From Dehalococcoidia bacterium (GTDB taxonomy: Bacteria; Chloroflexota; Dehalococcoidia; Plut-88900), in contig OZ240221.1 in NCBI GenBank assembly GCA_965197675.1, positions 2,457,637 to 2,521,636 on the forward strand: a DNA stretch of 64,000 nucleotides, in the 5' to 3' direction. The position numbers and the translations under genes were made by a program. Below are positions 1 through 64,000 of this stretch, piece by piece. Below the pieces are notes generated by a model that was not told where the DNA came from, did no database searches, and worked only from the letters and a program-made list of their open reading frames with translations. The stretch's first letter is position 1, and every line of letters begins with the position of its first letter.

Positions 1-53
1 CAAATCCTGACTCAGACGGGCGTGTCACAAGCGCGTCGCGAGAGGGTTGGGCA

Positions 54-536
54 ATGTGGTCTGCGTTCACTATGGAGAAACGACAAGAGTTCCGTAAGCG
101 GTGGGATGAACTTGCTGCCTTGAAATGCGATGCCATGTTGGAGAGGGATCTCATCGCTCGACAGATAAACGATAGCGGAGGTTCTCGAGAGGCGCCAGTC
201 TTTGATCTCGGCGTCAGGCGTGGCGAGCGCCTACGCTTTTCCAATGCAGTACAGCGGCGGCGTCTTGCGGCATACCGGGCGATACGACTATCGGAAGTGA
301 CAGGACTGCGCCCGGCTATCGCCGCTAGTATCCTGAAACTCGCGTCAGCTGAGATAGCGAGCACCAGTCCAGAGCTTGCAGTGCGTCTTGTTCTGACTAC
401 CTGCACCTACGAAAACGACGAGACTATCCAGAACGTCTTGTCACGGACTCGAATTGCCCTCATGTCAGTTGACTTAGTGCAGCAACTGGTGACGGAATGC
501 ACCAATCTTGTCGAGTACGGAGTCCGTCGGGGATGA
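54..536 (+). CDS. Hypothetical protein. The reading frame is open back to position 3, so the gene may start upstream of the window.
   Basis: ORF from ATG at 54. No stop codon in frame between position 3 and 54. No recognisable motifs. Confidence 0.4.
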   Translation: MWSAFTMEKRQEFRKRWDELAALKCDAMLERDLIARQINDSGGSREAPVFDLGVRRGERLRFSNAVQRRRLAAYRAIRLSEVTGLRPAIAASILKLASAEIASTSPELAVRLVLTTCTYENDETIQNVLSRTRIALMSVDLVQQLVTECTNLVEYGVRRG

Positions 537-566
537 GTTGAGCGAATACGAGTCGCCATTGAGGTC

Positions 567-2090
567 TTGTCCAGACTTGTTCTGCGACTTGATCTCGACT
601 CGGTACTGGTCGTTTTCGACAAAGCACTGAAGTATTGCCCCAGCAATCAGGACAAGGCTTTGTCTAATGTCTTGGTTTTCTCTTCCCTGTGGAACCTCTT
701 GAGAAGATCATGGGAGGCATTGCCTCTAGATCGCCGGGCTGAGCGAGTTCTTGACATTCTAAGTGCGCCCATTGTTGGCATCGACGGATTCCAAGCACAA
801 TTCGAAAACCGGCGCCCAGACCCCGGGAACTTGCTGCGCGGAGATTCCGAACCGCTGCTACCGGAACGTGCCAACGGCAACGAGGAACGTTGGCAAGCAG
901 TGGTAAAGCTGCTGATACTTAGCTTAGGCGCAGTGGGTGCTGCGCGTGGGAGGGCGGCTAGGAGACTCCTCCCCGTGACGTCACGAAATCTGTTGACTAA
1001 AGAGGAGTTATCCCAAATCGGCAAGGCTCTCTGGGCAAAGGAGCACACTTCTGACGAGGGCCTACCAGAGAACACTGACCTTTATGACTGGACATTTCTT
1101 GTTTTGCCCGAACCGAAACTTGGTCTGGCAGACAAACGTTTTCGGCTCAAGTGGCTATCTGTAGATCCCGCCAAACTCCAACACAGCGCCTCCAGTGCCG
1201 GGGGAATCACTACAGTGAGTTTTCCGTACGAACCTGCTGATCCGGCCAGACTCGAAGATACGCTCTGCAACGTGGGGAATGCCTTCTCCATTTCAAGGGA
1301 CCGTGGGGGTGCATTCGGACTTAGTAGTCAAGAACGCAAACACATCCTGGATCTTGTTTCCCTTTGGGCCAAGGCCGATGTCCCGTCGTACTCCTTCCAA
1401 CTTATGCAGGGTATGGCACGGAAACCCACATTCCTGGCCCTCGAAGGACTGGTGTTGATCCTGGCTGAGGCAGAGGTTCCTGAATCGGTTGGCGAAGACC
1501 TATTCGGGAAACTCAAGAAACTGACCGAGTCGGGTATTCCAGGTTTTGGACTTATACATGGGTTAGTCAAGACAATCCCAGACCGCTTTGACGAACTCCA
1601 GACTTGGCTGAGGATGGGATTGGTGTCCGATGATGCTGCTCTAGTTGCGAGCGCTATGTCAGGTTTGCGTTCCTGGCTGAAAGCATCGGTTGATACAGGA
1701 GCATCGCTTCGTCGTCCTCCAGATGACTTGCTGCGTGAGATCGGCTTGATGATCAGTTCCCGCAGGAGTGTCGCACTCCCACAAGCACTTCAGCTTGCCA
1801 GGTGGGTGTTCGATGAAGGAACATCAGCGCATCGGGAGAGGATGCTCCCCTTAGTATTGCAGGGCCTAAGCTATCTCGCCGAGGAACTAAAATACGACCG
1901 TGAACGCGATCCGGAGGGAATCGCTGACATGCCATTGCTGCGATGGCTATGTGTTCAACTCGCACAGTCAATGGCGAAAGGTGGTTTCAGAGACGAACCG
2001 GCTGTTGAACTCTGGTTGAACCTCGGCAAGGGAGACCCGCTTCCCGAGATTCGATATGCTGTGCCGCCATCGGCTTTTCCCGAAAAGTAG
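567..2090 (+). CDS. Hypothetical protein, 507 aa, no recognisable domain.
   Basis: Long ORF starting 31 bp after the previous ORF on the same strand, likely co-transcribed. No P-loop or other signature seen. Confidence 0.5.
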   Translation: MSRLVLRLDLDSVLVVFDKALKYCPSNQDKALSNVLVFSSLWNLLRRSWEALPLDRRAERVLDILSAPIVGIDGFQAQFENRRPDPGNLLRGDSEPLLPERANGNEERWQAVVKLLILSLGAVGAARGRAARRLLPVTSRNLLTKEELSQIGKALWAKEHTSDEGLPENTDLYDWTFLVLPEPKLGLADKRFRLKWLSVDPAKLQHSASSAGGITTVSFPYEPADPARLEDTLCNVGNAFSISRDRGGAFGLSSQERKHILDLVSLWAKADVPSYSFQLMQGMARKPTFLALEGLVLILAEAEVPESVGEDLFGKLKKLTESGIPGFGLIHGLVKTIPDRFDELQTWLRMGLVSDDAALVASAMSGLRSWLKASVDTGASLRRPPDDLLREIGLMISSRRSVALPQALQLARWVFDEGTSAHRERMLPLVLQGLSYLAEELKYDRERDPEGIADMPLLRWLCVQLAQSMAKGGFRDEPAVELWLNLGKGDPLPEIRYAVPPSAFPEK

Positions 2091-2360
2091 CCCACCTGCG
2101 TGGAATCGAACCCTGTGCAACTTCTCTGAATACGTTAGTATTACAAGTAGCCATGTGAGGGGCGTTGCCCCAAAGGTTTCACTTAGTCTCTATCTGGTAT
2201 TCCTCTGCCGAAAAATCACAACTTTACAACCAAATCAAAACTTCTGTGTACAGTCTCCTTTGGCCGACCAACATGCACTAGAACCGATCATTTGTGCGGA
2301 TGTGGTGGTAACAAATGTGGGACATTATGGTCATAACCCACTAATTTATAGGGGAGTAAT

Positions 2361-2379
2361 AATCCCACCCTCTCCGCCA
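2361..2379 (+). repeat. 19-bp exact direct copy of the 3' end of tRNA-Ser (AATCCCACCCTCTCCGCCA). Att-site-like remnant.
   Basis: Identical to 8573..8591, the T-arm 3' half plus acceptor 3' strand plus CCA of the tRNA-Ser at 8502..8591. Confidence 0.7.
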
Positions 2380-2564
2380 GCGATGAATTCTTCGTCGTGA
2401 AGAGGCAACGGGGACAAATCGAATTGGATCGCTTATGGAGCACCATTATCGTTTGGAAAAGCGCTGATCCGTTTTGAGGATCGAGAAATCACCCACGCGA
2501 CCCTCGAATCACGGATGGCTTACTCGGCTAATGTGCTGCCATCTGACCTGTATGTAGGTCTTCA

Positions 2565-3452
2565 CTACCCATCTTGGTTTGTCAGAAACTCGTCTCGCCA
2601 CTTTGCGTAAGCGTCTTGGTCGAGAACATCGGCAATCAACTTGGATAGGTCTTCAGTAAAGGCCAACTTCTCCGTATTTTCCCTCTGTCTTTGGCTGTGG
2701 AGGACTTCATAAACTGCCCTAACGGCAGCTCCAAAGGTGGCGTGGCCCTTCTGCTTGATCGCAACACCAAGCGATACTAGATATTCGGTATCTTCAAGCT
2801 CGGGTGAAGCGGTTCCCAAGATTATGGGCAGAGAAGTTGCTGATCGCAGTGCTTCTAACTCTCGTCGAGATTCAACATCCACCAGGAAGATGGCGTCTAC
2901 CCCTGCTGTGGAATAAGCCCTTACTCGCCCTACAGTTGGATCGAGTCCTTCCGCTCCAAGCGCATCTGTCCTTCCGACGATTACCAACGAAGGATCGGTC
3001 CGTGCGCTCACCGCCGCTCTCAGTTTGCCGACCATTTCCGGGATTGAAATGAACTTCTTGACCTGGGGCGCTCCAAAACGTGCTGGGAGATCCGTGTCCT
3101 CTATAGTCAGCGCCGACACACCCGAGGCTTCCAAATCTCTCACAGTGCGCATTACGTTGAGGGCGTTACCATAACCGTGGTCTGCGTCCACCATCAGGCT
3201 TAATCGGCTGACTCGAGTTATTCGCTTTACCAGGTCTGCTAGCTCTGTGATCGTGATCAAGGTGATATCGGGAGCTCCCAAAATCACCGCCGAAGCAATC
3301 GAGCCTCCCAACATTCCAATCTCATAGCCCAGAAGATCGGCAATACGAGATGACGTAGGATCAAAAACCGACGCCGGCTGAATACACTCAGGCTGTGCCA
3401 GGCATTGACGAAACCGTTTTCTTGCATCAGTGGTGGACATCTTTGATGACAT
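2565..3452 (-). CDS. PEP mutase/isocitrate lyase superfamily protein (methylisocitrate lyase / carboxyvinyl-carboxyphosphonate phosphorylmutase-like), divergent.
   Basis: MVDADHGYGNALNV, ALTIEDT and GRTDA motifs are typical of the ICL/PEPM fold. The K-R-C-G-H signature is replaced by ARFGAP. Confidence 0.65.
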   Translation of the reverse strand: MSSKMSTTDARKRFRQCLAQPECIQPASVFDPTSSRIADLLGYEIGMLGGSIASAVILGAPDITLITITELADLVKRITRVSRLSLMVDADHGYGNALNVMRTVRDLEASGVSALTIEDTDLPARFGAPQVKKFISIPEMVGKLRAAVSARTDPSLVIVGRTDALGAEGLDPTVGRVRAYSTAGVDAIFLVDVESRRELEALRSATSLPIILGTASPELEDTEYLVSLGVAIKQKGHATFGAAVRAVYEVLHSQRQRENTEKLAFTEDLSKLIADVLDQDAYAKWRDEFLTNQDG

Positions 3453-3490
3453 TTGCTGGACTACTGTTGTTTCCTGGTGGGTGAGCTCAC

Positions 3491-5200
3491 TTAACGACTG
3501 TCACCGGACGAGAACCGCTCCTTGGGTGTTAGCTGAGTATGGGTAACTGCCTCGGGATGCTCGTAGGGAGTAAAAGCCTGTGTGGTTGAGACGGCGTGAG
3601 GGTCGCTTATCACGTTTATTACCGCCGGCTTACCCGATGCGAAGGCGCGCTCCAGGGCGGGGCGTATCTGGTCCGGCTTGTCTACGTACTCGCCATGGGT
3701 CCCCAGCGCTTCACCCAGCTTGTCGTAGCGCTGCTCCGGCCCTATATATACCCATGGTTTGCGGGGTTGTCCCTTCGGTGTTGCAGCCCATCCTCCATTG
3801 ACGTTGACCACGGTAACCACAGGCAACCCGTGCCTAACCGCAGTGTCCAGGTTGATGGCGTTGATGCCGAAGGATCCATCGCCGTGCAGCACCAGGGTCT
3901 TCTTATTGGGTTTGGCCGCTTGTGCACCTATGCCGAAGGGCAGCCCCACCCCCATACACCCGGACCCACCAGAGTTGAGCCTGTGCCCAGGCTCGTAGGT
4001 GGGTATGGCCTGTCTCCCGAAGTTGAGAGTCTCATGGCCGTCCACAACCAGAATGGCATCTTTGGGCAGGAAGTCCCTCACCTCCTTCATCAGCCTCAGG
4101 GGATGTATGGGCACCTGGTCCGAGTTGAGAAGCGGCTCCGACTTCTCGGCATTGGCAGCATCCTTGGCCGCCAGCTTCTGTATCCAGGGTGAGCCCTTCT
4201 TGTTGGAGAACTTCTGCTCCTTGGCCTCCTGGGTCAGCTGTTGGAGCACCATCTTGGCATCCCCCACTATCCCCACATCCACAGGCCTGTTGTGGCCTAT
4301 CTCCTCCCTATCCGTGTTCACCTGTATGAACTTCATCTCCGGGGAGAAGCGAGGCGCCTGCATGTACTGCCACACCCAGTTGTTGCGGGTCCCTATAGAA
4401 ATAGCTACGTCCGCCTCTCTGAAGGCCAGAGACCGGGCAGCCAGGAAGGAGAGGTCGTGGTCTTCGGGAATGACACCTCTGCTCTGAGGTGTGGTGTAGA
4501 AGGGTATGCCAGTGGTCTCAACAAACTCCCGAAGCTCCTTCCACGCCTTGGACCAGAACACCCCTGTGCCGGTCAGCACCACAGGGCGCTCCGCATTCGC
4601 CAGCATCTCTACAGCCCTCTTCACCAGGTCCGGCTCCCCCATGGGCCTGGCATCGGTGCGGGAGTTGCTGGGGTAGTAGACCTCGTCCTCTTCCACCTCC
4701 TGATACAGGATGTCCCCGGGAAGGTCCAGATATACAGGGCCCGGCCGGTTGCCCCAGCACTTGCGGAAGGCCACGCTAACCAACTCCGCCATCCTCCTCG
4801 CAGAGTTGGCCTGACCCACCCACTTGGTGATGGGCTTCATGAGACCCACCTGGTCAACCTCTTGAAAGTCCTCCCAGTGGGTGAGCTGTGCGTTGCTGGA
4901 GCCTCCCAAGGCTATCACCGGACATGCATCTGTCATCGCTGTGACGATGCCCGTTACCAGGTTAGTGGTGCCCGGGCCTGAGCAGGCAGCGCATACGCCC
5001 GCCTCACCCGTTACCCTGCTCCACCCGTGGGCCATCATGGCCGCACCCTGCTCGTGGCGGGCATCGATTAGCCGCATACCCAGCTGTTGACACTCGTGGT
5101 AGAAGTCCTCCATGGGCCCGCCAGACAGAAAGAACATGGTGGACACACCCTCGTTCTTCAGCGCCTTCGCCAGGACCATATTTCCCGTTACCTTTGCCAT
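3491..5200 (-). CDS. Thiamine-pyrophosphate-dependent enzyme, acetolactate-synthase-large-subunit family.
   Basis: N-terminal TPP-pyrimidine domain (GVSTMFFLSGGP...HEQGAAMMAHGW). C-terminal GDGSFG...N TPP-binding motif. 569 aa. Confidence 0.8.
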   Translation of the reverse strand: MAKVTGNMVLAKALKNEGVSTMFFLSGGPMEDFYHECQQLGMRLIDARHEQGAAMMAHGWSRVTGEAGVCAACSGPGTTNLVTGIVTAMTDACPVIALGGSSNAQLTHWEDFQEVDQVGLMKPITKWVGQANSARRMAELVSVAFRKCWGNRPGPVYLDLPGDILYQEVEEDEVYYPSNSRTDARPMGEPDLVKRAVEMLANAERPVVLTGTGVFWSKAWKELREFVETTGIPFYTTPQSRGVIPEDHDLSFLAARSLAFREADVAISIGTRNNWVWQYMQAPRFSPEMKFIQVNTDREEIGHNRPVDVGIVGDAKMVLQQLTQEAKEQKFSNKKGSPWIQKLAAKDAANAEKSEPLLNSDQVPIHPLRLMKEVRDFLPKDAILVVDGHETLNFGRQAIPTYEPGHRLNSGGSGCMGVGLPFGIGAQAAKPNKKTLVLHGDGSFGINAINLDTAVRHGLPVVTVVNVNGGWAATPKGQPRKPWVYIGPEQRYDKLGEALGTHGEYVDKPDQIRPALERAFASGKPAVINVISDPHAVSTTQAFTPYEHPEAVTHTQLTPKERFSSGDSR

Positions 5201-5252
5201 GTTACCTCCCTATGTTCACACGCCGCTAAAAGTCTGGAAAATGTTTGCTGAT

Positions 5253-6143
5253 CTAGCGCGCACTCCTGGGCGTCCAGCTATCGACTACAAGCCTTTCTGG
5301 AAGAAGTTGCGGGACCGATCCCGTTGTTGCATATTCGTAGAGAGTTGCGACATAGATGCCTCTCAAAGCTGCCGTAATCAAAATGAGTGCTCCCAGAGCA
5401 GTCACCCCCAATGCTACCGCTATCACCACTCCCGCCGGCTGAGGGATGATGACCCCAACTACAACAACCACCACAACTATGGGAATCGCCAGGATAATCA
5501 CCATAATATCGAATCCGAAATTGCTTACAAGCTGCTCTCCCCACGTCTTCCGTAAGAGGGATGCAGACCGCTTGATAGCCTGAATGGGCCCTATTCCCTC
5601 GGCTACCAGAACAGGGATCACCAGATAAGTGATGACAGACCAGGCAACCTGAGCTACCAGGCCCACGATGAGAAGGACAATCATGGCTGCACCTCCGTGC
5701 TGGGAAAGCCCTCTCCTCGCAAATTTATTTATGGCGTAAAAGATCAACGACACTATAGCCGAGATAGCAGCCCAGCCGATGATTCCCATCAGGTTTCGGT
5801 TCGCGACTTGAAATCCGTCCCTCAGGGTTGGGTCTCCACCCTGTAACCGAATACGAGCAGCGCCGATCAAGGCCGCATTGAAGTAGATGATAATGAAATA
5901 GCTTATGAAGTAGCATATCCCCAATATCACGTAATCCGCAGGGATCATTTCGAACCCCTGATCCGCAGAGTCGGCAACCCTATCTACCAGCCCAGTTGCG
6001 AAGATCAGAGTGAAAGTGAAAATCAGGCTGATAGTCGATAGAAGTGGGAAGAGCATTAGCTCTTTGTCATGTTGCAGTATCCTCCAGCAGACTTTGAACA
6101 GTTCCCAGCTTCTTCCGATTGTAGCGAACATTTGACACCTCAC
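5253..6143 (-). CDS. Hypothetical polytopic membrane protein.
   Basis: Multiple hydrophobic helices and a VVVVVVGVII run. No catalytic motif. Confidence 0.45.
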   Translation of the reverse strand: MRCQMFATIGRSWELFKVCWRILQHDKELMLFPLLSTISLIFTFTLIFATGLVDRVADSADQGFEMIPADYVILGICYFISYFIIIYFNAALIGAARIRLQGGDPTLRDGFQVANRNLMGIIGWAAISAIVSLIFYAINKFARRGLSQHGGAAMIVLLIVGLVAQVAWSVITYLVIPVLVAEGIGPIQAIKRSASLLRKTWGEQLVSNFGFDIMVIILAIPIVVVVVVVGVIIPQPAGVVIAVALGVTALGALILITAALRGIYVATLYEYATTGSVPQLLPERLVVDSWTPRSAR

Positions 6144-6842
6144 TAGGGATCTCTCATTCTACAGGATTTCCTCTATTTTATCAGGAGGTAGAAACTGCAC
6201 ACTCAGGCTCCCACTGGTGGATGGGCATTGGCTGTGTCGGATTGTGGGAATTGATCTGACTCAACGCCACCTGCAAACCGGCTATGAAATTATACACGCG
6301 CCTCATCGGGGCCATACCGCCGTGGAATTGTCCGACCAGACAGCACCGAAAACGTGAAGGCTGCTAATAGAGAAGGTTCATACATTCTATAGTAGGTTTT
6401 ATGTTAAGTTATGCATGCCAGTCAAGTTGACAAGCTGTAATGGGAATCTTATGCTTCCCCTGTTCTCATAGGGTTGGTATTATCGAGGTCCACGGAAGGA
6501 GTCAAGGCGGCATGGTGAGCTTTTCGCCGCACATCAGATTCTCTCCATCGTCAACATTTCGTTCATCCTCTTCACGGTGGTTCTCGGTACTAGCGCCCTT
6601 CAGCACCAACCCAGTAGTCCATCGACCTGTGAAGACCAGGGAGTAACCGTATCTGATCATCCAGTGGCGCCCTTCAGTCAAAAATGAGAGGATTCGAAGC
6701 TCAGACCGTCATAAGTGCCGTACAAGTCGTTTTCAGTAAGGCCGAGGCGCTCCTTAAACGGACTATCTAGAGAATCTTCAGATGCATTTCTGACCCCAGG
6801 GATATATAGATTTAGGCAACAGTATCGGTGTACAGCATGTAG

Positions 6843-8081
6843 TTGAAGCATCAACCGATAAGTATTCCACGCCACCGTTGGCTCATAATCGGGTCTCTGA
6901 CCTGGGTGGGAGCAATCCAACTTACGATCTTCCTCTCCATTGGATTGTTGCTCCCCGACATATCCGAAGAGCTAGGCCTATCTCCCTCGGAACAAGGCTG
7001 GTTAGGCGCATCTGTGCTGCTGGCCAATCTGTTTTTGGCCATCCCGCTCGGCACCTTGCTATCTAGATTCCGGCCCTGGCGAATAGTCATGTTAATGGCG
7101 ATAGGGGCTGGTGTGTTCTCCCTAATGCAGGGTTGGTCCCCGACGATAGCCTGGTTGCTCTTGGGACGCATAGGCGCGGGACTCTGCTTCACTGGCACCA
7201 TAGCCCCAAGAGCATTGCTATTTCAGCAGTGGACTCCTCCGCATCGCCTACCCATCACCAATGGAGTCTGGTTCGCCGGGGTAGATTCAGCTTTGGGGGT
7301 CGCCTTCTTCATGACGCCGTTTCTCCTCGACTGGCTGGGTGGATGGCGGGAGGTGTTTTACCTCTGGGGTGGGATTGCATTAGCGGGCGCCGTGATATGG
7401 CTCATATTCGGTAAGGAGCGATCTACTAGAGAATACCAGGAAAGGATACGCTCACAGACCAGGACTCCACTTGTCGCCTTTCTTCGGTACCCAGAGTTCT
7501 GGGTGCTTGGTATTGGCATGGCGGGGTCCCAGATTGGATACTCCGCCATTCACATCTTCTGGCCCACTTTGGCCGAGAAGAACCTTGGCCTTTCCCTTAC
7601 CACTGCAGGGGCAGCTCTGGGTATATCAGCCATGGGCGCAGGCTTTATCGACTTTTTCGTAAATGCAGTGCCGACGCTAGTACGACGCCAGCCCTTGGTG
7701 CTGGCTATTAGCGGGTTGGCTACGGTTGGGGTATACGTTGGACTGCTCTATTCCGAGTCCGAGGCACTAACTATTCTCTTAGGCCTGGCCGAGGGGATTT
7801 CTCGGGCATATTTCCCAGTTTTGTTCGTAATGATATTTCTGATGCCAAACATCAAGCCACGAGAGGTTAGTGTAGGAATAGCCTTTATCGAGACCTCTAT
7901 TTGGGTTGGATCAGCCATCGGCCCCCTGCTTGTTGGATTCATCCACGAGACGACCGGTGATCTGCGGCTCGGACTCCTGATTGCTTCCTTTTCCCCGATT
8001 AGCCTGTTGGTACCTGCGGTGTTTCTCCAGGTTCGCAGGTGGTCTCCAATGGCTCCGACCAGAGGAGACCCCGCCGACTGA
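6843..8081 (+). CDS. MFS-family transporter.
   Basis: About 12 predicted TM segments in two six-helix halves with a central loop (GKERSTREYQER). Confidence 0.7.
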   Translation: MKHQPISIPRHRWLIIGSLTWVGAIQLTIFLSIGLLLPDISEELGLSPSEQGWLGASVLLANLFLAIPLGTLLSRFRPWRIVMLMAIGAGVFSLMQGWSPTIAWLLLGRIGAGLCFTGTIAPRALLFQQWTPPHRLPITNGVWFAGVDSALGVAFFMTPFLLDWLGGWREVFYLWGGIALAGAVIWLIFGKERSTREYQERIRSQTRTPLVAFLRYPEFWVLGIGMAGSQIGYSAIHIFWPTLAEKNLGLSLTTAGAALGISAMGAGFIDFFVNAVPTLVRRQPLVLAISGLATVGVYVGLLYSESEALTILLGLAEGISRAYFPVLFVMIFLMPNIKPREVSVGIAFIETSIWVGSAIGPLLVGFIHETTGDLRLGLLIASFSPISLLVPAVFLQVRRWSPMAPTRGDPAD

Positions 8082-8165
8082 GTCCAGGCCACATCAGAGC
8101 TTGGCAGTTGTTTTTTTCACGTTGACACCACTGCCGAAATCCCCCACCTACAACACTCCTCTCCT

Positions 8166-8193
8166 GGATTCCCGTGTCAAGCACGGGAATGAC
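8166..8193. repeat. Dispersed hairpin repeat, family A (GGATTCCCGTGTCAAGCACGGGAATGAC).
   Basis: Perfect 9-bp stem ATTCCCGTG/CACGGGAAT with a 5-nt loop. Related copies at 63114..63141 and 63534..63561. Variants at 30270..30296 (inverted) and 63876..63903. Confidence 0.6.
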
Positions 8194-8229
8194 GATATGG
8201 GAGGTGAGGGCACCCTTCGACAAGGTCTG

Positions 8230-8400
8230 GGTGAGCGGAGACGCCTCAACCTTCGCTCATGGTGAGCTTAGAGTTTATCCTGATCCCACCGGGGGAACTA
8301 CATGGGCGGGGCTGATACCCAGTCGGCCCCGCTCATACCCTTATCGAGTAGGGGGCAGGCTCTAACCCTCCTCCCAAGGGAAAAGGAGCCGTGGAATCCA
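8230..8400. repeat. Composite MITE-like dispersed repeat (family C core GGTGAGCGGAGACGCCTCA...CTCATGGTGAGCTTAGAGTTTATCCTGA plus downstream modules).
   Basis: Homologous blocks at 47129..47290 in the same orientation, 30060..30234 inverted, and a partial block at 58358..58415 inverted. Confidence 0.6.
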
Positions 8401-8501
8401 GGGCTGATGAACTGTTTGACATCGATGAGTCCAGAAGAGTAATCTACGAGCAAGTGACTCATTTCGTCCGCCAGGACACCGGAGCATAGGCCATTCTTCT
8501 T

Positions 8502-8591
8502 GGAGAGGTGCTGGAGTGGCCGATCAGGCGCGCCTGGAGAGCGCGTAGGGGGGCAACCCTCTCGTGGGTTCGAATCCCACCCTCTCCGCCA
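8502..8591 (+). tRNA. tRNA-Ser, anticodon GGA, type II with long variable arm, CCA encoded.
   Basis: Acceptor stem GGAGAGG/CCTCTCC. D-stem CTGG/TCAG. Anticodon stem CGCGC/GCGCG with loop CTGGAGA. Long variable arm. T-arm GTGGG-TTCGAAT-CCCAC. Discriminator G followed by CCA. Confidence 0.9.
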
Positions 8592-8757
8592 TTATGCAAT
8601 CCTTTTTCATCTCCTAAATCTCTGGTTTCTAACACAGAGGTTATGCATTCTCGCCATACATGGAAATTATATTATTCATAGCCCCCTATCCAGGCTGGCT
8701 GATACTTACTTTCTGAAGCTATGAAAATGGGGTTGCCCATGAAGAAGCCTAGCTTTA

Positions 8758-9096
8758 GTGGGCGTCAACATCGCTATCAAGATCCCCAAAGTTCACTACG
8801 AAAAGACCATAGCCTTCTATAGAGATGTTCTGGGGCTTCCGGTCGTCCAAGAGAAGGGTGGGGGCACAGGCAGGTCATACTCGTGTAAATACGGACCCAA
8901 TAAGCTGTGGTTCGACCTGGTTGAGCACTATAGCCAGACCGACGTTTGGCTGGAGCTGGAGGCCGACGACATAGACTTGGCAGCCAAACACCTCCAAGAT
9001 AGCAACGTACCCCTCAGGGACGAAATGGAGTCACTGGAAGGGCTGAAGGCTCATTGGATCTCTAGCCCAGTGGGAACCGTTCATTTACTGATTTAG
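8758..9096 (+). CDS. VOC/glyoxalase-bleomycin-resistance family small protein.
   Basis: GTG-started 112-aa ORF. YRDVLGLPV motif typical of the VOC fold. Confidence 0.5.
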   Translation: MGVNIAIKIPKVHYEKTIAFYRDVLGLPVVQEKGGGTGRSYSCKYGPNKLWFDLVEHYSQTDVWLELEADDIDLAAKHLQDSNVPLRDEMESLEGLKAHWISSPVGTVHLLI

Positions 9097-9176
9097 AACG
9101 GATAGCTCTCATTCCCGTCAGACCCGTGGCTATTACTCCTGTTCCCTTTTTAATGCCTGTGCTATTATGATTCTAT

Positions 9177-10289
9177 ATGGAAGACCTTAAATATTGGCTT
9201 GCTTTCAACCGCATTAAGGGCATCGGCCGGGCCAGGTTTTCCTCTCTGGAAACCCACTTCGGCTCCCTCCGAGAGGCCTGGAACGGCAGCCTCACAGACC
9301 TCAAGGAAGCCGGCTTAGATCAGCGCTCCATCAACAACATCGTTGCGAATAGACCCCACATAGATCCCGACGATGAGATGGAGAAGCTGGCCGAAAACAA
9401 TATTAGGGCTTTGACCTGGCATGATCCAGAATATCCGCCTCGCCTGAAAGAGGTCCACGATCTGCCCCCTGTACTGTACGTACGAGGCTCTTTGGAGAGT
9501 CAGGACGAATGGTCTATCGCCGTGGTGGGGACACGCCACGCCACGGCCTACGGACGAGAGATGGCAGAAGTGCTGGCGGAAGACCTGGGTTCTAACAGGA
9601 TTACCGTAATTAGTGGACTCGCCCGGGGCATCGATTCTCTGGCTCATAAGGCTGCTCTCAAAGCTGGAGGCAGGACTATAGCAGTCCAGGCGTGCGGATT
9701 GGATATAGTCTATCCTGCTGAGCACCTTAATCTAGCCAGAGAAATCATCGAATCTGGAGCACTGGTCAGCGATTATCCTCCTGGAACTCGACCAAAATCA
9801 GACCACTTCCCCAGACGGAACAGGATAATGAGCGGGATGGCCCTGGGAACATTGGTCATAGAAGCTGGTGAGTCCAGTGGCGCCCTCATCACAGCCGACT
9901 TAGCCTTGGAACAGAATCGAGAGGTCTTCGCCATACCAGGGAGCGTCCTATCAGCCAAGAGCCGTGGCACCAATCGACTGATTAGCGAAGGGGCGAAACT
10001 GGTATCTCGCGTGGAAGACATATTGGAGGAGCTAAACCTCACTATGGTCCCTCAGCAGATGGAGATGAAGGAACTGATACCGGTGACGGACATGGAAACG
10101 TCAATCATCAAGCATCTATCTCGTGAGCCCCTCCACATAGACGAGGTACGGCGCAGGGCCCATCTACCCATAGCCACCATAAGCAGCGCCTTGGCCATGA
10201 TGGAGTTGAAAGGTATGGTAAAACAAGTTGGGGCCATGAACTACGTGTTGACCAGAGAAGTACAAGCCGACTATCAAGTGGCAGTATAG
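9177..10289 (+). CDS. dprA: DNA processing protein DprA/Smf.
   Basis: Rossmann-like DprA core (VVGTRHATAYG...ISGLARGIDSLAHKAAL...IAVQACGLD) plus a C-terminal winged-helix-like tail. Confidence 0.85.
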   Translation: MEDLKYWLAFNRIKGIGRARFSSLETHFGSLREAWNGSLTDLKEAGLDQRSINNIVANRPHIDPDDEMEKLAENNIRALTWHDPEYPPRLKEVHDLPPVLYVRGSLESQDEWSIAVVGTRHATAYGREMAEVLAEDLGSNRITVISGLARGIDSLAHKAALKAGGRTIAVQACGLDIVYPAEHLNLAREIIESGALVSDYPPGTRPKSDHFPRRNRIMSGMALGTLVIEAGESSGALITADLALEQNREVFAIPGSVLSAKSRGTNRLISEGAKLVSRVEDILEELNLTMVPQQMEMKELIPVTDMETSIIKHLSREPLHIDEVRRRAHLPIATISSALAMMELKGMVKQVGAMNYVLTREVQADYQVAV

Positions 10290-10301
10290 AAAGAGATCGA
10301 T

Positions 10302-12563
10302 ATGCCGAAAGAGCTAGTGATCGTAGAGTCTCCGGCCAAAGCTCGCACCCTGGATAAGATTCTGGGCAAGAGATACGAAGTCCTGGCCTCTATGGGACAC
10401 GTCCGAGACTTGCCCCAGTATCGTTTCGGAGTAAACGTAGCCAAAGACTTCACCCCGACGTACGAAGTCCCCAAAGACAAGAAGGCGATAGTGAAACGGA
10501 TGACGGAGGTCGCCAAGAAGGCATCCTCCGTCTACCTTGCCACCGATCCAGATCGGGAAGGGGAGGCCATCTCGTGGCATCTACTCCAAGCCTCCAAGAT
10601 CAAGGACGTGCCCATCAAAAGAGTGGTATTCCACGAGATTACAGACAAGGCCATAAAGGAGGCCTTCAAGCATCCCAGAGACGTCGATTTGGACCTGGTA
10701 AATGCCCAGCAGGCTCGCCGGGTCCTGGATCGAGTGGTGGGTTACCGGCTCAGCCCCCTCCTCTGGAGAAAGATACAGAAGGGGCTATCCGCTGGGAGAG
10801 TCCAGTCCGTGACCCTGCGAATGATAGCTGATAGGGAAGAAGAGATTCAAAGCTTCGTTCCCACGGAGTACTGGACCATCGAGGCCATGCTCAACAAAAG
10901 GGCAAAGGACAACCAAGCCAAGTTCAAAGCGGTGCTGACCGGATACAAGGGAAGCAGGAAAAAGCTTACCATTCCCATTCAGGAAGAATCCGACAAGATC
11001 TTGGCAGACCTGGATGAGGCCAAGTACTCCGTCGAAAAGGTGGAGAAGAAGGACACTCGCCGCCAGCCTGCCCCTCCCTTCACCACCAGCACTTTGCAGC
11101 AGGAGGCATGGCGAAAGCTAAGGTTCTCCTCCAAGCGAACCATGGCTATAGCACAGCAGCTATACGAGGGTCTTTCCATCGGGTCGGAGGGGCAAGTAGG
11201 GCTTATAACCTACATGCGCACCGACTCCACCAACGTATCGATGGACGCCAGGCGCGAGGTTAGAGAGTTCATCGGGCGGAAATATGGGGCCCAGTTCATA
11301 CCTCCATCACCGAGAGCATTCAGCAAGAAATCCAAAGGCGCTCAAGAGGCCCACGAGGCCATTCGGCCAACCCAGGTTACCAGAGAGCCTGCAGTCACGA
11401 AGGGCTACTTGACTCTGGAACAGCAAAGGCTCTACGAGTTGATCTGGAAGCGCATGGTGGCCAGCCAGATGACCAATGCCGTCATAGCTTCCACCGCAGT
11501 ATCCATAGGCGCTGTCAGCGCTGTCTCCAACAACCAGTATATCTTCAAGGCTACTGGGTCGGTGACTACTTTCCTTGGGTTCCTGGTGCTGTACAGCGAG
11601 GATGCGGACGAGAAAGCAGATAAGGATGGTCAGGGCCATCTACCAGATCTGTCAGCAGGAGACGAACTTAACTGCCACAAGTTGGAATCATCCCAGCACT
11701 TCACTCAGCCTCCACCTCGCTATACTGAAGCCTCCCTAATAAAAGCGCTGGAAGAGAACGGCATCGGTCGACCTAGCACCTATGCTCCGATCCTCTCCAC
11801 GATCCAAGACAGGGAATATGTAAAGAGAGAGAAGGGAAGGTTCACTCCCACCGACCTGGGCTCCACGGTAAACTCCCTGCTGAAGGAACACTTCCCTGAC
11901 ATCGTGGATTTGAGATTCACTGCCGGGATGGAAGAAGAGCTGGACGAGGTGGCAAGAGGTGAACGGGGTTGGGTGCCTCTTGTGCGTGACTTCTACGAAC
12001 CCTTCCAGGACATGATACTAAAGGCCAACGAAGCCATCCCCGATGAGGCTGCCGGCATAGTCTGCGATCTGTGTGGACGTCCAATGGTAGTGCGGGCGGG
12101 TCGTAGAGGGCGCTTCATCGCCTGCAGCGGGTACCCGGAGTGTAAGAACACCAAATCCATACCGGGGTCCGAGAAGGAGACTGAGGAGCTGGAAGAGATA
12201 CACGAGACCTGTAACCAATGCGGACGTCCCATGACCCTCAAGATGGGCCGTCTTGGTAAGTTCATCGCTTGTACCGGCTTCCCTGAGTGCAAGAACACCA
12301 AGCCCTACAAGACAGGTGTGCACTGCCCGGACTGTGCCGGAGATCTAGTGGAGAAGATGAGCAAGAAGGGTCGTACGTTTTATGGATGCTCCAACTACCC
12401 TACTTGTAACTTCGCTGTGAACCAGAAGCCTCAATCTCGGCCTTGCCCCAATTGCAGGGGGCTGATGGTAGCTTCAGGCAGCGACAGTGCTCGATGTATC
12501 AAGTGCAAGAGCCGCCACAAGCTGGAGGAGATCAAGGAGGTAGAAGAGGCAGTAGCCGTATAG
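10302..12563 (+). CDS. topA: DNA topoisomerase I.
   Basis: TOPRIM N-terminus (LVIVESPAKARTL). Topoisomerase IA core. Multiple C-terminal C4 zinc ribbons (CDLCGRPM...CSGYPECKN repeated). Confidence 0.9.
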   Translation: MPKELVIVESPAKARTLDKILGKRYEVLASMGHVRDLPQYRFGVNVAKDFTPTYEVPKDKKAIVKRMTEVAKKASSVYLATDPDREGEAISWHLLQASKIKDVPIKRVVFHEITDKAIKEAFKHPRDVDLDLVNAQQARRVLDRVVGYRLSPLLWRKIQKGLSAGRVQSVTLRMIADREEEIQSFVPTEYWTIEAMLNKRAKDNQAKFKAVLTGYKGSRKKLTIPIQEESDKILADLDEAKYSVEKVEKKDTRRQPAPPFTTSTLQQEAWRKLRFSSKRTMAIAQQLYEGLSIGSEGQVGLITYMRTDSTNVSMDARREVREFIGRKYGAQFIPPSPRAFSKKSKGAQEAHEAIRPTQVTREPAVTKGYLTLEQQRLYELIWKRMVASQMTNAVIASTAVSIGAVSAVSNNQYIFKATGSVTTFLGFLVLYSEDADEKADKDGQGHLPDLSAGDELNCHKLESSQHFTQPPPRYTEASLIKALEENGIGRPSTYAPILSTIQDREYVKREKGRFTPTDLGSTVNSLLKEHFPDIVDLRFTAGMEEELDEVARGERGWVPLVRDFYEPFQDMILKANEAIPDEAAGIVCDLCGRPMVVRAGRRGRFIACSGYPECKNTKSIPGSEKETEELEEIHETCNQCGRPMTLKMGRLGKFIACTGFPECKNTKPYKTGVHCPDCAGDLVEKMSKKGRTFYGCSNYPTCNFAVNQKPQSRPCPNCRGLMVASGSDSARCIKCKSRHKLEEIKEVEEAVAV

Positions 12564-12572
12564 CTGGTCTAG

Positions 12573-13384
12573 GGCCTGTTAACACTATTAGTTGAATTAT
12601 GATACAATTCTGGCATGGAAATAACCGAAGTCCAGTTTCAACGTATCGCGCCCCATCTCCCAGTGCAGCGGGGCAATGTCAGCCTTTCGAACCTGCGAGT
12701 GCTCAACGCAATCTTGTACGTCGCCGAGCATGGTTGCAAATGGCGGGGGTTGCCGGCCCGGTTTGGCAACTGGCATACCATCTACACCCGCATGAACCGC
12801 TGGTCCAAGAGCGGCGTACTGGACCGGATATTCGAACACCTCCAGAAGGAACAGATGGTGCGCATCAAGCTGGAGGCGGTTTCGATGGACAGCACTACCG
12901 TCAAGGTGCATCCCGACGGCACGGGTGCGTTAAAAAAAACGGACCCCAGTCCATCGGCAAGTCCCGCGGCGGCTGGACCACCAAGATTCATATGGTTGCC
13001 GCGGATGCTCGAACAGCTATAACCTTTTCCCTCTCTCCAGGACAGGCCCACGACGCGCCGGAAGGGCGCAAGCTGCTGCACCATCTGGGGCCTCAGCATG
13101 GGAACCCGTCTCTGCTGATGGACCGGGCATACGAGGGAAACGAGACCCGCCAGTTGGCGTTAGCGCTGGGGTTCACACCTGTCGTTCCGCCGCTGAAGAG
13201 CCGGATTGACCCTTGGGAATACGACCGGGAGATATACAAGAAGCGCAACGAAATCGAGCGGCTATTCCGTCGGCTGAAGGGATTTCGCCGCATCTTCTCT
13301 CGCTTTGACAAGCTCGACGTACTCTTCCTGGGATTCATCCTATTCGGGTTCATTATCGATGCACTACGTTAGTGTTAACAGGCC
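12573..13384 (+). mobile_element. IS5-family (IS427/IS1031-like) insertion sequence, 812 bp.
   Basis: 15-bp terminal inverted repeats GGCCTGTTAACACTA (12573..12587 and 13370..13384, the right end as reverse complement). Flanking TAG at both ends (12570..12572 and 13386..13388), consistent with a 3-bp target duplication. Two overlapping transposase frames. Confidence 0.8.
12615..13372 (+). CDS. IS5-family DDE transposase, made by a -1 programmed frameshift fusing orfA (12615..) to orfB (..13372).
   Basis: A8 slippery run at 12932..12939. The orfA frame reads ...GTGALKKTDP. The -1 frame continues KKNGPQSIGKSRGGWTTKIHMVAADA...YKKRNEIERLFRRLKGFRRIFSRFDKLD, the conserved IS5 C-terminus. Confidence 0.75.
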
Positions 13385-13404
13385 TTAGCCGGTCCCCTCA
13401 AGCG

Positions 13405-14349
13405 ATGAAACGCCATCTCAAAAACTTCATTCACCACCTCCGATGGGAGCGATACGTCTCTCCCTACACGGCCCGCAACTACGAGACCGATCTGCGCCCC
13501 TTCTTCGAGTATCTTCAGGCTGAAAACGTAGAAGACCTGAAGTCAGTCGATAGAAAACTTCTCCGCGGGTACGTTGCTTGGCTGGCGCAGGATAGAACTA
13601 TCCCCTTGAGCCAGGGGACTGTCAAGCACGGCCACGAAATGGCCAGCGTAGCCCGTAAAATCAGCGTCCTCCGCTCCTTTTATAGATACCTGGAAAAGGA
13701 AAAGGTGGTGGAAAAGAACCCTGTTTCCAGATTGTCTCTTCCCAAGCTTGGGAAGAGAATCCCCTCCTTCCTTTCCCAACAGGAGGCGACTCAGCTAGTA
13801 GAGGCTCCGGAGAAGTCCACACCAATAGAATTGCGAAATAGGGCACTGCTGGAGCTACTTTATGCAGCAGGTCTCAGGGTTAGCGAACTAGTAGGACTTG
13901 ATGTGGTTGACGTAAACCTGAACACCAGAGAGATTCTGGTCTTCGGTAAAGGCTCCAAGGAGCGTCAGGCGCTGATGGGCGAGCCTGCTATAGAAGCTCT
14001 CCGTCACTATCTCAGCCATGGACGAAGGCTGTTACTCGACGGCCAAAGGACTCAAGCCCTGTTCATCAACAGGTATGGAAAAAGGCTATCTGCTCGAAGT
14101 GTGCAGAACATAGTCAGAAGATACGCCCTGAAAAAAGGCGTTGGACAAAGCGTCCACCCTCACACCTTTAGACACAGCTTCGCCACTCACCTTCTGGACG
14201 GCGGCGCCGATCTTAGAGTCGTCCAAGAGCTGCTGGGGCACGAAAGCCTCAGCACTACCCAAATCTACACACACATGACAACGGCCGAAGCAAGAAAAAC
14301 CTACCTGAAAGCCCATCCACGGGCAGGAAAAGTTGAGAGCAAGCGGTGA
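13405..14349 (+). CDS. xerC: Tyrosine recombinase XerC/XerD. The start is placed at ATG 13405 just outside the IS right end; the ORF-track start at 13372 lies inside the IS.
   Basis: N-terminal SAM-like domain. Catalytic R..HTFRHSFATHLL...LLGH...TQIYTH motifs. Confidence 0.85.
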   Translation: MKRHLKNFIHHLRWERYVSPYTARNYETDLRPFFEYLQAENVEDLKSVDRKLLRGYVAWLAQDRTIPLSQGTVKHGHEMASVARKISVLRSFYRYLEKEKVVEKNPVSRLSLPKLGKRIPSFLSQQEATQLVEAPEKSTPIELRNRALLELLYAAGLRVSELVGLDVVDVNLNTREILVFGKGSKERQALMGEPAIEALRHYLSHGRRLLLDGQRTQALFINRYGKRLSARSVQNIVRRYALKKGVGQSVHPHTFRHSFATHLLDGGADLRVVQELLGHESLSTTQIYTHMTTAEARKTYLKAHPRAGKVESKR

Positions 14350-14786
14350 GGATCCTCGTCATCTACGGCCCAAATCTAAATCGCCTTGGCAAGCGGGACA
14401 CTTCTCATTACGGGACGCGTACTATGGAGGACATCGATGCGGCCCTGGCGAAAAGGGCATTGCAGTTGAAAGTCGAGGTGGCGTCCTACCAGTCCAACAG
14501 CGAAGGGGCAATCATCGACTATATTCAGAACGAGTTGGAGAACGCCGACGGCATCATCATTAACCCCGGAGCCCTAACCCATTACGGGTTGTCGCTGCGA
14601 GACGCTCTTCAGGACACGGGTCTCCCTGTAATAGAGGTGCACCTGTCCAATATCCACGCCAGAGAGGAATGGCGCAGCAAGTCGGTCATCTCCCCTATAT
14701 CCAGAGGACAGATAGTAGGACTCGGATGGAGAGGGTTTGTAGCCGCTCTGGAGCTAATGGTCTCCATGGTGTCAGACGAGGAGTAG
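14346..14786 (+). CDS. aroQ: 3-dehydroquinate dehydratase, type II.
   Basis: ILVIYGPNLNRLGKR...IINPGALTHY...HLSNIHAREEWR signature. Confidence 0.85.
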   Translation: MRILVIYGPNLNRLGKRDTSHYGTRTMEDIDAALAKRALQLKVEVASYQSNSEGAIIDYIQNELENADGIIINPGALTHYGLSLRDALQDTGLPVIEVHLSNIHAREEWRSKSVISPISRGQIVGLGWRGFVAALELMVSMVSDEE

Positions 14787-14787
14787 C

Positions 14788-15870
14788 TTGGAACATCGCC
14801 TAGCACGACTGCGGGATAAGCTGCATGAGAGAGGCCTGGATGCCGTGCTCATATCCCAACCTGAAAATTGTCGCTATCTGTCCGGCTTCACCGGCTCTGC
14901 TGGCTATCTAGTCATCTCGGCGGAAGAGGCAATCATAGCCACCGATTTCCGCTATTTCGAGCAGTCGGCGCTCCAATCCCCCAACTTCAAGCTGGTCAAG
15001 GTCCAGGGTGGAGGCATGTCCCAATGGCTCAGCGAAGCCCTTTCCATCGTCAAGGCGAAGCGCTTCGGGTTCGAGGCAGGGCACGTCACTTTCGACTTCT
15101 ACACTCGACTCCGGAAGATGATGGCCGAGTTGAACGCCGCCGAGACACCCAGGTTGATGTCGACGCAGAACCTGGTGGAATCACTGAGAGTAACCAAGGA
15201 TGCGGAAGAGCTTAAGCAGATAGAGTTGGCAGCTCGCATCGCCGACGCCGCTATGGAAGATGTTGTTCCCACTATTAAGCTTGGAATGACCGAAAAACAG
15301 GTGGCGTGGGAGCTAGAAAAGTCGATGAGAGAGCATGGAGCGGATAGTGTAAGCTTTGATACTATTGTGGCATCTGGACCCAACGGAGCTCTCCCCCATC
15401 ACCGTCCCAGAGATCGAGCCATCCAGAAGGGAGACCCTATAGTTATCGATATGGGAGCGAAGGTGAACGGCTACTGTAGCGATATAACTCGTACTGTAAC
15501 GGTGGGCCAACCCGACGATACCCTGACAAAAGTATATGATACAGTGCTGGCCGCCCAACTTACTGCCATCGCAACCGTAGAGTCGGGTATGAATGGTGGT
15601 GAGGCGGACAGCCTCGCCAGAACAGTCATTGAGCAGGCCAACTATGGAGAGAATTTTGGACACTCGCTGGGCCACGGAATAGGCCTCGCCGTCCACGAAA
15701 ACCCCAGGGTAGGCCCCAACTCCAACTCCCAATTGGAGGCCTCAATGGTCTTCACCATAGAGCCGGGCATCTACGTGCCGGGATGGGGTGGAGTAAGGAT
15801 CGAGGACATGGTGGTGCTGGAGAACGGCAACGCTCGAGTGATAACCAAGACACCAAAAATCCTAAGCTGA
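14788..15870 (+). CDS. Xaa-Pro aminopeptidase/dipeptidase, M24 family.
   Basis: Creatinase-like N-terminal domain plus a pita-bread M24 domain (HGLGHGIGLAVHE, FTIEPGIY). Confidence 0.8.
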   Translation: MEHRLARLRDKLHERGLDAVLISQPENCRYLSGFTGSAGYLVISAEEAIIATDFRYFEQSALQSPNFKLVKVQGGGMSQWLSEALSIVKAKRFGFEAGHVTFDFYTRLRKMMAELNAAETPRLMSTQNLVESLRVTKDAEELKQIELAARIADAAMEDVVPTIKLGMTEKQVAWELEKSMREHGADSVSFDTIVASGPNGALPHHRPRDRAIQKGDPIVIDMGAKVNGYCSDITRTVTVGQPDDTLTKVYDTVLAAQLTAIATVESGMNGGEADSLARTVIEQANYGENFGHSLGHGIGLAVHENPRVGPNSNSQLEASMVFTIEPGIYVPGWGGVRIEDMVVLENGNARVITKTPKILS

Positions 15871-15879
15871 GGAATTAGA

Positions 15880-16437
15880 ATGATAGACACCGGCGGCATG
15901 AGGAAAGGCCTCACCATCGAGGTGGATGGACGCCTATACAAAATCCTGGACTTTCAGCACATCAAGATAGGAAGAGGCTCTGCCCAGGTGAGAATGAAGC
16001 TCAGAGACCTGCAGGCGGGACACACCATTGAGCGAACAGTCCAAGCAGGCGAGAAGTTCGCGGTAGCTCGTTTGGAACGCAGAACGGCCCAATATTTGTA
16101 CAGAGATGGTGACTTGCTCTATTTCATGGACTCGGAGACCTTCAATCAGGACCCTCTTTCAGCAGAGCTGTTACAGGACGTCATCAACTACCTTACCGAG
16201 GGTGCCACCTTAGACATAATCGTGCACGGAGACGAACCCATAGACGTAGAGCTGCCAACGACAGTCGAACTGAAAGTCGCTCAGACCGAACCTGGATTCA
16301 GAGGAAACACGGCTCAGGGCGCTACCAAGCCGGCCACTCTGGAGACGGGACTGGCGTTAAACATCCCTCTCTTCGTCAACGAAGGAGATACTATAAAAGT
16401 CGATACCAGGACAGGTGAGTATATGGAGCGGGTGTAA
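15880..16437 (+). CDS. efp: Elongation factor P.
   Basis: KGLTIEVDG..Y.ILDFQHIKIGRGSA at the N-terminus. Three OB-like domains. Conserved aroQ-pepP-efp neighbourhood. Confidence 0.9.
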   Translation: MIDTGGMRKGLTIEVDGRLYKILDFQHIKIGRGSAQVRMKLRDLQAGHTIERTVQAGEKFAVARLERRTAQYLYRDGDLLYFMDSETFNQDPLSAELLQDVINYLTEGATLDIIVHGDEPIDVELPTTVELKVAQTEPGFRGNTAQGATKPATLETGLALNIPLFVNEGDTIKVDTRTGEYMERV

Positions 16438-16447
16438 AGGAGGAGTT

Positions 16448-17098
16448 ATGATCAGGGCAACCATTATCTACTATCGAAAAGGTTCCAGCACTTTCGACTA
16501 CGATTATTACAGGACCCAGCACATGCCCCTTTCTGGAAGGATGCCTCACACGCTGGTCACCGAGATCGATGAAGTCGTAAGCCAAGAAGGTCCTATTCAT
16601 TGCATAGGCTATCATTACTACAACACCCTAGAAGAAGCCAAAAGCTCTTTTCTGGGCCCAGGCAGTGCTCCTCTTGCCGCCGACGTGCCCAACTACTACA
16701 GCGGTGGTGCCCCTACCATAGTTTTCAGCAAAGTAGATGAGCCTCCAAATCAGTCCTCGGATGCCAACAAGGAAAAAGCCGCCATCAGAGAGGCCATAAT
16801 CTACGAAAAGAGGGACTCCAGCACCTTCGACTACCAATACTATAAGAACAGCCACATGGCTAACATAGTCAAGAACCTCAGCCCCGTTCGCGTTGAGATG
16901 GACGAGGTAGTGGGTACCCCAGAAGGCGATTCTGCACCGATACACTGCATAGGGTATCTCTACTACAGCTCCATGGACAATTTGGAAAAGGACTCCCAAA
17001 CTCCCGCCGGTAAGGAAGGTATGGCAGACATCCCCAATTACTACAGCGGCGGAGACCCTGCGGATGTCATCAGCAAACTGGTAAGGGTGGATACTTAA
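16448..17098 (+). CDS. Tandem-duplicated EthD-like (TIGR02118-type) domain protein. Start chosen at the ATG 8 nt after an AAGGAGG Shine-Dalgarno sequence.
   Basis: Two homologous halves of about 100 aa each: ATIIYYRKGSSTFDYDYYRTQHMP...PIHCIGYHYY...VPNYYSGGAP and EAIIYEKRDSSTFDYQYYKNSHMA...PIHCIGYLYY...IPNYYSGGDP. Confidence 0.5.
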   Translation: MIRATIIYYRKGSSTFDYDYYRTQHMPLSGRMPHTLVTEIDEVVSQEGPIHCIGYHYYNTLEEAKSSFLGPGSAPLAADVPNYYSGGAPTIVFSKVDEPPNQSSDANKEKAAIREAIIYEKRDSSTFDYQYYKNSHMANIVKNLSPVRVEMDEVVGTPEGDSAPIHCIGYLYYSSMDNLEKDSQTPAGKEGMADIPNYYSGGDPADVISKLVRVDT

Positions 17099-17133
17099 CG
17101 TCTCTATTTTTGCGGCTGTTACCTCTGTGAGAG

Positions 17134-17910
17134 ATGCTTAAACTGGGGTGGTTTTCCACAGGGCGGGGAGAAGGCTCTCGGAATCTGTTGACCGCCATCT
17201 ACGATGCTATTCAAGGCGGTCAGATAAAGGCTCAGATCGAGTTCGTATTGAGCAACCGGGAACCCGGCGAGGCAGAGGGCAGCGATCGTTTCTTCCAACT
17301 AGTGCGTGACCTGAAGCTGGACCACGTCTACCTCTCGTCCAAAAAGTTCCGGGCGGGTTGGATGGGAACGCCCGATGAATGGCGCCTGAGCTATGATCGA
17401 GAAGTAATGCGACTGCTGGAGCCCTTCCAGCCCGACCTCTGTGTCCTGGCTGGGTATATGCTCATTGTGGGAGAGGAGATGTGCAGCCGCTACACCATGA
17501 TAAACTTGCATCCAGCCACCCCCGACGGCCCCGCCGGCGCCTGGCAAGACGTGATCTGGCACCTCATAGAAAAGAGGGCCGGTCACAGCGGGGTGAAGAT
17601 TCACCTGGTCACCCCAGAGTTGGACCGAGGCTCCACCCTCACCTACTGCTCCTACCTCATTACCGGAGATGAGCTGGATCCCCACTGGGAGTCGATAAAG
17701 GGCAAAGAGGTGGCAGAACTGAAGGCTCAAGAGGGCGATGAGCTGCCCCTGTTCAAGCTGATTCGTCAGCGGGGGATGAGGCGAGAGCTACCCCTGATAG
17801 TAGAGACGTTGAAGGCAATCGCTGAAGGCGGCATAAGCCTGGATAGGAACAAGCCTCTCACGGCTCATGATCTAACTGAGAGGATAGAAGCGGTGATAGC
17901 AACAGACTAA
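17134..17910 (+). CDS. Formyltransferase-family protein (PurN-like fold).
   Basis: DLCVLAGYMLIV...INLHPA...G fold signature. Assignment to purN proper is uncertain. Confidence 0.45.
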   Translation: MLKLGWFSTGRGEGSRNLLTAIYDAIQGGQIKAQIEFVLSNREPGEAEGSDRFFQLVRDLKLDHVYLSSKKFRAGWMGTPDEWRLSYDREVMRLLEPFQPDLCVLAGYMLIVGEEMCSRYTMINLHPATPDGPAGAWQDVIWHLIEKRAGHSGVKIHLVTPELDRGSTLTYCSYLITGDELDPHWESIKGKEVAELKAQEGDELPLFKLIRQRGMRRELPLIVETLKAIAEGGISLDRNKPLTAHDLTERIEAVIATD

Positions 17911-18695
17911 CGCCCCTTGTACCGGGGCGGTCTCTTCTCTACAAAGGCCAACGGGCCTTCCCTGGCGTCCTCCGTCATTTCGATGCGCTGGGCTATCAAG
18001 CTCTCCAATTGCAACCCGTGCTCTAGAGGCATGTCCAAGCCTTTGTATGCAAGCTCTTTGATGGCCCTTACGGTCAGTGGGCCATTGCTGTTAATCTTGT
18101 TAGCCAACGCCTCTGCGGCGTTCATTACCTCGGTGGCTGGGACTATTTTATTCACCAAGCCTAGATCATAGGCCTCCTTTGCCCCTATAAACTCGCCGGT
18201 CAGGAGCATCTCCAGCGCACGGCGGAAGGGAATAGTCCGTGGCAGCCTCTGAGTTCCACCGCCGGAGGGGATTATAGCCCTAGTCACTTCGGCCAACCCA
18301 AATACGGAGTTTTCCGAGGCGATGATGAAATCGCAGCATAGGGCCAACTCCAACCCTCCGGCGAGGCAATATCCGTTCACAGCGACTATGATGGGCTTCC
18401 ATACTTCCTGGGTTCTCCACAGGTCTCCAGTGCGTTGTCTGGATACCTCATGATCATTGCCCATGGCTCCTGCCTGACGTCGCTCGGATATCTCCTTGAG
18501 GTCAGCTCCCGCCGAGAAGGCTTTGTCACCAGCTCCTGTAATTATGGCGCACCAAACATCGGTATCGTCTCGGATCCTCAGCCAGGCGTCATTCAACCCG
18601 CTCCTCACTGCAGCATTCAAGGCGTTCATCTTCTCGGGACGGTTTATAGTTACGTAGGCTATTCGGTCCCTCTTCTGGAGGATGACCTCCGACAT
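17907..18695 (-). CDS. Enoyl-CoA hydratase/isomerase (crotonase) family protein.
   Basis: ITGAGDKAFSAGADLKE and AVNGYCLAGGLELAL motifs. Confidence 0.8.
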   Translation of the reverse strand: MSEVILQKRDRIAYVTINRPEKMNALNAAVRSGLNDAWLRIRDDTDVWCAIITGAGDKAFSAGADLKEISERRQAGAMGNDHEVSRQRTGDLWRTQEVWKPIIVAVNGYCLAGGLELALCCDFIIASENSVFGLAEVTRAIIPSGGGTQRLPRTIPFRRALEMLLTGEFIGAKEAYDLGLVNKIVPATEVMNAAEALANKINSNGPLTVRAIKELAYKGLDMPLEHGLQLESLIAQRIEMTEDAREGPLAFVEKRPPRYKGR

Positions 18696-18718
18696 TTGCT
18701 ACCCTCCCAGACCAGGCA

Positions 18719-19522
18719 TCAGCGGCCCTTGAACTCCGGCTTTCGCTTCTCTGCGAAGGCTCGCGGCCCCTCGATAGCATCACTGCTCAATTCCAAGAGC
18801 TGGCTGTAAGCGGCTTCAAATCGTAGAGCGTGCTTGAGATAGAGGGTAGACCCCCTGTAAACCGATTCCTTTATCGCTCTCACCGCCAAAGGCCCATTTT
18901 CGCAGATCTTTTTAGCTATAGACTCCGCAGTGGCCATGAGATCATCAAAAGGCACTACCCTGTTTAGCAAACCTATACGATAGGCTTCCTGGGCATCTAT
19001 GCGATTCCCAGTCAACAGCATCTCCATGGCGATACATAGGGGCACGGCTCTGGGCAACCTGTCGACGCCACCACCCCCGGGTATGACGCCCCACCTAACT
19101 TCCTGTAAACCGAACTGCGCATAATCGACCGCGACGCGAATGTCGCATGAAAGGGCTATCTCCAGTCCACCAGCCACGCAAAACCCATTGATAGCTGCAA
19201 TAGCAGGCGTACCGGTCTCCAGGTCCCAAATATCAGGTGGAGGAGGCATACTCTCGACCGAAAACTCCCCACCACACCACCCCTCGAAACCCCTAACGCT
19301 AACGTCCTTCAGATCCTGTCCGGTGCAAAAGGCCTTTTCTCCACGGCCGGTGATGATAACCACCCAAACGTCTGGATCCTTGTCCAGAGCAGCCCAAGTC
19401 TCACCCAGATACCTCCAATGCTTGTTGGTGAGGGCATTGAGCACTTCGGGCCGATTGAGGGTTACATAGGCAATCCTGTCTTTTATGTCAACAACAATTT
19501 GAGAACTGATATCCGTGGTCAT
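18719..19522 (-). CDS. Enoyl-CoA hydratase/isomerase (crotonase) family protein, paralogue of the adjacent gene.
   Basis: ITGRGEKAFCTGQDLKD and AINGFCVAGGLEIAL motifs. Confidence 0.8.
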   Translation of the reverse strand: MTTDISSQIVVDIKDRIAYVTLNRPEVLNALTNKHWRYLGETWAALDKDPDVWVVIITGRGEKAFCTGQDLKDVSVRGFEGWCGGEFSVESMPPPPDIWDLETGTPAIAAINGFCVAGGLEIALSCDIRVAVDYAQFGLQEVRWGVIPGGGGVDRLPRAVPLCIAMEMLLTGNRIDAQEAYRIGLLNRVVPFDDLMATAESIAKKICENGPLAVRAIKESVYRGSTLYLKHALRFEAAYSQLLELSSDAIEGPRAFAEKRKPEFKGR

Positions 19523-19623
19523 CTCTCATATCCTTTCGAAGCGCATCATGGAAAACAAGAGGCCCACAGGGGTGCTAGTGTGTCGCGGGATGAGATTGTA
19601 TCACAGAAGCGTGGAGGTGAGAA

Positions 19624-20916
19624 TTAGGCCGTCTTCTTTTCGTTGACGCCTATTTTTATAGGCTGGCCGTCTGATGTTAGCAAGAGAGGGCTTCTCCTCT
19701 TCGCGATAACATCGGCGTCGATAATGCACTTGGCCACACTTTTCATAGAGGGCACATCGTACATGACTTCCAGGAGCGCCTCCTCCACGATGGCTCGAAG
19801 ACCCCTGGCGCCCGTCTTGTGCTTCATGCCCATGTTGGCAACTTCTTCCAGCGCATCCCCTTTGAACACCAGCTCCACATCATCCAACTCGAAGATTCTC
19901 TCATACTGCTTTACGATGGCGTTTTTCGGTTCGGTGAGAATGCGGACGAGGGCTTCCTGGTCTAACGAACCCACGCCAACAACCAACGGCAACCGTCCCA
20001 CAAACTCGGGGATGAGGCCGAAGTGAAGCAGGTCTTCTGGGATCACCTGACTCAACAGCTTCTCCGATTCGACAGGAACCCGCTTCACGCCGAGGTTAGC
20101 CGTAAAGCCCATGTTCTTGGCGTCCTTGTTGACCCGCTGCTCGATGATGTCCTCCAACCCCTCAAAGGCTCCACCACACAGGAACAGTATGTTCGAGGTG
20201 TTAACCTGAATATACTCTTGATGGGGATGCTTTCTACCCCCCTGGGGAGGCACGTTGGCCGTGCACCCTTCCACTACCTTGAGAAGAGCCTGCTGCACCC
20301 CTTCGCCTGATACGTCCCTGGTTATCGAGGGGTTGGGGTTCTTACGAGCTATCTTGTCAATCTCATCGATGTATATGATGCCCCTCTCGGCTCTCGGCAC
20401 GTCGTAGTCGGCGGTCTGAATCAACCTTAGCAGGATGTTCTCTACGTCCTCGCCTACATATCCGGCTTCGGTCAATGTAGTGGCGTCCGCTATAGCAAAA
20501 GGCACGTCAAGTATCTTGGCCAAGGTTTGAGCCAGTAGCGTCTTCCCACATCCCGTCGGACCCACTAAGAGGATGTTGGCCTTTTCCAACTCCACATCCT
20601 GGCCGCTACGGGCTGAGTTGTTTATCCTCTTGTAGTGATTGTAGACTGCGACACTCAGGACCTTCTTTGCTCTGTCCTGACCGATCACGTATTCACTCAG
20701 CCGTTCATACAGCTCTTTAGGGGTAGGTATCCTATCGATAAGCAGCGATTCATCATTGGAGGATTGCTCCTCTTCGATGAGTTGCTGACAAAGCTGAACG
20801 CACGCATCGCAGATGAACGTGCTTCCCTGGCCTGCAATTAGTCTGCTGACCTCGTCCTGGCCCTTAGAGCAAAAAGAGCAAGCATACAGGTCACGCGATT
20901 CTTTATCGTCGGGCAT
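19624..20916 (-). CDS. clpX: ATP-dependent Clp protease ATP-binding subunit ClpX.
   Basis: N-terminal C4 zinc finger (CSFCSK...CDAC). Walker A GPTGCGKT. ClpX signature regions. Confidence 0.9.
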
Positions 20917-20949
20917 CAGAAAGCCTCATCCATACATAGGTCGGTGCGA

Positions 20950-21567
20950 CTAAGCAGATTTACGGACCTCTTCCGCTTTTGCCTCGCCAAGAATCTCATC
21001 GACAAGACCGTACTGTTTGGCTTGCTCAGCGTTTAGATAGAAGTCTCTATCAGTGTCTCTGGCGACTTTTTCGTAGTCCTGACCCGTGTTTTCCGCCAGT
21101 ATCTGGCGAATCGTATCCTGCAAACGAAGTATCTCTTTGGCCGCTATCTCTATATCTGAGGCTTGACCCTGGGCTCCACCCATAGGCTGGTGCATGTGTA
21201 TGGTAGCGTTGGGCAGGGCAAATCTCTTTCCGCTATTGCCGCCACTCAATAGCACGGTGCCCATACTGGCCGTCATTCCAATGCAGATAGTGGAAACGTC
21301 GCACCGGGTCAATTTCATGGTGTCGTAGATGGCGAGACCTGCGCTGATGACTCCACCCGGGCAGTTGATGTACAGGCTGATCTCCTTATCAGGGTCTTCT
21401 CTATCGAGATACAGAAGCTGGGCCACTATAAGGTTGGCTATCTGATCATTGATGGGGGTTCCCAAGAACACAATGCGTTCCTTCAACAGAAGAGAGTAGA
21501 TATCGAAGGCCCTATCTCCTCTAGAACCGCTTTCGATAATCATGGGAATGATGTTACTTGGATTCAT
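20950..21567 (-). CDS. clpP: ATP-dependent Clp protease proteolytic subunit ClpP. The start is likely at internal Met MNPSNIIP; the ORF-track start at 21618 overlaps tig.
   Basis: GLAIYDTMK...GMTASMGT...MHQPMGG serine-protease signature. Confidence 0.9.
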
Positions 21568-22909
21568 CTTCAATCTCACCTTTCTTATCTGAAACCGAGA
21601 TCGGCCCTGATGATACAACAGCAGAAGCAGTCTTTCCAGAAGCGATCTCTTTAAGTACGTTTAATGTCTTTCTCATTAATATGCTCTGCTTCACTGAAGA
21701 CTGTGCGTGTTCTGTCTGAAGCTGTCCTTTGACCTCCTCGGTTTGTCCACCGGAGGACTCTGCAATGGATTCGATCTCCTCGCCAACCTCTTTATTATCT
21801 ACGTTGATCCCCTCAGTTTCGGCCACCTTGTTCAGTAGGAGGGAGGCAATAACCCGTTTGTCGGCTGCATCCTTATAGTCTTCCCGAAGCTGCTCTGCGC
21901 TCTTATCAAGAGCCTTAAGATAATTATCGAACTTTATCCCCTGAGAAGCCAGTCCCCGTGCCTGGTCCATTATCATGTGGTCGATCTCTCGCTCTCTCAG
22001 AATGGGTGGGGCCTCGACCTTCGCCCCCTCCTTTAAGGCCTCGACTATCTTGTCTTCGTACTTCCCTCGTGCCTCCTCCTCGGCGTGGAGGTTCATGTCT
22101 GAGGCAATTTTCTCCCGCAGCATCTTCAGGTCATCGTACTCATCTCCGAGGCTTCGAGCGAAATCATCGTCGAGGAGAGCTGGGTTCTTCTCCCTGATTT
22201 CGTGAACGGTTACGCTGAACTGACTCTCTTTTCCCCCCACGTTCGCTGCTGGGTAGTCCTCTGGAATAGTCAGGGAGAACTGCTTGGTCTCCGACTTCTT
22301 CATCTCCTCCAGCTGTTCAGCGAACCCCGGCACCATATCGGTGGAGCCGGTTTGAGGGATGTAGGACGCTCCCTTTTCATTGATTATCGTCTTGGCCCCG
22401 ACTTTACCTTCCACGTCTATGGTCAGCAGATCGCCAAAAACGACAGGTCGATCCACGGGCTGCCACGGAGCCTGTCGGAAGCGAATGTCCTCCAGAGCGT
22501 TCTCTACTTGCTCTGGGGTTACCTCAACCTTTTCCTGCTCTAATCGGATGGACTTGTAATCTGCCAACTGGACCACTGGCTGGAGTGGAACGGTGGCTTT
22601 CAAGATTAGGGGACTTCGCTCAACAACCTCCACTTCTGGGTTGTCAATGGTGTCCAGTTTCTGCTCTTCTATTGCCTTCTTGACCACCTTTGGGGCGAGT
22701 TCGTCTAGAGCCTCATCCAGCATGGCATCCTTGCCCAGATAGCTCTGGAGTATGGCTCGCGGTGCCTTCCCCGGGCGGAACCCCGGAATCCTAACGCGCT
22801 GAACCAGCTTCTTATAAGTCTGGTTCAGGGAATCCTCCACGTCCGTCCCGTCCACTTCGATATTCAGCACTACTTGTCGATCGGCCAGGGTTTCAGTAGT
22901 TACCTTCAA
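21554..22909 (-). CDS. tig: Trigger factor.
   Basis: N-terminal ribosome-binding domain ([12 protein letters not shown]). Central PPIase. Conserved tig-clpP-clpX order. Confidence 0.85.
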
Positions 22910-22979
22910 GCTGTTACCTCGATTGTCATCCCATCGAATTATATCATAAGGACGCCGGTGTAGAATCGGCCAGTTGTCA

Positions 22980-24773
22980 CTACTCTATCAGCTTCAAATG
23001 CAGCTCTTTCAACTGCTCCTCGACAACAGGTGAAGGGGCGCCTGTCATTACGTCTAGGGCCGCCTGGTTTTTGGGGAAGGCGATGGTCTCTCTTATGCTA
23101 TCTTCGACAGCCAGAATTGCTACCAATCTATCTATGCCAGGGGCTATTCCCCCATGCGGCGGTGCTCCATATTCGAAGGCCTCCAGGAGATGCCCAAACC
23201 TGGACTCCACATCAGCTGAATCGTAACCCAGTAGATTGAACATCTTTTGTTGAAGCTCTCGATCATGAATCCTTATGCTCCCACTGGCCAGCTCCTGGCC
23301 ATTGCACACCAAATCGTAGCAGCGAGCTCGCACCTTGCCAGGATCAGAGGCCAGCAAGGCAACCTCCTCCTCTCTGGGAGAGGTGAATGGGTGGTGGGTG
23401 GGGTCCCACCTCTTCGTCTCTTCGTCCCACTCCACTAGCGGAAAGTCGACGACAAAGAGGAAAGCCAGATAGTCGGGGGCGGCAAGCCCCAATCGATCAC
23501 CCATCTCGTTACGAAGGGCTGCCAAGGCAGTGTTTACCGTTTTCTCAGGCCCTGCGCCGATCAAGATAAGGTCCCCCTTCTGCCCATCCATCCTGGATAT
23601 CAACGTGCTCAACTCACTAGCTGTCAAGTGCCGAGAGGCGACAGACCTGACGTTTTCCGGGGCGAAGACTTCGGAATCATCGCCTGCCGGAGCCTCCAGG
23701 GCCATGGTTAGTAAACCCGCAGCGCCACTGGATTTGGCGATATCTGTCAGGTCCTCCAGCTGTTTTCGAGTATACCCGGCACACCCTGGCGCTCTCAGCC
23801 CCTTGATCACACCTCCCACGTCCGCAGCCGAGCGAAAGACCTTGAACTCCGACTTGCCTACCACGTCGGTCAGGTTCACCAGTTCCAGCCCAAAGCGAAG
23901 GTCAGGCTTATCAGTCCCGTATTTCTCCATGACTTCAGAATACGAGAGACGAGGAAAGGGCTTTACGATGTTCTTTGAGGGCGTAACCGTTTCAACCAAG
24001 GTGGTGAACAACTCCTCGGTCAAGTCAAGGACATCATCCTCATCTACGAAGCTCATCTCCAGGTCCAGCTGGGTAAACTCAGGTTGCCTATCCGCTCGCT
24101 GATCTTCATCCCGGAAGCACTTGGCGATCTGGTAGTATCGCTCGAAGCCAGCCACCATCAGAAGCTGCTTAAGCTGCTGGGGAGACTGCGGAAGGGCATA
24201 GAAGCTTCCCGAATATAGACGACTGGGTACCAAATAGTCGCGAGCTCCCTCCGGAGTGCTCTTTATCAAAACTGGGGTCTCTATCTCCACAAACCCCTTC
24301 CCGTCCAGAAAGTCACGAATGTGTTTGACGACCCGGTGACGCAGGAAGATGTTCTCCTGCATTCGTTGCCGCCTCAGGTCCAGGTAGCGGTACTTAAGAC
24401 GTAGTGATTCCTCTACGTCCTGCTCCTCATTGATATAGAAAGGAGGGGTCTTGGAGGGGTTGAAGACCTGGGTCTCCAGGGCGATGACTTCTATATCGCC
24501 TGTGGGTAGCTGAGGGTTCTCTGTGCCTTTTGGGCGAGGGGCGACCTTCCCCCTTACCTGGACCACCCACTCGTTACGAAAGCTGGACGCGAGTCTATGA
24601 GCATCTGGCGATATCTCGGGATTGAAGACTACCTGGGCTAGGCCGGACCTGTCTCTCAGATCAATGAAGATTAAGCCGCCGTGATCCCGACGACGGTGTA
24701 CCCATCCCGCAAGAGTCACATCACGGTCTGCATCTTCTATCCGGAGGTCTGCGCAGCCGCGAGTCTTCAGCAA
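22980..24773 (-). CDS. aspS: Aspartyl-tRNA synthetase.
   Basis: OB anticodon-binding N-terminus. Class II motifs ([18 protein letters not shown]; [11 protein letters not shown]). Confidence 0.9.
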
Positions 24774-24840
24774 ATCAGTCTATCCTCGTAGCTGATTATA
24801 GGGGATGGATATGGGGTTTTCAATCGGCCGAAGGCGCCTA

Positions 24841-25125
24841 GATTCCCCACCTCCAACCATTTCCCTCAGAGATAGGGTTGGAGTGAGGGTGAAGGCCTCC
24901 GTCCGTCCTTCTCGTGAAAACTGAACCCCATGTGAGGGGCGGGGGAGACATTCACCCTGTGCAACACCCGCCCCAGAAGCCCCCACATACAAAAACCTAT
25001 CGGAGTGGATGGGCCCAAGGCCTTTGCCTTTCTGAGACAGGCTCTCTGACCTTCTCCCGAGGGAAAAGGAGCCGGGGAATTTTGAAGGCGCGGCCGACCA
25101 GGCACAGTGGTCGTATCAATACGGA
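24841..25125. repeat. Intergenic dispersed-repeat cluster (family B core CCCAAGGCCTTTGCCTTTCTGAGACAGGCTC at 25014..25044, plus GGGAAAAGGAGCC module).
   Basis: Family B copies at 26453..26483 and 47251..47281. The CCCCACCTCCAAC module is shared with 47083..47100. Confidence 0.5.
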
Positions 25126-26151
25126 TTAGATGTAGCCTTCCAGCTTCTCTTTGACTGTGGAGTCTCGCAGGCGCTGTAGGGCGCCGTTTTGTATCTGGCG
25201 CACCCTCTCACGGGTGATGCCCAGCATACTGCCCACCTCTTTGAGAGTATACTCTCGGCCATCTCTGAGACCAAACCGAAGCTCGACCACCTCCCGCTCC
25301 CTTGAAGTTAGGGTGTCTAAGACAGACTCCAAGTGGGCCTTAAGCATCTGATGGAATGCTTCATCGCTGGGAGATGAACCCTTTGTATCCTTTATGAACT
25401 CGCCTAGCAACACCCCGTCTTCTCCTCGAGGCTCGTCTAGAGATATGGCATGCTGCCAAGCTCTCATCACCTGCTCCACCTTGTCGGCACGTAGGCCGGT
25501 TACAGTAGAGACCTCTTGGGTCGTAGGCTCCCTGCCCAGCTCTTGCATCAGCGGTTGAGCAGCCTTTTCTACTCTGGTGGCATACTCGCCCAGATGGACA
25601 GGCAGCCTTATCAGGTGACCCTGATCTGTCAGAGCTCTCATGATAGCCTGGCGTATCCACCAGGTGGCGTATGTGCTGAACCTGAATCCCTTCGTATAGT
25701 CGTACTTTTCTACAGCCCGAATAAGGCCTATGTTACCCTCTTGAATCAGGTCAAGAAAAGCCAACCCATTGCCTTGATACTTCTTGGCTATACTTACAAC
25801 CAGCCTCAGGTTGGACTCAATCAAGCGTCGGCGCGCTTCGTCTCCCTTCTCTACAGCCTCTTCAAGGCGCTTCCGCTCCTCATCTGTATGCCCGTCTCGG
25901 GATAGGGTAAGCTGAGCCTTGCTCATCTCCTCCATAGCCTTGGCTATGTCCACCTCCTCCTCGGCGGAAAGAAGGTTTTTACCACCTATTTCCTGGAGGT
26001 AGTCTTTCACAGGTTCATCGGAGAAGGAGTCTGCATCAGACGCCTTGGGTCTACGCTGGATAGCTTTTTCGTCCATCGCTAAAGGATGGTATTCCCTTTG
26101 TAATTCTCTGTTCAGTAGTTTCACGTCGCTAACCATCACGAACTCCCTCAC
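25126..26151 (-). CDS. sigA: RNA polymerase sigma factor, sigma-70 family (primary-like RpoD/SigA).
   Basis: Region 2 [36 protein letters not shown]. Region 4 [20 protein letters not shown]. Confidence 0.85.
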
Positions 26152-26340
26152 CTAAACCCGTATCTCAATTGAGTGTGCATAGTATCATCATTTCGGTATT
26201 TTGTCAATAATTTATATAAAAATAGCTTAAATGCATTCACACCATTAGATGACCAATAGTCAACTAGGATTCAGGCAGGAGTGAAAGGTAGTTTAAGGGG
26301 TTTCTCGATGGCTGAACATCCATCGAAGGTCACGGGCTAT
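26152..26340 (-). promoter_or_regulatory. AT-rich putative promoter region upstream of sigA.
   Basis: Compositionally AT-rich leader (TTGTCAATAATTTATATAAAAATAGC) immediately 5' of sigA on the minus strand. No experimental support. Confidence 0.3.
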
Positions 26341-26355
26341 GAGTCTGTCTCATAA

Positions 26356-26483
26356 ATGCCACACAGAGGGAGTCCAGAGGGATGGATCCCTCTGGCAGGG
26401 GGTTGGGGGATGTGCCTCCAGATAGAAAACCCTATCAGGGCGGGTGGGTGGGACCAAGGCCTTTGCTTTCCTGAGACAGTCTC
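26356..26483. repeat. Dispersed repeat, family B copy.
   Basis: ACCAAGGCCTTTGCTTTCCTGAGACAGTCTC at 26453..26483 with related upstream G-rich module. Confidence 0.5.
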
Positions 26484-26636
26484 GTTATGCACCACCTACG
26501 AAAGGAGCTGCACCCTTTACCTCACTCTTAACCGTGTCCTAGTCCACGGCTCTCCTGTGAGAGCCGCGCCGGAGGTCGACTAGCCAGGGGAGCACACACC
26601 TGGCTAAGAGAACTCATAGTCTCGATGCTATAATGA

Positions 26637-27929
26637 TTGCCATTGTCTCCAGAAGAACCGAGAGTCCCCTTAGTGAACCTCGATCCCCTATCATCGAAAA
26701 GTCCCTTCCACATGTGGGAGCACCTCAACTCCTGGCAGAAGAACTTATTCACTGTCATAGTCATTCAGACTGTTGTAAACGCAGGTTGGAGCTTGATGCA
26801 TCCTCTCTATCCCTTGTTCATACAGCAGGACCTGGGCATTGACAATCCTGAGAAGGCAGCATTCTGGGCAGGTATTACTTCAGGGGTCCTGGCATCCTCG
26901 ATGACGGTCTTCGGACCCATTTGGGGCTATGTTGCCGATAGGTACGGGCGAAGGCTCATGGTGTTGAGAGCATACACAGGCGGCGTCATTGTTCTAACGC
27001 TGGCCGGCCTGGTCACAGACGTCCGACAGCTTATAGGCGTGCGCTTTCTCCACGGGGCCATATCTGGAAGTGTTAGCGCAACCATGGCCATGGCTGCTTC
27101 CTCAGTGCCACGAAGCCGAATACCCCTAGCCGTTGGTCTTCTGCAATTCTCCACCTTCTTCGGGGTAACTGTAGGGCCATTCGCTGGTGGATTATTCGCT
27201 GAGGCGGTCGGATTTCGGTCTACCTACTTCCTATCTGCTGGAATCGTCGGATTCTGTGCCATCCTGACTCTCCTATTTGTTCGAGAGTCTTTTCATCGCT
27301 CAGATGACACCCGAGGCGGGTTTATGTTCTTCAGCGAGATGCGGGAGATAGTCACTACGCGGGGAATCCTGCCGTCTTTAGCCGTCATAATCGTGGTGCA
27401 AGCCAGTCCCGTCATTCTACATCCAGTGGTTCCCGGCTTCATCCAGTCCATAACCAGCGGTGACAACGAGATAATAGGTACAGGTGTGGCTTTCGCCCTA
27501 CTGGGACTCTGCTCGGGAATAAGCGCTATGGCCATCGGCAAATACAACGATAGCCTGAATCTGAGGCTAGTGTTGATCCTATCCTGCTTTGGGGCTTCTA
27601 TGGCTTTTTTCCCATTGCACTTTGTTAATAATTACCAGATCTTTCTCCTACTTATCGGCTTGTTCGGCTTCTTCAGTGGCGGAATGCTGACGTCAATAAA
27701 CTCGTTGGTGGGAATACTGATCCCAAAGCAACACCTTGGAGCGGCCTTTGGAGTGGTGAACTCTGCCAACTCTATAGCCTGGGGAATAGGGCCGCTGTTG
27801 GGGGGTTCTCTGGCTTTCAGCATAGGCTTCCGTCAGGTGTTCTTCGCGTTGGCGGTCGTGTTGGCCTTAACAGGTGCGGTAGTGGCAGGAGTCTTCAAGG
27901 CTATCAAGCAACCTCCACACGAATACTAG
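26637..27929 (+). CDS. MFS-family transporter. True start may be at an internal Met near 26712.
   Basis: About 12 predicted TM helices. The GPIWGYVADRYGRR motif is typical of MFS loop 2-3. Confidence 0.7.
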   Translation: MPLSPEEPRVPLVNLDPLSSKSPFHMWEHLNSWQKNLFTVIVIQTVVNAGWSLMHPLYPLFIQQDLGIDNPEKAAFWAGITSGVLASSMTVFGPIWGYVADRYGRRLMVLRAYTGGVIVLTLAGLVTDVRQLIGVRFLHGAISGSVSATMAMAASSVPRSRIPLAVGLLQFSTFFGVTVGPFAGGLFAEAVGFRSTYFLSAGIVGFCAILTLLFVRESFHRSDDTRGGFMFFSEMREIVTTRGILPSLAVIIVVQASPVILHPVVPGFIQSITSGDNEIIGTGVAFALLGLCSGISAMAIGKYNDSLNLRLVLILSCFGASMAFFPLHFVNNYQIFLLLIGLFGFFSGGMLTSINSLVGILIPKQHLGAAFGVVNSANSIAWGIGPLLGGSLAFSIGFRQVFFALAVVLALTGAVVAGVFKAIKQPPHEY

Positions 27930-27970
27930 TAGAATGACGCTTCTGGATAACCTTCCACAGGGAGGGATGG

Positions 27971-29221
27971 CTAAGCCTTTCCCCTTTTCCGGGTGGAGAT
28001 GAGGGGCACCACCCTATCGAGGATATGGTGGGCTACATCCGATTTCAGAAGCAAGGGAAGCTCTTCCATCTTGCTTCCGTTGTCTAGTATCACCACTTTA
28101 TTGGTATCAGTGCCAAAGCCAGTATCGTCGGCGGAGATATCGTTGGCTACAATCAAGTCCAACCTCTTTTCCCCCAGCTTCTGGCGAGCATTGGCCAATA
28201 GATCCTCACTCTCCGCTGCAAACCCCACCTTGACCAAATTCATGTTCTTCAACTCGTCGAGAATATCAGTCGTGGCTTCCAGGTCAACGCTCAGAGGATC
28301 TGCTCTCTTCTTGATCTTGGTAATCGACGGAGAGGTCGGTCTGTAGTCGGCCACTGCCGCCGCCATGATTAGAGCGTCGGCCGAGTCTGTCGCTTTCACA
28401 ACCGCATCTCTCATCTCCTCTGCCGACTTGACGTTAACTACATCAACCCCGTACGGAGTACGTATAGTGGCGGCAGCCGAGATGAGAGTCGTGTGAGCAC
28501 CTCTGTCTCGAGCCGCCTCAGCGATGGCATATCCCATCTTTCCCGAGGATCGGTTACTAACGTATCTAACCAGATCTATGTCTTCCTGCGTACCACCGGC
28601 CGTGACCAAAACAGCAGACGAAGCCATATCTCCGTCTCTTCCCAAGACCTGTTTAACGGCACCGATGACGTCTTCTAGATCGGCAAATCGCCCCATGCCC
28701 ATCAGCCCAGAGGCCAGGCGGCCCTCAACTGGCCCCACCAGCGCGTACCCTCTGGACTTGAGTTTGGCCACGTTTTCCTGGGTGGCGGGATTGTCGTACA
28801 TGTAGCCGTCCATCGAGGGGGCCAGGACGACGGGAGAGCGGGATGCCAGAACTGTGGAGGTGAGTAGGTCATCGGCCATACCCGTAGCCATCTTCGATAT
28901 TACGTTGGCAGTAGCCGGGGCTATGACTAGGACCTCTGCCTCCTCAGCCAACACAATGTGCTCCAGGCTATGTTCCGATTGAGAATCGAACAGGTCGGTG
29001 AAAACCGGGCGATGAGTCAAACTTCGAAATGTCAATGGAGAAACAAACTCCAGGGCATTCCTCGTCATCACTACATCTACCAGTGCCCCTGACTGAGTTA
29101 GCTTACTGGCCAGGTCGGCGGCCTTATATGCGGCGATGCTCCCAGTAACCCCTAAGAGTACCCGTTTGTCTAGGAGGACTCCTCTTTGCCCGCTAATGTG
29201 GTTTGTCGTAGATTGTCTCAC
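27971..29221 (-). CDS. coaBC: Bifunctional phosphopantothenoylcysteine decarboxylase/phosphopantothenate-cysteine ligase.
   Basis: N-terminal flavoprotein domain (LLGVTGSIAAYKA). C-terminal CoaB domain. About 416 aa. Confidence 0.9.
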   Translation of the reverse strand: MRQSTTNHISGQRGVLLDKRVLLGVTGSIAAYKAADLASKLTQSGALVDVVMTRNALEFVSPLTFRSLTHRPVFTDLFDSQSEHSLEHIVLAEEAEVLVIAPATANVISKMATGMADDLLTSTVLASRSPVVLAPSMDGYMYDNPATQENVAKLKSRGYALVGPVEGRLASGLMGMGRFADLEDVIGAVKQVLGRDGDMASSAVLVTAGGTQEDIDLVRYVSNRSSGKMGYAIAEAARDRGAHTTLISAAATIRTPYGVDVVNVKSAEEMRDAVVKATDSADALIMAAAVADYRPTSPSITKIKKRADPLSVDLEATTDILDELKNMNLVKVGFAAESEDLLANARQKLGEKRLDLIVANDISADDTGFGTDTNKVVILDNGSKMEELPLLLKSDVAHHILDRVVPLISTRKRGKA

Positions 29222-29985
29222 GATCTGTTCATCTCGTGTATGAGCCTGAGGCCTTCCAGAGTCAGGTCCGGGTCGATCTTCTGTATAACTGACGTCTGAT
29301 CGGCCATAAGGCCCGCCAGTCCCCCAGTTGCCACCACTTTCGCCTCATTTCCTAGCTCTTTCTGAAAACGGTACACCAGGCTCTCTATCAGCCCCACGTA
29401 TCCGAAAATGAGACCTGACTGCATGCTGGCCACCGTGTTCTTACCTATGGCCCTGGAAGGAGGAACAAGCTCGATTCTAGGGAGCTTGGACGCCCGTTCA
29501 AAAAGGGCCTCCACGGCCACGTTAACCCCTGGTGCAATGGCCCCTCCCAAGTATACGCCTTCTTCAGATATAGCATCGAAGACCGTGGCCGTACCGAAGT
29601 CCACCACTATAACCGGCCCGCCATATTTGTGAAAAGCTGCAACTGCATCGGCTACCCTATCGGCTCCCACGTCCTTGGGATTGTCATACTCGATGCGAAT
29701 TCCCGTCTTGATACCGGCTCCCACAACCAGGGGCGCGTGGCCTAGGCACTGCCGTACGAACTCCTGAAAGATTGCCGTCAATGGTGGAACTACGCTGCAT
29801 ATTATCGATTCATTGATGCACGATCGCTGAAGATCGTCATTTTGGAGCATGCCGTTCAGTAGCACGGCGTACTCATCAACCTGTTTATGCACGTCGGTGG
29901 AGATGCGCCATCGGGCCTTAAGCTCTTCGTCCTCAAATATGCCTAAGGTGATATTGGTATTCCCTATGTCTACTACAAGCAGCAT
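29218..29985 (-). CDS. coaX: Type III pantothenate kinase.
   Basis: MLLVVDIGNTNITLG N-terminus. ASKHA fold. Overlaps coaBC by 4 bp. Confidence 0.9.
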   Translation of the reverse strand: MLLVVDIGNTNITLGIFEDEELKARWRISTDVHKQVDEYAVLLNGMLQNDDLQRSCINESIICSVVPPLTAIFQEFVRQCLGHAPLVVGAGIKTGIRIEYDNPKDVGADRVADAVAAFHKYGGPVIVVDFGTATVFDAISEEGVYLGGAIAPGVNVAVEALFERASKLPRIELVPPSRAIGKNTVASMQSGLIFGYVGLIESLVYRFQKELGNEAKVVATGGLAGLMADQTSVIQKIDPDLTLEGLRLIHEMNRS

Positions 29986-30059
29986 ATGCCTGAACGGTCA
30001 AATTATATCTTGCGAGTGATTCTGAGAGCAAACAATTGTACTTATCAAAATTAGCTGGC

Positions 30060-30300
30060 TCCTTTCCTCCCGGGGGAAAGTTACACCCTGCCCCCTACTC
30101 GATACGGAGATGAGCAGGGCCGGCTGGGGTATCAGCCCCGCTCATGTGGTTCCCTTCGGCAAACTCAGGATAAACTCTTGGCTCACCATGAGCGAGAGCT
30201 GAGGCGTCTCCGCTCACCCTGAGCTTGTCGAAGGAAATGAGCGGGGACTCCCACTCGGTTCCATCCACCCCCCTCTCCCGTCATTCCCGCCTCCGAGCGG
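30060..30300. repeat. Composite dispersed repeat: inverted-orientation copy of the family C/D modules plus a hairpin family A variant.
   Basis: 30164..30234 is the reverse complement of the 8230..8283 and 47129..47188 element. 30270..30296 is GTCATTCCCGCCTCCGAGCGGGAATCC. Confidence 0.55.
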
Positions 30301-30409
30301 GAATCCATCCCCCACTCCTAGCCTATTGTGCTATTTGACCATATACGAAATAAGAACGTACGTGCGATAATACAAATACACATCTCACTTAGAAGGAGGT
30401 ATCACCCCT

Positions 30410-30727
30410 ATGCCTCACGGAGGCCGTCGCCCAGGAGCAGGCGCTCCCAAGGGTAACCTGAACGGACTCAAGCACGGGCGCAACTCTCGCCGGTTTCAAG
30501 AGCTTGCCAACGCCCTCGCTGAACCTCCCGAGGCCGCGACATTATTCTTGCCTATCACCGCCGCCAGCAACGTAAGGCCCACCGCGCCCGCCGCACCGCT
30601 CGCCTCCTCTTCTCCCAACTCATACCCCAACCTGATGAAAAACTCAATCAAGATTAACGACATCTTCATGCCTGGAAAACCCGCAAAACAAAAGTTTTTT
30701 TATAACTCAATCAAGTTTCAAAGCTAA
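30410..30727 (+). CDS. Small basic protein, hypothetical. The C-terminal third is encoded by the ~132-bp dispersed repeat.
   Basis: Strong SD AAGGAGGT 9 nt before the ATG. N-terminus MPHGGRRPGAGAPKGNLNGLKHGRNSRR is Gly/Arg/Lys-rich. AT-rich upstream region. Confidence 0.45.
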   Translation: MPHGGRRPGAGAPKGNLNGLKHGRNSRRFQELANALAEPPEAATLFLPITAASNVRPTAPAAPLASSSPNSYPNLMKNSIKINDIFMPGKPAKQKFFYNSIKFQS

Positions 30728-30768
30728 ACGGAAAGGACAATCAAGTTCCACGCACAAACCAAGTCGGG
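30637..30768 (-). repeat. Dispersed repeat, ~132 bp, with TTGATTGA iterons. Copy 1, in reverse orientation relative to copy 2 at 63206..63367.
   Basis: Reverse complement aligns at roughly 85-90% identity with 63206..63367. Contains 3 AAYTTGATTG(A/T)G-like motifs and a GGGTTTTCCAGGCAYGAAG core. Confidence 0.7.
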
Positions 30769-30823
30769 CAATAGTGCAGGGCAATCGCATTTAGACCAGA
30801 ACCAAGATGCAAGAACCAGAGAT

Positions 30824-32380
30824 TCATCCTTCGACCAACTCTTTGATAGCTTTGGGGAGGATGGACAAAAGATCGCTGGCCAACATACCGGCGTTGCCCA
30901 TCTGCTCTCTGACTCTCTCGCCGGCCAGACCGTGAAGATATACGCCGCAGCACGCCGCGTACCATGGCTCCAGACCTTGAGCCATCAACCCCGCTATGAC
31001 TCCGGCCAGCACATCTCCAGTGCCCGCCGACGCCAGTCCTGGATTGGCGAAGGGGCTCAACATGGCGCAACCATCGGGTTTTGCTACCACAGTGTAGGCT
31101 CCCTTCAGCAGCACTACTTTTCCCCACCGGTGAGCCGCCTCCCTGGCGATGCCGATCCGGTCCGACTGCACCTCTCTACTGGACACGCCTAAGAGTCGCG
31201 CCATCTCTCCTGGATGAGGGGTTAACACCGAAGCATCGCTGAGTCGTTCCCACCACTTGGGATACTCGGCTAGGGCATTCAGACCGTCGGCATCTACTAG
31301 AAGTGGCACTCGCCTTGTATCGCCCTCGACTAGCAGCTTGTGCACCAGTTTCTTGGTGTTTGGTTCCTGGCCCAACCCACACCCCAGCAGCAAGGCCTGG
31401 ACGTCGAGAAGCTGGGACTGTATAAGAGGAATCGCGTCGCTGCGAGGAACTCCTGGGCTTTCCTCGGGCAGTAGTACGTAAGTTACCTCAGTTAGCTTGG
31501 AGGCTAATATGGGCTGAAGGCTGGTGGTGCACGCCAGAGTAACCAGCCCAGCACCCACCCTTGCTGCCCCTTCACAAGCAAGATACGCCGCGCCTATGTA
31601 GCTGATGGAGCCGGCCACTGCCAGCACCCTGCCGAAAGTACCTTTGTGGGAATCTGGGAGCCTAGTAGGCATCTGATCTCCTATCCAAGATGGAGTCATC
31701 AGCTCCAAGCATATGTTACGCCCTAGATCCTCCGGAATCCCGATGTCCGCTACCACCATCTCACCCACCGAACTAGCCCCGGGAAAGGTGAACAGCCCCA
31801 CTTTGGGATATCCGAGAGTCACGGTTACGTCGGCATCGAGGCAGGCTGAGTCCGCAGCTCCCGAATTAGCATCAAGCCCAGAGGGTAGATCGAGCGCGAT
31901 TATCTTCTTACCGGGAGACTCCTGTATCGACCTCTGAACCGCGGTAAGAATCTCTTTCAGGACACCCTCGATAGACCTAGACCTACCTGTACCCAACACG
32001 GCATCAATCACTATCTCGGCGGTGTCCAGAATCCCATTCAGTCTTTCAAACCCGGAGTCTTGGTAACCATGTACAGGCTGCAGATCTCGGGCAAGTAGAA
32101 GTTCCAGGTTGGAATCAGCCTTAGCTCGGGGGGTGCACAAATAGACGTATACATTCGCGCCCCAGTCATGGAGATACCTGGCAGCTACGAGACCATCCCC
32201 ACCATTGTTACCAGACCCTACCAGCACGGCTATGTGACTTCCCGTCACCCCTCCCATACGCTCGCGCACCTCCTCGGCAAAGGCAAGGCCGGCATTCTCC
32301 ATGAGTTGATGAGTGGAGATGCCTGTCTTAGAAGAGAGCTCTTCCAACTCTCGCATCTCTTCGCTGGTGACAATCTTCAT
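30824..32380 (-). CDS. nnr: Bifunctional NAD(P)H-hydrate repair enzyme (epimerase/ADP-dependent dehydratase).
   Basis: YjeF-N domain (VLVGSGNNGGDG) plus a C-terminal carbohydrate-kinase-like domain (GAGLASAGTGDVLAG). Confidence 0.85.
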   Translation of the reverse strand: MKIVTSEEMRELEELSSKTGISTHQLMENAGLAFAEEVRERMGGVTGSHIAVLVGSGNNGGDGLVAARYLHDWGANVYVYLCTPRAKADSNLELLLARDLQPVHGYQDSGFERLNGILDTAEIVIDAVLGTGRSRSIEGVLKEILTAVQRSIQESPGKKIIALDLPSGLDANSGAADSACLDADVTVTLGYPKVGLFTFPGASSVGEMVVADIGIPEDLGRNICLELMTPSWIGDQMPTRLPDSHKGTFGRVLAVAGSISYIGAAYLACEGAARVGAGLVTLACTTSLQPILASKLTEVTYVLLPEESPGVPRSDAIPLIQSQLLDVQALLLGCGLGQEPNTKKLVHKLLVEGDTRRVPLLVDADGLNALAEYPKWWERLSDASVLTPHPGEMARLLGVSSREVQSDRIGIAREAAHRWGKVVLLKGAYTVVAKPDGCAMLSPFANPGLASAGTGDVLAGVIAGLMAQGLEPWYAACCGVYLHGLAGERVREQMGNAGMLASDLLSILPKAIKELVEG

Positions 32381-32391
32381 GGAGAGTCGAC

Positions 32392-32823
32392 TTATCCAGA
32401 ATAGCCGACCGCAGAAGCAACGGCATACGCATCGGAATGGGACAGGCTAATAGCCACCTCGGTCAGCCCAAGCTCCCTGGCTTTGGCCTTTGCCCTGTTA
32501 TTAAGCTTTACGGTGGGTTTACCCGATCTTAGAGGAACGATCTCTATCTCCCTCCACGCCACTCCACGAGCACCGGTACCTAACACCTTCATCACAGCTT
32601 CTTTTCCGGCAAATCTGACCGCCAACTCGGGTACACGGTTCCTGCAGTACTCTATTTCACTGGGCGTGTACACTCTTTCAAGAAATCTGTCTCCCCAGCG
32701 CTCCATCGAGGCCTTAACACGGGGAATCTCGACTATGTCCACACCTACTGAGAGCAATCCAGCCCCTTGAAAAGTTGTGAGGAAATGAGATGTTAAGTGA
32801 GAGTATAGCACATGAACAGGCAC
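32392..32823 (-). CDS. acpS: Holo-ACP synthase (4'-phosphopantetheinyl transferase). N-terminal extension means the true start may be downstream.
   Basis: VGVDIVEIPRV...FAGKEAVMKVLG...ISLSHSDAYAVASAV signature. Confidence 0.8.
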   Translation of the reverse strand: MPVHVLYSHLTSHFLTTFQGAGLLSVGVDIVEIPRVKASMERWGDRFLERVYTPSEIEYCRNRVPELAVRFAGKEAVMKVLGTGARGVAWREIEIVPLRSGKPTVKLNNRAKAKARELGLTEVAISLSHSDAYAVASAVGYSG

Positions 32824-33213
32824 GATTGACGCCTTGAGATTGTGAAGGTTAGAATTATCGTCTAGGGCATGATGCTCATGGAAGGAAAATGATTACGGCT
32901 GGTAATCGATGATCAAAAACATAGCGGGTAGAGTTAGAGCAACGGCGAATGTAGCCGCCTTGCATGGAGAATCTCTACAGATAGGAAACAAGACCATCAT
33001 TCAAGCAGCCAAAGTCTCCCATGGATTTGGCGCCGAGAGTGGAGAGTGCAAGAGAGCTTCCCCTCGACTGATAGGCTTCATCGTGGAGATGAAGATGATA
33101 CAGAGTTCGTCCACATTCACAAATGGCGAGGCACGGTCATAGCCGGCCGAGTCGGAGCGCTAATAGGCTTGGTGCTGGCCAAGATACTTTCATAAATCCA
33201 GTCGGGAATAATT

Positions 33214-35883
33214 ATGACGACCAGAGCCGAGAAGTTATCCGAGATCCCCAAGGCCTACAACCCAAGAGAGGTCGAAGACCGAATATATAAACGCTGGATG
33301 GACAACGGATACTTTACGCCCACCATCGACCCCGAAAAGAGACCTTTCGTTATCATCATGCCTCCCCCCAACGTGACCGGGCGGCTTCACCTGGGTCACG
33401 CATTGACCGCAACAGTGGAAGATGTCCTTACTAGATGGCATCGCATGATGGGGGAGCCGACCTTGTGGCTTCCAGGCTCCGATCACGCAGGTATCGCAAC
33501 TCAGGTTGTAGTAGAGCAAGACTTGGCTAAAGATGGACTTACTCGCTACGACCTGGGACGGGAAAAGTTCGTAGAGCGGGTCTGGGAGTGGGTGAGAAAG
33601 TACGGCAGCATTATTACTGAACAGCACAAGCGGCTCGGAGCCTCCTGCGACTGGTCTCGAGAGAGATTCACCTTGGACGACGGGCCAAGCAAAGCGGTAA
33701 ATACCACCTTCGTAAACCTCTATCGGAAGGACCTCATCTATAGAGGCTTGCGCATAATCAACTGGTGCACAAGATGCTCAACCGCTCTCTCGGACCTAGA
33801 GGTTGAGCATAAGGACACCCAGGGCAATCTCTACTACATCAAGTATAAGCTGGCCTATGGCGATGGGCACGTAACCGTAGCCACCACCCGCCCAGAGACT
33901 CTCTTGGGTGATACGGCAGTAGCAGTGAACCCCGAGGATGAACGATACAAAGACCTAGTTGGAAAGGATGTGATCTTACCTATCCTGGGCAGGAAGATTC
34001 CCATAGTAAAAGACGAGGCCATCGATCCCTCCTTCGGCACCGGAGCACTAAAGGTCACCCCGTTCCACGATATCACCGACTTCGAGATTGGGGAGCGTCA
34101 TGGACTAGACTCGATAGAGATCATAGACCCTCGAGGCAACATGACCGACGATGCGGGATCCAACTACAAGGGCATGGACCGGTTTGAGTGTCGAAGAATA
34201 ATCAGGAAGGATCTAGAGCAAGAGGGGCTGCTGGAAAAGGTAGAGCCCCATTTCCATTCGGTAGGTCACTGCCAGCGCTGTAATACGGTAGTAGAGCCCG
34301 TTGTCAGCCGGCAGTGGTTCGTGAAGATAGGGCCTCTTGCTGAGAGATCCGCTCAAGCAGTACGGGATGGGCGGATAAAAATCGTGCCCCGGAGATTCGC
34401 CAAGGTCTATCTCAACTGGATGGAAGGTATTAGAGACTGGTGCATAAGTCGTCAGCTATGGTGGGGGCATCGAGTCCCGGTGTGGTACTGCAACGACTGC
34501 GAGCGTATAACCGTATCAGTAACCGAGCCGAAAGTATGCGATGGATGCAATTCCGACAAGCTTACTCAAGATCCCGACGTCCTGGATACATGGTTCAGCT
34601 CTGGCCTGTGGACTCATTCCACTCTCGGCTGGCCCGATGACACCGAGGATCTTGGTTATTTCTATCCCACCTCCGTGATGGAAACGGCCTACGACATACT
34701 GTTTTTCTGGGTGGCCAGGATGATAATGATGGGCATGGAGAACATGGGCGATATACCCTTCCATACCGTTTATCTGCACGGGTTAATTCGAGACGAAGCG
34801 GGCGAAAAGATGAGCAAGGTGAAGGGCAACGTTTTGAATCCGCTGGACGCTATCGAAGAATATGGCGCCGATGCCCTGCGCGTTGCGCTGACTGTTGGCA
34901 CAGCTCCGGGGAACGACAGTCGCCTTAGCTCATCCAAGCTTCAGTCAAGCCGCAATTTCACTAACAAGCTGTGGAATGCCTCCAGGTATGTGTTTTCCAC
35001 CATAGATGACGACTCGGTGATTGGATGGCAGTCGCCTCTAACCAAGGAAAGCCCCATCGAAGACCGATGGATTGTGAGTCGCCTCAACAGGGCTACCACG
35101 AACGTTAAGAAGGCACTGGAAGGTTTCCGACTGGGTGATGCTCAGCAGCAGATTCAAGATTTTGTATGGGACGAGTACTGCGATTGGTACTTGGAGATGG
35201 CCAAGATACGCCTTCAAAAGGCGCCCAGTGCTCCATCTCCGGTCCCCGTATTAGTATACGTGTTGGAGAGCATCCTCAGGTTGCTGCATCCCTTCATGCC
35301 CTTCATTACGGAGGAGACTTGGTGCACCCTCACCCGAGGATTACCAGACCGCAACCATCTGACCCAGTCCATCATGATATCTCCCTATCCCCAGGCGGAT
35401 TCAGAAGCAATCTGCGTAGACGCAGAAGAATGGGCCGACTTAGTAATGGGCCTTATCCGGGGAGTACGGAACGTCAGAGCCGAGAAACAGGTGGCTCCTT
35501 CACGTCGAATAGATGTCCTGCTGTTCAACGGACAGGACATAGGGGAGGGGGGGCGACTTTTCCTGGAGACGTTGGCGCTGTGCTCTGTGACGCCTCAGCC
35601 ACCAGAAACCGCGAGGCCAGATAGCTCCACCATGGTAATGGTCAAGAACACAGAGGTTTTCCTGCCCCTATCGGGCCTTTTCGATGTTGGTGTTGAGCGA
35701 GAGCGTCTCAACAAAGAGCTGAACGGAGTGATGAACAGGGTGGCACAGATCAAGGCCAGGCTGAACAATAAGGAGTTTCTCAGTAAAGCTCCAGCTCACG
35801 TAGTAGAGGCGGAGAGGCAGAAGCTATCTCAGCTGAATGAGCAGGCAGACCGTATCCAGGACAGAATCTCAGAGCTGGTCTAA
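33214..35883 (+). CDS. valS: Valyl-tRNA synthetase.
   Basis: HIGH-type PPNVTGRLHLGH and KMSKS motifs. C-terminal coiled-coil. 889 aa. Confidence 0.9.
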   Translation: MTTRAEKLSEIPKAYNPREVEDRIYKRWMDNGYFTPTIDPEKRPFVIIMPPPNVTGRLHLGHALTATVEDVLTRWHRMMGEPTLWLPGSDHAGIATQVVVEQDLAKDGLTRYDLGREKFVERVWEWVRKYGSIITEQHKRLGASCDWSRERFTLDDGPSKAVNTTFVNLYRKDLIYRGLRIINWCTRCSTALSDLEVEHKDTQGNLYYIKYKLAYGDGHVTVATTRPETLLGDTAVAVNPEDERYKDLVGKDVILPILGRKIPIVKDEAIDPSFGTGALKVTPFHDITDFEIGERHGLDSIEIIDPRGNMTDDAGSNYKGMDRFECRRIIRKDLEQEGLLEKVEPHFHSVGHCQRCNTVVEPVVSRQWFVKIGPLAERSAQAVRDGRIKIVPRRFAKVYLNWMEGIRDWCISRQLWWGHRVPVWYCNDCERITVSVTEPKVCDGCNSDKLTQDPDVLDTWFSSGLWTHSTLGWPDDTEDLGYFYPTSVMETAYDILFFWVARMIMMGMENMGDIPFHTVYLHGLIRDEAGEKMSKVKGNVLNPLDAIEEYGADALRVALTVGTAPGNDSRLSSSKLQSSRNFTNKLWNASRYVFSTIDDDSVIGWQSPLTKESPIEDRWIVSRLNRATTNVKKALEGFRLGDAQQQIQDFVWDEYCDWYLEMAKIRLQKAPSAPSPVPVLVYVLESILRLLHPFMPFITEETWCTLTRGLPDRNHLTQSIMISPYPQADSEAICVDAEEWADLVMGLIRGVRNVRAEKQVAPSRRIDVLLFNGQDIGEGGRLFLETLALCSVTPQPPETARPDSSTMVMVKNTEVFLPLSGLFDVGVERERLNKELNGVMNRVAQIKARLNNKEFLSKAPAHVVEAERQKLSQLNEQADRIQDRISELV

Positions 35884-35892
35884 AGTCTACCG

Positions 35893-36639
35893 CTAGAACT
35901 CACCGACCCTGTTGGGGTCATCGGAGGGAAAAGGGATCGTTACGACGTCTGGCGTCTCGGTGGATTGAATATAGTCGATTCCCCGCCTTGTATCACTAGC
36001 TATCCGCGCCTTATCATGCTTCTCAATCCGGAACTTGAAAAGCCAGTATGTGAACTCTTTAACGTCGCTCTCGGGTAGACCACTTTCCCCGGGATACCCC
36101 TTATCTCTGCGGAATGCCTGAACCAACTCTTCTTTAGAGGCGCCGTATGCCCGCCTATATACCTCATCGCTGACGTCTCGGCGTGTGGTGTACCCTGCCA
36201 CCATCCTCTCCTTATGAATATCCTCCTCTATAGAGCTGACAAATGCTCTCTCAATGTCCACGCCGTACCAATAGTTCAAGAGGGCCTTGTATTTGGTGCT
36301 GCCGGTGAGACGCCGAAACTGAGAAGCGGTCAACTCCAAGGGAGGTTTGGCCTCCCCCAGCAGTTGCTCCCGTTCGATTTGAGGGATAAGCCCACCAACA
36401 CTATCACAGAGGCGGTGCGCCAACAGGAGCCAATCGAAAGCCTCTCCACCGATGATGTACTTGTAATCAGTCCCCTTATACGTCTCCTCTGGGGCTGTCC
36501 AAAGTCCCATGGCCTCCAGTAAAGAAGGATACCAGTGCTTACCCGAGGTTATCGACTCCCGCAGATGGTTGATTGCCTCCTCGGCAGTTGACTTGCCTTT
36601 GGGAGTCATTCCAGCTATGCGGTTTTTTGGCTTGGACAT
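35893..36639 (-). CDS. Hypothetical protein.
   Basis: 248-aa ORF convergent with valS. No recognisable motif. Confidence 0.4.
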   Translation of the reverse strand: MSKPKNRIAGMTPKGKSTAEEAINHLRESITSGKHWYPSLLEAMGLWTAPEETYKGTDYKYIIGGEAFDWLLLAHRLCDSVGGLIPQIEREQLLGEAKPPLELTASQFRRLTGSTKYKALLNYWYGVDIERAFVSSIEEDIHKERMVAGYTTRRDVSDEVYRRAYGASKEELVQAFRRDKGYPGESGLPESDVKEFTYWLFKFRIEKHDKARIASDTRRGIDYIQSTETPDVVTIPFPSDDPNRVGEF

Positions 36640-36645
36640 AATTGA

Positions 36646-38439
36646 TCACTTACGACTCAGTAAGGCCTTAAACTCTTTCAGGGGTTTAGTGTTCAAGATG
36701 TCCTTGGCCTCACACCAGCCTCTCCGAGATATAGCCACACCTAATCTCAGATTATCAAACTGCTCAACAGCATGGGAATCGGAGTCGATCACCAGCCTCA
36801 CACCCATCTCTCTGGCCCTGTATATATGGGAGTCCTTCAGGTCCAATCGGCTGGGCTGAGCATCGATCTCCAGTGCTGTGCCAGTCTCCAGAGCAGTCTT
36901 GAAGATAGGGTCCATGTCCAACTCAACAGGCGCTCTGTCACCAATGAGCCGGCATGAGGGATGACCGATGATATCTAGGTGAGGATTCCGTATGGCCTTT
37001 ATAATGCGAGCCGTCATGACGTCTCTTTCCTGGCCCATGGCCGAATGGACAGAGCCGATGACCACGTCCAGATCTCGGAGCAGCTCATCGGGGTAGTCAA
37101 GGGTACCGTCAGAGCGAATATCCACCTCTGAGCCCGTAAGAATCTCGATGTTATCCATCTTCCCGTTCAGATATCGGATTCGAGCTATCTGTTCGCGCAG
37201 CCTCTCCTCGTTCAGGCCATTGGCTATGCCCCTTCCAACAGAGTGATCTGTGATGACCAGATATTCCAATCCATGAGCCTTCGCCGATTCCACCATATCC
37301 TCCAGTGAGCACCTGCCATCACTCTCGGTTGTGTGAGAGTGGAGGTCGCCCCTGATATCGCTTACTTCGATCAGTTTGGGAATGGTTCCCTCGAAGGCTC
37401 GTTCAATCTCATACTGGCCTTCTCTCAGCTCAGGAGGGATGAACTGAAGCCCCAGCCTTTCGTAGAAGGCCTCTTCGGTGGCGTACTTCTCCACCTTCTG
37501 GGTGTTTAAGTTTGTGATGCCATATTCGTTTAGACTCAGACCTTGCCTGCGGGCCCGCTCACGCAGCAATACGTTGTGCTGCTGGCTTCCAGTGAAATAT
37601 TGGATCAAAGAGCCATAGACATCATCATCCACTATTCGCAGGTCTACTTGAAGCCCTTTGTGCACCAGGACGCTGGCCTTCTTGGGACCGTGGACAAGCA
37701 CCTCCACCACCTGGGGCAGCTTCACAAAAGCGCTGATCACTGCTCCTGGATCCGAGGCAGTCCCCATGATGTCGATGTCCCCAATGGTCTCTCGATATCT
37801 TCGGAGACTGCCGGCAGTCTCCAGCTTGTGCACCTCTGAACAGTTAGCTCGCAGGGCGCCTATGATCTCTTCTGCCGCCGACAATGCCTGACCCAAGGGA
37901 ATGCGCCGGTCCTTGGTTCTCAGGGTCTGTAGGTGTCTGAGCATGTTGGTTGCGGCCTTCTCGCCCAATCCCGGCAGTGCCGCCACCTGGCCTGACTTCA
38001 GGGCCTTTTCCAGGTCATGCAGGTTGGACACACCCAACTCATCGCTGATTTTAAGGGCCGTCTTGGGACCCACCCCCGGCACGTCCATCAGGTTTATGAC
38101 CCCCTCCGGGAAATGGGCTTTGAGCTTCTCAAAATACTGGAGGCTGCCGCTGGTTAGAAGCTCTTCGACCTTCTTGGTTATGGCGGAGCCGACGTTGGGC
38201 ACGTCGTCTAACCCATCCGTTCCGTGCTGAGCGTATAGCTGAGCCAGCTCCTGGGGATAATAATCGATGGAGCGGGCCGCCTTCTGATAGGCCCGCACCT
38301 TGAAGATCATCTCCCCCTTCAGCTCCAACAAGTCCCCAATGTTATTGAGAACCTGCGCAATCTCAGAGTTGGTTATGACTTTCGCTTTTGTGGCTTCAAT
38401 CATTTTGTCTCTTTGATTTATACCTGGCTTTTCTGTCAA
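36646..38439 (-). CDS. polX: DNA polymerase X family protein with C-terminal PHP phosphoesterase domain.
   Basis: Pol-beta-like HhH/palm N-terminal region ([17 protein letters not shown]). PHP domain ([11 protein letters not shown]...ITDHS). Confidence 0.85.
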
Positions 38440-38515
38440 GAAGCCTCTTTTGACCTACGTTCTGCTTGAAGTGTTCCAGAATTCTGGCGCTTCCGCCGCG
38501 TCTCATTTCAACTCT

Positions 38516-41143
38516 TCATGCCCCGTGGCACTTTTTGTACTTTTTACCGCTGCCGCAGGGGCAAGGCTCGTTGCGACCCACCTTACCTACTGCCACAGTA
38601 GATCTTTCACCCCCTTGTCTATTGGGTATTCCCTCAGCAGTAGCAGAAGCCAAGCCGCCCATAGACTTAACCCCCACGGGCTGAAGCTCCTGTCTCTTCT
38701 TTTCGATATCGACGTGGAAGAGAGCTCTGACGATTCCCCCCCTTATTCGAGCCGTCAACTCCTCGAACATCTCGTGGCCCTGGCGCTTGTACGCTACCAA
38801 AGGGTCTCTCTGGCCAAAGGCCTCCAACCCGATACTCTGGCGCATGTTCTCCATGGCGGTCAGATGGTCCACCCAGTGAGTGTCAATGGCACGGAGCATA
38901 ATCAGCCTCTCGACGGCACGCATGCTCCCAGATCCGACTCTCTCTTCTTTCCCCTGGTAAAAGGACTCGGCGAGATCGAGGAGATGCTCCTCGATCTCGC
39001 TGCGATGCATTCTGCTCAGCTTTTCTCCGTCCACGTCCGGTGGCAAAGGAAAAAGGGCTTGCACGTTGGAAACTAGAGCCTCGACGTCCCAGTCATCGCC
39101 ATGCTCGTCCCGGAGGCAAGAGTAGACGATATCGTACAGCTCATCTCGCACCATGTCCTGAACATTGGTCTTGAGATCCGAGCCTTCCAATATCTTTCTG
39201 CGCTGGTCATAGATGATGTCCCGTTGGCGGTTTACCACATCGTCATATTCAACGAGCCGCTTCCTAATATCGAAGTTGAACCCCTCCACTTTGGTCTGAG
39301 AGCTCTCAACGGCCTTGGTTATCCAGGAGTGCTCGATGGGAGCATCGTCGGCGAGCCCTGCCCAGCTCATCACCGACTTGATCCTGTCGCCCCCGAATCT
39401 TCGCATTAAATCGTCTTCTACAGAGACGTAGAATCGAGAACTTCCGGTGTCTCCCTGTCGGCCAGAACGACCCCTCAGCTGGTTGTCTATGCGACGCGAT
39501 TCATGACGTTCCGTGCCGAGTATGTGCAACCCTCCCAGGTTAACTACCTTGTCGTGCTCCTCTTCCCACTCCTCGGAGCCTCTACCATCTGGTGTGCCTC
39601 CCAACACGATGTCCGTACCGCGACCCGCCATGTTGGTGGCAACAGTCACCGCTCCTACCCGACCCGCCTGAGCCACTATGTTCGCTTCCCGTTCATGATG
39701 CTTAGCATTCAGGACCTGGTGGGGAATCCCAGACTTGGTCAGAAGCTGACTTAGACGCTCTGATCTCTCCACCGATACAGTGCCTACGAGTACGGGTTGC
39801 CCCTTGTCATGGAGTTCAGCAATATCCCGAGCCACCGCTTGGAACTTACCTTCCTCGCTCTGGTAAATCTGATCTGGGAAGTCCTCTCGAATCAAGGGCT
39901 TATGGGTAGGAATGACCGCTACGTCAAGACCATAAATCTTGTAGAACTCTTCTGCCTCGGTCGCTGCGGTGCCGGTCATTCCTGCCAGCTTCTCATACAT
40001 GCGGAAGTAGTTTTGAAGGGTTATGGTTCCCAGGGTTACACTCTCTCGCTGAATCTTGAGAGCCTCTTTGGCCTCTATGGCCTGCATCAGGCCGTCGGAG
40101 TACCTGCGTCCAGGCATCAATCGCCCTGTGAACTCGTCGACTATTATCGCCTCGCCATTCTTGACTACGTAGTCCCTGTCTTTCTTGAACATGGCATGGG
40201 CTCTCAGAGCGTTCTCCAGGTAGTGAGTCAAGCCCGAGTACTGGGGGTCGTACATGTTGGAGATCTTGAGTGCCTGTTCCACTCTGCTGATCCCGTCCTG
40301 GGTCAGAGACACGGACTTGGACTTTTCGTCAACTGTGTAGTCTCTGTCCTCAGTCAGACGAGGAACCAGGCGGGCGAAGGTCTGATAAGTCTGAGGGGAT
40401 TTTTCTGCTTGACCGCTAATGATTAGGGGAGTACGAGCCTCGTCTATGAGAATGTTGTCGACTTCGTCGACGATGGCGAAATGCAGTTCTCGTTGGACGG
40501 GCTGAGAAAGATCAGTGACCATGTTATCGCGCAAATAGTCGAAGCCAAACTCGTTGTTGGTGCCATAGGTGATGTCTGCTTCGTAGGCCTGCCTACGAGG
40601 CACCTGTGCCATGTTAGCCAGTCGAGGGTCATCTGTTTGAGATTGAGGATCGAATATATATGCCGTCTCGTGCTGTAGACATCCTAAGCTCAGTCCTAAA
40701 AGGTTGTAGATAGGCCCCATCCACTGGGTATCTCGCCGTGCCAGGTAATCGTTTACCGTGACCAGGTGAGCGCCATCACCGGTGAGGGCATTGAGATAGA
40801 GGGGAAGGGTAGCCACCAGGGTTTTACCTTCTCCTGTCTTCATCTCGGCTATCCTGCCTTGATGAAGGACGACTCCGCCCAACAGCTGCACGTCGAAATG
40901 ACGCTGGTTCAGGGTCCGTTTCGCTGCTTCTCGGACGGTGGTAAAAGCCTCGGGCAGTATGTCATCTAGGGATTCGCCCGACTCCAATCGGCCCTTGAAC
41001 TCGGTGGTCTTTTCTCTGAGCTGCTCGTCGGTTAACGATTCGCACTCAGACTCCAACTCATTGATGATTTCAAGGAGCGGAGTGAGGCGTTGTAGCTCGT
41101 TTTCATTACTATCGCCGGCTAGTTTGGACAACCATCTAAGCAT
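38516..41143 (-). CDS. secA: Preprotein translocase ATPase SecA. Start placed at internal Met [10 protein letters not shown] to avoid the 74-bp overlap with prs.
   Basis: DEAD-like motor motifs ([18 protein letters not shown]). C-terminal zinc-binding [14 protein letters not shown]. Confidence 0.9.
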
Positions 41144-42095
41144 TGTTCGGTCTTTGTTCGAAGAGCTCCCCCACCGACTCTCCACCGTGAATCCTTCGTA
41201 TAGCTTCACCCAGCAAGGGCGCCATAGAGAGCACGGTTACCTTCCCGTTGCCCTTCCAGTCCGGGATGGGAACAGTATCGGTCACTACTATCTCTTTGAC
41301 GGCAGCCTGGGAAAGCTTCTCAACGGCGCGGCCTGAAAAGATGGCGTGAGTGCAACTGGCATACACTTCCCTGGTGCCCCTGTCACGGAGCGCATTCACA
41401 GATGCCACCAAAGACCCGCCTGTGTCTATCTCGTCGTCCAGGGTTATAGCAACCTTTCCCCTAACATCCCCTATGACATTGAGGCTCTGGGCATCCTCGC
41501 TATTTCCCATCCTCCTCTTTTCCACGATGGCCAGAGGCACGTCCATACGCACTGCCATGTCCCTGGCCTTCTTGGCTATTCCCACATCGGTAGCTACCAC
41601 CACCACGTCTTCTAAGCCCTTCTCTTGGAAATAGGTGGTGAGGATGGGGATAGCCGTCAGCTCATCTACAGGGATGCTGAAGAAGCCCTGGATCTGTCCA
41701 GCGTGAAGGTCCGCCGTTAGAAGACGATTGGCCCCTGCCACAGTGATGAGGTCGGCGATTAAGCGAGCCGTTATCGGTACCCGAGGCTGATCCTTCTTAT
41801 CGGTACGGCCGTACCCGTAGTGGGGAACAACGGCCGTTATTCGGCCTGCTGAAGCCCTCTTAGCCGCATCTATCATGATGAGTAGCTCCATAATGCTCTT
41901 ACTAACGGGTGAGCAAAGGGGTTGCACCAAGAACACGTCTCTCTCACGGATGTTCTCCATGATCCTGACGAAGATGTTCTCGTTACTGAACTCAAATACG
42001 TCGGCCTGGCCCAGGGGTGTCTTCAGATACTTACATATGTCGTCCGTCAGCTTTGGATGAGCGTTACCGGTGAACACTTTGAGTTCGTCTCTCAC
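41136..42095 (-). CDS. prs: Ribose-phosphate pyrophosphokinase.
   Basis: PRPP synthetase motifs ([13 protein letters not shown]; [11 protein letters not shown]). About 319 aa. Confidence 0.9.
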
Positions 42096-42268
42096 CGTTT
42101 GACCCCCTTTGCCCTCTGTACCGAGTTGCGGCGCGGACTTTATTTCGCTTCCAGGGAGGCGAACATACTGAACCTATATTCGCTAGGATTATAGCACAGG
42201 CACTATGGCCAGTCCCTCCAAGCATCATCACGTTTTGGGGTTTTATAGTCAAAACCAGTAAGGAAGAG

Positions 42269-44716
42269 CTAGGCCATGGCTTCGGCCTCAACCGCGGCTT
42301 TGTCGAAGAGGAGTTCATCTTCTGCTGCATCCACAACCACGTGATCCCCTTCTGCGAACTCACTGGACAGTATCTTCTTCGCCAACGGAGTCTCCAAGTA
42401 TCTCTGAACCGTCCTTCTCAGGGGTCTAGCACCAAAGGTAGAATCGAAGCCCCTTTCCGCTAACCAGGACTTGGCTTCAGAGCTAAGCTCTACCGTCACG
42501 CTCCTATCCGCCAGACGCGCCTGCACCTCTTTCACCAGCAAGTCGACTATCATCAGGATCTGCTCCTGAGTCAGCGAATGGAAGATGATAATCTCGTCGA
42601 CTCGGTTAAGGAACTCAGGGCGGAAAGTCTGTCTAAGCGACTTCTCCAGAGTAGCTTTCATCCTATCTTGATCAACCCCCGTTGCATCCTCTCTGCGGAA
42701 GCCCATGGTCTCCTGCTGAAACTCGGATGTCCCCAGATTACTGGTCATTATAATGACCGTGTTGGCGAAGTTGACCCTTCTTCCATGCCCATCAGTCAGT
42801 CTGCCGTCTTCCAATATCTGAAGAAGGACGTTGAAGACGTCTGGGTGGGCCTTCTCTATTTCGTCGAAGAGGACGACTCTAAAGGGATGCTGTCTCACGG
42901 CCTCGGTAAGCTGGCCCCCTTCTTCATAGCCTACATAGCCTGGAGGCGATCCAATCAACCGGGACACCGTGTGCTTCTCCATATACTCCGACATGTCGAG
43001 CCTTATCATGTTCTCTTCACTGTCGAAAAGGTACTCGGTAAGCACTCGAGCTAGCTCAGTTTTGCCGACGCCCGTTGGCCCCAGGAATATGAAGCTCCCG
43101 ATAGGACGATTGGGGTCTTTAAGACCAGCTCTCGCTCTCCTTATAGCCTCGGACACGCCAGAGATGGCCTCCTCCTGCCCGATTACTCGCTCTCTCAGCC
43201 TCTCTTCCATGTGGAGGAGTCTCTCTGCTTCTCCCTCCAATACCCGGGTAACAGGGATACCCGTCCATTTGGCCACTATCTCAGCTATGTCTTCAGCATC
43301 CACGACTTCGTCCAGCTTCTCTCTTTGCAGCCACTCGTTTTTGGCCTCATTGCACTCCTTCTCTATTACCATCCTCTCTGACTTGAGCTCCGCCGCTCTT
43401 TGATAGTCTCCCATCTGGCTGGCGCTCTCTTCTTGATTGAACAGGTCTTGAATCTTTCTTTCCAATTCCTTGACGTTGTTGGGCGCTCCTTCGATCTCGA
43501 TCCGCAGCTTGCTGGATGCTTCGTCGATCAGGTCGATGGCCTTATCCGGCAGAAAACGGTCAGAGATGTACCTGCTGCTGAGTTTTGCGGCCGCCTCCAG
43601 ACCGGAGTCATCTATCTTGATCTTGTGATGAGCTTCGTACCGCGGCCTCACACCTTTCAGAATTTCAACCGTGTCTTCGACAGTGGGCTCTTCGATCTGG
43701 ACCATCTGGAACCTACGCTCTAACGCTGAATCTTTTTCCAAGTGCTTACGATACTCACCCAAAGTGGTGGCGCCAACGCATTGAAGCTCACCCCTTGCAA
43801 GGGCAGGTTTCAGCATGGAGCTGGCATCGATCGCTCCCTCGGCGGCGCCTGCGCCCACCACGGTGTGTATTTCGTCAATGAAAAGTACGATTTCCCCCTG
43901 CGCCTGCCGTATCTCGTCCATCACCGCCTTCAATCGCTCCTCGAACTCACCGCGAAACTTGCTTCCGGCGACCAGCGAAGCCATATCCAGAGATATGACC
44001 CTCCGATTCTTCAATGAGTCCGGGACGTCTCCGGTGACGATCCGCTGGGCCAGGCCTTCGGCGATGGCCGTCTTGCCCACTCCCGCCTCACCTATGATGA
44101 CGGGATTGTTCTTGGTGCGTCGAGTAAGAATCTGAATAACCCTGAGAATCTCCTCTTCTCGACCGATGACGGGGTCCAGCTTACCCCGGCGCGCCTGCTC
44201 TGTAAGATCAATGCTGTACTTTTCCAGGGCTTGGTACCTGCTCTCCGCACGAGGATTCGTAACCCTCTGAGCCCCTCGCACCTCTTGCAAGGCCCGGTAG
44301 AGCTTCTCCAGATCCGCACCGGAATCTCGCAATATCCCGGCGCCCTCCCCATCTCTCTCTGCCATTATGGCGATGAGCATGTGCTCGGTACCAATGAAAT
44401 CATCCCTCATGCGTTCAGACTCGGACTGGGCTCGCTCTCCCACCTGGACAACCCTGGGAGTAATATAGATTTGATGAGTTTCATAGGTAACGGCGGGCGT
44501 TTTTTCAAGCGCCTCACGAACCCTGCCCAGTAGTCTTTCGCGATCGATCCCCAACTTGCCCATGATCTCCCAGGTAAGGCCTCCCTCTTGATCAAGCAAA
44601 GCAAGGAGGATGTGTTCCACGTCCCACTCGGTATGTCGAAGCTGACGTACTATGTCTTGAGAAGTCTGTAGAGCTTCCTGAGCCTTTTCTGTGAACCTAT
44701 CGATTTTAGGAAACAT
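42269..44716 (-). CDS. clpC: ClpC-type Clp/Hsp100 AAA+ chaperone.
   Basis: Two AAA+ modules (GEAGVGKT; GPTGVGKT). A short UVR-like middle motif ([18 protein letters not shown]) rather than a long ClpB M-domain. An MGF loop consistent with ClpP docking. 815 aa. Confidence 0.8.
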
Positions 44717-44719
44717 GGT

Positions 44720-45091
44720 TCACCTCTCTTTCTCTTCGCTATATTCATCAACAACGGTTCCCGCGTCTATACCCTGATTATCCTCTCCCTTGAGGTGAGC
44801 AATCTCTCGCCTCATATTCTGCAACTCTTTCTCCATCTTCTCCATGCGATCGGCCATGCGCAAAATCACGTCAACGCCCGCCAGATTGACACCCAGGTCA
44901 TCAATCAGTGACTTTATCCGTACCAAAAGGTTCACGTCCCTGGTTGAATAGATCCGGGTATTACCCCTTGACCGTGAGGGCTCTATAAGTCCAGCCCTTT
45001 CATAGTATCGCAAAGTCTGGACATGCACTCCCACCATTCTTGCGGCTATGCTTATTACGTATCTCGGCTCATCACTATCGTATATGTTCAT
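44720..45091 (-). CDS. hspR: MerR-family heat-shock regulator, HspR-like.
   Basis: YVISIAARMVGVHVQTLRYYERAGLIEP...GINLAGV resembles actinobacterial HspR. Sits between dnaJ-like and clpC. Confidence 0.7.
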   Translation of the reverse strand: MNIYDSDEPRYVISIAARMVGVHVQTLRYYERAGLIEPSRSRGNTRIYSTRDVNLLVRIKSLIDDLGVNLAGVDVILRMADRMEKMEKELQNMRREIAHLKGEDNQGIDAGTVVDEYSEEKER

Positions 45092-46086
45092 TCTGCACCT
45101 CGACTCTCTCGCAGATCTTTAAGCTGCCGGAACATGGCCAACTCATCCTCTCTGAGAGAGGAGGGCAGCGAGGCCCTGACCTTGACGTGCAGGTCGCCCT
45201 TCCTGGAGGCGCCCAACACAGGCATACCCTTGCCTGCCAGCCTAAAAACGCGTCCGTTCTGCGTGTAAGGTGGAATTTTCAGAGCTACTTTGCTCGTGAG
45301 TGTCGACACGTCTACTTCACCACCTAAGACGGCGGTCAATAGAGGCACTGACACCTCCACGCGAAGGTCATCTTCCTTCCTATCGAAGCGAGAATGGGGC
45401 CTGACAGTGACTACCAGATATATGGTCTTAACACCGACTTCAGACACATCCTTTCCTCGACCAGGACTCACGCGGACTCTGGACCCCGTCTTGACACCGG
45501 CGGGAACCTTCACTTCTAGACGACGATTCTTCTGAATGACTCCCGTTCCACTACATCGAGGGCATGAGCCTCCCCTACCGCCACAGGAGAGACACCTCTC
45601 CTGGTCCACGAACTCAATGGTCCTGGTAGTGCCGTGATAGGCCTCCTCAAGAGTCACCTCAATGGGGTGTTCAATCTCAGATGGAGGCCGCATGGTGAAG
45701 CTGTCCTGAAACGGACCTCGCCCTCGACCCCTCATAACGCTGCCAAGAATGTCGTCCAAGGGACTGGAGCCAAACTCCAGATCCAAATCTACGTCTGGCC
45801 CTGAGCCGCTAGTCTCATAGCGCCAGACGAAGGGGTCCCGCTTACCTCCAGACGGCCCGGAAAAACGGAAGCCACGACCATTCTGGTCGTACTCCTCACG
45901 TTGTTCGGGATCGGAGAGAACTTGATAGGCCTCATTGATCTCCTTGAACTTATCCTCTGTTTTCTTGTCGCCCGGATTCACATCAGGGTGATATTTACGG
46001 GCCAAGCGCCTGTAGGCCTGATGGATCTCCTTCTCAGACGAACTCTTGGGTACTCCAAGTATGTTGTAATAGTTCTTGGCGGCCAT
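45088..46086 (-). CDS. DnaJ-family co-chaperone with J domain and a single CxxCxGxG zinc-finger-like segment.
   Basis: J-domain NYYNILGV...YRRLARKYHPDVN with HPD. CLSCGGRGGSCPRCSGTG. Overlaps hspR by 4 bp, consistent with an operon. Confidence 0.8.
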   Translation of the reverse strand: MAAKNYYNILGVPKSSSEKEIHQAYRRLARKYHPDVNPGDKKTEDKFKEINEAYQVLSDPEQREEYDQNGRGFRFSGPSGGKRDPFVWRYETSGSGPDVDLDLEFGSSPLDDILGSVMRGRGRGPFQDSFTMRPPSEIEHPIEVTLEEAYHGTTRTIEFVDQERCLSCGGRGGSCPRCSGTGVIQKNRRLEVKVPAGVKTGSRVRVSPGRGKDVSEVGVKTIYLVVTVRPHSRFDRKEDDLRVEVSVPLLTAVLGGEVDVSTLTSKVALKIPPYTQNGRVFRLAGKGMPVLGASRKGDLHVKVRASLPSSLREDELAMFRQLKDLRESRGAE

Positions 46087-46333
46087 TTTATCTAATGTTC
46101 AAAACCTTAAACATCTTATCTGATGTCAGCCTTCATGTCAATAGGTTTATCAATGTATATGATAGCATATCCATAATATTACTTCATAATATACTTGACA
46201 ATTTCATTATCATATTTTATACTATTTTTGAATAGCAAAGTTGAGGTAACCAGGCATCGAAATGAACTTTATACGGCGAAACAACCCTGTACTGAAAGTG
46301 AAAGGAGGGCAGCATGGCAAGCACAGCTCTATT

Positions 46334-46348
46334 GAGACTCTCATGAGG
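46334..46348. promoter_or_regulatory. Overlapping palindromes (TGAGACTCTCA / CTCATGAG) in the divergent dnaJ-hspR-clpC / hsp20 control region. Candidate operator.
   Basis: Perfect short palindromes within the 414-bp divergent intergenic region. Does not match the canonical HAIR CTTGAGT-N7-ACTCAAG. Confidence 0.25.
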
Positions 46349-46500
46349 ATCTATGGGGATGTTTACAAGTTTGCAGGGACTTCCTTGAGACCCGCATAAG
46401 CCCAGAAAAATTCCGTCGACGTATGCGCAAAAGTCAGGAACGACACGTCAGCAGGTCACAATACAACCCTTAAAGAGAAAAGGGAAGGAGAAAACTGAAA

Positions 46501-46977
46501 ATGAGAGCTTTAGTTAGCTGGGACCCCATCTTCGGAACGCGTGGCATGAGGCGATTAATCGACAGGGTGTTTGACGACACCTTTTTCCGCCCCTATCGAG
46601 TAACCCCTTGGGCGTTCAGAGAGGATTATCTACCCTTGGACGTATATCAGAACGAGGGGGAACTGGTAGTGAAGGCCTCTTTGCCCGGAGTAAAGCCGGA
46701 GGACGTGGAGGTAACCCTGGACCACAGCACCCTCGTCATAAAGGGAGAGATGAAGGACTCCAGGGAAGGCGACCATGAAGGTTACATGCTTAGAGAGCGA
46801 CGTCTAGGAGTCTTCCATCGCAGGATTGCTCTATCCAAAAATCTGAAGACAGACGAGATAGACGCAACCTTTGAGAACGGTATCCTTACCATCTCCATTC
46901 CCAGGGCCAAGGAGGCCAAGCCAAAGGTGATAGAGGTCAAGCCCGCTCATCACATCGAGGATGAAAAGGCAGAGTAA
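46501..46977 (+). CDS. Hsp20/alpha-crystallin family small heat-shock protein.
   Basis: Alpha-crystallin domain (LPLDVYQNEGELVVKASLPGVKPEDVEVTL...GILTISIP). Confidence 0.85.
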   Translation: MRALVSWDPIFGTRGMRRLIDRVFDDTFFRPYRVTPWAFREDYLPLDVYQNEGELVVKASLPGVKPEDVEVTLDHSTLVIKGEMKDSREGDHEGYMLRERRLGVFHRRIALSKNLKTDEIDATFENGILTISIPRAKEAKPKVIEVKPAHHIEDEKAE

Positions 46978-47018
46978 GACGATCGACCCTCATAGGGTAT
47001 TGTTACTGGCATAGAAAA

Positions 47019-47058
47019 GGCGCCGCTGCGACAATGTCGCAGCGGCGCCTTTCTTTTG
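47019..47058 (+). terminator. Rho-independent terminator downstream of hsp20.
   Basis: 14-bp GC-rich perfect stem GGCGCCGCTGCGAC / GTCGCAGCGGCGCC with a 3-nt loop, followed by TTTCTTTTG. Confidence 0.7.
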
Positions 47059-47082
47059 TCCACTCGAGACCTGGATTCCCCA

Positions 47083-47290
47083 CCTCCAACACCCCTCCCC
47101 TTCGACTACACTCAGGGTAAACTTTAAGCTCAGGGTGAGCGGATGTCTCTTTTGACCCGCTCATGGTGAGCCTAGAGTTTATCCTGAGTTCCCCGAAGGG
47201 AACCATTTGAGCGAGCGGGGGTACAACCAACCCCGGAGCGGACGAGTGAGCCCAAGGCCTTTGCCTTTCTGGGACAGGCTCCACGTGGGA
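47083..47290. repeat. Composite dispersed-repeat cluster (family C element 47129..47188, family D module, family B 47251..47281).
   Basis: Blocks homologous to 8230..8335, 30121..30234 (inverted), 25014..25044 and 26453..26483. Confidence 0.55.
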
Positions 47291-47466
47291 GAGGGCGAGA
47301 GTGACGGAGCGAGGGCATTTTGGGAAGCGCAGTTTCTTGACAATAAATAATTCCCTCTGATAGCATCTATCTCTAACTTAACAATGTGTACCTTTTGCCA
47401 CAGGCACACGTTAGCTTCCTGGAGGTCACCCCATAGCCTGGAATCGATGAACGCTCGTCATCGAGA

Positions 47467-48714
47467 ATGGCACGTGAGAGAGCTATGTCCAACGCCACCG
47501 CGTTAAGATGCAAAGAGTGCACCAGGGAATATCCCCTGGATCCCATGAACGTTTGCGAGTTCTGCTTCGGCCCCCTCGAAGTGACCTACGACTACGATGC
47601 CATCGCCCGCGTTGTAAACAGGGAGAGCATCGAGGCGGGACCCCTCAGTATGTGGCGCTACAAAGACCTGCTGCCTGTAAACGGGCAGGTGGTCGACCTT
47701 GGCACCGGCTTCACCCCTCTGCTCAAGGCCAACAACCTAGGCCGGGAGTTGGGACTTAAAAACCTGTACCTCAAGAATGATTGCGCCAATCCATCCCACT
47801 CTTTCAAGGACCGCGTGGTGGGCGTAGCCAGCACCAAGGCCAAAGAGTTCGAGTTTGACACCATCGCCTGCGCCTCCACAGGCAACCTGGCTGGCAGCGT
47901 GGCAGCCCATGCCGCCCGAGCGGGACTGAAAGCCTACGTGTTCATACCTGCAGACCTGGAGCTGGGCAAGGTGGTGTCTGCCGCAATTTACGGCCCTACT
48001 CTGGTCGCAGTAAAGGGCAGCTACGACGAAGTCAATCGCCTTTGCAGCGAGTTGGCGGACAAATATCAATGGGCGTTCGTGAACATTAACGTCAGGCCTT
48101 ACTACGCCGAGGGTAGTAAGACTCTGGGCTACGAGGTCGCCGAGCAGTTGGGCTGGAAAACGCCCGATTGGGCTATCGTCCCAGGAGCGTCCGGCTCCCT
48201 GTACACCAAGATCTGGAAGGGTATGCAGGAGTTGGCCAGCATAGGCGTCATCGATCCTCCCAGGACAAGAATGGCAATAGCCCAGGCAAGAGGTTGTTCG
48301 CCCATCGTCTCGGCCTTCGAAGAGCATCGCATGGAGATCAAGCCTGTGAAGCCAGACACTCTTGTCAAGTCCCTGGCAATAGGCAACCCCGCCGATGGCT
48401 ACTACGCTTTGAAGACTCTTAAAGAGACCAGAGGCCATGCCATGGCCTCAACAGACCCGGATGTAGTGGCGGGCATGGCCCTGCTTGCCAGCACAGAGGG
48501 CATCTTCGGGGAGACGGCAGCAGGAGTGGTGATAGCGGGTCTGAAGAACCTGGTGGAAAAGGGTGTAATCAAAGAGAACGATGTTACTGTAGCCTTCATC
48601 ACCGGCTCAGGTCTCAAGACCCAGGAACCAGTTCAGGAGCTGGTCGACCCGCTGGTCGTGGAGCCCGACCTCGCGTCCTTCGAAGAGGCACTGAGCGCTC
48701 GAAACAGTGGTTGA
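47467..48714 (+). CDS. thrC: Threonine synthase homologue (PLP fold type II) with an N-terminal Cys4 zinc-ribbon-like segment.
   Basis: SFKDR PLP-lysine motif. CKEC...CEFC N-terminus. About 415 aa. Confidence 0.75.
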   Translation: MARERAMSNATALRCKECTREYPLDPMNVCEFCFGPLEVTYDYDAIARVVNRESIEAGPLSMWRYKDLLPVNGQVVDLGTGFTPLLKANNLGRELGLKNLYLKNDCANPSHSFKDRVVGVASTKAKEFEFDTIACASTGNLAGSVAAHAARAGLKAYVFIPADLELGKVVSAAIYGPTLVAVKGSYDEVNRLCSELADKYQWAFVNINVRPYYAEGSKTLGYEVAEQLGWKTPDWAIVPGASGSLYTKIWKGMQELASIGVIDPPRTRMAIAQARGCSPIVSAFEEHRMEIKPVKPDTLVKSLAIGNPADGYYALKTLKETRGHAMASTDPDVVAGMALLASTEGIFGETAAGVVIAGLKNLVEKGVIKENDVTVAFITGSGLKTQEPVQELVDPLVVEPDLASFEEALSARNSG

Positions 48715-48765
48715 CTCCAGTGCCCGAATTCTCCGGTATTCAATAGCAACTGAGCGGAGCGGTAA

Positions 48766-49008
48766 ATGGTTAAAAAGCGATCCAAATTCACTTTCCCACC
48801 TGACCTAGTGACCCAGCCAATCATCTATCACCTGGGCAAGGAGTTCGATGTCGTGACCAATATCCGTAGGGCCGATGTAACCGAGAACCAAGGGTGGGTG
48901 GTCCTGGAGTTGGAGGGTAACGAGGAAGAGATCAATCGAGGGTTGGCCTGGGTCAGCGACCAAGGCGTGCGAGTAGATCCGGTGGTCGGCGATATTGTGG
49001 AGGGGTGA
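48766..49008 (+). CDS. Small NIL-domain protein (MetN C-terminal-like).
   Basis: QPIIYHLGKEFDVVTNIRRADV...GWVVLELEG matches the NIL pattern. 80 aa. Confidence 0.45.
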   Translation: MVKKRSKFTFPPDLVTQPIIYHLGKEFDVVTNIRRADVTENQGWVVLELEGNEEEINRGLAWVSDQGVRVDPVVGDIVEG

Positions 49009-49072
49009 TACCAGTCTTCTCGGACTGTCGTATAATTAGTGAAAAGAGGTTCGTAGTTTTCAGGAGGTTTCG

Positions 49073-49351
49073 TTGATGAGCGCTACTCTTAAGATCCCCA
49101 CCCCACTGCGTAAGGCAACCAACGGCGAAAGTACCGTTTCGGTGGAAGGGAGCGACCTGCTCCAGTGTATTGACTCGTTGGACTCTCAGTACCCTGGGAT
49201 CAAGGAGAGGTTGTGCTCCGACAACGGCGAGCTGCACAGGTTCGTCAATGTCTACATCAATGGCGAGGACGTCCGCTTCCAGAACGGCCTTGGGACCTCC
49301 GTGAAGGACGGCGACGAGATAAGCATAGTCCCCGCCGTCGCCGGCGGCTAA
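49073..49351 (+). CDS. MoaD/ThiS-family sulfur-carrier protein ending in Gly-Gly.
   Basis: 92-aa beta-grasp-like protein with C-terminus ...ISIVPAVAGG. Confidence 0.65.
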   Translation: MMSATLKIPTPLRKATNGESTVSVEGSDLLQCIDSLDSQYPGIKERLCSDNGELHRFVNVYINGEDVRFQNGLGTSVKDGDEISIVPAVAGG

Positions 49352-49397
49352 TAGGCCTCAACATCTCGTGTAACAACAAACGCCAGTTTCTGTTTGG

Positions 49398-50309
49398 CTA
49401 GTGATGATAAGCACTCTCCTTATATAGTGCTGTCATTTCTTCCTTTTGTGGTTTCCTAAACACAAACAAATGCTCATGCATGATTAAGAAAAAGTTCTTC
49501 TCTCTCGACAGCCGAGTCCAAAGATTCTCCGTTTGTGTATGCCACTGATACTTAATCACGTCCTCTTTGAGGATGAATCCCGCTTCTAAGAACACTTCCA
49601 TTACCCTGAATGCCAGTGGCACATAGTGCCTATTTCTCCTGGTGTCACCTACCAGAATAGCGCAATAGTGGTCAGGTTTAAGGACTCGGAAGAACTCATC
49701 GGCGACAAGCCGCATTTGCGAAACGAACTTAGTAACGTCGCCAACCAGGGACAGGTCCTCTTTCAGTTCCGCCTTTGGATCTGAGTAAGAAATGATATTC
49801 GCATACGGAGGGTGAGTAGCGATTAGGTCAATGGTGGCATCTTTGATTAGATTCAGATTCCGCGTATCACCTTTATAGATTTCAACTCTTGACGTAGGTA
49901 ATGGCACCTTTAGGAGACCGAGTGAGAAGTTTAAGCGGTCCATCGTCAGCATCAGAGCATTCATATTGACATCAATACCGATAGCGTTGCGTCCCGTCAG
50001 CTTGCACTCCACTAGAGTGGTGCTACCACCACACATTGAATCGAGTACTAAATCACCTGGAGGGCTATAGCGTAGGATTAGGTTACGTGCTATCTGGGGT
50101 GCCCAGTTGCCTCGGTAACTAGAGCGGTGAGTGGCCCAGCTACCTCGTTGGGGAAATGACCACAGAGTAGTAGTCTCGGTCTTGAAATCTGTCGGTTGCA
50201 GATCCTTGGGACACTGCTGGCCTCGGAGACGGATCTTGGCTTTCCCAACTTCGACGGTTTTTTGTCGGGCCAGAAAACGCTGGTAATCCGCCTGAGACAG
50301 AAGCTGCAT
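49398..50309 (-). CDS. DNA methyltransferase of the N6_N4 (PF01555-like) family, with the usual C-terminal motifs X-I moved to the front and motif IV reading HPPY.
   Basis: WSFPQRG...APQIARNLILRYSPPGDLVLDSMCGGSTT (motifs X-I) precedes IDLIATHPPYANI (IV) and FFRVLKPDHYCAILVGD. Low GC compared with flanking genes. Confidence 0.7.
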   Translation of the reverse strand: MQLLSQADYQRFLARQKTVEVGKAKIRLRGQQCPKDLQPTDFKTETTTLWSFPQRGSWATHRSSYRGNWAPQIARNLILRYSPPGDLVLDSMCGGSTTLVECKLTGRNAIGIDVNMNALMLTMDRLNFSLGLLKVPLPTSRVEIYKGDTRNLNLIKDATIDLIATHPPYANIISYSDPKAELKEDLSLVGDVTKFVSQMRLVADEFFRVLKPDHYCAILVGDTRRNRHYVPLAFRVMEVFLEAGFILKEDVIKYQWHTQTENLWTRLSREKNFFLIMHEHLFVFRKPQKEEMTALYKESAYHH

Positions 50310-50310
50310 A

Positions 50311-50397
50311 GATCAGATCGGGGATCGATCCGATCCTACAGATCATTAGCAAAAGATCAAGATCATTTGGCTCCATTTTTTCTGTATGTAGCTGATC
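50311..50397. promoter_or_regulatory. GATC-dense spacer with 9 GATC sites in 87 bp, including the palindrome GGATCGATCC. Lies between the nuclease and methyltransferase genes, immediately 5' of the methyltransferase ATG.
   Basis: GATC at 50311, 50316, 50323, 50327, 50332, 50341, 50355, 50361 and 50394. About 0.3 would be expected by chance. Confidence 0.55.
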
Positions 50398-50427
50398 TGG
50401 GAAAGGAGACAATTCCTCGAAATTATC

Positions 50428-51354
50428 TCACCTGCCTTGATAGGCTTGCCCCTCATCGCTGAGCCTGTACAGCCCCAACCTCCCAGCTACTCCGCCCTTT
50501 CTAATGAAGAAGTCATCACCATCTTTCCCAACTGTGTGGGCATTTAATCGTCCTCTTATGCTATTGCATAATGTATCCCACTTGTACGGCAGGGCTAGCT
50601 CTTTGGCCCTGGCTTCAACCCAGGTCGAAATGTCTCTCAGGTGCACATATCCCTCGGCATCTCCCGCCAAGTTTTTCATAGCTTGAATTATTAAGCCCCT
50701 TTGAGTCGGGGCCGGACCCTCAAGATAATCTTCTCTTCTTTTGAGTTCCTTGAGTAGCCGCTGAGTTTTCTGGTCTCTTAGCGCTTTTCGCCCTTCATTC
50801 CTCACCCGTTTATAGATTCTTTCATAGTCCTCTAAGTACGCCTCATCCGGTCTGAAAATAGTCTCCTGTTTTCTAAAGCGATCGTAGACCGAAAAGATTT
50901 GCTCTGTCAGCGGATCCAATCTAGAAGCGTGAATGGCCAAATTCAACTCTGCGTTTAGCTCAAAACCACTTTTTGTCAAATTCGATGACCCCACCACAAA
51001 ACAGCACTGATCCTCAGGACGCTCAATAATATAGAGCTTAGGATGGAATAGTGGTACATCATCTTGAGACGGGTCAGAAAAGGCATAAAATTTCAAATTC
51101 GGGTGACCCGTTCTGGCCCGAATGAGCCACTCCATGGCTTTAGGCTCGGATATTCTAAAATCTAACCCAAAAACGATTTCAAAGCTGTCACCAAGCGCAA
51201 GGATATTATTTAATTGGTCCTCGATACTATTGAGACCAGACAACCTGATGAACGCCGTGGCAAAACGAGCAGACGATGCCCCATCAAGTTGCCGCACTAG
51301 GAAGTTAGTGAGCGTTTCCTCATGATTGTCGATGACAGTAATTGATGGCCTCAT
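50428..51354 (-). CDS. PLD-family (single HKD motif) nuclease with a C-terminal winged-helix-like domain. The ORF-track start at 51393 would be GTG; the first ATG is at 51354.
   Basis: HPKLYIIE...VVGSSNLT...NAELNLAI resembles Nuc/BfiI-type PLD nucleases. C-terminus ...FFIRKGGVAGRLGLYRLSDEG resembles Mrr-N/HARE-type winged helix. Confidence 0.6.
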   Translation of the reverse strand: MRPSITVIDNHEETLTNFLVRQLDGASSARFATAFIRLSGLNSIEDQLNNILALGDSFEIVFGLDFRISEPKAMEWLIRARTGHPNLKFYAFSDPSQDDVPLFHPKLYIIERPEDQCCFVVGSSNLTKSGFELNAELNLAIHASRLDPLTEQIFSVYDRFRKQETIFRPDEAYLEDYERIYKRVRNEGRKALRDQKTQRLLKELKRREDYLEGPAPTQRGLIIQAMKNLAGDAEGYVHLRDISTWVEARAKELALPYKWDTLCNSIRGRLNAHTVGKDGDDFFIRKGGVAGRLGLYRLSDEGQAYQGR

Positions 51355-51424
51355 GAAATTTCTAGTGTTCGCAAATAGGGAATAACTAATCACTGTCCAA
51401 TAGCCAGATTTGGACTAGAGTAAG

Positions 51425-53137
51425 CTATCCGTCATCCATCAACTCTTCCAGCACCTCTCGTACGAGCTCTAAGGGAACGTCGTTACGGATGACGGGCTTG
51501 CCGATCTCATCCAGCAGCACCCATCGGATGGTCTTGCCCCTGACCTTCTTGTCCAACTGCATCGCATCGATAAGGGCGTTCACATCTATCTTAGGCGAAG
51601 AAGTAGGCAGCCCGTACCTTTCCAGTAGTGATCTCTGCCTCTCAACCGACCTCTCAGGCAGACCAGCTACCCGATGGCTGATCGACGCGGCTCCCATCAT
51701 CCCCACTGACACGGCTTCGCCATGGAGGAACCGCCCATAGCCGGCAACCGCCTCGATGCTGTGTCCTATGGTGTGTCCGTAGTTCAAAATAGTCCTCAGC
51801 CCAGACTCCTTCTCATCCTGGCTCACCACCTGTCCCTTCAAAGCTGCGCTGCGCCGGACTACCTCGGTGGTGCTCTCAGGTTCCAATGCCATAATCGGCT
51901 CTGAGCCTCCTTCCAGTATATCCAACAACTCAGGGTCCATGATCATACCGTGCTTTATCACCTCGGCCCACCCGGACGTTAGCTCCCGAGGAGGCAGAGT
52001 AGATAAGACTTGCACGTCGGCTATAACCATCCGAGGTTGGTAGAACGCACCGATGAGATTCTTGCCCCTAGCGTGATTTATGGCTACCTTCCCCCCGATG
52101 GACGAATCCATCATCGCTACCAGGCTGGTAGGTATCTGGACTAACGGAAGTCCTCGAAGGTAAGTGGCCGCGGCATATCCGCCCAGGTCTCCCACCACTC
52201 CACCACCCAGAGCAACTACGGGGCTACCCCTCTCCACCCTGTGCTCCACCAGCAAATCGTATATAGCCGAAAGGGCCTCCGGAGACTTGCTTCTCTCTCC
52301 AGCTGGCACTTGCTTTTCCAAAACCTGGAATCCCGCGCTCTTCAACGACTCTGCAGCCCGAAGGCCATAGGCAGAATAGACCACCTCATCAGCTATTATC
52401 ACCGCGGTGCCTGATAAGCCCAAGTTCCTGGTCCGCTGGCCCAACTCGTCTAGCCCTCCCCAACCTACGAACACGGGATATTGGGCTGTGGGAGTAGTCA
52501 CCACGAACGCTGCTCCCATCTCCTGGCAGTAAGGGGCTTCCGACTCTTTTCTTACGAGTCCGGCCGGTGGAAACATATCTCCAGTGTCTTTATCGAGGCG
52601 GCGCCAAGCATACTCCACCCCCCTCACAACCTCCTCCACCACCTCCTCCATCTTTAGGTCATCGGTGTGGACGGTCCAGTCGGCCATAGCATAAAAGGGT
52701 TGGCGATACTCCTTGAGAGACTCGATCCTCTTTAGCGGGTCTGGACCCGCAAGCAGGGGGCGAACGGCTTCAGGGTTAGAGTCATCGAGACGGAGGCGTT
52801 TCAGGACGATGTTGGGTTTGGCCTCCAGGCATATCACCACACCGCTGGACATCATCAGCCTGCGGTTCTCTGGATCCAGTACCATTCCACCCCCCGTCGA
52901 GACCACCACCCCCTGTTGACGGCATGCCTCCACTAATACTTTACGCTCCCGCTCTCGAAAGCCCTCTTCCCTCTCCTGGCTGAATATCTGGGGTATGGTC
53001 ATATTTGCCCGTGCCTGGACTTCTTCGTCTGTATCAACGAACTCGCGATGAAGCCGACGAGCCAGGTTACGTCCAACCTCCGACTTGCCCGTTCCAGAAA
53101 AACCCACCAGGAAGATACTCTCGGACATGTCAATCAC
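51425..53137 (-). CDS. aroKB: Bifunctional shikimate kinase / 3-dehydroquinate synthase fusion.
   Basis: N-terminal P-loop FLVGFSGTGKS (AroK). C-terminal DHQS motifs (GGGVVGDLGGYAAATYLRG; DSSIGGKVAIN). Confidence 0.85.
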   Translation of the reverse strand: MIDMSESIFLVGFSGTGKSEVGRNLARRLHREFVDTDEEVQARANMTIPQIFSQEREEGFRERERKVLVEACRQQGVVVSTGGGMVLDPENRRLMMSSGVVICLEAKPNIVLKRLRLDDSNPEAVRPLLAGPDPLKRIESLKEYRQPFYAMADWTVHTDDLKMEEVVEEVVRGVEYAWRRLDKDTGDMFPPAGLVRKESEAPYCQEMGAAFVVTTPTAQYPVFVGWGGLDELGQRTRNLGLSGTAVIIADEVVYSAYGLRAAESLKSAGFQVLEKQVPAGERSKSPEALSAIYDLLVEHRVERGSPVVALGGGVVGDLGGYAAATYLRGLPLVQIPTSLVAMMDSSIGGKVAINHARGKNLIGAFYQPRMVIADVQVLSTLPPRELTSGWAEVIKHGMIMDPELLDILEGGSEPIMALEPESTTEVVRRSAALKGQVVSQDEKESGLRTILNYGHTIGHSIEAVAGYGRFLHGEAVSVGMMGAASISHRVAGLPERSVERQRSLLERYGLPTSSPKIDVNALIDAMQLDKKVRGKTIRWVLLDEIGKPVIRNDVPLELVREVLEELMDDG

Positions 53138-53167
53138 TGATCTAAGAATCGGTTTGCCTGGCAGAGC

Positions 53168-54337
53168 CTAACAGTTTGCCTTGGTAATTGCTTCGAGGTA
53201 GTCTTCGTAATTGCGCTTGGTCTCCTCGACGTGGTCGCCACCGAACTTCTCGAGAAGGGCATCTGCCAGCACTATAGCCATCATCGCCTCGCCAACTATG
53301 CCCGCCGGCGGCACCTGGCAAACGTCGCTGCGCTCATAATGGGCTTGAATCCTCTCCCCAGTATCCAAGTCCACCGATGGCAGGGGTTTGGCCAATGTCG
53401 ATATGGGCTTGACCGCCACCCGCACTATGATGTCTTCACCGTTACTCATGCCGCCCTCTATCCCGCCGGCCCGGTTGGTGGATCTCTTCCATCTACGATT
53501 CTGAGACGGATCGAAGGGCTCGATCACGTCATGAACTTGGGAGCCTCGAAGGCCGATAGACTCGAAGCCCAGACCGATCTCAACCCCCTTCATGGCATTG
53601 ATGCTGAGCATGGCCTGAGCTATCCGGCCATCCAGCTTTCTGTCCCAGTGGACGTAGCTGCCCAACCCCACTGGAACACCGATGGCTACCACCTCGAAGA
53701 CGCCTCCCACCGTATCTCCCGCCTCTTTAGCCTCATCTATGGCTGCCATCATCAGCTTTTCAGCTTCAGGGTCCGCACACCTAACGGGAGATTCCTCCAC
53801 CAACCCCCAGTCAATGGGACGGCAGAGCTCCGCCGAATGCTCTCCGATGGCGACTGTGCTGCTGTGAATCTCTATGCCGAACTCCTCCAGGAACCTTCGG
53901 CACACGGCGCCCACCCCACTCCGGGCCGCCGTCTCACGAGCGCTTGCCCGCTCCAGAACGTTGCGAACATCTCTATGACCGTACTTCAAGATGCCGGCTA
54001 AATCGGCGTGACCAGGCCGAAGCCTGGTCACCCGTTTAGTATCGCCCTCTATTGGGTCCACGCTCATAGCCTCACGCCAGTTCTCCCAGTCCTTGTTCTC
54101 GATCCACAGGGCGATGGGACTGCCGAGAGTCAGGCCGTGTCGCACCCCTGACTTAATGAGGGCTCTATCTTTCTCTATCTGCATACGGCCGCCTCGGCCG
54201 TGACCCTTTTGACGTCGTGCCAGGTCTTGAACAATATAGTCTTCCGAAATGGATAACCCGGCGGGCATCCCCTCGATGATTACCGACAGTCCCTGCCCAT
54301 GAGACTCTCCTGCTGTGAGAAAACGGATATGTCCCAT
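53168..54337 (-). CDS. aroC: Chorismate synthase.
   Basis: FLTAGESHGQGL N-terminus and conserved RPGHAD motif. Confidence 0.9.
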   Translation of the reverse strand: MGHIRFLTAGESHGQGLSVIIEGMPAGLSISEDYIVQDLARRQKGHGRGGRMQIEKDRALIKSGVRHGLTLGSPIALWIENKDWENWREAMSVDPIEGDTKRVTRLRPGHADLAGILKYGHRDVRNVLERASARETAARSGVGAVCRRFLEEFGIEIHSSTVAIGEHSAELCRPIDWGLVEESPVRCADPEAEKLMMAAIDEAKEAGDTVGGVFEVVAIGVPVGLGSYVHWDRKLDGRIAQAMLSINAMKGVEIGLGFESIGLRGSQVHDVIEPFDPSQNRRWKRSTNRAGGIEGGMSNGEDIIVRVAVKPISTLAKPLPSVDLDTGERIQAHYERSDVCQVPPAGIVGEAMMAIVLADALLEKFGGDHVEETKRNYEDYLEAITKANC

Positions 54338-55173
54338 CAGTTGAGTGCCTCCTTGGCCGACTCGAACATCACGTCTGTGGGGGCTCGCTCACCTGTCCAT
54401 TTCTGGAAAGCTAAGGCCCCTTGGTAAATCAGCATAGGTAGTCCGTCCAGGGCCTTGGCTCCTCGTTTTTTGGCCTCTAGGAGTAGGGGTGTCTCCATTG
54501 GATTATATACCAAGTCACACACCAAGGTTTCAGAGCGAATCACCTCTGCAAGCAGCGGAAGACGGCCCTCCATTGCGCCGTGTCTCATACCTATAGAGGT
54601 ACAGTTGACCAGAAGGTCATATTCCGTTGCTTCATCCAAAGCTGACCTGACCTCGATGCCGACTCCCTCACTACTCCGGATAAGACACGCCGCCAGTGCT
54701 TCAGCCCTCTCGATGGTGCGATTGACAATCACCAGAGATGTTACGCCTGCCTTCACCAGGCCATACGCTACGGCCCTGGCAGCGCCCCCTGCTCCCATCA
54801 TCGCCACCCTTTTGCTGACAGCCTCAAATCCCCCATCCTCTCGAAGTCCCCTCATGAAACCGGGAGCATCAGTGTTATAACCAATGAGCCGTCCCCCCCT
54901 GTTAACGATGGTATTGATACTGCCTACGTCCCTGCCGGTAGTGTCCAAGTCGTCCAACAGGCCCATTACATTCTCCTTGTGAGGAATGGTCACGTTAGCG
55001 CCCAGCACCTCTGAGGATCTGAGATACTCTACCCTCTCCTGCAGCTTTGAAGGCTCCGTCTCCCAGGCGGAGTATCGAACGTCCAGGTGAAGATAATCTA
55101 AGGCTGCCTGCTGAAATATCGGGGATACAGAGTGGGCTAGAGGATAGCCCAGTATACCGACGTGCTTGGTCAC
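54337..55173 (-). CDS. aroE: Shikimate 5-dehydrogenase.
   Basis: GILGYPLAHSVSP, GANVTIPHK and Rossmann MMGAGGAARAV motifs. Confidence 0.85.
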   Translation of the reverse strand: MTKHVGILGYPLAHSVSPIFQQAALDYLHLDVRYSAWETEPSKLQERVEYLRSSEVLGANVTIPHKENVMGLLDDLDTTGRDVGSINTIVNRGGRLIGYNTDAPGFMRGLREDGGFEAVSKRVAMMGAGGAARAVAYGLVKAGVTSLVIVNRTIERAEALAACLIRSSEGVGIEVRSALDEATEYDLLVNCTSIGMRHGAMEGRLPLLAEVIRSETLVCDLVYNPMETPLLLEAKKRGAKALDGLPMLIYQGALAFQKWTGERAPTDVMFESAKEALN

Positions 55174-55175
55174 GA

Positions 55176-55607
55176 CTAGACGCCGTTTATGGACGTTTGC
55201 CTTCGGCCGTCTAGGTAGCTCTGCAAGATAATGGACGCCGCCAGCGAGTCCTTCATCTCCTTCTGTTTCGAAGGACGAGTTCCGGTCTCTCGCATAAACC
55301 TCTCGGCCGACTGGGTGGAGAATCGTTCATCCCAAGTCTCTACGGGGACCCTCAAAATGGAAGAGAGTTGATCGCAGACTTTTTGGACTTTATCAGCCTG
55401 GCGGCCCTTCTGCCCATTCAAGGATATAGGCATCCCGACAACCACTGTTTCCACCTGATGCTCCTCGGCCAATGAGGCGATCTCGGAGATAGCTTGACCT
55501 CGACCTTCTACTCTGATGGCGTTCAACGGAGATGCGATAGTCTCCGTGGGATCGCTAAGGGCTACTCCTATTCTCACATCCCCGATGTCCAAGCCCAGTA
55601 CTCGCAC
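55176..55607 (-). CDS. ruvX: Putative pre-16S rRNA nuclease / Holliday-junction-resolvase-like YqgF.
   Basis: MRVLGLDIGDVRIGVALSD RNase H-like N-terminus. Conserved alaS-ruvX order. Confidence 0.85.
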   Translation of the reverse strand: MRVLGLDIGDVRIGVALSDPTETIASPLNAIRVEGRGQAISEIASLAEEHQVETVVVGMPISLNGQKGRQADKVQKVCDQLSSILRVPVETWDERFSTQSAERFMRETGTRPSKQKEMKDSLAASIILQSYLDGRRQTSINGV

Positions 55608-55609
55608 AG

Positions 55610-58246
55610 CTACGCTCTGACTCCCTTCACGGTGGGAGCAACCGCATCCAGGGCCTTCTGAATCTTGGACTTGTCTTTGCCCCCTGCCTGGGCTATCTCG
55701 GGGCGTCCTCCTCCCCCGCCACCCGCCTCCGCAGCCACTTCCTGGGCTATCTTACCTGCGTGAAAGCCTTTGGCCACCAGGTCAGGAGTGACCATAGCCA
55801 CGAAGAGGGGCCTATCGTTGATCACCGATGCAAGAACTACGATCCCCTCTCCCATCCTGGCTTTCACCAGGTCCCCCATCTCTCGCATAGTCTCAACGTT
55901 AGGAGCTTTCACGCGCGCCGCAAGTACGTTGATCCCATCAACGTGTTGAACTTGCCCCAATAGGCCCGAGGCTTCACCTCTAGCCAACTCACGCTCCAGG
56001 TTAGCGGCCCGTTTGCGCTCAGACTCCAGTTCCGACACCAAGCTTGATACCTTGTCGCCAAGTTCACTGGGTGGCGTTCCCAGGTCCCTCGACAATGAAT
56101 CCACCAATGCCAAACGCTGATCGATGACATGCTCGACAGCCGTCCCGGTCACCGCCTCTATCCTACGCAGGCCTGAGCCGATGCTACCCTCATCCATTAT
56201 CTGGAAGTACCATACGTCTCCGGTACTCCCGACGTGGATACCCCCGCAGACCTCCAAGCTGAACCACTCGCCATCTCCCATTTCCACCACCCGAACCACG
56301 TCCGGGTACTTGTCCCCGAAGAAAGCTAAAGCGCCCTCGGATACAGCCTGGTTGTACGGAAGCTGTCGGCTGCTGATCTGAAGATCATCACGGACCTGCC
56401 GGTTGACCATCTCTCTCACGTCTTTCAGATCGCTGTTGCTGAGGCCAACGGGGTGGGTGAAGTCGAACCGTAGTCGGGCTGGCTCTACGAGCGACCCACT
56501 CTGCCGGACATGACCACCCAACACCTTCCTCAGCGCAGCATGAAGCAAGTGAGTAGCCGTATGATTGCGAGCGGCCTCTCTTCTTTGCAAAGGGTATACT
56601 CGTAGGTTTACAGACTCTCCCGCTGAAATGGTACCTCCCATCACGGTGCCCCGATGGACGATGAATCCCGGCATGGTGATCTGGGTGTCCTCGACCCTGA
56701 ATGTACCGTCGAGTCCTTCAATCTCCCCCCTGTCACCTACCTGACCGCCGCCCTCAGCATAGAATGGAGTCTCCATCACTACTAATTCGGCCCTTTGACC
56801 TTCGGTAACTCTCTGCATAGAAAGGCCCTCGACCAGCAGTCCAACCACCACTGATTCACCCTTCAGGGTCTCATATCCAGTAAATCGGGTTGCCCCTAGC
56901 CCGAGGGATCCATACAGCTCAGACATCTTGTCGGTCTTGAAGACTTGGACTGCACGGCCTCTCTCCCGCTGATGCTCCATCTCCCGATGAAATCCCTCCA
57001 TGTCAACGGTCAAGCCTTTTTCGGCAGCCACTTCCCGGGTGAGCTCGGGAGGGAAGCCATAGGTATCGTAAAGTTTGAAAACGTTGCTGCCAGACAAAGC
57101 CTGCGGTCCGATACCCCTTTCTTGGGATACCATTTGATCCAGCAAGCTCAATCCCGTATCCAAGGTGTCATGAAATCTGGACTCCTCTTGGTCTATCACC
57201 TTCAGAATAAACTCCCTGTTTCTCTCAAGCTCAGGATAGACGTGCCCCATTTTATGGATAACCGTTTTGGCTATCTCCGGCAGGATAACTCTGTCCACGC
57301 CCAGCTTCCGAGCAAAGGTAACGGCGCGCCGCAGAATGCGCCTCAGTACGTATCCTCGTCCCTCGTTGCTGGGCACGACACCATCGGCTATCAGGTAAGT
57401 GACCCCTCGGGAGTGCTCGGCCAGGACGCGCATGGCGGTACTGGTCTCGCTCCCTTTCTCGTACTCCTTACCTGTCAGGCGGGAGACGGCCTCCATTATC
57501 TCAGTGAAGACGTCGGTTTCGTAGATGGTGGTAACTCCCTGAAGAACGGCGGCGGTGCGCTCCAGGCCCATGCCGGTATCAATGTTGGGCTTGGGCAAAA
57601 GGATTCGCTCTCCCTGGAGATCCTGGTAATACTGTGTAAACACCAGGTTCCAGATCTCGGTAAAGCGCCCGCATGAGCAAGCGGGGTTGCGCTCGCAGTC
57701 AGGCTTGTTACAGCCATGCTCGGGGCCAAAGTCGTAGTAGATCTCACTGCATGGCCCGCAAGGGCCCTCGTCTCCCGGGGGGCCCCAGTAGTTATCCTCC
57801 TCGCCGTAGCGTACAATCCTGTGCGCAGGCACACCCACGTCTTGCCATAGGCCAAAGGACTCATCATCGTCCAGGAAAATACTTATCCATAGACGCTCCG
57901 ATGGAAGATTCAGGTCCTTCGTTACGAACTCCCAAGCCCAATCTATGGCCTCTTTCTTGAAGTAGTCTCCTACACTGAAGTTTCCCAGCATCTCGAAAAA
58001 GGTGAGGTGGTCGGCATCGCCGACACTATCGATATCCGTGGTGCGGAAGCACTTCTGAGCCGACACCAAGCGAGGATTTGGAGGAATGGCCTCACCCGTG
58101 AAGAAGGGCTTGATCTGGACAACCCCTGCGCTGGTAAGCAGCAGGGTAGGATCACCTATGGGAATCAGAGATGAACTGGGGAGGATAAGGTGGCCCTTTT
58201 CCTCAAAGAACTTCAGATATTCAGTACGCAGGTCGTCGCTATTCAC
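55610..58246 (-). CDS. alaS: Alanyl-tRNA synthetase.
   Basis: Class II catalytic core. Editing-domain HxxxH/CxxxH motifs (HTATHLLH; CGGIHV). C-terminal DHHA1. 878 aa. Confidence 0.9.
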   Translation of the reverse strand: MNSDDLRTEYLKFFEEKGHLILPSSSLIPIGDPTLLLTSAGVVQIKPFFTGEAIPPNPRLVSAQKCFRTTDIDSVGDADHLTFFEMLGNFSVGDYFKKEAIDWAWEFVTKDLNLPSERLWISIFLDDDESFGLWQDVGVPAHRIVRYGEEDNYWGPPGDEGPCGPCSEIYYDFGPEHGCNKPDCERNPACSCGRFTEIWNLVFTQYYQDLQGERILLPKPNIDTGMGLERTAAVLQGVTTIYETDVFTEIMEAVSRLTGKEYEKGSETSTAMRVLAEHSRGVTYLIADGVVPSNEGRGYVLRRILRRAVTFARKLGVDRVILPEIAKTVIHKMGHVYPELERNREFILKVIDQEESRFHDTLDTGLSLLDQMVSQERGIGPQALSGSNVFKLYDTYGFPPELTREVAAEKGLTVDMEGFHREMEHQRERGRAVQVFKTDKMSELYGSLGLGATRFTGYETLKGESVVVGLLVEGLSMQRVTEGQRAELVVMETPFYAEGGGQVGDRGEIEGLDGTFRVEDTQITMPGFIVHRGTVMGGTISAGESVNLRVYPLQRREAARNHTATHLLHAALRKVLGGHVRQSGSLVEPARLRFDFTHPVGLSNSDLKDVREMVNRQVRDDLQISSRQLPYNQAVSEGALAFFGDKYPDVVRVVEMGDGEWFSLEVCGGIHVGSTGDVWYFQIMDEGSIGSGLRRIEAVTGTAVEHVIDQRLALVDSLSRDLGTPPSELGDKVSSLVSELESERKRAANLERELARGEASGLLGQVQHVDGINVLAARVKAPNVETMREMGDLVKARMGEGIVVLASVINDRPLFVAMVTPDLVAKGFHAGKIAQEVAAEAGGGGGGRPEIAQAGGKDKSKIQKALDAVAPTVKGVRA

Positions 58247-58357
58247 TTTATATTACGTTAAGCAATGCAATTTATGGTTGATCTATGCTCCATCCCTTCA
58301 ATTCGATTGTATGAGAAGGGATTATAGCTGTCAACGCGACTGATTCTCCGAAATTCG

Positions 58358-58415
58358 CCGGCTCCTTTTCCCTCAAGGGTTGAGGTGTCTCCGCTCACCC
58401 TAAGCCTGTCGAAGG
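58358..58415. repeat. Partial inverted copy of dispersed repeat family C (TGAGGTGTCTCCGCTCACCCTAAGC) plus GCTCCTTTTCCCTCAAGGG module.
   Basis: Reverse complement matches the 5' part of the 8230..8283 and 30190..30234 elements. Confidence 0.5.
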
Positions 58416-58667
58416 GTACCCTCACTCCAGTCCTCTCCCCCAGGGAAAGGGTGTTGGGGATGGGGAACCTAGGTATCCGCATTTCGGTTGACACGATTAG
58501 TCAATTTTGATACCCTCGAACTAACGTTGTGGGGGAGTTTCACCGCCTTTAACACCCTCGGTTGTTCACACATCCATCACTCTTTATCTACGCTCTCTTC
58601 GTCCTCACGACCATCCACACCGAGGCGAGAAGAAGCGGTATGCTGGAAATGGAGGGGCTTCTAGCGA

Positions 58668-60191
58668 ATGACAGTATCATACACAAGAGAAGCCGTTGCT
58701 CACGACTCCATTTCCGACCTATCCCGCAAACTGCTCAGCCTGCGAAAGACGATAATCGTCAGCAACCGGGGTCCAGTCGAATACCTCCCCAGTGGAGACG
58801 GGGAATACCACGCCCGTAGGGGCAGCGGCGGTCTGGTTACCGCCCTTAACGTCATCTGTCGCAATGAGGGATTGACCTGGATTTCCAGCGCCATCGGGGA
58901 GGGCGATAGACGCGTAGGAGCCGAGGCGGAATGGGGACACGTCAAGTCGCCTCTTCCTGGACAGAACCTGAATATCCGTTTCGTTAGCTCCTCTCGCAGA
59001 ACCTATCACAAATACTACAACGTAATCTGTAACCCACTCCTCTGGTTCCTCCAGCACTACATGTGGAATACTCCCTACACCCCCAATGTCGACTCTGCAG
59101 TTCAGGACGCATGGAAAAACGGCTACTCTGCGATGAACAAGCTGTTCGCCGATGCCATTATCGACGAGGCCAATGCCGCTGATCACCCTCCAGTAGTGAT
59201 GCTACAGGACTACCATCTTTACCTGGCCCCGAAAATGATTCGCCATGCCATACCCGAAGTCATTTTGCAGCATTTCACCCACATACCGTGGCCTAGCTCC
59301 CATTACTGGCTACTTCTGCCCTCTGACATGAGACGGGAGATATATGAGAGTCTCTGCTCGACAGACATCGTGGGATTGCAGACTCTACGAGATGTACACA
59401 ATTTCTTGGAGGGCTGCGTAACCTTCCTTCCTAACGCCGACGTGGACTACAACGAGCACACTGTGAAATACAACGATCGCACCATCAAGGCCAAGGCCTA
59501 TCCGGCCTCCGTCAGCGTAGAAGGGCTTCGCCACGTGGCCGCCTCAATAAGGGTACAAGACTACGAGCGGAAACTGCTACCCCACTGCGGCCCTAAGACC
59601 ATCGTCCGAGTAGATAGAACGGAGCCCAGCAAGAACATCGTTCGCGGGTTCAGGGCTTACGATCTCTTGCTGGACAGGTATCCCGAGTACAGAGGCCAAG
59701 TAAAATTCCTGGCCTTCTTGGTGCCTTCAAGGACTCATATAAAGCAGTATGAGAGATATACCGAAGAGGTTAACAATATAACAAAGCACATCAACGAGAA
59801 ATACGGAACGGAAGAATGGAAACCAGTTACCGTCTTCCACGAGAACAATTACTCCCAGGCCATAGCCGGCATGCAGCTCTACGATGTACTACTGGTAAAC
59901 TCAGTCATCGACGGCATGAATCTCGTGGCTAAAGAAGGGCCCATAGTCAACAAAAAGAACGGAGTCTTGATCCTATCCGAGGGTGCCGGGGCACACCAAC
60001 AGCTAGCTGAGGGCGCCCTTTCGATAGCGCCCGCTGACTTAGAGGGCACCGCCGAGGCCCTCAACATAGCCTTGTCCATGTCAGAAGAGGAGCGCAAGAG
60101 GAGAATCCATACCCTGGTCTGTTCAGTAGAGATGGAAGACGCTAATCACTGGCTGGAGCAGCAGCTACAAGACGTATACAACCTGGCGTAG
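58668..60191 (+). CDS. GT20-family glycosyltransferase, trehalose-6-phosphate synthase (OtsA)-like.
   Basis: IIVSNRGPVEY...GGLV N-terminus and LQDYHLYL motif typical of OtsA. Confidence 0.7.
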   Translation: MTVSYTREAVAHDSISDLSRKLLSLRKTIIVSNRGPVEYLPSGDGEYHARRGSGGLVTALNVICRNEGLTWISSAIGEGDRRVGAEAEWGHVKSPLPGQNLNIRFVSSSRRTYHKYYNVICNPLLWFLQHYMWNTPYTPNVDSAVQDAWKNGYSAMNKLFADAIIDEANAADHPPVVMLQDYHLYLAPKMIRHAIPEVILQHFTHIPWPSSHYWLLLPSDMRREIYESLCSTDIVGLQTLRDVHNFLEGCVTFLPNADVDYNEHTVKYNDRTIKAKAYPASVSVEGLRHVAASIRVQDYERKLLPHCGPKTIVRVDRTEPSKNIVRGFRAYDLLLDRYPEYRGQVKFLAFLVPSRTHIKQYERYTEEVNNITKHINEKYGTEEWKPVTVFHENNYSQAIAGMQLYDVLLVNSVIDGMNLVAKEGPIVNKKNGVLILSEGAGAHQQLAEGALSIAPADLEGTAEALNIALSMSEEERKRRIHTLVCSVEMEDANHWLEQQLQDVYNLA

Positions 60192-60294
60192 GCACTATCC
60201 CAGTATGGTCGCTCGGTTGTCTGCTACCCATTCTTCCAGGTCCTCCCTAACCCGGGTAGCGTATCTCTCATAAGGGAGTTTCTACGAGATTCCA

Positions 60295-61158
60295 ATGACC
60301 GGTATACGCAAAGTAGTTATTCCTGCCGCAGGCTGGGGTACCCGCTTTCTGCCCACCACCAAGGCCGTCCCCAAAGAGCTGGTGCCCCTCATGGATAAGC
60401 CGATCATTCACTACGGAGTGGAGGAGGCCGTTACCTCCGGAATAGGCCGGGTGATAATAGTGACTTCTCCAGGCAAGAAGGCTATCGAGGACTATTTCAC
60501 CCCGAACCCCGATCTTGAAAGGTTTCTATCGGACAAGAACCGTATCGGGCTGCTGGAAGAGGTCAGAAAAGTTTCTCGAATGGCCGAGATGTCCTACGTG
60601 ACACAAGAGGAACAGCTAGGGTTGGGCCACGCCGTTCTCACGGCAGCCGAGGCAGTAGATCGAGAGCCTTTCGCCGTCCTCCTACCCGATGACGTCATTC
60701 AGTCAAAAAAACCAGCATTGGGCCAGATGATGGATCTGTTCTCTCGATATCATGGGAGCGTTGTTGCCGTGCAAAGAGTGACGAGAGAGCAGATACCGGG
60801 ATACGGCATCATCGACGCTGAAGAGGTGGAGCAAGGGTTCTACAAAGTCCTCGGCCTGGTGGAGAAACCCAACCCAGACGAAGCGCCTTCGGACCTGGGA
60901 ATAGTAGGCAGATATCTGTTGACCGCTTCCATAATCGATGCCCTGAGAGCCACCGAGCCTGGCGCTCTAGGTGAGATCCAACTGACCGATGGCATCTCCA
61001 ATCTGTTGAAATCGGAGCCTGTCTACGCCTATGAGTTCGAGGGCAAACGCCACGATGTGGGGACACCTTTGGGCCTCATCAAGGCCTCAGTAGAGATGGC
61101 CCTATCCAGAGAGGACGTAGGTCAGCAGTTGAAACGTTACTTGGGATCTATCACTTAG
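60295..61158 (+). CDS. galU: UTP--glucose-1-phosphate uridylyltransferase.
   Basis: KVVIPAAGWGTRFLPTTKAVPKE N-terminal signature. Confidence 0.85.
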   Translation: MTGIRKVVIPAAGWGTRFLPTTKAVPKELVPLMDKPIIHYGVEEAVTSGIGRVIIVTSPGKKAIEDYFTPNPDLERFLSDKNRIGLLEEVRKVSRMAEMSYVTQEEQLGLGHAVLTAAEAVDREPFAVLLPDDVIQSKKPALGQMMDLFSRYHGSVVAVQRVTREQIPGYGIIDAEEVEQGFYKVLGLVEKPNPDEAPSDLGIVGRYLLTASIIDALRATEPGALGEIQLTDGISNLLKSEPVYAYEFEGKRHDVGTPLGLIKASVEMALSREDVGQQLKRYLGSIT

Positions 61159-61174
61159 AGAAGAGGCATTTAGC

Positions 61175-63001
61175 CTACTTCCCCACCTTTAATACGGTCA
61201 TGAAGGCCTCTTGGGGAATCTCCACGTTGCCCACCCGCTTCATACGCTTTTTCCCCTCAGACTGCTTCTCTAGCAGCTTGCGCTTCCTGGTCACGTCGCC
61301 CCCATAGCACTTAGCCAGAACGTTCTTGCGCAGCGCCTTAATGGTCTCCCTTGCTATGACCCGGCTTCCGATGGCCGCTTGTATGGGCACGTCGAAGAGC
61401 TGTCGGGGTATGAGGCTCCGCAGCGACTGTACAAGGGCCTTACCTCTATAGTATGCCAGGTCAGAGTGGACCATGAGGGAGAGGGCATCGACGGGCTGTT
61501 CGTTGACCAGTATGTCCAGCTTGACCATTGGCGCCTTCCTGTACTCTGTGAAGGTATAATCCAACGACGCGTACCCCTGAGTACTGGACTTGAGCTGATC
61601 GTAGAAGTCCACGAGCATCTCCGAAAGAGGCATCTCGAACTCCAAGACCACCCTCTGATGGCCGGCGCCGATACCATCATGTTCGCTGCTCAGGTATTCC
61701 ATCTTCGCGTATTTGCCCCGCTTGTCCCTGACCAGCTGCATAACAGTCCCGATATACCTGTCCGGGGTTACTATGCTCATATTCAGCCACGGCTCCTCTA
61801 TGGACTCGATATAGCCGGAGACGGGCAGGTCTGCAGGGCTCTCGATGGTCTTCTGTGCGCCATCGGAGAGATTTACCCTGTAGGCCACGCTCGGAGAGGT
61901 GGTTATGATGTCCAGGTTATACTCCCTCTCCAATCTCTCCTGTACGATCTCCATATGGAGCAAACCGAGGAAGCCGCACCTAAAGCCTGGCCCCAGTGCC
62001 ACGCTCTCCTCCGGCTCGTAGAGGAGAGAGGCATCATTCAATGTCAGCTTTTCAAGGGCATCCCTGAGAAAGGGGTAGTATCTGCCATCAACAGGATATA
62101 AGCCGGCGAACACCATAGGTTTTAACACTCGATATCCAGTCAGCGCCTCGGCTGCTGGTGATGCAACACCGGTCAGGGTATCGCCTACTCGACAGAGGGC
62201 CACGTCTTTCAGGCCGGTGGCTACTCCTCCCACCTCCCCTGCTTCCAAGCTGGACACCGGCTGAGGCCGAGGATTGAATACGGTCACCTCCAGGCTCTCA
62301 AAGGAAGCCCCGTTGGACATCAACCTGAGGGGCTGTCCCTTATTCAAAGAACCCTCGAACACGCGGACATAAGCGATGACACCCTTAAAGGAATCATACT
62401 TGGAATCGAATATCAGAGCCCGTAGACGTCCCGAACCATCACTCTGCGGCGGAGGCACTCTATCAACTATGGCCTCCAGCACCTCTCTTGTCCCGATGCC
62501 CTCCTTGGCCGACGTGAGAACCACCTCGTCCGGTGAGTAGCCCAGAGCGTCTCCTATCTCCGCGACCACTCTCTCTGGATCGGCGCCGGGCAAGTCTATC
62601 TTATTAACCACTGGGATAAGGGTCAGGTCCTGATCCAAGGCGAGGTAAACATTGGCGAGGGTCTGGGCCTGAATCCCCTGGGTGGCATCGATGACTAGCA
62701 AAGCCCCTTCGCAGGCGCTCAAGCTGCGAGATACCTCATAGGTGAAGTCCACGTGGCCCGGCGTATCTATCAGGTTTAGCTCGTACCTATCTCCACCATC
62801 CCTCTGGTAATAGAGCCTGACCGCTTTGGCCTTGATGGTTATACCACGCTCCCGCTCCAGGTCCATATCGTCCAGCAGCTGCTCCCTCATCTCCCGAGAG
62901 GTGATAGTGCCTGTGTACTCCAGGAGGCGGTCGGCCAGAGTGGACTTCCCGTGGTCTATGTGGGCTATTATGCAGAAGTTGCGGATGTGCTCAGAGTCCA
63001 T
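61175..63001 (-). CDS. lepA: Elongation factor 4 (LepA).
   Basis: [20 protein letters not shown] GTPase N-terminus. LepA-specific C-terminal domain. 608 aa. Confidence 0.9.
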
Positions 63002-63070
63002 TTAGATGAATGGTAGCATAGCCCTACCTACCTCTCAAGAAGGCGAGAGGGTGAAGGCTTCCCTCCGCGG

Positions 63071-63198
63071 CTCCCGTGGAAATCGGGAATGCGAATCCAG
63101 AGGATGGGGAGATGGATTCCCGTGTCAAGCACGAGAATGACGGAAAAGAGGATGGCAGGGGAATGACCGAAAGGGGGGCACGGGAATGACGGGTGGGG
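63071..63198. repeat. Cluster of hairpin family A copies and GGGAATGAC half-sites.
   Basis: 63114..63141 is GGATTCCCGTGTCAAGCACGAGAATGAC. Further GGGAATGAC motifs at 63160 and 63183. Confidence 0.55.
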
Positions 63199-63205
63199 TA
63201 AAAGT

Positions 63206-63367
63206 CCCGACTGGGTTTGTGTGTGGAACTTGATTGTGTTTTCTGTTTAGCTTTGAAATTTGATTGAATTTTCTGGTCCACGCTCAAACTTGATTGAGTT
63301 GTAAAAAAAGTTTTATTTTCGGGGTTTTCCAGGCACGAAGATCCAGTTAATTTTGATTGAGCTTTTC
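63206..63367 (+). repeat. Dispersed repeat of about 162 bp with TTGATTGA iterons. Copy 2, carrying a ~30-bp internal duplication relative to copy 1.
   Basis: Aligns with the reverse complement of 30637..30768. Four AAYTTGATTG-type motifs at about 63226, 63256, 63287 and 63349. Confidence 0.7.
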
Positions 63368-63533
63368 TCGGGTTGTAGTTTAACCCACCCGACCGCCCAG
63401 ATATGTAGCTCTTGGGGACACAGCCCCCAAACCCCCAGGCAAAGGGGCGATGCCCCTTTGCAATCCCCACGGACAACAAGGAGTCCTCCACAGAGGAGGC
63501 TGGCATGCTACCTGTCGGCAACAGACAGACCCT

Positions 63534-63589
63534 GGATTCCCGTGTCAAGCACGAGAATGACAGAAAAGAGGAGGCAGGGGAATGACCTG
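63534..63589. repeat. Hairpin family A copy with conserved 3' extension (…GAAAAGAGGAGGCAGGGGAATGACC).
   Basis: Near-identical to 63114..63170. Confidence 0.55.
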
Positions 63590-63875
63590 CCTGCAGCAGG
63601 CGGGAAGGAAGGGGTGTGGGGGCGCCCCAGGGCCGGGTGGGCGGACGCTTTGGATTCTTCGCTTCGCTCAGAATGACGCGCTCTTGAAACTGGGGAGGGT
63701 TGCGGCCATGTTTGAGTCCGTTCAGGGTGTCCTTGGGGGTGGCTGGGGTTGGACGACGACCTCCGTGGGAATTAAGAATGATACCTCCTTGTAGTGAGGT
63801 GTTTACTTATAGTATAGCACGTAGGTTCTCATTCTATATATGGCCTCGTGGCACAACAGGCTAGGTGTGTCTACT

Positions 63876-63903
63876 GGATTGCTGTGTCAGGCACAGGAAT
63901 TAC
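63876..63903. repeat. Degenerate hairpin family A variant (GGATTGCTGTGTCAGGCACAGGAATTAC).
   Basis: Same architecture: stem CTGTG / CACAG around a TCAGG loop. Confidence 0.35.
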
Positions 63904-64000
63904 CTGTGGGGGCAGGGTTCCGTTAAAGCTGGTTTTGACCAGTATTCGGTTGTACAGTATGATGGGTGGACGTCCAGCTATGGTCCGGTGGGAGGCATGG

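What the first reader, a model, noticed from the sequence alone, without database searches (positions are those of the whole stretch)
49398..51393. Low-GC two-gene islet: permuted N6/N4-type methyltransferase (HPPY motif IV) plus single-HKD PLD nuclease with a C-terminal winged-helix-like domain
Two co-oriented minus-strand genes sit between a ThiS-like gene and the aroKB-aroC-aroE operon. By eye their GC content is about 40-45%, against roughly 58% in the flanks, which suggests horizontal acquisition.

Upstream gene: it has a Nuc/BfiI-like single HKD motif (HPKLYIIE...GSSNLT...NAEL), so it would have to dimerise to be active. Its C-terminal ~120 aa end in a winged-helix-like FFIRKG...GLYRLSDEG segment, similar to the Mrr-N/DpnI-type DNA-reading domains.

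Downstream gene: it is clearly PF01555-like, but the X-I block (APQIARNLILRYSPPGDLVLDSMCGGSTT) comes before motif IV. Motif IV reads HPPY rather than the canonical D/N/S-PPY. There is almost no room for a target-recognition domain (303 aa).

Taken together, a PLD nuclease with a reader domain, a permuted minimal methyltransferase with an atypical catalytic tetrad, and a GATC-dense spacer do not match a textbook Type II restriction-modification pair. This could be an uncharacterised restriction/defence variant, possibly modification-sensing.
Basis: partly seen in the sequence, partly recalled or inferred. Interest (0 to 1): 0.8.

Follow-up and report, generated by a model that had tools for sequence, protein, structure and literature searches.

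The report
PLD–winged-helix nuclease replacing DpnI beside methylase
This two-gene islet pairs a rare nuclease, built like enzymes that cut only methylated foreign DNA, with a DNA methylase that sits behind genuine DpnI and the same GATC-packed control region in related genomes; that conserved pairing is unexpected because such nucleases normally work alone.

Summary
Two intact minus-strand genes, a 303-aa methylase and a ~308-aa nuclease, lie between ThiS and aroKB. Their GC is 46–48%, against 53.7% for the window. The 118-bp spacer holds 9 GATC sites in 84 bp.

The methylase is a circularly permuted PF01555 enzyme. Its THPPY motif is a family trait (118 of 120 members).

The main new result is that orthologous methylases (64–71% identity), behind a homologous GATC-array leader, follow bona fide DpnI genes in four other loci. 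Both partners there are under purifying selection. So this PLD-wH nuclease occupies DpnI's slot.

My best reading is a modification-dependent (Type IV-like) nuclease with a compatible, GATC-linked methylase. PLD-wH enzymes were described in 2024, which makes this a new variant of a known kind. The methylase's target, the mark read by the wH and the role of the leader are unknown.

The parts
50428..51393 (-). PLD-wH nuclease ORF (321 aa from GTG; probable true start Met14 at 51354, giving 308 aa)
   Evidence: ORF list. Homologue P0001 (92% identity) and most family members start at the MRPSIT position. dN/dS 0.21 against strain L020.
50869..51354 (-). Single-HKD phospholipase-D-type nuclease domain (aa ~14-175)
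50980..51045 (-). Catalytic block H117-P-K119...G135-S-S-N138 (E149 lies just downstream)
   Evidence: Invariant or nearly invariant columns in the 39-sequence alignment A1.
50722..50868 (-). Helical linker (aa ~176-224)
   Evidence: AlphaFold2 secondary structure: H184-200, H202-206, H208-221.
50431..50721 (-). C-terminal winged-helix domain of a new subtype (aa ~225-321); recognition helix NSIRGRLN
50310..50427 (-). Intergenic spacer, the leader of the MTase gene
   Evidence: Sequence. Its last ~67 bp are homologous to the DpnI-MTase spacers of L030, L035, L036 and L031.
50311..50397 (.). GATC array: 9 GATC sites at 50311, 50316, 50323, 50327, 50332, 50341, 50355, 50361 and 50394
   Evidence: Conserved as 8, 7, 6 and 4 sites in L030, L035, L036 and L031. 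Identical in L020 and L021.
50307..50340 (-). Inverted repeat (GATCGGATCG / CGATCTGATC) that ends at the start codon; the consensus fold also pairs the ATG, so it could occlude it
   Evidence: RNAalifold consensus hairpin, -20.8 kcal/mol, but covariation term +1.12, so not supported by covariation. Single-sequence fold z = -2.27. No Rfam match.
49398..50309 (-). THPPY-family amino-methyltransferase (303 aa), a circularly permuted PF01555 enzyme
   Evidence: PF01555 1.1e-23. PADLOC MTase_II PDLC03376 5.5e-73, full length. More than 7,288 homologues. Orthologues follow DpnI in L030, L035, L036 and L031.
50016..50042 (-). Motif I (AdoMet binding), DSMCGGSTT, aa 90-98
   Evidence: Aligned to motif I of 2ZIG. 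Family consensus D-x-M-x-G-[GS]-G-T-T.
49803..49817 (-). Motif IV, THPPY, aa 165-169
   Evidence: Aligned to TSPPY of 2ZIG. THPPY in 118/120 family members.

Best explanation
The islet is a two-gene defence cassette, probably in a Dehalococcoidia genome.

Gene 1 is a PLD-wH endonuclease. By analogy with Nuc, BfiI and SauUSI, two single-HKD domains would dimerise to form one metal-independent active site. The C-terminal winged helix would bring the enzyme to its DNA mark, and cutting would occur nearby. Family-wide evidence points to a modification-dependent (Type IV-like) enzyme that attacks foreign DNA carrying a base modification, most plausibly adenine methylation in or near GATC.

Gene 2 is a circularly permuted PF01555 amino-methyltransferase with a THPPY catalytic motif, preceded by a conserved leader holding 6-9 GATC sites. 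The same methylase and leader follow genuine DpnI in related genomes. So the methylase-plus-leader is a stable unit, and here a PLD-wH gene has replaced DpnI in the upstream nuclease slot.

Both partners are kept by selection, so the methylase cannot be making the nuclease's substrate across the genome. I infer that it places a compatible mark, and that the GATC array ties its expression to GATC methylation or occupancy.

Shown: domain anatomy, family distribution, the cassette-slot replacement, leader conservation and purifying selection. Inferred: modification dependence, the GATC context, the chemistry of the methylase's mark and the role of the leader.
For: Nuclease
- Catalytic H, K, S, N and E are invariant or nearly invariant across the family.
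- The C-terminal domain is a winged helix.
- Paralogues share the PLD module (56% identity over 209 aa, P0032 vs P0079) but carry DpnI_C (PF17726, 1e-13) or EVE instead. Reader domains are therefore swappable on this scaffold.
- Across 13 independent lineages: 7 have no MTase nearby, 3 have only an N-terminal MTase remnant, 2 have a disrupted MTase, and only this lineage has an intact one.
- In sister strain L020 the MTase carries a nonsense codon (E20*), while the nuclease is intact with dN/dS 0.21.

Cassette
- MTase orthologues at 71%, 69%, 64% and 56% identity lie 77-92 bp downstream of DpnI genes (PF06044 + PF17726; E 9.5e-50 to PDB 4ESJ). These are L030, L035 and L036 (intact) and L031 (frameshifted).
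- The leaders are homologous and carry 8, 7, 6 and 4 GATC sites, against 9 here.
- The leader is absent where the MTase has other partners (L029, L032).
- Both genes are under purifying selection: DpnI 0.38; MTase 0.13-0.15 with dS above 1.

Literature
- PLD-wH fusions are proposed Gm6ATC-dependent Type IV enzymes; one of them (Aba4572I) lies next to an amino-MTase (PMC11037411, sections 15, 17, 19, 24).
Against: - This wH lacks DpnI's m6A/GATC-reading helix. It has NS[IV]RGRLN where DpnI has EKIRQQLQ (residues from PMC3424567; alignment). hhalign against DpnI_C gives a probability of 0.8%.
- Its best fold matches are generic, and some read unmethylated CpG (PCL/MTF2). What it reads is therefore unknown.
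- No family member has been characterised biochemically, and the published PLD-wH proteins could not be purified.
- An intact, co-oriented MTase right next to the nuclease is what a classical R-M pair looks like.
- The pseudogene calls in L020 (4x) and L031 (10x) come from low-coverage long-read assemblies that do contain errors; aroC is split in L021.
- The MTase's target and base are unknown.
- The link between the GATC array and the nuclease rests on five loci.
Confidence: 0.6

Rival explanations
1. Classical Type II R-M pair of the BfiI/NgoAVII kind (Type IIS-like). The wH reads a specific unmethylated sequence, perhaps one containing GATC. The PLD dimer cuts there. The adjacent MTase protects host sites, and the GATC array lets the MTase regulate its own expression.
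For: - The two genes are co-oriented 118 bp apart, and the arrangement is conserved in three strains.
- The wH lacks DpnI's methyl-reading motif.
- In L002/12/13 a same-type MTase is also co-oriented downstream.
- In L032-34 the THPPY MTase overlaps a small PD-(D/E)XK ORF, as in an ordinary R-M operon.
Against: - 12 of 13 nuclease lineages have no intact MTase nearby, yet the nuclease ORFs are intact.
- L020 has a nonsense codon in the MTase beside a nuclease under purifying selection.
- The MTase's orthologues are partnered with DpnI, which needs methylation to cut.
- Paralogues carry known modified-base readers.
Confidence: 0.2
2. Genetic conflict, or a 'dam-replacing' situation. The MTase is a GATC adenine methylase (DpnA-like) and the nuclease cuts Gm6ATC. 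The two are incompatible, so they co-reside only transiently or survive because the MTase is silenced, for example by the hairpin over its start codon.
For: - In F. vincentii the MTase family sits at the end of a Dam + DpnII cassette, where DpnII systems usually carry a second GATC methylase (the second-methylase point is from my own knowledge of DpnII/MboI systems).
- The GATC array lies in the MTase's own leader.
- MTases are disrupted in L020, L002/12/13 and L024/25.
- Helbrecht et al. report frameshifted MTases next to DpnI-like genes and a possible self-restriction conflict for Aba4572I (PMC11037411, sections 17, 24).
Against: - The MTase is under strong purifying selection (dN/dS 0.13-0.15, dS above 1) next to intact DpnI in three genomes at two or more genomic locations.
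- About 120 close homologues are full length and keep all motifs.
- A silenced or conflicting gene would not be conserved in this way.
Confidence: 0.12
3. Chance neighbours. An orphan or solitary MTase and an unrelated PLD-family protein, not necessarily a DNA nuclease, happen to share a small horizontally acquired islet.
For: - The nuclease-plus-THPPY-MTase pairing was found only in this lineage.
- The two genes have different histories: dS 0.217 vs 0.019 between strains.
- Defence genes cluster without needing to work together.
Against: - The slot upstream of this MTase is repeatedly filled by a wH-bearing nuclease (DpnI in four loci) at the same spacing and behind the same leader.
- The PLD domain is closest to restriction nucleases.
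Confidence: 0.06

Closest known systems
PLD-wH fusion endonucleases (Aba4572I, CbaI) of Helbrecht et al. 2024, Front Microbiol 15:1286822 (PMC11037411)
   Same: Both are single chains with an N-terminal PLD nuclease and a C-terminal winged helix. Both come from Chloroflexota/Anaerolineae-type hosts and are mostly stand-alone. Aba4572I also has an amino-MTase as a neighbour. The window protein's paralogues with PF17726 (P0069-P0087) appear to be this published type.
   Different: The wH here is a separate sequence family. It has no PF17726 hit, hhalign probability is 0.8%, and the EKIRQQLQ reading helix is replaced by NS[IV]RGRLN.
DpnI (Type IIM; PD-(D/E)XK + wH; PDB 4ESJ/4KYW)
   Same: It occupies the equivalent position in the cassette, upstream of the orthologous MTase and GATC-array leader. 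It also has a catalytic domain followed by a C-terminal wH.
   Different: The catalytic fold is unrelated (PD-(D/E)XK with a zinc site, against PLD). The wH is of a different subtype, and Gm6ATC specificity has not been shown for the window protein.
SauUSI (Type IV; PDB 7CLG)
   Different: SauUSI is 953 aa and has a helicase/ATPase motor and a different target-recognition domain. The window protein has neither.
BfiI / NgoAVII (Type IIS PLD restriction enzymes; PDB 2C1L, 4RCT)
   Same: Both have an N-terminal single-HKD PLD domain that dimerises, a C-terminal DNA-binding domain, and MTase neighbours.
   Different: Their C-terminal domain is a B3-like beta-barrel, not a wH. They cut unmethylated sites and depend on their MTases.
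PF01555 (N6_N4_Mtase) beta-class amino-methyltransferases such as DpnA, M.MboIIA, CcrM and TTHA0409 (PDB 2ZIG)
   Same: Clear homology: PF01555 at 1.1e-23 and 2ZIG at 2.3e-10. The size is similar and the xPPY catalytic loop is present.
   Different: The motif order is circularly permuted (X-I before IV-VIII, gamma-like), and motif IV is THPPY instead of D/S/N-PPY.

Membership tests
PLD-wH fusion endonucleases (Helbrecht et al. 2024) | N-terminal PLD/HKD nuclease domain | tested here: met
PLD-wH fusion endonucleases (Helbrecht et al. 2024) | C-terminal winged-helix domain | tested here: met
PLD-wH fusion endonucleases (Helbrecht et al. 2024) | DpnI-like wH sequence with the m6A/GATC-reading motif (E228, K229, R231, Q232, Q235 of DpnI) | tested here: not met
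   No PF17726 hit. hhalign probability 0.8%. The helix reads NS[IV]RGRLN, against EKIRQQLQ in DpnI (PMC3424567).
PLD-wH fusion endonucleases (Helbrecht et al. 2024) | Stand-alone, with no intact MTase nearby | tested here: inconclusive
   Met for the family: 12 of 13 lineages lack an intact MTase. Not met in the window, where an intact MTase lies 118 bp downstream.
PLD-wH fusion endonucleases (Helbrecht et al. 2024) | Toxicity or cleavage that depends on Dam methylation | not testable with these tools
   Needs expression in Dam+ and Dam- hosts.
Classical Type II R-M pair (BfiI-like, PLD type) | The nuclease depends on a cognate protective MTase and co-occurs with it across homologues | tested here: not met
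   Homologues mostly lack MTases or have broken ones. L020 has a nonsense codon in the MTase beside an intact nuclease.
Classical Type II R-M pair (BfiI-like, PLD type) | B3-like C-terminal DNA-binding domain | tested here: not met
   The C-terminal domain is a winged helix.
SauUSI-type Type IV enzymes | PLD nuclease + SF2 helicase/ATPase + C-terminal target-recognition domain | tested here: not met
   Only the nuclease domain is shared (query aa 16-216 to chain 29-213). The protein is 308-321 aa and has no ATPase.
PF01555 N6/N4 DNA methyltransferases | Pfam score above the gathering threshold | tested here: met
   84.8 bits against a cut-off of 26.7.
PF01555 N6/N4 DNA methyltransferases | Beta-class motif order (IV-VIII, then X-I) and a D/S/N-PPY tetrad | tested here: not met
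   Motif I (aa 90-98) precedes THPPY (aa 165-169). This is the permuted order relative to the profile and to 2ZIG, and it holds for 116/116 relatives.
PF01555 N6/N4 DNA methyltransferases | Acts on DNA rather than RNA or protein | tested here: inconclusive
   For DNA: PADLOC MTase_II 5.5e-73 and repeated linkage to nucleases (DpnI, PLD-wH, Mrr_cat, PDDEXK_11). RNA-MTase models score far below their cut-offs (TIGR01177: 34 bits against 316). Activity was not measured.
DISARM (DrmC PLD protein) | PLD protein encoded with DrmA/DrmB helicase-DUF genes and DrmMI/MII | tested here: not met
   Only weak DrmC hits (7.9e-7 in PADLOC; NCBIfam 15 bits against a cut-off of 133). The neighbours are ThiS and aro genes.

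The most novel reading that the evidence does not exclude
The cassette is a restriction system with inverted logic. A nuclease that cuts DNA carrying a foreign methyl mark (Dam-type Gm6ATC or similar) is paired with a 'shield' methylase. The shield pre-marks the host's own GATC sites with a different modification, for example N4-methylcytosine. As a result, invading Dam-type methylases cannot turn the host chromosome into a target, or the nuclease ignores doubly marked sites. The 6-9-site GATC array in front of the methylase gene senses the methylation or occupancy state and sets methylase expression. DpnI and the PLD-wH nuclease are interchangeable 'swords' for the same shield.
Probability: 0.2. 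Interest if true: 0.8.

Novelty: new variant of a known kind. Interest (0 to 1): 0.62.

Why it matters
Modification-dependent nucleases such as DpnI and the Type IV enzymes are taught as stand-alone genes. When a methylase lies beside one, the literature treats it as a conflict that is resolved by inactivating the methylase.

Here a methylase family is kept intact and under purifying selection directly behind DpnI in several genomes, always with a GATC-array leader. The nuclease slot has been exchanged for a PLD-wH enzyme carrying a winged helix of unknown specificity.

If the pair works together, it defines a new operating logic for restriction systems, and possibly a new DNA-mark reader and a methylation-sensing regulatory element. 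If it does not, it is still a clear natural example of nuclease-module swapping in a defence cassette. It would also add a new wH subtype to the small set of candidate DNA-modification readers, which could be useful as a reagent.

Tried and rejected
- The search for related loci with the 39-sequence alignment failed because it had no conserved 7-10-column stretch. A 13-sequence alignment worked.
- hhalign of this wH against DpnI_C-type wH domains found no similarity.
- Pfam on 23 C-terminal domain (CTD) sequences gave only marginal linker-histone and HTH_27 hits.
- A literature search for 'HPPY' returned only a typo for R.HpyAXII.
- The sequences of Aba4572I and CbaI are not in the paper or in its held supplements, so I could not test whether they belong to this wH subtype.
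- Fusobacterium and freshwater metagenome methylome papers gave no specificity for this MTase family.
- The viral-contig scan with the MTase found no relatives.
- The leader has no Rfam match. RNAalifold gave a hairpin without covariation support, so I do not claim an RNA element.
- There is no sigma-70-type promoter or intrinsic terminator in the spacer.
- No flanking direct repeats mark an insertion.
- No Dam, DpnII or DpnI homologue lies elsewhere in the 64-kb window.
- I rejected DISARM and an RNA-methyltransferase (Trm11/UPF0020) identity because the scores fall far below the cut-offs.
Full report
**1. The observation**

The methyltransferase is at 49398..50309 (303 aa, ATG). The nuclease is at 50428..51393 (321 aa from a GTG). 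Homologues start at the internal MRPSIT methionine, so the real protein is probably 308 aa starting at 51354.

Two metagenome contigs that are 99.7% (L021) and 97.4% (L020) identical to the window carry the same islet between aroKB (SKI + DHQ synthase) and a ThiS gene. A member of the 100%-identical MTase cluster is labelled Dehalococcoidia bacterium, so the host is probably a Dehalococcoidia MAG.

The GC dip is real but smaller than claimed: MTase 47.7%, nuclease 46.2% and spacer 40.7%, against 53.7% for the window and 54-58% for the flanks.

The spacer holds 9 GATC sites in 84 bp. The window average is one per 241 bp, and no other 120-bp stretch in the window has more than four.

**2. The nuclease**

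The domain has no Pfam family. A profile search of 1.84 billion representative proteins found it in only 84 clusters, nearly all with this same ~310-aa architecture.

**3. What the family says about function**

The nuclease family is small, 103 clusters. Shorter relatives share the PLD module (P0032 vs P0079: 56% identity over 209 aa) but end in DpnI_C (PF17726, 1e-13), which is the Gm6ATC-reading winged helix of DpnI. One relative carries an EVE domain instead. The PLD module is therefore a scaffold onto which different DNA-reader domains are fused, as expected for modification-dependent enzymes.

I examined gene neighbourhoods in 13 independent lineages:
- Seven have no methyltransferase nearby: L003, L006, L007, L022, L023, L026, L027/28.
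- Three keep only an ORF matching the first ~100 aa of a methyltransferase: L001, L009, L011.
- One has a co-oriented, same-type methyltransferase interrupted by an in-frame TGA: L002/12/13.
- One has fragments of a canonical-order PF01555 gene on the opposite strand: L024/25.
- Only the window's lineage has an intact one.

In strain L020 the methyltransferase has a GAA-to-TAA nonsense change at codon 20, while the nuclease is intact. The nuclease's dN/dS against the window copy is 0.21. A nuclease that needed this methylase for host protection would not show this pattern. One caveat applies: L020 (4x) and L031 (10x) are low-coverage long-read assemblies, and the related contig L021 visibly contains errors (aroC is split).

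**4. The methyltransferase**

It is clearly a PF01555 relative (1.1e-23). It matches a PADLOC Type II MTase profile end to end (5.5e-73). RNA-methyltransferase models score far below their cut-offs.

Its order is circularly permuted. Residues 69-125 (motifs X-I) align to residues 220-276 of TTHA0409 (PDB 2ZIG), and residues 144-230 (motif IV onward) align to residues 24-112.

Among the 120 closest of more than 7,288 homologues, 118 have THPPY, and motif I precedes motif IV in all 116 that could be scored.

**5. The key finding: a shared cassette**

Looking up where MTase orthologues are encoded showed a repeated arrangement:
- P0106 (71% identical, L030), P0123 (69%, L035) and P0137 (64%, L036) each lie 78-92 bp downstream of, and co-oriented with, an intact 261-aa DpnI gene (PF06044 + PF17726). 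L036 is in a different genomic context on a circular 3.4-Mb contig.
- P0146 (56%, L031) follows a DpnI gene split by one frameshift.

The L030 protein aligns over its full length with S. pneumoniae DpnI (9.5e-50) and keeps the KVRQQLQILRD recognition helix.

The spacers are homologous to the last ~67 bp of the window's spacer: TAGATCATTTGATCTTGATCTTTT ... GATC[G/C]GATCGC-loop-GCG[G/A]TCT..TC-ATG. They carry 8, 7, 6 and 4 GATC sites. The array is absent where the MTase has other partners: a PDDEXK_11 ORF in L032-34, and Mrr_cat in F. vincentii, where the MTase closes a Dam + DpnII cassette.

Both genes are under purifying selection where they co-occur. For L030 vs L035, dN/dS is 0.38 for DpnI and 0.13 for the MTase. 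For L030 vs L036 the MTase gives 0.15 with dS above 1.

So 'wH-bearing nuclease, then GATC array, then THPPY methylase' is an old, functional unit, and in the window a PLD-wH gene occupies DpnI's place.

The islet is also mosaic between strains. Nuclease dS is 0.217, against 0.05-0.07 for the aro genes and 0.019 for the MTase.

**6. The leader**

Its 3' half is an inverted repeat that ends at the ATG, and the consensus fold also pairs the start codon. RNAalifold predicts a ~12-bp hairpin (-20.8 kcal/mol), but the pairs are invariant or wobble changes and the covariation term is +1.12. The single-sequence z-score is -2.27, and there is no Rfam match. GATC repeats are self-complementary by nature, so I treat the hairpin as possible, not shown. 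No consensus promoter or terminator lies in the spacer.

**7. Comparison with what is known**

Helbrecht et al. 2024 (PMC11037411) described 27 PLD-wH fusions, including Aba4572I from an Anaerolineaceae bacterium and CbaI from a Chloroflexi bacterium. They proposed them as Gm6ATC-dependent Type IV enzymes. CbaI showed Dam-dependent toxicity. Aba4572I behaved anomalously. Neither protein could be purified.

They noted that 87% of wH-fusion genes have no MTase within three genes. They also noted that MTases next to DpnI-like genes were frameshifted in the cases they cite, and that Aba4572I sits next to an amino-MTase predicted to target CGATCG, raising possible self-restriction (sections 15, 17, 19, 24).

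The window protein belongs to this architectural class, but its winged helix is a different sequence family. DpnI reads the two m6A methyl groups with E228, K229, R231, Q232 and Q235 (EKIRQQLQ; PMC3424567). The PF17726-type paralogues keep AKIRQQLQ. This family has NS[IV]RGRLN, and hhalign finds no similarity (probability 0.8%). Gm6ATC specificity therefore cannot be transferred from DpnI by homology. It is suggested only by the cassette-slot equivalence and the GATC array.

**8. Explanation and rivals**

Best reading (0.6): a modification-dependent PLD-wH nuclease with a compatible, GATC-linked methylase. The PLD domains dimerise to make one active site, as in Nuc, BfiI and SauUSI (established knowledge). 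The wH recruits the enzyme to its mark. The methylase's mark must be compatible with the nuclease, because both are conserved together.

Rivals:
- A classical BfiI-like R-M pair (0.2). The stand-alone family distribution and the DpnI partnership argue against it.
- A genetic conflict between a GATC adenine methylase and a Gm6ATC-dependent nuclease (0.12). Strong purifying selection on the methylase beside intact DpnI argues against it.
- Chance adjacency (0.06).

The most novel reading not excluded is a 'shield' methylase that pre-marks host GATC sites so that foreign Dam cannot make the chromosome a target, with the GATC array acting as a sensor (probability about 0.2).

**9. Verdict**

This is a new variant of a known kind: a new wH subtype on the PLD-wH scaffold, and a conserved DpnI/PLD-wH + methylase + GATC-array cassette that I did not find described in the papers I searched. 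Interest is 0.62.

Noticed in passing
L029 (F. vincentii SB055, NZ_CP084075.1 655134-665886): 2363-5729: A THPPY-family MTase (49% identical to the window's) closes a four-gene block: Dam-family MTase (TIGR00571, 1e-82), DpnII endonuclease (PF04556, 5e-109), an Mrr_cat nuclease, then the MTase. It may act as the second GATC methylase of a DpnII system, or as the partner of the Mrr_cat gene.
   Followed up: partly
L020:7046-7957 (equivalent to window 49398-50309): In this 97.4%-identical strain the MTase has a nonsense codon at position 20 (GAA to TAA), while the nuclease ORF is intact. The contig has only ~4x coverage, so this needs read-level confirmation.
   Followed up: partly
window 50428-51354 vs 49398-50309 and the aro genes (51425-54337), compared with L020: The islet is mosaic between strains. 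Synonymous divergence is 0.217 for the nuclease, 0.019 for the MTase and 0.05-0.07 for aroKB and aroC. This suggests the nuclease allele was exchanged by recombination.
   Followed up: partly
L002:5977-6876 (also L012 and L013): A same-type (motif I before IV) MTase, co-oriented downstream of a 38%-identical nuclease homologue, is interrupted by one in-frame TGA at 6265-6267. It could be a pseudogene, recoding or an error. L001, L009 and L011 keep only the first ~100 codons of this gene.
   Followed up: partly
L031:3139-3923: The DpnI gene upstream of the MTase is full length but split by one frameshift near 3560-3600. The downstream frame still encodes an intact 111-aa wH-only ORF, and the GATC array has dropped to 4 sites. 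The assembly has 10x coverage.
   Followed up: partly
Proteins P0296, P0240 and P0264 (hits of the CTD profile): The new wH subtype appears in a few other layouts: at the N-terminus of a PF01555 MTase (P0296, borderline E 6.6e-4), after an HSDR_N domain (P0240), and in an HTH_17 + PLD + wH protein (P0264).
   Followed up: partly
L032-L034: 4001-5402: Here the THPPY MTase (58% identical) overlaps a 150-aa PDDEXK_11 ORF downstream by 11 bp, as in an ordinary small R-M operon. There is no GATC array upstream.
   Followed up: no
window 45800-46600: A second low-GC stretch (39-46%). By comparison with L021 it is the divergent intergenic region between an HSP20 gene and a DnaJ-MerR-ClpB cluster, so it is probably a heat-shock promoter region and not an islet.
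   Followed up: partly
window ~47093-47101 vs L021 8920-8964: A ~44-bp insertion/deletion difference between the window and the 99.7%-identical contig L021, upstream of the threonine-synthase-like (PALP) gene.
   Followed up: no
L021:1677-2845: Chorismate synthase is called as two ORFs (90 + 299 aa) in this 7x long-read contig but is intact in the window (53168-54337). This shows that these assemblies carry indel errors.
   Followed up: no

What the first reader, a model, noticed from the sequence alone, without database searches (positions are those of the whole stretch)
50311..50397. Nine GATC sites packed into the 87-bp spacer between the nuclease and methyltransferase genes
GATC occurs at 50311, 50316, 50323, 50327, 50332, 50341, 50355, 50361 and 50394, where about 0.3 would be expected by chance. 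The palindrome GGATCGATCC is included. The cluster fills the whole spacer and abuts the methyltransferase ATG; no Shine-Dalgarno sequence is evident.

GATC clusters are classic methylation-state sensors, as in SeqA/Dam and Dam-controlled phase-variation switches. Here the cluster could be the system's own target motif, used for autoregulation or establishment control. Alternatively it could be a degenerate GATC(N) microsatellite that is prone to slippage and phase variation.
Basis: seen in the sequence. Interest (0 to 1): 0.65.

Follow-up and report, generated by a model that had tools for sequence, protein, structure and literature searches.

The report
GATC-packed control region of a methyltransferase gene
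Nine GATC sites crowded in front of a DNA methyltransferase gene form a conserved control element that travels with the gene through many Dehalococcoidia genomes, probably letting the enzyme sense methylation of its own target and set its own level next to a nuclease that appears to read methylated GATC.

Summary
Nine GATC sites lie in 87 bp (50311-50397), where 0.36 are expected. No other 87-bp window in the 64 kb holds more than 4.

Both genes are on the minus strand. The true spacer is 118 bp (50310-50427), and the cluster sits directly 5' of the methyltransferase ATG at 50309.

The cluster is not a microsatellite. TRF finds nothing, and five assemblies keep identical length and all nine sites.

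It is a conserved element, tAGATCATTTGATCTTGATCTTTTG-16 nt-TArGATCnGATCGCTyyGGCGrTCTGrTCnATG. It precedes orthologous methyltransferases (56-71% identity) in at least 16 other Dehalococcoidia loci, whatever nuclease gene lies upstream. It evolves far more slowly than synonymous sites (1 of 78 mismatches against dS 0.22-0.31).

Homologs of this methyltransferase neighbour DpnII-family (10 loci) or DpnI-family (10 or more loci) nucleases, so GATC is very likely its own target.

Best explanation, inferred rather than shown: a multi-site, methylation-responsive promoter/leader that autoregulates the methyltransferase (candidate -35 TTGATC, -10 TAGGAT, and a hairpin over the start codon).

One thing is unexpected. 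The partners here (PLD plus winged helix) and in relatives (DpnI-like) look modification-dependent, so the pair is not a classical R-M system.

I rate it a new variant of a known kind, with interest about 0.6.

The parts
50311..50397 (.). Cluster of nine GATC sites
   Evidence: There are 9 sites against 0.36 expected, and this is the only cluster of 5 or more in the window.
50310..50427 (-). Whole intergenic spacer between the nuclease stop and the methyltransferase ATG (118 bp)
   Evidence: Four of the five assemblies are identical; the fifth (L084) has 117/118 identity.
50310..50368 (-). Part of the spacer homologous to the element upstream of orthologous methyltransferase genes (AAATGATCTTGATCTTTTG...TAGGATCGGATCGATCCCCGATCTGATCT). 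Upstream of about 50368, homology to the DpnI-linked loci ends.
   Evidence: Alignments A1 and A5. The pattern scan finds only methyltransferase-linked copies.
50355..50360 (-). Candidate -35 hexamer TTGATC, which contains a GATC
   Evidence: Read from the sequence. At the homologous position, L013 has TTGACG-16 nt-TAGGAT, which passes the promoter scan. The window itself scores 8/12 and fails the scan. This is an inference.
50333..50338 (-). Candidate -10 hexamer TAGGAT; its last three bases are the GAT of one of the two GATC sites invariant across relatives
   Evidence: TAnGATCnGATCG is invariant in 14/14 sequences. This is an inference.
50305..50340 (-). Imperfect palindrome or RNA hairpin (15+4 pairs) that ends on the start codon. 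It includes GGATCGATCC at its apex.
   Evidence: Fold -18.3 kcal/mol, z -4.3. Relatives give -15.8 to -22 kcal/mol, z -3.2 to -5.5. 93% of cells are paired but there is little true covariation.
49398..50309 (-). Methyltransferase gene, 303 aa, PF01555. Motif order is permuted: motif I (DSMCGGSTT) lies before motif IV (THPPY).
   Evidence: Homologs cover 99% of the 303 aa, so the ATG at 50309 is the start. The source annotation's 204-aa call is truncated.
50428..51393 (-). Nuclease gene: N-terminal PLD/HKD nuclease domain plus C-terminal winged helix. The longest ORF starts at GTG 51393; the annotated 308-aa form starts at ATG 51354.
49398..51393 (-). Two-gene low-GC island (42-53% GC, mostly 42-48%, against 54-62% in the flanks), inserted between aroK-aroB and the thiS/NIL/PALP genes

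Best explanation
The GATC cluster is the conserved cis-regulatory region (promoter/operator plus short leader) of the methyltransferase gene. The GATC sites are that enzyme's own targets.

Proposed working (inferred):
1. Transcription of the methyltransferase starts inside the spacer, from a sigma-70-like promoter. Its -35 (TTGATC) and -10 (TAGGAT-C) are built from GATC sites. More sites lie upstream, in the promoter spacer and over the transcription start.
2. When the sites are unmodified (after entry into a new cell, or after replication) the promoter has one activity. Once the enzyme has modified them the activity changes.
3. Enzyme level is thereby tied to the methylation state of GATC. 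Seven to nine sites would make the response steep.
4. A stable hairpin made by the promoter-proximal GATC sites covers the SD-less start codon. It would keep read-through transcripts from the nuclease gene poorly translated.

Shown: the cluster is real, conserved, specific to this gene, and selectively constrained, and the enzyme family is genomically tied to GATC-specific nucleases.

Inferred: the promoter position, the GATC specificity of this particular enzyme, the modified base (m6A or m4C), and the direction of the methylation effect.
For: (1) Statistics. Nine sites against 0.36 expected, unique in the window. In about 650 kb of related loci, clusters of 6 or more GATC per 90 bp occur only at methyltransferase-linked positions.

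(2) The element travels with the gene. It lies directly upstream of orthologs (56-71% identity) in L002-L007, L068, L010-L014, L088 and L089. It does so whether the upstream gene is DpnI-like, an unknown 330-aa gene, or the PLD nuclease. A 24-base pattern for the element finds only such loci in metagenomes and none in viral contigs.

(3) Constraint. Between L002 and L003 the spacer has 1/78 mismatches, while dS is 0.22 for the methyltransferase and 0.31 for the DpnI-like gene. TAnGATCnGATCG is invariant in 14/14 sequences.

(4) GATC itself appears to be the selected unit. Lineages gain and lose individual sites by substitution but keep 4-9 of them. The window gained two inside the hairpin. Flanking bases of the nine sites are all different, so the common denominator is the 4-bp GATC.

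(5) Target inference. Family members at 50-55% identity sit next to DpnII-family endonucleases (PF04556, E 5e-73) in 10 loci and next to DpnI-family genes in 10 or more loci. Many loci carrying the family are GATC-depleted, with O/E down to 0.06.

(6) Promoter. TTGACG-16 nt-TAGGAT at the homologous position of L013 passes the scan. Where the -35 GATC is lost (L013, L014) it changes toward the consensus, TTGATC to TTGACG. In L009 and L016 a homologous cluster lies 44-146 nt upstream of the start of a nuclease-like gene that precedes the methyltransferase. That fits a promoter/operator rather than a start-codon-bound signal.

(7) An unrelated beta-class methyltransferase, paired with a Sau3AI/MutH-family gene in L086, also has TTGACA plus GATCcGATCaacGATC right before its ATG.

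(8) Precedent. In the CfrBI system, methylation of the system's own site in the promoter region regulates expression of the system (bioRxiv 10.64898/2025.12.04.692298; Beletskaya et al. 2000 as cited in PMC3874152).
Against: - The promoter is not demonstrated. In the window and in L002 the hexamers match only 8/12 and the scan reports nothing. The L009, L016 and L086 variants have a poor -10 (AACGAT).
- GATC specificity rests on gene neighbourhood. No characterised homolog was identified, and motif IV is an unusual HPPY.
- Archaeal and other family members, including the DpnII-partnered ones, have 0-1 GATC upstream. The cluster is therefore a clade-specific device, not a general property of the family.
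- The neighbouring nucleases look methyl-GATC-dependent, so simple R-M establishment logic does not apply directly.
- Because GATC is a palindrome, several copies automatically create hairpin potential, so the hairpin and the sites cannot be separated by sequence alone.
Confidence: 0.55

Rival explanations
1. Platform for the partner nuclease, or a sensor of foreign adenine methylation. The cluster would be a high-avidity binding site for the winged-helix domain (and the catalytic domain) of the neighbouring methyl-GATC-reading nuclease. When the sites become m6A-methylated, by a phage Dam or by the neighbouring enzyme itself, the nuclease would bind or cut there. That would switch the methyltransferase gene and so manage the conflict between a GATC methyltransferase and a Gm6ATC-dependent nuclease.
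For: - In relatives the upstream gene is a DpnI-family protein that keeps the DpnI methyl-pocket residues L129, R135, W138 and G140 (residues from PMC4117772).
- The window nuclease has a PLD plus winged-helix architecture. Its family is stand-alone in 5 of 5 other contexts. Sister branches carry the DpnI_C winged helix.
- PMC11037411 reports that PLD-wH and PD-(D/E)XK-wH fusions show Dam-dependent toxicity and that tandem sites with short spacers enhance cleavage. It names 'tight expression control' as a possible way out of methyltransferase/nuclease conflict.
- The invariant core is two sites 5 bp apart, GATCnGATC.
Against: - The window's winged helix is not detected as DpnI_C, and hhalign aligns only the PLD part and the first residues after it, not the winged helix as a whole. 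Its methyl-GATC reading is therefore unproven.
- In L009 and L016 the cluster occurs with other partner genes (PD-(D/E)XK_11; DUF6996/6997) and no winged-helix nuclease was seen.
- Cutting inside one's own operon would be costly.
Confidence: 0.2
2. Translational control by an RNA hairpin. The selected feature would be a stable 5'-leader hairpin that hides the SD-less start codon. GATC richness would then be largely a by-product of a palindromic stem.
For: - Hairpins of -15.8 to -22 kcal/mol (z -3.2 to -5.5) end on the start codon in all variants.
- 93% of cells are paired. Several pairs switch between G-U and A-U or G-C, which pair in RNA but not as a DNA palindrome. One pair shows CG to UA changes on both sides.
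- There is no SD, and two relatives use a TTG start.
Against: - Three conserved GATC sites (tAGATCATTTGATCTTGATC) lie outside the hairpin.
- Covariation is weak: 1 pair, and 19-32 of 500 shuffles reach the observed values.
- If the predicted -10 is used, the transcript starts inside the 5' arm and the hairpin cannot form.
- In L009 and L016 the cluster is 44-146 nt from the next start codon.
- There is no Rfam match.
Confidence: 0.15
3. Slippage-prone GATC(N) microsatellite giving phase variation of the methyltransferase.
For: Only the visual impression of closely spaced GATC units (spacings of 5, 7, 4, 5, 9, 14, 6 and 33 bp).
Against: - TRF finds no tandem repeat even at score 30. The only direct repeat is an 8-mer that occurs twice.
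- Five assemblies from different samples have identical length and sites, including a strain with 182 substitutions in 6.9 kb and no indels.
- Relatives at 56-71% protein identity keep the register, with one 1-nt indel.
Confidence: 0.02
4. Chance or local composition.
For: None.
Against: P about 1e-5 window-wide; 0 of 200,000 shuffles reach 9 sites; the element is conserved across species.
Confidence: 0.01

Closest known systems
CfrBI restriction-modification system: promoter control through methylation of the system's own recognition site
   Same: A recognition site of the system's own methyltransferase lies in the promoter region, and its methylation state regulates expression (bioRxiv 10.64898/2025.12.04.692298; Beletskaya 2000 as cited). 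This is the same logic proposed here.
   Different: CfrBI has one site, shared by divergent M and R promoters, and a classical REase partner. Here there are 7-9 sites, the genes are co-directional, there is a hairpin over the start codon, and the partner nuclease appears modification-dependent. Nothing has been tested experimentally here.
Dam-dependent promoters and switches in enterobacteria (IS10/Tn5 transposase promoters, pap, agn43; SeqA-bound GATC clusters). From established knowledge, not tested here.
   Same: GATC sites overlap promoter or regulator sites, so methylation state gates transcription. Clustered GATC acts as a methylation-state reader.
   Different: Those depend on an orphan host Dam and on Lrp, OxyR or SeqA, use 1-3 sites (or an oriC-type array), and regulate other genes. 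Here the cluster sits on the methyltransferase's own gene, in a horizontally acquired island in Dehalococcoidia, and no Dam, SeqA, Lrp or OxyR was found or tested.
Winged-helix fusion endonucleases that sense Gm6ATC: DpnI (PD-(D/E)XK-wH) and PLD-wH enzymes Aba4572I and CbaI (PMC11037411)
   Same: The window nuclease is PLD plus a winged helix, from Chloroflexota like Aba4572I and CbaI. Relatives of the module carry true DpnI-family genes. That paper also notes an amino-methyltransferase next to a PLD-wH enzyme and the resulting conflict.
   Different: The window's winged helix is a different sequence family (no PF17726 hit). The paper reports adjacent methyltransferases as rare or frame-shifted. 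Here the methyltransferase is intact and under purifying selection in at least 16 genomes (dN/dS 0.12-0.37) and carries a dedicated GATC-rich control region.
DpnII/MboI-type GATC restriction-modification systems
   Same: Members of the same methyltransferase family (50-55% identity) sit beside DpnII-family endonucleases, sometimes as two paralogous methyltransferases, as in DpnII.
   Different: The window has no DpnII-family gene. This methyltransferase is a permuted PF01555 enzyme with HPPY, not Dam-like (PF02086) or DpnA-like. The DpnII-partnered homologs lack the GATC cluster.
Methyltransferase autorepression through an N-terminal HTH (SsoII, EcoRII, MspI) and C-protein/C-box control
   Same: The purpose is the same: to set the M level and the timing in a mobile R-M unit (PMC3874152).
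   Different: No HTH domain was detected in the methyltransferase, and there is no C-protein-size gene in the two-gene island. The repeated unit is the enzyme's likely catalytic target, not a C-box.

Membership tests
Methylation-sensing R-M promoter (CfrBI type) | The recognition site(s) of the system's own methyltransferase lie within the promoter elements of an R-M gene | tested here: inconclusive
   GATC overlaps the candidate -35 (TTGATC) and -10 (TAGGAT-C). However, the promoter passes the scan only in L013, not in the window. GATC specificity is inferred from DpnII and DpnI neighbours.
Methylation-sensing R-M promoter (CfrBI type) | Methylation of the site changes transcription | not testable with these tools
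   Needs reporter fusions or in vitro transcription on methylated templates.
Dam/SeqA or Dam/Lrp/OxyR phase-variation switch | An orphan Dam plus a competing DNA-binding regulator whose sites contain the GATCs, giving heritable ON/OFF states | not tested
   Only the 12 largest ORFs around the finding (42269-55173) were annotated, and none is a Dam (PF02086), SeqA, Lrp or OxyR homolog. The rest of the window, the rest of the genome and any regulator sites were not examined. The architecture (7-9 sites on the methyltransferase's own gene) differs.
Simple-sequence-repeat contingency locus | Tandem array of identical short units | tested here: not met
   TRF reports 0 arrays at score 30. Spacing is irregular.
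Simple-sequence-repeat contingency locus | Copy-number variation between strains | tested here: not met
   Five assemblies have identical length. There is no indel in 6.9 kb against a strain 97.4% identical.
Amino-methyltransferase, PF01555 N6_N4_Mtase | AdoMet motif I (FxGxG-like) and catalytic motif IV ((D/N/S)PP(Y/F)) | tested here: met
   Pfam E 1.1e-23. Motif I is DSMCGGSTT and motif IV is THPPY, in the order I then IV. The first residue of motif IV (H) is atypical, so the modified base (m6A or m4C) cannot be read from it.
GATC-specific methyltransferase | Demonstrated methylation of GATC, or close homology to a characterised GATC enzyme | tested here: inconclusive
   No characterised homolog was found. 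Support comes only from DpnII-family (10 loci) and DpnI-family (10 or more loci) neighbours and from GATC depletion.
Classical Type II R-M pair | An endonuclease that needs the adjacent methyltransferase for host protection, so the two co-occur | tested here: not met
   Homologs of the nuclease (36-48% identity) have no methyltransferase within 3 kb in 5 of 5 other contexts.
PLD-wH modification-dependent endonucleases (Aba4572I/CbaI type) | N-terminal PLD/HKD nuclease domain | tested here: met
PLD-wH modification-dependent endonucleases (Aba4572I/CbaI type) | C-terminal DpnI-type winged helix that reads Gm6ATC | tested here: inconclusive
PLD-wH modification-dependent endonucleases (Aba4572I/CbaI type) | Dam-dependent toxicity or cleavage | not testable with these tools
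   Needs expression in dam+ and dam- hosts.
Known structured RNA (Rfam) | Match to a covariance model | tested here: not met
   0 matches at E<=1 on 50200-50500, both strands.

The most novel reading that the evidence does not exclude
The window may show one instance of an undescribed three-part defence module, conserved in Dehalococcoidia. Its parts are a methyl-GATC-dependent nuclease (DpnI-like or PLD-winged-helix, interchangeable), an intact GATC amino-methyltransferase, and a multi-GATC control region between them.

Two versions are not excluded.
(a) The enzyme writes GATm4C, which would make the host's own GATC sites refractory to its m6A-dependent nuclease. Phage DNA, or DNA methylated by a phage Dam, would still be cut. 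The GATC array would keep the enzyme level matched to replication.
(b) The enzyme writes Gm6ATC and is held off by the array and hairpin. It would fire only on a trigger and make the chromosome a substrate for the neighbouring nuclease, giving abortive infection.

Either version would answer the 'genomic conflict' left open in PMC11037411.
Probability: 0.3. Interest if true: 0.8.

Novelty: new variant of a known kind. Interest (0 to 1): 0.62.

Why it matters
Control of R-M genes by methylation of the system's own site in a promoter is known from very few cases, and those use a single site. Here there is a 7-9-site array, conserved across species and therefore selected. It is attached to a methyltransferase whose neighbours are nucleases of the kind that attack methylated GATC.

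If the array is a methylation sensor, it would be a compact, portable epigenetic feedback element. It would also make directly testable how a GATC methyltransferase and a methyl-GATC-dependent nuclease can coexist. The 2024 study of winged-helix fusion endonucleases raised that question explicitly.

The work also flags a widespread, uncharacterised, permuted PF01555 family (more than 7,000 relatives) as probable GATC methyltransferases of archaea and Chloroflexota. Two unknown partner protein families emerge as candidate new GATC endonucleases.

Tried and rejected
- The promoter/terminator scan found nothing in the window or L002. Only L013 passed, so the promoter remains an inference.
- Rfam gave no match. 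TRF found no tandem repeat. Repeat search found no inverted repeat at seed 6 and only one 8-mer direct repeat.
- The viral-contig scan for the element gave 0 hits, so there is no sign that it is phage-borne.
- I tried to find a characterised homolog or the modified base. NCBIfam and PDB gave only generic motif matches. A literature search for the HPPY motif returned only unrelated Hippo-pathway papers. The S. acidocaldarius methylome paper and the archaeal R-M survey gave no link to this family. Whether the enzyme makes m6A or m4C remains undecided.
- I tested whether the window nuclease's C-terminal domain is DpnI_C. There is no Pfam hit even at E 10, and profile-profile alignment covers only the PLD part and the first residues after it. 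Only the fold (winged helix) is established.
- A 90-aa ORF overlapping the cluster (50140-50412, minus strand) was rejected because it is not conserved in relatives.
- CGATCG as the true target was rejected. That is the predicted specificity reported for the methyltransferase next to Aba4572I. The conserved sites here have all four bases on either flank.
- The Beletskaya 2000 paper (PMC110769) is not held. CfrBI is cited through.

Full report
**The observation.** With 265 GATC in 64 kb, 0.36 are expected in 87 bp. Poisson P(>=9) is 2e-10, or about 1e-5 after allowing for all positions. None of 200,000 shuffles of the spacer exceeded 5. No other 87-bp window holds more than 4 sites, and no other tetramer reaches 9 anywhere. 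GATC is otherwise mildly avoided in this DNA: 265 against 360 in shuffles, and Markov O/E 0.69, third lowest of the 16 palindromic tetramers.

**Anatomy.** Both genes are on the minus strand.
- ORF 50428-51393 carries a PLD/HKD nuclease domain. Its best solved relative is the PLD nuclease domain of the type IV enzyme SauUSI.
- ORF 49398-50309 is a PF01555 amino-methyltransferase with motif I (DSMCGGSTT) before motif IV (THPPY).
- The spacer is 118 bp, and the cluster fills the 87 bp next to the methyltransferase ATG. An in-frame TGA lies 6 nt upstream of that ATG, and homologs of 303 aa cover 99% of the ORF. The ATG at 50309 is therefore the start, and the 204-aa call in the source annotation is a truncation.
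- There is no Shine-Dalgarno sequence.
- The two genes form a low-GC island (42-53% GC, mostly 42-48%, against 54-62% in the flanks) between aroK-aroB and thiS/NIL/PALP genes.
- A cluster member is named as from a Dehalococcoidia MAG.

**The cluster is a conserved element that belongs to the methyltransferase gene.** The closest methyltransferase homologs (about 70% identity) lie downstream of a completely different gene, a DpnI-family protein (PF06044 plus PF17726). Their 78-bp spacer nevertheless carries the same sequence with 7 GATC.

A scan of one genome per species gave 80 loci. A dense GATC cluster upstream of the ATG occurs only in a Dehalococcoidia clade: L002-L007, L068 and L010-L014, with remnants in L008. 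Archaeal and other homologs have 0-1 sites.

The alignment gives tAGATCATTTGATCTTGATCTTTTG, then 16 nt, then TA(A/G)GATCnGATCGCTyyGGCGrTCTGrTCnATG. The stretch TAnGATCnGATCG is invariant in 14/14 sequences. A 24-base pattern for the element found two further metagenomic copies, both arranged DpnI-like gene, element, methyltransferase. It found none in viral contigs.

In L009 and L016 a recognisably related cluster (8 and 6 sites; TTGATCTTTTGATC...GATCaacGATCcGATCGC) lies upstream of a nuclease-like gene that precedes the methyltransferase. That gene is PDDEXK_11 in L009 and DUF6996/6997/7226 in L016. There the cluster heads a two-gene unit. In the window, homology to the DpnI-linked loci begins at about 50368. 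The upstream 59 bp of the spacer are unrelated, which marks the junction where the methyltransferase-plus-element cassette meets the PLD gene.

**Selection.** Between L002 and L003 the methyltransferase has dS 0.22 and the DpnI-like gene dS 0.31, yet the spacer differs at 1 of 78 positions. Both proteins are under purifying selection (dN/dS 0.12-0.38). Individual GATC sites come and go by substitution while the total stays at 4-9. The window gained two inside the hairpin and one further upstream. The flanks of the nine sites differ, so the 4-bp GATC is the common unit.

**It is not a slippage repeat.** TRF finds nothing. The spacer is length-invariant with all nine sites in five assemblies from different samples. 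Three of the four other assemblies are at least 99.8% identical to the window. The fourth (L084) is 97.4% identical, with 182 substitutions and no indels in 6.9 kb.

**What the methyltransferase targets.** I clustered the neighbouring genes of all loci and scanned representatives against Pfam.
- DpnII-family endonucleases (E 5e-73) are adjacent to family members in 10 loci, sometimes with two paralogous methyltransferases.
- DpnI-family genes are adjacent in 10 or more loci.
- Two unknown families, c0 (20 loci) and c3 (8 loci), account for many of the rest.
- The c0 loci are strongly GATC-depleted, with median O/E 0.30 and a minimum of 0.06.

DpnII and DpnI are both GATC-specific families. Family members are at least 50% identical to the window protein. 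GATC is therefore very probably the target; I estimate about 0.8. No characterised homolog was found, and the HPPY motif does not reveal whether N6-adenine or N4-cytosine is modified.

**Promoter, operator and hairpin.** On the minus strand the element reads TTGATC (50360-50355), 16 nt, TAGGAT (50338-50333), 23 nt, ATG.
- The scan tool's threshold is missed in the window and in L002 (8/12). It is passed at the homologous position of L013 (TTGACG-16-TAGGAT, 9/12).
- Where the -35 GATC is lost, the hexamer moves toward the consensus.
- The -10 keeps A2 and T6, and its GAT belongs to an invariant GATC.
- The L009, L016 and L086 variants also show TTGA(T/C)(C/A), then 17-19 nt, then AACGAT-C.
- The promoter-proximal sites form an imperfect palindrome. 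As RNA it folds into a hairpin of -16 to -22 kcal/mol (z -3.2 to -5.5) that ends on the start codon. 93% of cells pair, with several G-U/A-U alternations, but there is only one pair with changes on both sides, so covariation is weak.
- With the predicted -10, transcripts would start inside the 5' arm. The hairpin would then form only on read-through transcripts from the nuclease gene, and no terminator follows that gene.
- No Rfam family matches.

- Its homologs (36-48% identity) stand alone, with no methyltransferase within 3 kb, in five of five other contexts. Standing alone is the signature used to recognise modification-dependent enzymes.
- Sister branches of the same PLD family carry the DpnI_C winged helix. 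The window's winged helix is a different sequence family.
- The DpnI-like proteins of the related loci keep the methyl-pocket residues L129, R135, W138 and G140 and the guanine contacts defined for R.DpnI. Catalytic E64 is Q (PMC4117772).
- PMC11037411 shows that PD-(D/E)XK-wH and PLD-wH fusions, including two from Chloroflexota, behave as Gm6ATC-dependent enzymes. It reports adjacent methyltransferases as rare or frame-shifted. It notes a potential self-restriction conflict for a PLD-wH enzyme next to an amino-methyltransferase, and it names tight expression control as one possible solution.

Here the methyltransferase is intact and constrained in at least 16 genomes, and it carries the GATC array. 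The gene pair is therefore not a classical Type II R-M system.

A further locus, L086, combines a PLD-DpnI_C nuclease, a Sau3AI/MutH-family gene and an unrelated beta-class methyltransferase. The start of that methyltransferase is preceded by TTGACA and three GATC. GATC sites at the 5' end of GATC-linked methyltransferase genes thus recur independently.

**Most likely mechanism.** I take the array to be a methylation-responsive promoter/leader through which the methyltransferase senses the modification state of its own target and adjusts its synthesis (confidence 0.55). The logic is that of CfrBI, where methylation of the system's own site in the promoter region regulates expression, but multiplied to 7-9 sites.

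Rivals that may coexist with it:
- the array as a binding or cutting platform for the methyl-GATC-reading partner nuclease (0.2);
- a purely RNA-level hairpin control (0.15).

Slippage (0.02) and chance (0.01) are rejected.

**Novelty and score.** Regulation of an R-M gene by its own recognition site is known. A conserved multi-site GATC array, tied to a methyltransferase that sits beside modification-dependent nucleases, was not found described in the literature searched. I rate it a new variant of a known kind, with interest 0.62.

The most novel reading not excluded is a three-part defence module in which the methyltransferase either immunises host GATC sites (for example as GATm4C) against the neighbouring m6A-dependent nuclease, or serves as a tightly held suicide trigger. 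I give it probability about 0.3 and interest 0.8 if true.

Re-analysis of long-read kinetics for the related contigs, or expression of the enzyme in dam- E. coli, would decide quickly.

Noticed in passing
window 50428-51393, compared with L084 3001-3927: Between the window and a sister strain, the nuclease gene has dS 0.21 (71 substitutions in 966 bp). The flanking genes, the spacer and the methyltransferase have dS 0.02-0.07. The boundaries coincide with the gene ends. This suggests allelic replacement or diversifying turnover of the nuclease alone.
   Followed up: partly
window 49398-50309: Public annotations of this genome call the methyltransferase as 204 aa from an internal Met (P0028, P0222, P0223). 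The first 99 residues, which are conserved across the family, are thereby lost, probably because the true ATG has no ribosome-binding site.
   Followed up: yes
Loci L015, L031, L044, L045, L048, L052, L054, L059, L067, L072, L074 and others (cluster c0); L017, L018, L020, L028, L029, L041, L080 (cluster c3): Two protein families with no Pfam or NCBIfam match (c0, 130-218 aa, 20 loci; c3, about 212 aa, 8 loci) sit directly next to homologs of the methyltransferase. The c0 loci are extremely GATC-poor, with O/E down to 0.06. These are candidate new GATC restriction endonuclease families.
   Followed up: partly
L086 3001-5781: A GATC-themed island. A PLD-DpnI_C nuclease lies convergent with a Sau3AI/MutH-family gene plus a beta-class N6_N4 methyltransferase. 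The ATG of that methyltransferase is preceded by TTGACA and GATCcGATCaacGATC. The same GATCaacGATCcGATC pieces occur in the L009 and L016 clusters.
   Followed up: partly
L002-L007, L010, L012, L014, L068, L088: DpnI-like genes (e.g. L002 3137-3922): The DpnI-family proteins sampled from this clade (L002, L006, L088) have Q in place of catalytic E64 (YQLKS against FELKS in R.DpnI). L002, the one aligned to R.DpnI, keeps D53, K66 and the methyl-binding pocket. It is unknown whether they are active PD-QxK nucleases or methyl-GATC binders.
   Followed up: partly
L004 2893-3882 and the equivalent gene in L007: An unknown gene of 329-337 aa (no Pfam match) is inserted between the DpnI-like gene and the GATC element. 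The element stays attached to the methyltransferase.
   Followed up: no
window 44542-44593: This is the second densest GATC spot of the window: 4 sites in 52 bp, including GATCGATC. It lies inside the 5' part of the clpB coding sequence.
   Followed up: no
window 42269-46977: Heat-shock gene group: clpB, a MerR-family (HspR-like) regulator and dnaJ on the minus strand, followed by a 36-40% GC intergenic region (about 46000-46450) and a divergent hsp20.
   Followed up: no
window 47467-48714 and about 48766-49400: A PLP-dependent enzyme with an N-terminal NinF-like zinc ribbon lies next to small ThiS-like and NIL-domain genes. This may be a sulfur-carrier-dependent amino-acid synthesis cluster. 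It forms the right border of the island.
   Followed up: no
L088 4447-4452 and L089 about 1403-1408: Two metagenomic orthologs start the methyltransferase with TTG and, like the others, have no Shine-Dalgarno sequence. This suggests very weak or unusual translation initiation for this gene.
   Followed up: no
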